From an uncultured archaeon (lineage in GTDB: Archaea > Thermoproteota > Bathyarchaeia > Bathyarchaeales > Bathycorpusculaceae), in contig CAWALK010000016.1 of the NCBI GenBank assembly GCA_963782915.1, positions 1-12,498 on the forward strand: 12,498 bases of DNA. Direction: 5' to 3'. The position numbers and the translations under genes are program-made. Below are positions 1 to 12,498 of this stretch, piece by piece; the stretch's first letter is position 1; each line of letters opens with the position of its first letter. The notes beneath the pieces are model-generated. The model did no database searches. It worked only from the letters and a program-made list of their open reading frames with translations, and had not been told where the DNA came from.

Positions 1-146
1 GAGCGTCGGGGTCAAGGTTCCTCCCTTGTTAGCTTCTATGATATGCCAATTTTAGGCTTATCCGCATGTCGGGCGTATAGGAGAAAAATGCTTATCCACA
101 CCGAAACAGACGTAGAGGTGCAATATTGTTAGTATTTCGGTGTTAA

Positions 147-368
147 TCAAAGTAACTCTATAAATTCTTCCTTAGACAGCCCTGTGTCTTTGATGATTTT
201 TAAGAGTAAACCTGAACCTATCTCTTCTCCTGAATGAACTGGGACAACGGTGAGGCGACCATCTGGATGTTTTAAAACCACATGGCTGCCGTGTTTTCTG
301 GCGATTTGAAAACCCAATTTAGATAGAGCTTTAATTACTTTGGCTGCTGGTTGTGGTCTTAGGCTCAT
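147..368 (-). CDS. hicA: HicA family toxin (mRNA interferase, dsRBD-like fold)
   Basis: 73 aa with hallmark 'KLGF...KHGSHVVLKHPDGRLTVVPVH...GLLLKIIK'; its ATG directly abuts the hicB stop (TAAATG). Confidence 0.93.
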   Translation of the reverse strand: MSLRPQPAAKVIKALSKLGFQIARKHGSHVVLKHPDGRLTVVPVHSGEEIGSGLLLKIIKDTGLSKEEFIELL

Positions 369-581
369 TTATGCTTGAACCTCTACGAACTGAACGCCAA
401 CAAGTTCGGTTCGACCAGAGCTTTTTTGTCCTTCTGCGGCTAAGCAAGCTTGGATGGCTTCTTTTATTCGTTCCATCACTTTGTCAAGCGTTTTTGCTTG
501 TGTGTGGCAACCGGGCAGTTCAGGAACAGAGGCAACATAGTAGCCATCTTCGTCTTTCTCAACTAATACACCGAATTTCAC
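369..581 (-). CDS. hicB: HicB family antitoxin (short form, partial RNase H fold, no DNA-binding domain)
   Basis: 70 aa 'EKDEDGYYVASVPELPGCHTQAKTLDKVMERIKEAI'; GTG start with AGGTGA RBS at 587-592 (minus strand). Confidence 0.93.
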   Translation of the reverse strand: MKFGVLVEKDEDGYYVASVPELPGCHTQAKTLDKVMERIKEAIQACLAAEGQKSSGRTELVGVQFVEVQA

Positions 582-855
582 GATTAATCACCTAGACAGT
601 ATCTTGTATAGTATAGGGTAACTAAACCTTTTCGCAGAGAACAAAAGGATAGGGCACAAAGACGTTTTTGGAGTTATGAAAACAACGGAGTTATGCATGT
701 TTCACATTACACCGCGGGGTTTCAGCATGGAAGTATGTTGGGTGTGTGGACTTGCAGAACAGGGGTAAACGTTTACAGAAAACCTCCCTAACCCACAGTC
801 GCCCAACAGATATGGAACATCATGACGCGAATTCAAAGTTGAACCTACCGTTTAA

Positions 856-1069
856 TCTATATATAGGGGAGGGGGTACCTCGGCAAAGCAACAAAGCACC
901 GCTTAACCTCTAACCGCTTGGTCTCTGGCGTAGACGCCTAGCAACCGAGCCTGCAAGCGCATACATCCTAACGCCAAAAACCAACAAATGCATGCTGAGA
1001 CTTGCTTTTCTTCTGCATCCTTTTAGCCTATAAATAGAGAGGGGGTAGGGTTGGCAGAGCAACAAACGC
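856..1069 (+). repeat. Bipartite intergenic repeat element, copy A
   Basis: Box1 856-893 TCTATATATAGGGGAGGGGGTACCTCGGCAAAGCAACA and box2 1025-1069 AGCCTATAAATAGAGAGGGGGTAGGGTTGGCAGAGCAACAAACGC match the two boxes at 10539-10757 on the minus strand. Confidence 0.85.
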
Positions 1070-1110
1070 TTTGGCTACGTTAAAAAAGAAAGAAGGGATA
1101 TTTTTTGTTT

Positions 1111-1785
1111 TTACCTTGATCGAAACCGAAGGAATAAGATTGTTGTAACTAGAACCCCTGCGATAACAACGACCGCGATGATAACGATTAACCAAGCGCT
1201 AAACCCATCGTTTGTAACCGCTGGAGTTGGTGAAGGCGAAGCCGTTGGAGTTAAGGTTGGTGTCAGCGTTGGAACGGGCGTGGGTGTTGGGGTAGGTGTT
1301 GGTGTTGGAGACGCGGTTGGTGTGGGTGTTGGGTCTGGTGTGTAGACTGAGACGGTTAAGTTGAAATCGTTGCTAGCGGAAACGACTGTGGTGCTGTTTC
1401 GAACTTTGACGTTCCAGAGGTAGGTTCCGTTTGAGGAAAACTCGTGGTAGATTGTGTTATTGGAGTAGCTTGCCATTGCAGTCTGGTTGCTTGCAACTTT
1501 GCTTCCGTTGATGTACAAGTCTGCGCCTTCAAACTTGTTTGCTGTTCCGTTAATCTGTGGTATGTAAACGAAGCTGACGTTGAACGAGTTTGTGATGGTG
1601 TAGTTATGTACGGGTGAGAGTATGATAACGGATATGTTTTCGGGTTCCGGTGTAGGCGTTGGCGTCGGCGTTGGAGTTGGGGTTGGAGTCGGCGTTGCTT
1701 CTTGACTGGATACAAATGGTATGAGACAACTGCTAAAGAGCAGGGTAAAAACAAGTAAGCCCAAACATGATTGCTTATTTATCAT
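1111..1785 (-). CDS. Secreted, C-terminally membrane-anchored surface glycoprotein (beta-rich/Ig-like core flanked by Pro/Thr linkers)
   Basis: N-terminal signal peptide, two (PT)n linkers, ten N-X-S/T sequons in the core, C-terminal TM helix followed by RFRSR. Confidence 0.88.
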   Translation of the reverse strand: MINKQSCLGLLVFTLLFSSCLIPFVSSQEATPTPTPTPTPTPTPTPEPENISVIILSPVHNYTITNSFNVSFVYIPQINGTANKFEGADLYINGSKVASNQTAMASYSNNTIYHEFSSNGTYLWNVKVRNSTTVVSASNDFNLTVSVYTPDPTPTPTASPTPTPTPTPTPVPTLTPTLTPTASPSPTPAVTNDGFSAWLIVIIAVVVIAGVLVTTILFLRFRSR

Positions 1786-2007
1786 ATGTGCCTAATCGAC
1801 GAATTTTATATTTATAATTTTCTCAAATCAACAAATCGAATACACAGGTTGTTAAGCCTTTGTCAAATATGGCAGTGTTTTTGTGCATCAATTTATAAAT
1901 CAACAAACCAGATAGAGATAAGACGCAACATGAACAACAAAGCGGGTCCAATAACTTCCAGTCGCCAAAAACAATTCCCAGACAATCTATCAATCAACTC
2001 CCCAATC

Positions 2008-2958
2008 ATGTTATTTGGCCGCAAAAAGAAAGAACCAAACCCAACAGGCGCCACCGCCCAAGAAGCACCGCCTAAACCTAAACCAAAAAAACATAAAGGC
2101 ACAGCCGTAACCAAATATGAAATCGCCCAAGACAAAATCAAATTCTACGCCGCAAAAGGCGCTATCAAGAAACGATGGGTTGTTATCAACGAATTTCCTA
2201 TTTACGAGTTATCCGCTATTGAGAGTTTAGGCAATTGGATTAGCCTGACTTGGAAGGATACAGCTTATCCGTTTATTCTCAAGCAAAAGGGTGCATCTTT
2301 CGCAAAGTTGAATGAGGAGCTTGTGGTCTTGCAAGAGGAATACCGGCGGAAACTGGAGCAAACTCAAAAGGCGGCTTTACGCAAAACCGAATTGTTAGCT
2401 GTTATCAATGGTTCTTTGCCCATTGTGGATTCATCATTTGACGTTTTGATGGGGTTGCACCAAAAACGCATCGACTGGAAAAGCATAGAAGCAGACGCCC
2501 AACCGTTGGGTGCATCTTATAGTTTTAGGGCAGCCACTTTGGAGCCGCTTGATTTAGACTTCTCTAAAGTTGCCGCTGCAGTTAAGAGTCAAGTGGCTAA
2601 GGAAACCTCCAAAGAAACCCTAAACGTGCTCAAAGCAATACACAGCTACTTCACGGGTTTAAAGGCAGAGAACGATTTGGCAGGTACAAACCCCAACTTT
2701 GAACATGCCAAGGCTGCGGTTTTAGCGTATTATACCCTAAACGACCTTTTACTGGCTAAAATAGTGGGCGAAAAAGATAATCAAAAAGAGGTGGCTTACC
2801 TGGAAGAAACCCTGAAGACTCTTTCTGAGGGAACCAACATCAAAGTTGACGTTGTTGGCCTTTCGGGTTGTATCGATAAAATGGGTGTTGAGGCTGAGCG
2901 CGAATGCGGGGTCTTCGAAGCACGGACCCAGTTTAGGGAGCAGCTAAAACAGCTTTAA
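2008..2958 (+). CDS. Hypothetical protein, N-terminal PH-like beta domain plus helical C-terminal region
   Basis: Long ORF. The first ~79 aa of the 1771 ORF overlap the divergent gene and promoter region, so the start is placed at ATG 2008 (MLFGRKKKEP). The fold call is inferred from sequence pattern. Confidence 0.75.
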   Translation: MLFGRKKKEPNPTGATAQEAPPKPKPKKHKGTAVTKYEIAQDKIKFYAAKGAIKKRWVVINEFPIYELSAIESLGNWISLTWKDTAYPFILKQKGASFAKLNEELVVLQEEYRRKLEQTQKAALRKTELLAVINGSLPIVDSSFDVLMGLHQKRIDWKSIEADAQPLGASYSFRAATLEPLDLDFSKVAAAVKSQVAKETSKETLNVLKAIHSYFTGLKAENDLAGTNPNFEHAKAAVLAYYTLNDLLLAKIVGEKDNQKEVAYLEETLKTLSEGTNIKVDVVGLSGCIDKMGVEAERECGVFEARTQFREQLKQL

Positions 2959-3062
2959 CCCTTTTCCTGATATTGTTTTATTTAGCGCTTTTTAGTTGTT
3001 GTTCTAAGAATGTTTAAAAGTATGACGCGTGGCATATCATATTATATTAGGAGGCAAACAAA

Positions 3063-3851
3063 ACGAAAAAAACCCTCACATTATGCCTCATACTGCTCTC
3101 CAGCACCCTAATCCTCACAATACCCCATAACGCATCAGCGACACCCCAATGGACCATACAATTAACAACCCTAAATGGCGCAACCACAGACATCACCTAT
3201 GACCAACTCCTAGCCCTCCCCAAAACAACGGTAACCGCCGAAATCTTCTGCTATGGAATCCCCGTAACAGGCGGCACCTGGGGCGGAGTTGTTCTATCAG
3301 AACTGCTAAACCAAACAGGCGTTGACCCAGGCGTAGCTTCCCTGAGTTTTGCAGCTCAAGATGGATACAAAGTTAGCATCCCAATAGCTGACGCCTTACG
3401 TTCAGATGTAATCTTAGCCTACGAAAAAGACGGAAGCCCACTTACTGAGACCCTGCGTTTAGTTGTGCCCTACGCAAACGGCAACATGTGGATAAACATG
3501 GTAACTTCAATAACTATGAGTTCAAGCGCCGCAACCCTCGATCCTGCTCAAATCGCTGCAACCATCAAAACACCCATGGACAACAATGCCCAATTAATAC
3601 AACAACAAATCAATCAACCCGCCCAACCAACACCTACACCATACACGCCAACACCAACACCAGCACCGAACAATTCTACAATATCATTACCCACAACATC
3701 ACCGACAAACACTAACCAACCACCCAATCAAAACATACCGGAGAACACTTCATTTCCAACCGCAATCATCTATGCCGCGGCTCTCGGAGCAGTAATAGCG
3801 CTTGTTATCGCAAGCTTCATCGTCTACAGAACAAGACAACATAAAGCTTAA
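3063..3851 (+). CDS. Membrane-anchored exported protein with molybdopterin-dependent oxidoreductase (Oxidored_molyb / sulfite oxidase-MsrP-like) domain; ACG start
   Basis: Frame is open from a TAG at 3048-3050 to 3851. It translates to (M)KKTLTLCLILLSSTLILTIPHNASA (signal peptide), then TYDQLLALPKTTVTAEIFCYG...TWGGVVLSELL...AQDGYKVSIP...VILAYEKDGSPL...LRLVVPYANGNMWINMVTSI, a P/T/N linker and a TM helix. AGGAGG at 3049-3054. Confidence 0.85.
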   Translation, partial: TKKTLTLCLILLSSTLILTIPHNASATPQWTIQLTTLNGATTDITYDQLLALPKTTVTAEIFCYGIPVTGGTWGGVVLSELLNQTGVDPGVASLSFAAQDGYKVSIPIADALRSDVILAYEKDGSPLTETLRLVVPYANGNMWINMVTSITMSSSAATLDPAQIAATIKTPMDNNAQLIQQQINQPAQPTPTPYTPTPTPAPNNSTISLPTTSPTNTNQPPNQNIPENTSFPTAIIYAAALGAVIALVIASFIVYRTRQHKA

Positions 3852-4017
3852 TCCCCACAAAGGGTTTAGGGCACTTGTATCTGTAGTTTTTGTGTTGTAC
3901 AGAATCACAAATACGTATAGTTACGCAGTTGCAATGATACTATTTTGCGATTCGCTAACCATATATATACTTAACGCCCTATGTGGTTGTCAGACAAAGT
4001 GGGGGTAGAATAAACAT

Positions 4018-4572
4018 ATGTCAAAGAATCCGCAACAAAAAGATGAAGCTCTTGAAGCATTAGACTTTATTGTCAATGTTTTAAAGGAGCACGAAAGAGA
4101 CTTAGACAAACTCATAAATGAGTTGGCTACAGTCACCGAACAGATGGGAGACACAAGCGAATTAAGCGGTAAAGTCGATAAAGTTGAAGAAAAAATCTGT
4201 GGTTTACAGAAAGAAGTTACAAACCTAATCGGTTGCATGTCCAGCGGCCAAAAAGAAACACCTGTAACAGCAGCAAATGCAACATCATCACAAGCACCCG
4301 TTGCGCCAGTTGCAGCTCAGGGTGGTCCATCAGTGATGGTGCGCTGTAAACAGTGGGAAGACTTCCAGAACTACGCCCTTGGCGCTCAAACCGTATCTTT
4401 CAGCTACAAAGAAGAAGAGAAACTCTTTTCTGCTGATGCACTAAAGGGAAACCAAATTATTTCTTATAGTGGACCGCTTCCAAAGTTATCCGCTGTGTTG
4501 AAATCGTTTTTGGCCAAAGAACTCTGTGTTTCGGACCGGAGCATTCTTGAAGGCGCCCTAGCCGTAAGCTAA
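4018..4572 (+). CDS. Hypothetical protein with N-terminal coiled coil, Ala/Pro linker and C-terminal alpha/beta domain
   Basis: 184 aa ORF with heptad pattern (LDFIVNVLKEHERDLDKLINEL...VDKVEEKICGLQKEVTNL); TA-rich promoter-like tract at ~3961-3974. Confidence 0.85.
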   Translation: MSKNPQQKDEALEALDFIVNVLKEHERDLDKLINELATVTEQMGDTSELSGKVDKVEEKICGLQKEVTNLIGCMSSGQKETPVTAANATSSQAPVAPVAAQGGPSVMVRCKQWEDFQNYALGAQTVSFSYKEEEKLFSADALKGNQIISYSGPLPKLSAVLKSFLAKELCVSDRSILEGALAVS

Positions 4573-4578
4573 ACAGGT

Positions 4579-4615
4579 TTTAGCTTAAGGCTAAATCTTT
4601 ATTTCTATTCTTTAT
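4579..4615 (+). terminator. Small hairpin plus T-rich tract after the 4018-4572 gene
   Basis: TTTAGC (4579-4584) pairs with GCTAAA (4590-4595), followed by TCTTTATTTCTATTCTTTATT. Confidence 0.5.
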
Positions 4616-4625
4616 TGTTACTTCA

Positions 4626-4640
4626 TAAAGCTTATATGTA
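4626..4640 (+). promoter_or_regulatory. BRE/TATA-like promoter upstream of the candidate ncRNA
   Basis: AAAG followed by CTTATATG; the TTATAT at 4632-4637 lies ~25 nt upstream of the structure's 5' end at 4662. Confidence 0.45.
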
Positions 4641-4661
4641 TTTTAGAATATCTTAAGTCTT

Positions 4662-4813
4662 GTTAGTGATTGGAGAGACTGGGTAAGGTTGAAGGCAAAC
4701 CACTAGCCAAAATAAACAATTTCCGTTTTCGAAGCCTTCTCCTTTCTCCTCGAACGACGGATGGCTGATGGCCCAACCAATATACTTACACCATCCCTCC
4801 AAACGCCACTAAC
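4662..4813 (+). ncRNA. Candidate novel structured non-coding RNA (interrupted rod)
   Basis: Nested helices: 4662-68/4807-13, 4670-75/4797-4802, 4680-87/4785-93, 4688-91/4774-77, 4694-96/4771-73, 4704-09/4762-67, 4722-26/4757-61, 4728-32/4750-54. 17-nt pyrimidine-rich loop; T-rich tail downstream. Confidence 0.6.
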
Positions 4814-5009
4814 TTTGACCTTTTATCACTTGATATTTGGGTAATGTCTGAACCAAAAAATCGGCTCATACTACAAAGCATTGGTTGTTGTTGAAACAAG
4901 CGGGGTCCACGGCAACAACTTATAAAAACAAGCACTCACCCAACTTTTGATCTACCCGTAAATAACGGAGAGGTTGGCAACTTGAAGCAACGATTGGCAA
5001 AGCCACCGG

Positions 5010-5814
5010 CTATGGCTTTTTAGCTTCAACCTCAAGACGCATCATACCCAAATGTACAACACCTTCTCCATCAGCGGGGCAACGCTTAAGATATCTGCTC
5101 ACGATTTCCTCAACAAAATCGCCACGATGCTCTATAGGTACACGCTCCGTAAAAGGCAGCCAAGTCGTACGCACCCACCCCGCTAAACCTTCTGCACCGG
5201 CAAACTTCATGTCCTTACCAAAAAGCTCCACACGCAACGGCTCTAAACCAGCCTCCTTTAGCAGCACCTTATATTCTTCTGGGGCAAGGAACGCATAAGG
5301 AAACTTGAAATCCTCAAAGTATCTCTGCCATCGGGCCGTATTTAGCAATTCAATCGAAAATATCCAGCACCGACTGAGCATTACCCTTGCCTGCCATCTG
5401 AAAAAGCAATCTACCCTGCACATTCAAGCATCTTCGAACACCCAGCAAAACGCTCTTTTGATCCAATATCCAATGAAGCGCCGCATTAGAGAAGACAACA
5501 TCAAATTCAGAGGTGAAAGTGAGCTTTTTAGCATCTATCAATTGAAAACTCAAATTAGGATACTGCTCCTTTGGGAAACTGTTGGGTGCTAAATTGATCA
5601 TTTGAGGCGAACTATCAATACCCACCACTTTGCCGTTTGGAAGGCTTTTTGCGATTTGGGCAGTGATTTTTCCATCTCCACAGCCAATATCTAAAACAGC
5701 CTCACTGCCACCAAGCTTGAGCTTCGATAGGAGCTCTTGTGCCCATTGAAACTGGTTCTGAGAATTCGAGGCATAATCTTTGGCATCCCAAGTGTAGCTT
5801 TTTGTTAACTGCAT
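5010..5814 (-). pseudogene. Class I SAM-dependent methyltransferase (trans-aconitate methyltransferase-like), split by a single +1 frameshift
   Basis: N-terminal ORF has VLDIGCGDG, GIDSS and FDVVFSNAALHW. Removing one base at 5352/5353 joins ...VLDIFD to ELLNTARWQRYF... and gives a 267-aa protein. Confidence 0.85.
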
Positions 5815-5952
5815 AATTATTCCTCAAGCAATGTTTTTTTACATAAAAGTGCGAAATAAGCCTTGTTATCGTCAATCTGTAGATGTGTTGAACAAATAAC
5901 CATAAATACCCCTTGCTTGCCTGTATATAAATCAACGGAGCACACCAAGGGA

Positions 5953-6372
5953 ATGCATGTTTCCAGAGCGCTACTGAAAAACACTCGCGCATCATTACGC
6001 TTTCACAAGCGATTAATAGTCTTTTTGGTAGCTATGCTTGTCGTCATAGTCGGTCTGGTGGCCCTCAGTAGCGGATTGCCACAGATTCTTACTGCTGGAG
6101 CAGGAGGAACCGCGGATCCTTTGACTACTGGCGATCAAGGCACCGGTAGTAATGATTATGGGTCTTATATTTCTGAGACCTTTACAGAAGCAACCTCTAC
6201 TCCAACACCTTCAACATCAACAACTCCATCCGCAACCCCTCCCGATCCAACCTTTACCCCACTCCAAGACACACCTGAATTCGGCATTGGCGGTGCAGTA
6301 ATCGCATTATTCACCTGCTTCATGGCTTTCACTCTCTTCATGAGAAGAAAGTCAGCCAACAAGCAAGCATAA
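5953..6372 (+). CDS. Small low-complexity surface protein with PEF-CTERM-type sorting signal
   Basis: N-terminal hydrophobic segment, G/T/S/P-rich body, C-terminal 'TPEFGIGGAVIALFTCFMAFTLFMRRK' (PEF + TM + basic tail). The start position is uncertain. Confidence 0.75.
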   Translation: MHVSRALLKNTRASLRFHKRLIVFLVAMLVVIVGLVALSSGLPQILTAGAGGTADPLTTGDQGTGSNDYGSYISETFTEATSTPTPSTSTTPSATPPDPTFTPLQDTPEFGIGGAVIALFTCFMAFTLFMRRKSANKQA

Positions 6373-6450
6373 ATAAACCCTTACTTTCCTTAAAAAAATT
6401 TAAATTCCTAAACATTAGAGTTACCGTAAATGCTGGGGAATAAGCAACAC

Positions 6451-7218
6451 ATGGCTAAACGCTCTACAGTTCTATTTATTGCAGTTTTGACTTTGTCGTT
6501 CTTCAGTTTATGCATAAGTCTTCCCCAATGTGCAGGTGCAGCTTCTTCGCTCACTATAGAAGTCAGACACCAATTAAGTGAGGCACCAATCGCCGGAGCA
6601 ACAGTATCAATTTCTGGTCCATCGATTCACTCCGCAGTAACCGGTGCCGATGGAAAAGTAACTTTCACCAACATACCTTCAGGCGACTATAGGGTTGTCA
6701 TTAGCGTATCCACTTATCCAAACACTGCTGCTCAGACTATCACAGTAAACGGCAAAACAACCACAATAGTACTCTTCGCTTATACCAAAGCATACTTTGA
6801 TTATCTACCCCAACATCCTCTAACTAACGATACAATCAGTTTTAACGCCACAAAAAGTTCCAGTTCCGGAAACATAACCAGCTATGACTGGAACTTCGGA
6901 GATGGCGAAACCGGAACGGGCCTATATCCCAATCATCACTATGTAAAATCAGGCAGCTATACCGTTTTGTTGACTGTAACAAGTACAGTTGGTCGAGCAA
7001 CCTACAATCAACTAATCCAAGTCGGTACAGTTAATGAAGATGTACCAATATTTCCTTGGATCCTTCTTCTAATACCGTTTCTGATACCGTTGATATTATT
7101 CCTGCGTAGAAGACGTCACTATGTAATTATTCAGGCACGAGTGCCCCTGCGTCCAACCCATCCTCATTGTCCCGGTGATGGAACTAAATGTGAGGATTGT
7201 AAAATGGCGCCCTGCTAA
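6451..7218 (+). CDS. Membrane-anchored surface protein: carboxypeptidase-regulatory-like domain + PKD domain + TM + Cys-rich cytoplasmic tail
   Basis: Signal peptide; PIAGATVSI...TGADGKVTFTNIPSGDY; PKD motif SYDWNFGDG...PNHHYVKSGSYTVLLTVT; TM helix followed by RRRR; terminal CPGDGTKCEDCKMAPC. Confidence 0.88.
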   Translation: MAKRSTVLFIAVLTLSFFSLCISLPQCAGAASSLTIEVRHQLSEAPIAGATVSISGPSIHSAVTGADGKVTFTNIPSGDYRVVISVSTYPNTAAQTITVNGKTTTIVLFAYTKAYFDYLPQHPLTNDTISFNATKSSSSGNITSYDWNFGDGETGTGLYPNHHYVKSGSYTVLLTVTSTVGRATYNQLIQVGTVNEDVPIFPWILLLIPFLIPLILFLRRRRHYVIIQARVPLRPTHPHCPGDGTKCEDCKMAPC

Positions 7219-7370
7219 GCAACGCAAATTATAGCGCGCTATCAACTCTAAACCGATTTTGAAGGATACTCAAATGTTTATCTGTTGTACGCATGCTTGG
7301 AATTCAATATACCACAAATAATAAATACATAGCAACGTGATAGCAAGCGTTCAATTGATAGGTGAACACT

Positions 7371-8105
7371 ATGTCAGCCAATACTGAGAAAAAATCTAAC
7401 ACTAACCAAACAAGTGCCACGGCAGAAGAAACCGCCAAAGAAATGGCACAAAAAACTTACGGAGACTTCCTAGGCGCATACAAGAGCTTCTCTGAAACCA
7501 CCTCACTTGTTGTACAGCAAGCCGCAAGCATTCTAGAATCAGAAATATCTGCAGGCGTAAAAATTGCACAACAATCCGAGAGCCGTTTCCCACAAGTTGA
7601 AAAGTTCCGCTCTGAGAAACCAGACGAAGTTATGCAAAGATTCCGACGTGACGCACACGAAGTAGTGGACATCTTCATCGATGTAGTCGGTGCAACATTA
7701 AAAGCAGCACCAAACATGAACGATATGAACTTCCTACGTGTCGGCAACGTCACAGTTAAACCAGTACAGGTCCCACAAGAACAACGCCCAGTAATCAAAT
7801 CACCAACACCTGTCAAAGCAGGCGGAATAGCTGAAATCCAAATATCATTTGAAAACAACCGCAACACCGAGACAGAAGAATTCAAACTCTACAGCACAGA
7901 CTTAATCAGCAACAACGGCGAACGATTACCCTCAGGTCTAGTAAAATTCGTTCCGCAAGCGATGAAGATTGCTGCAAACCAAACAATGCAAGTCACTGTA
8001 ATTGTCGCTGTTCCAGAAGAAACAAGCCCCGGCACCTACTCAGGTTTAGTGTTAGCATCAAATATGACTGATCTTCGCTCAGAAATCGTCATAAAAGTCG
8101 AGTGA
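7371..8105 (+). CDS. Hypothetical protein (helical N-terminal half, Ig-like C-terminal domain), probably co-transcribed with the polyprenyl synthase
   Basis: AGGTGA RBS before ATG 7371; C-terminal beta-sandwich pattern ending VAVPEETSPGTYSGLV; 25 nt gap to the next ATG. Confidence 0.82.
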   Translation: MSANTEKKSNTNQTSATAEETAKEMAQKTYGDFLGAYKSFSETTSLVVQQAASILESEISAGVKIAQQSESRFPQVEKFRSEKPDEVMQRFRRDAHEVVDIFIDVVGATLKAAPNMNDMNFLRVGNVTVKPVQVPQEQRPVIKSPTPVKAGGIAEIQISFENNRNTETEEFKLYSTDLISNNGERLPSGLVKFVPQAMKIAANQTMQVTVIVAVPEETSPGTYSGLVLASNMTDLRSEIVIKVE

Positions 8106-8130
8106 GTAAAACCGTAAAAATGTGCTCGCA

Positions 8131-9171
8131 ATGCAGGGAACTAAGTTAAAGCTTGTAGAGGAACAGTTAGAGTACTACAAGAAACTTACCCTGGAAACAT
8201 TGCAGCCTTATTTTCGTTCTAATAAAGAACCCCGCAAATACCTCTATGACCTTGTCCCCGTTTATCCTAATCGTGGCGGTAAAGGATTAAGACCCGCTTT
8301 ATGCATTGCGACTTGTCGGGCTTTCGGCGGAAGTACCCATAGTGCATTAAAGTCTGCGGCGGCGCTTGAGTTATTCCATAACACGTTTTTAATTCATGAT
8401 GACATTGAAGATGGCAGCGACTTCAGGCGTGGCTTGCCAACAATTCATTCAGTTATAGGCGTACCTTTAGCGATTAATCTGGCTGATGCCATGAGCGCAT
8501 TGAGCATGTATCCGTTGGTTGAGAACCGCGATACACTCGGCGGATTCATAGCACAGGATGTAATGGCTGAAATCTTGCATATGGTAACTGAAACAGCGGA
8601 AGGTCAAGCACTCGAGTTAGGCTGGATGAAAGATAACATCGTTGACCTCACCGATGCAGATTACTTCCGAATGACCCTCAAAAAAACCGCTTGGTACACA
8701 TGCATCCATCCAGTCCGCATCGGCGCCCTCATCGGCACAGGTGGTTCACTTGCGCTGGACCGATTCAACCAGTTTGCCTATTTTATGGGTGTAGCCTTCC
8801 AAATCCAAGATGACATACTCAACTTAGTGGCAGAGTATTCTAAGTATGGCAAAGAAATCGGCGGAGACATCTGGGAAGGCAAACGAACCATGATACTCAT
8901 ACACCTGCTTAACAATTGTGATCCACTTGAGAAATCGAAGATAACCACTTTTCTCTCCATACCGAGAGAAAAACGGGATATGGAAGAGGTCCGCTGGATT
9001 TACAGTTTAATGGAGAAGTATGATTGTATAGATTACGCTCGTGCAGCAGCGCGCCAACTAGCAAATGAGTCGCTAAAAGAGTTTGATGTAGCTTATGCCA
9101 CTGCAACAAGTAGCGCTGATAAGGAATTTGTTAGGGATATTGTTCATTATATGATTGAGAGGGATCTTTAG
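8131..9171 (+). CDS. Polyprenyl diphosphate synthase (trans-isoprenyl diphosphate synthase, GGPPS-like)
   Basis: GGKGLRP, first Asp-rich motif (FARM) LIHDDIED followed by RRG, EGQALE, KKTA, second Asp-rich motif FQIQDDILN, GK..GGDIWEGKRT. An alternative GTG start is at 8122. Confidence 0.95.
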   Translation: MQGTKLKLVEEQLEYYKKLTLETLQPYFRSNKEPRKYLYDLVPVYPNRGGKGLRPALCIATCRAFGGSTHSALKSAAALELFHNTFLIHDDIEDGSDFRRGLPTIHSVIGVPLAINLADAMSALSMYPLVENRDTLGGFIAQDVMAEILHMVTETAEGQALELGWMKDNIVDLTDADYFRMTLKKTAWYTCIHPVRIGALIGTGGSLALDRFNQFAYFMGVAFQIQDDILNLVAEYSKYGKEIGGDIWEGKRTMILIHLLNNCDPLEKSKITTFLSIPREKRDMEEVRWIYSLMEKYDCIDYARAAARQLANESLKEFDVAYATATSSADKEFVRDIVHYMIERDL

Positions 9172-9629
9172 GGCATCTTGAATTTGATTACTTTTTGGGT
9201 TTCCTTCTTTAATTGTTCATTGCGTTTTTGGATGTACTCTTCAAGGAGTTTTTTGAAGTTGTTGAATTCTTTCTTTTTACCGATTTTTTTTAGGCTAAAA
9301 ATGTGGGTTTCGTAGCCCTGGATGTCATCAATTGGTTTTAGGGGTGACTTTTCAAACCAGACCTTTTGAATGTCTACATCGATTAATGAAACTTTAACCG
9401 CTTCACCTAGTTGTTTGTTGTCTGGTTCTTGTCCTTCCAAAAACAGCAGCCTCTGGGTCGTGAGAACAAGGAGTCCTTCTTTGCGTTCTTTAGCTGTGAT
9501 TCTTTTGCGGTCTTTTTTGCTTTCTTCTAATGTAACGTCGAAGGTGCCGCCTATGATTTCTCGAATGCCCTGCCAGCTATCAACTACTTTTTCGTCTTTT
9601 TTGAGTGCAAGAGCATCGACCCATGTCAT
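9168..9629 (-). CDS. Hypothetical protein with PH-like (bacterial PH / GRAM / GLUE-like) domain
   Basis: LKKDEKVV...KEGLLVLTTQRLLFLE motif and a C-terminal amphipathic helix; overlaps the convergent synthase gene by 4 nt. Confidence 0.78.
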   Translation of the reverse strand: MTWVDALALKKDEKVVDSWQGIREIIGGTFDVTLEESKKDRKRITAKERKEGLLVLTTQRLLFLEGQEPDNKQLGEAVKVSLIDVDIQKVWFEKSPLKPIDDIQGYETHIFSLKKIGKKKEFNNFKKLLEEYIQKRNEQLKKETQKVIKFKMP

Positions 9630-9767
9630 AGTTAATCCTTCAACAGAACAGCGCCCTAAAAATATTTAAGACTTGTCTAAGGCTTCGCTATGTTGTATCA
9701 AAATAGATGCCGCTTGTTACCTAAACGCTTTTTTCTATTATCCACAAATGTTATAGCGGTGAAGTAT

Positions 9768-10538
9768 GTGCGCTTGGTTCCTCTTACGTCTGAGTTGGAA
9801 GCCCGTTTCTGGAGCATTGTCAAGGCGGATTACTGTGATTACTATTTTTTCATCTATGATTTGTTATTGCAGAAAGAGCGCACGCAGATTTCCCTATCGC
9901 TTGAGGGTGAAGCTGTGGTTGGGGTCATGCTGATTTACGATGGGCACATAGTGCAGTTACGCGGTGAACATGGGGCTGTAGAGTTTATGCTCAACAATTT
10001 GAAACAGGACTCGGTTGATGTTCAAGTGCCCGTGGACTGCGAAGATTTGCTATTGCAGAAGTACCCACACTTTAAGCTTTTAGCGCATGTGACTTTAATG
10101 AGTCTCAACAAGGGTGACGAGCAACTTGCCCTTAGGGTTACGCCTGAACGATTAAGCGCTAAAGATGCCCCGCAAATAGCGCAGTTAATGCATGAATGTT
10201 ACCCAAAAATGTGGAGCGAAATATCCGCCGAAGCTGTTGAGGCATTGTTTCTGGTTAAAGAAGCCGTGTGGTTCGGAATAAAACTTGATGGTTGGCTGGT
10301 GTCGTTTGGTTATGGGCTGCTAACACCCAAAGTTTGCCACGTCACCTGGATTGCTACAAATCCACAGTATGAGAAGCGGGGTTACGCAACTTCGATTGTA
10401 TCAGCGCTGGTGCACGAATGTTTAGCGGTTGCTGATGGAGCAGTAATTTATGTTATGGACGACAATGCCGTTGCCTGGAAAATATATTCGAAGGTTGGGT
10501 TCAAACCTTACAAATCCTATGTGTTTGTAAAAACTTAG
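9768..10538 (+). CDS. GNAT family N-acetyltransferase (C-terminal GNAT domain, FR47-like)
   Basis: IATNPQYEKRGYAT (motif A) and NAVAWKIYSKVGFK (motif B). The GTG start is inferred from GGTGA at 9758-9762. Confidence 0.9.
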   Translation: MRLVPLTSELEARFWSIVKADYCDYYFFIYDLLLQKERTQISLSLEGEAVVGVMLIYDGHIVQLRGEHGAVEFMLNNLKQDSVDVQVPVDCEDLLLQKYPHFKLLAHVTLMSLNKGDEQLALRVTPERLSAKDAPQIAQLMHECYPKMWSEISAEAVEALFLVKEAVWFGIKLDGWLVSFGYGLLTPKVCHVTWIATNPQYEKRGYATSIVSALVHECLAVADGAVIYVMDDNAVAWKIYSKVGFKPYKSYVFVKT

Positions 10539-10757
10539 CGCGTTGTTGCTCTCTGGGGCCTATCCCCCCTTATTTATAGGCTCAACACTTGTTGGGTTCA
10601 GGGTTTTGGTTGTGGGCGTTCATTTGTTAGTGGGTATGGGGAAGCTGCGTTTGTTAGGGTAACTGTTGGGTTTATAGGCGGCTGTTTTTGGGCTCTGTTG
10701 GTTTTGGGTGTTTGGGTTCTGTTGCTTTGCCAGCTACCCCCCTCCCCTATATATAGA
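10539..10757 (-). repeat. Bipartite intergenic repeat element, copy B (inverted relative to copy A)
   Basis: Minus strand box1 (10757-10720) TCTATATATAGGGGAGGGGGGTAGCTGGCAAAGCAACA; box2 (10582-10539) AGCCTATAAATAAGGGGGGATAGGCCCCAGAGAGCAACAACGCG. Confidence 0.85.
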
Positions 10758-10981
10758 ATAACAAATGCAGCCTAACCCCATCGAGGTAGCATGCAACCAT
10801 TGAATATGCGCTGTGGAGAAGCAACGCTTGTTGAGGTTGGCTTGCTCTAAATGTACGTTTGCAGTGGGTGTGTCTGCAACTCTGCAAAGCTCCCTGAAAG
10901 TTACGTGACCTCTCTGCAGCTACCGTTCGTCGCTAAGAAGCAAAAAGAATTCAACGTCTCAGTGCCTGTTCACAAAAAGGG

Positions 10982-11488
10982 TTAAACGATGTATTTTCCT
11001 GTTTTCTCAAAGTCCGGCACTATCTCCATGCCGCGTTTAGGCGCATTCATCGTTCCCAGCGGCAATCCCTTTAGCAGTACCCAAGGTGACTTGCGCGCCA
11101 ACTCTGTGGCAATGTGCTGTTCGCCGAAACTTTTCTTCGCCACCACAACTACATCACGTCTAACGCCTACCTCAGACATGTCGCCTAGCGCATGCAGGTA
11201 CTCATGCAACAGCAAATTGTAGACCAACGCGTTAACCGTGGGCTTATCGGTAAAAGACATTTCAACGACATCTACGAGTGCACGGTTAAGCACAATGTTG
11301 TTAGTGCCCACCGGATAATACGCGCCCAGTTGTAATGGTAAATCGTCGAGGAAAAGCATCATGCTATTGCGCCGTTTACCCAACGCGTACTCGGCAGTCT
11401 GCTGCACAATCGTCCAAACCTCCGCATAGTTTTTCGCGTTATCCAAACTAGAATTGAAGCCTTCAGTATTAGTGGGGTTGCTGCTCAA
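10982..11488 (-). CDS. Putative zinc metallopeptidase-fold (HEXXH, minimal zincin-like) protein
   Basis: LGAYYPVGTNNIVLN...LLLHEYLHALG; TTG start with GAGGT upstream. Confidence 0.82.
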   Translation of the reverse strand: MSSNPTNTEGFNSSLDNAKNYAEVWTIVQQTAEYALGKRRNSMMLFLDDLPLQLGAYYPVGTNNIVLNRALVDVVEMSFTDKPTVNALVYNLLLHEYLHALGDMSEVGVRRDVVVVAKKSFGEQHIATELARKSPWVLLKGLPLGTMNAPKRGMEIVPDFEKTGKYIV

Positions 11489-11620
11489 AACATACCTCGC
11501 CTCTATTGCATAAACAAGGTTTTTCTCATGCCTTTAAGGATTACACACATCAACACGCGAAATAAACGTAAAATTGATAAAGAGCAACGCATTCTCAGAT
11601 AGCGTTAAGGTGAATAAAAA

Positions 11621-12040
11621 ATGGCAAGTAATTGCACCGTAAAAGACATCATGCAAAAAGACGTTAAAACAGTAGAAAACAACACCGTTTTGAAAGACGT
11701 TATCGCACTAATGAGCAAATATGACAAAGACGCAATCTTAGTCATCCAGAGTGGCAAGCCAACAGGCATCATCACAGCAAGAGACTTAATCGTCCGCGCA
11801 ATGGAAGCTGAAGTACCAATCAAAACTATCATCGCTAGAATGGTCTACACTAACCCACTTGTCGTCATTGACCAATGTGCAACCCTCAAAGAAGCAGCTG
11901 AACTTATGAAACACTGGAACGTAAAACACATGCCAGCAGTTGACAAGAACGGCGCACTCGTCGGCATGGTTGATGCTACACAGATAGTCTTCGCAGACCC
12001 CAAACTCATGCCAACTCTAAGTTATATCTGCCGAAAATAA
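11621..12040 (+). CDS. CBS domain-pair protein
   Basis: TVKDIMQKDV...GIITARDL and MPAVDKNGALVGMV; AGGTGA RBS upstream. Confidence 0.92.
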   Translation: MASNCTVKDIMQKDVKTVENNTVLKDVIALMSKYDKDAILVIQSGKPTGIITARDLIVRAMEAEVPIKTIIARMVYTNPLVVIDQCATLKEAAELMKHWNVKHMPAVDKNGALVGMVDATQIVFADPKLMPTLSYICRK

Positions 12041-12128
12041 TTTCGGCTAACAACTTTATTTTTTAAATTTTAGTTACAAACTACTGTATAATATTTTATT
12101 AAAATTAAAAAGGAAAAATTTTAAGCAG

Positions 12129-12428
12129 TTATTGCTTCTGCTCTTCTGCCCAAGCTTCCTTGGCAGCTTTTGCTATGGCGTCAATGCTTGGCTGGAGATT
12201 CAATTCGTATAAAACACCTTTAACAAGCTCGTTGTTTACAATTAGCGCGATTTCGCCGGGTCTAAGTGGTTCGGGTCTTGTTGATTGAAAAACGCGGAGT
12301 GCACGTAGACAGAATTTGACGAGTACATTGTTAAGTTCTGCTTGAAGTTGACCTAATTCGTCTTTTGCTTCAACCATTTTTTTGCTGTAAGCAGTTGAAT
12401 CTCTTTTTCCAGTAGGTTCCATGCTCAT
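12129..12428 (-). CDS. Hypothetical helical protein
   Basis: ORF with a coiled-coil N-terminus and a RPEPLRPGEIA motif. The start is uncertain (12467, 12428 or 12422). Confidence 0.72.
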   Translation of the reverse strand: MSMEPTGKRDSTAYSKKMVEAKDELGQLQAELNNVLVKFCLRALRVFQSTRPEPLRPGEIALIVNNELVKGVLYELNLQPSIDAIAKAAKEAWAEEQKQ

Positions 12429-12498
12429 TTTACATCTTTCCTTTAGGGAGTCATGTAAACGGCTCATTATATAATTTCCTAAAAAACGCTAAAAAGAA

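Follow-up and report, generated by a model that had tools for sequence, protein, structure and literature searches.

A predicted rod-shaped RNA conserved among soil Bathyarchaeia, with an apical hairpin also carried by viral contigs

The intergenic locus and its predicted fold

The window, the whole 12,498-nt stretch of Bathyarchaeia DNA analyzed here, contains a 437-bp gap between the P0001 gene and a convergent open reading frame (ORF) on the minus strand (5010-5423). This gap holds a predicted RNA of ~152 nt at 4662-4813 on the plus strand, which folds into one long interrupted hairpin (Table 1) and is referred to below as the rod RNA. RNAfold analysis of 4655-4825 (+) yielded a free energy of -50.3 kcal/mol, compared with a mean of -33.65 (sd 3.59) for shuffled sequences (z = -4.64), and none of 200 shuffles folded as well. 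G-U pairs are formed by U4704 with G4767 and by U4727 with G4756, and the motif UUCUCCU occurs twice at the apex (4737-4743 and 4744-4750). A first-pass annotation of this DNA had described these features; the helices, the A-rich bulge, the 17-nt loop, the repeated UUCUCCU, the G-U positions and the convergent 437-bp gap were all recovered as described, and the fold was confirmed to be more stable than shuffled sequence. The TTATAT box that it had placed upstream lies at 4632-4637, and its T-rich tail corresponds to a weak T-run at 4820-4824.

Table 1 Features of the rod RNA locus in window coordinates
Feature	Position	Strand	Basis or remark
P0001, 184-aa lineage-specific protein gene	4018-4572	+	ORF directly upstream of the rod RNA
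Predicted BRE/TATA promoter TTCATAAAGCTTATATG	4624-4638 (TATA 4631-4638)	+	Conserved spacing; putative promoter role
Nearly invariant element ATCTTAAGTCTT	4650-4661	+	Between TATA box and predicted start; 120-sequence alignment
Outermost helix GUUAGUG/CACUAAC	4662-4668 with 4807-4813	+	RNAfold
Further rod helices UUGGAG/CUCCAA; UGGGUAAG/CUUAC.ACCA; UAGCCA/UGGCUG		+	RNAfold
Conserved block GGUUGAAGGC	4687-4696	+	Pairs with GCC..AAC at 4771-4780; (nearly) invariant columns
A-rich one-sided internal loop, 12 nt	4710-4721	+	RNAfold
Upper rod helices UCCGU.../ACGGA; UUCGA/UCGAA		+	RNAfold
Apical module UCCGUUUUCGA-[17-nt loop]-UCGAACGACGGA	4722-4760	+	Most conserved part
17-nt loop AGCCUUCUCCUUUCUCC	4733-4749	+	Nearly invariant
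Conserved 3' block GCCCAACCAA	4771-4780	+	Partner of 4687-4696; GCCAACA in most relatives
4.9-kb segment absent from the near-identical second locus on contig C15	4817-9713	.	Starts right after the RNA

In the pairing region formed by the two conserved blocks, which comprises helices 5 and 6, 85-96% of cells are paired. The internal loop on the 5' side, variable in sequence, recurs in the family members that were folded. When applied to plain MAFFT alignments, RNAalifold paired the invariant stretches AAGGUUGAAGGC and GUUUUCGAAGCCUU instead of recovering the rod, because MAFFT cannot align the variable stems. This pairing was not taken as the main fold, given that covariation is impossible there; it is a possible alternative conformation of the rod RNA.

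Conservation, promoter and strand

BLASTN detected the rod RNA in 30 of the 36 genomes of its own genus, and an exact 25-mer of its tip occurs in at least 118 stretches of Bathyarchaeia records. A covariance model (R1) retrieved 99 full-length plus-strand matches with scores of 63-157 bits in 100 sources. The window's own rod (4659-4817) scores 153.4 bits with this model, and two opposite-strand matches reached just 24.5-25.2 bits. In an alignment of 102 rows, which is fitted to the R1 structure and composed of sequences related to each other, 32 of 45 pairs display compensatory changes on both sides. Double-change cells in this alignment numbered 650 versus 245 ± 13.6 in shuffles, and 80.4% of cells were paired versus 66.6% after shuffling and 31-47% with partners slid. 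The covariation score was 0.313 versus 0.121 and was reached by none of 500 shuffles. When 30 close relatives were aligned with plain MAFFT, covariation was weaker, yet above both controls.

Two copies are present in the window's genome, each in its own version of a single locus, the versions being 97% identical. Within its family the host locus is near-universal and syntenic, mostly with one copy per genome, and extra copies in hosts are complete rods with no half sites. As judged from these sequence comparisons, 4662-4813 (+) is a conserved gene of an undescribed structured RNA of ~150 nt in soil Bathyarchaeia, predicted to be transcribed, and its range is one Bathyarchaeia family plus a few neighboring lineages. 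A search of the literature on Bathyarchaeota non-coding RNA, with subscription journals outside its scope, yielded no account of an RNA of this kind.

The locus was also compared with known RNA classes. No Rfam 15 match reached the gathering score in the whole window; with E up to 10, the interval 4500-5100 returned just two lncRNA matches, at chance level (E 6.6 and 7.5) and both outside the rod. ARAGORN detected no tRNA or tmRNA in the window. The genome's SRP RNA (C23:11973-12288, 154.2 bits) and RNase P RNA (C15:218743-219046, 184.5 bits) are located elsewhere. 6S RNA mimics an open promoter by means of a large two-sided bubble in the middle of its rod; the RNA described here has no two-sided bubble and no match to the Rfam 6S models. 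Box C/D sRNAs have the C box RUGAUGA close to the 5' end and the D box CUGA close to the 3' end; in the alignments, the rod ends show neither. Box H/ACA guides have a two-sided pseudouridylation pocket separating two stems, a kink-turn or K-loop in the upper stem and a conserved ACA box following the lower one. An H/ACA guide was likewise rejected: the rod has a single large internal loop, confined to one side (12 nt in the 5' strand versus 0-3 nt in the 3' strand), the invariant upper stem and loop are devoid of tandem G-A, and the 3' flank is A/C-rich and unconserved. The two copies in the genome, both versions of one locus, do not fit a MITE or other dispersed repeat. Mimicry of CRISPR repeats was addressed with a k-mer test, which found no CRISPR array in the window's genome.

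Upstream of the rod, 86 of 99 members have a TATA-like hexamer that begins at -45 to -20 relative to the model start, and its positions peak sharply at -30 to -21. On the opposite side, such a hexamer was seen in 7 of 99 members, with no peak. The nearly invariant element between the TATA box and the predicted start includes the palindrome CTTAAG and, judging by its sequence, may be a promoter-proximal or operator element. Paired cells contain 310 G-U against 159 A-C combinations (99 rows; a partial row and two reverse-strand rows were dropped). Folding energy, by contrast, cannot tell the strand: the minus strand of the rod locus is more stable than the plus strand (-63.4 kcal/mol, z -5.34), and family-wide the mean is -51.1 for plus and -53.1 for minus, with minus the more stable in 63 of 99 members. 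We therefore assigned the rod RNA to the plus strand on the basis of the position-fixed TATA motif. The plus-strand call of the first-pass annotation is borne out on this ground, whereas its folding-energy argument from G-U pairs fails. Its broader proposal, a stand-alone archaeal RNA outside known families, is well supported by the lack of an Rfam match, by the covariation among 99 full-length relatives and by the 86 TATA-bearing members. Transcription of the rod RNA, its ends and its strand are predictions from these features.

The linked protein, the viral tips and candidate pairing targets

In 73 of 80 loci, the gene directly upstream of the RNA, co-directional with it, encodes a P0001 homolog. 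P0001 starts with a helical hairpin or coiled coil (residues 5-75), which a disordered linker connects to an alpha/beta domain at the C terminus (residues 106-180). It belongs to no Pfam or NCBIfam family, and the protein atlas returned solely unnamed Bathyarchaeota clusters. In an AF2 model (mean pLDDT 79.5), the best structural matches of the predicted C-domain are eL38 chains, with Z scores of 7.1 to 6.4; the top chain, 9e6q_Ae, superimposes over 65 of 66 residues with an rmsd of 2.8 Å and a Z score of 7.1, in the range that the tool calls common. Foldseek listed SRP9/14 Alu-binding chains at a probability of 0.9-0.97 and E 0.06-0.2, and nothing in the PDB at E ≤ 0.001. Using hhalign, we detected no sequence relation between the P0001 family and the genome's own eL38. 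In family f6 and in genus g16 of family f7, P0001 occurs with no detectable RNA downstream. The genomic linkage and the fold resemblance of the model suggest that the rod RNA probably works as a ribonucleoprotein (RNP) with P0001.

This arrangement is reminiscent of the SRP Alu RNP, in that a small RNA-binding-like module is encoded beside a rod-like RNA. The modeled C-domain of P0001 appears to have the same small alpha/beta fold as SRP9/14 in the Alu RNP and eL38 on 28S/23S rRNA. Unlike these proteins, P0001 is without sequence similarity to them, in a genome that has its own eL38 and a normal SRP RNA. The rod RNA also differs from the SRP Alu domain in having no two-loop 5' domain, and its binding by P0001 is a prediction.

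Conservation is most pronounced at the apex. The apical helix (helix 9) has 96.6% of its cells paired, and 4 of its 10 pairs are invariant. The loop AGCCUUCUCCUUUCUCC is identical in 28 of 29 relatives found by BLAST (L009-L037; the exception is L034) and in 11 of 11 loci of other genera found with R1. The variant AGCCCUCUCAUAUCUCC occurs in L034 and L155, and the variant GCUUUCUCCUUUCUCUUUGAU in family f7. Six viral contigs bear the hairpin tip only, mounted on their own unrelated self-complementary stems; the tip, as the same 22-mer, is the sole part common to the rod RNA and the viral copies. The flanking ORFs are co-directional with the CU-rich strand in all six viral loci. Eight ORFs around two of the viral copies gave no Pfam or PHROGs match, and the P0001 gene was found neither near the viral copies nor near the second-type host copies. 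Because the tip is unchanging and is also borne by viruses, it is probably a recognition signal.

Viral mimicry of host RNAs is exemplified by phage pseudo-ToxI and by RNA anti-CRISPRs derived from repeat-like hairpins. In the present case, too, viruses would bear the functional part of a host small RNA. The differences are that the host locus here is near-universal and syntenic rather than patchy, and that neither tandem repeats nor an endoribonuclease gene are present.

Start regions of the genome were examined as pairing partners of the loop. Shine-Dalgarno (SD)-like motifs peak at -15 to -11 and precede 169 of 1634 long ORFs. The loop has a perfect 14-nt complement, AAAGGAGAAGGCUU, 7-20 nt before the ATG of an Rpb1-type gene (rpoA'), which lies directly downstream of an Rpb2-type gene (the rpoB-rpoA' junction). 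The rpoA' start region ranks second of 1634 for the loop duplex, at -21.4 kcal/mol; internal control windows reach -20.6 and another start region -21.8, so an energy of about -21 is not beyond chance. In family f1, which bears the RNA, the junction duplex of 11 genomes ranges from -14.9 to -24.3, compared with -11.8 to -16.8 in 11 genomes of f6 and genus g16 of f7, where the RNA is mostly not found. In f2, also RNA-bearing, it is inconsistent (-12.8, -24.7 and -16.6). In genus g7 of f7, U replaces C at loop position 3 and the facing junction base is A for G, the one compensatory change seen. In the two genomes with the AGCCCUCUCAUAUCUCC loop, the junction is unchanged and the duplex falls from -23.9 to -13.3. 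The first-pass annotation had suggested that the loop could pair with ribosome-binding sites; of this, the 14-nt match at rpoA' is a lead, whereas the energy lies in the chance range and the two variant-loop genomes are uncompensated. It had mentioned neither the linked protein nor the viral copies, nor the co-directional small ORF found downstream of the RNA in about half of the family members.

Two further points count against the rpoA' target. The junction site consists of the last rpoB codons plus an SD motif, so its conservation has independent causes, and the difference between f1 and f6/g16 comes down to roughly one or two codon changes in related genomes.

Proposed function and alternative readings

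Our best guess is that the rod RNA, by itself or as an RNP, would act in trans by way of its loop. Combining the lines of evidence above, we propose, with a probability of roughly 40%, that it is expressed from its own promoter and acts in trans by loop pairing, with rpoA' as a candidate target and P0001 as a probable RNP partner. In this scheme, transcription from the TATA promoter would yield the rod, whose stems would mainly serve to present the nearly invariant apical hairpin with its CU-rich loop. The loop would then pair in trans with purine-rich, SD-type RNA. Of the possible targets, the rpoB-rpoA' junction is the leading candidate; pairing there would place the loop over the ribosome-binding site that serves the A' subunit gene of RNA polymerase. 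An RNP would be formed with the protein encoded directly upstream, with its coiled coil and eL38-like fold, and viruses carrying the same tip on their own stems presumably use or titrate the same partner.

Trans-acting sRNAs that mask ribosome-binding sites have precedents in Methanosarcina mazei, namely sRNA41 and sRNA154, according to the review PMC5867862, which cites Buddeweg et al. 2017 for sRNA41. They resemble the rod RNA in being intergenic archaeal RNAs with their own promoter (here a predicted one) and a stable stem-loop with an anti-RBS loop, and in their proposed action on an RBS inside a polycistronic mRNA, the rpoB-rpoA' junction being such a site. Unlike sRNA41 and sRNA154, to which it has no sequence or Rfam relation, the rod RNA is a single 150-nt rod with one invariant loop, is tightly linked to a protein gene and has its tip in viruses, and its target is computational and contradicted in part.

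Among bacterial sRNAs, the Sibling/'Cuckoo' (CcsR) and RsaE/RoxS types are ~60-110 nt long, multi-hairpin or multi-copy, and partly Hfq-linked. The rod RNA shares with the Cuckoo and RsaE/RoxS RNAs an invariant, pyrimidine-rich repeated loop motif that resembles the 16S 3' end (CACCUCCU in this genome). It differs from them in being archaeal, mostly single-copy and a long rod with virus-borne copies.

Bathyarchaeia are among the most abundant archaea of soils and sediments and are almost uncultured; to our knowledge, very few of their non-coding RNAs have been described. The comparative support for the rod RNA is on par with that of many Rfam families, and it can enter RNA annotation. Its candidate partner from an unknown protein family and a tip copied by viruses suggest that the host factor involved is worth contesting. 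Should the polymerase lead hold, this would be a rare archaeal RNA controlling the core transcription machinery. The rod RNA and P0001 form a defined pair that is tractable in vitro without culturing the organism.

The identity of the loop across genera while the stems covary is also typical of a protein recognition site. The rod RNA could accordingly be a scaffold or decoy with no pairing target, its loop and closing stem binding a host protein (P0001 or another) that it stores, titrates or localizes, with the viral hairpins as decoys or recruitment sites. We consider this possible though somewhat unlikely. The first-pass annotation had likewise suggested a protein decoy or scaffold, and the RNA-binding-like predicted fold of the linked P0001 gives that suggestion a lead. 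The linkage to P0001, its eL38/SRP9-14-like predicted fold and the reuse of the tip on unrelated stems in six viral contigs argue for it, as does the outcome that every base-pairing candidate examined was weak or contradicted. However, each RNA offers one hairpin, unlike known many-site sponges, P0001 is present with no detectable RNA in f6 and g16, and the fold match is middling and unaccompanied by a sequence relation to eL38.

Downstream of the RNA, a conserved 48-aa ORF on the same strand starts ~10-50 nt past the 3' end in 43 of 79 loci with enough downstream sequence, and cysS follows it in the locus examined. A run of at least five T within 60 nt downstream is found in 14 of 99 members only. 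These observations would suit a cis-acting 5' leader controlling the small ORF and, in many genomes, cysS. We regard such a leader as unlikely, since the small ORF is missing from the remaining 36 loci and from the window's own genome (best E 0.33), and the downstream genes vary among relatives. Complementarity between the loop and the small-ORF start region (-8.7) is marginal, shuffles giving -7.6 and random windows -7.0. At the window's own locus the rod RNA cannot be a leader because a convergent gene comes next, and both the RNA and the promoter are nonetheless fully conserved there.

A more far-reaching form of the preferred trans-acting reading treats the tip as a signal between host and virus: the rod RNA and the eL38-like protein would mask the rpoA' SD, and viruses would usurp or shut down this control. 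If true, the abundance of the largest RNA polymerase subunit would be determined by this masking. This extension is a long shot at present.

The second locus on contig C15 bears on a further possibility. C16:796-4816 matches C15:42596-46645 at 96.6% identity and C16:9714-12484 matches C15:46658-49437 at 97.4%, the intervening strain-specific 4.9-kb segment beginning at the RNA 3' end. This border, the variable downstream gene content, the 22-mer in viral contigs and the equally good folding of both strands could reflect a DNA-level element common to host and mobile elements, such as a site of recombination or attachment, or a hairpin of single-stranded DNA (for instance an origin). That is very improbable: the viral stems are not host-like arms, and the extra host copies are complete rods. 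An attachment site would have its core at either end of the insertion, together with an integrase gene; here there is no direct repeat at the segment borders and no core repeat at 9713, and no integrase family turned up among the Pfam matches of the window or around either of the two scanned viral copies. The one-sided, fixed TATA motif and the G-U excess point instead to a transcribed RNA.

Hardly any weight can be given to an rRNA guide or chaperone that pairs with 16S rRNA at ~1134-1149 (GGAGGAAGGAGCGGGC) in ribosome assembly: this 15-bp duplex has one mismatch and -25.9 kcal/mol, was equalled by 2 of 200 shuffles and would survive the f7 C-to-U loop changes via G-U pairs, but two rRNAs were tried, a pyrimidine loop facing a purine-rich segment is not rare, the 23S comparison gave nothing special (150 of 200 shuffled loops equal), the universally conserved 16S site cannot covary, the L034/L155 changes C10A and U12A would break two pairs (assessed by hand), and box C/D and H/ACA features are absent.

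A minor feature concerns the flanks of the GGUUGAAGGC block. In kink-turns, which are bound by L7Ae, tandem sheared G-A pairs come after a bulge of three nucleotides. In distant members of the family, CUGA-GGUUG stands opposite CAAAC-AAU-GA-A, an arrangement that fits a kink-turn by eye, with A at position 2n in many. The CUGA...AAUGA flanks of these members are a possible kink-turn, and the window's genus has UAAG/CUUA in place of the kink-turn-like G-A dinucleotides.

The rod-shaped RNA and its family

The window spans contig C16 (12.5 kb) in full; the genome assembly to which it belongs totals 3.28 Mb and is 93.5% complete. The long interrupted stem reported in the first-pass annotation was recovered exactly as described, with both its 12-nt A-rich bulge and its 17-nt loop, at −50.3 kcal/mol versus −33.65 ± 3.59 kcal/mol for 200 dinucleotide shuffles (z −4.64; 0/200 shuffles as good); the opposite strand is no less stable when folded (−63.4 kcal/mol, z −5.34). 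With a probability of about 0.9, we regard the rod as a genuine RNA gene, conserved and structured, that belongs to an undescribed family.

Features of the RNA locus (window coordinates)
Feature	Position	Strand	Remarks
Intergenic gap			437 bp; between ORF 4018–4572 (+) and ORF 5010–5423 (−)
Predicted TATA box	4631–4638	+
Element ATCTTAAGTCTT	4650–4661		Between TATA box and predicted start; nearly invariant in the family; holds palindrome CTTAAG
Rod RNA	4662–4813		One long interrupted hairpin
A-rich loop	4710–4721		One-sided, 12 nt
Apical loop	4733–4749		17 nt, AGCCUUCUCCUUUCUCC
Extra 4.9-kb block	~4817–9713		Starts right 3' of the RNA; not in the contig C15 version; methyltransferase, PKD-domain protein, polyprenyl synthetase, unknowns

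BLASTN detected the rod in 30 of 36 same-genus genomes at 77–89% identity. A covariance model (R1), built from 30 close relatives and the minimum-free-energy structure of the window and run over 100 sources, returned 99 full-length plus-strand matches (63–157 bits). A further match, at L049, was partial, and two on the opposite strand were weak, at 24.5 and 25.2 bits. In a 102-row alignment of kindred sequences fitted to R1, standard pairs filled 80.4% of cells, compared with 66.6% after shuffling and 31–47% when partners were slid. Both sides had changed at 32 of 45 pairs, double-change cells numbered 650 versus 245 ± 13.6 in shuffles, and the covariation score was 0.313 versus 0.121; none of 500 shuffles attained any of the observed pairing or covariation values. 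When the 30 seeds were simply aligned with MAFFT, the signal was smaller yet still above both controls (27 double-change cells versus 15.6; 74.3% paired versus 35–46% slid). Twenty diverse members folded singly all gave the same rod from differing stem sequences.

No known family matched the rod: Rfam 15 gave no match at gathering score across the whole window, and a permissive scan of 4500–5100 yielded just two chance-level lncRNA matches, both outside the rod. The first-pass impression that the element is not recognisable as SRP RNA, RNase P RNA, tRNA or a C/D guide was upheld, since the SRP and RNase P RNAs of the genome are located on other contigs, ARAGORN found nothing in the window, and terminal C/D boxes are absent from the rod family. 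Box C/D RNAs carry such boxes, box H/ACA guides a two-sided pseudouridylation pocket and 6S-type RNAs a 6S-type bubble; the rod fold has neither pocket nor bubble, and all three classes were ruled out.

An exact 25-mer of the tip, the apical module at 4722–4760, occurs in at least 118 stretches of a species-representative genome collection; among the 80 matches listed, nearly all come from Bathyarchaeia/Bathyarchaeota MAGs, with two labelled Acidoferrum and two 'uncultured archaeon'. A survey of 151 genomes drawn from the class, using R1 with strict filters, found the RNA in 14 of 15 genomes of the window's own family (f1, 10 genera), in the single f2 genome and, weakly, in one of four f6 genomes, and did not find it in the remaining sampled families. 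R1 overlooked divergent copies in family f7, so its reach is limited.

Strand and conserved anatomy

The plus-strand assignment made from the window gained nothing from folding energy, which does not settle the strand (mean −51.1 for plus versus −53.1 for minus; minus more stable in 63 of 99 members), but agreed with other features. In 86 of 99 members a TATA-like hexamer starts between 45 and 20 nt ahead of the model start, its positions peaking sharply at −30 to −21, compared with 7 of 99 and no peak on the other side. Paired cells hold 310 G-U pairs against 159 A-C oppositions (99 rows, the partial and two reverse-strand rows dropped), and the ORFs on both sides of viral copies of the tip point the same way as the CU-rich strand at 6/6 loci. 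TATA position, G-U excess and viral ORF direction thus point to plus as the RNA strand, and from such sequence features we infer that the rod is transcribed. The predicted TATA box would place the RNA start near G4662. Five or more T occur within 60 nt downstream in just 14 of 99 members, so that the 3' end may often come from processing, or transcription may extend further.

The conserved blocks of the family are the predicted promoter, ATCTTAAGTCTT, GGUUGAAGGC paired with GCCAAC, and the apical module UCCGUUUUCGA-loop-UCGAnnACGGA. Sequence varies freely in the outer stems and in the long middle stem, but their pairing is kept. Bases flanking ATCTTAAGTCTT covary in some distant members like a small hairpin or operator (GUAUC..GAUGC, AUCUC..GAGAU). 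Distant members also have CUGA opposite AAUGA in the outer part, kink-turn-like by eye, which is lost in the window's genus. The loop is identical in 28 of 29 BLAST-found relatives (L009–L037, the exception being L034) and in 11/11 R1-found loci from other genera, so that pattern search does not account for its invariance. Variants are AGCCCUCUCAUAUCUCC in L034 and L155 and, behind a mini-hairpin, GCUUUCUCCUUUCUCUUUGAU in two f7 genomes. The invariant blocks AAGGUUGAAGGC and GUUUUCGAAGCCUU (window 4685–4696 with 4725–4738) could pair mutually instead of forming the rod. RNAalifold chose this pairing on MAFFT alignments, where variation is only A/G opposite U or C/U opposite G, and it may represent an alternative conformation.

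Linked protein, tip and candidate loop targets

We propose that the rod would be a trans-acting RNA or RNP working through its invariant loop; the rival explanations are that it does nothing but bind protein, or that it serves as a cis leader. At 73 of 80 loci the gene immediately before the RNA, in the same orientation, encodes a homologue of P0001, the 184-aa product of ORF 4018–4572; in 70 of these 73 it ends 120–160 nt before the tip motif. P0001 has no family in Pfam or NCBIfam, and only unnamed Bathyarchaeota clusters in the protein atlas. Its AlphaFold model (27-sequence alignment, mean pLDDT 79.5) comprises a helical hairpin (residues 5–75), a disordered linker and a small alpha/beta domain (residues 106–180). 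Compared with 48,161 PDB representatives, this domain had eL38 chains as top matches: 9e6q_Ae (Z 7.1, rmsd 2.8 Å, 65/66 residues, 20% identity) and 9ndp_k (Z 6.5), both confirmed as eL38, and 8esq_k (Z 6.7) and 7old_Lk (Z 6.4), which we take to be eL38 by ribosome chain-naming convention. Foldseek also returned SRP9/14 Alu-domain chains, all at E > 0.001. Because Z ~7 is in the range that the comparison tool calls common, and hhalign found no relation between P0001 and the genome's own eL38, we read this as P0001 resembling small RNA-binding proteins in fold, not as its belonging to one of their families. Families f6 and f7 have full-length homologues of P0001 as well; no RNA was found after them in f6 and f7 genus g16, and in f7 genus g7 a divergent RNA does follow.

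Downstream sequence sufficed at 79 loci, of which 43 carry a conserved same-strand ORF of 45–48 aa ending in KKYD, 10–50 nt 3' of the RNA (e.g., L041, L053, L067; consensus ..NERFLQKIREEFxKFEKTMEELxFLKLVAQDLKSFRKMIKLKKYD), followed by cysS in the locus checked. It is missing from the other 36, among them all window-type loci, and the window's genome has no homologue. Pairing of the loop with the start region of this small ORF is marginal (−8.7; shuffles −7.6, random windows −7.0). The remaining neighbours vary between lineages.

An exact 22-mer of the loop is present in six IMG/VR contigs, which have the tip alone in common with the host rod. The viral flanks are unrelated to the host rod yet self-complementary, so that each contig presents the tip on a hairpin with a sequence of its own; all six hairpins are intergenic, with co-directional ORFs on either side. 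Within 1.5 kb of the viral tips there is no P0001 homologue, and eight ORFs flanking them at two loci match no Pfam or PHROGs family. Some host genomes also contain second-type rods (L047, L060, L106, L188, L192), which keep the tip and the GAGGUUGAAA..GCCAACAAACAAUGA module but differ in their outer stems and lack an upstream P0001 gene. The tip shared by these rods and the viral hairpins suggests that it is the functional unit and the rod its carrier. Like known archaeal anti-RBS sRNAs (reviewed in PMC5867862), the rod has a loop resembling an anti-Shine-Dalgarno sequence; it differs from those sRNAs in its size, its single invariant tip, the copies of that tip in viruses and its tight linkage to a protein without a known family.

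The suggested pairing with ribosome-binding sites fared unevenly. The second-best start region holds a 14-nt perfect loop complement, AAAGGAGAAGGCUU, within the last codons of the Rpb2-type RNA polymerase gene (rpoB), its 3' end 7 nt before the Rpb1-type (rpoA') ATG. However, duplexes of about −21 are reachable by chance (control windows down to −20.6), and the L034-type loop is uncompensated: two genomes with this loop have an unchanged junction, so their duplex drops to −13.3. The junction is conserved as coding sequence plus SD. Its duplex with the tip reaches −14.9 to −24.3 in 11 f1 genomes and −11.8 to −16.8 in 11 genomes belonging to f6 or to f7 genus g16, a contrast that comes down to about one or two changes in related lineages; f2, which has the RNA, gives inconsistent values. 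In f7 genus g7 the loop has U for the f1 C and the facing junction base is A for G, and its own tip pairs slightly better with its own junction than the f1 tip would (−20.9 versus −18). We consider the rpoA' ribosome-binding site an unlikely loop target. SD-like pentamers peak 15–11 nt before 169 of 1634 long ORFs, and the loop pairs just slightly better with all start regions (−6.94) than with internal windows (−6.26). With 16S rRNA segment GGAGGAAGGAGCGGGC (G000 C20:381577–381592) the loop forms a 15-bp duplex of −25.9 kcal/mol (2/200 shuffled loops as good), and with 23S nothing. This 16S site is universally conserved and thus unable to covary with the loop; the L034-type changes would break two pairs of the duplex.

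Two versions of the locus and nearby repeats

The rod has one other copy in the genome, 97% identical, within a second version of the whole locus on contig C15, which rules out a dispersed repeat. Window 796–4816 and 9714–12484 are 96.6–97.4% identical to C15:42596–49437. These two versions of one locus most simply, and probably, represent two strains binned together. Direct repeats and an integrase were looked for in the extra block, and none were seen. Its position directly 3' of the RNA, together with variable downstream genes in relatives, makes this flank a site of gene-content turnover.

A short element just downstream of the RNA (4844–4955, core 4881–4931) has further copies of ~77–95% identity on at least 13 other contigs in the genome. 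It contains a GC-rich hairpin (GTTGTTG...CAACAAC), its minus strand reads a TTTTTATAAG box, and it may represent a family of repeats or else a cassette for a small RNA or a promoter. Two more multi-copy repeats, at 837–1066 and 10540–10890, have dozens of partial matches on most contigs; parts of them, window 852–893 and 10720–10761, are inverted copies of each other.
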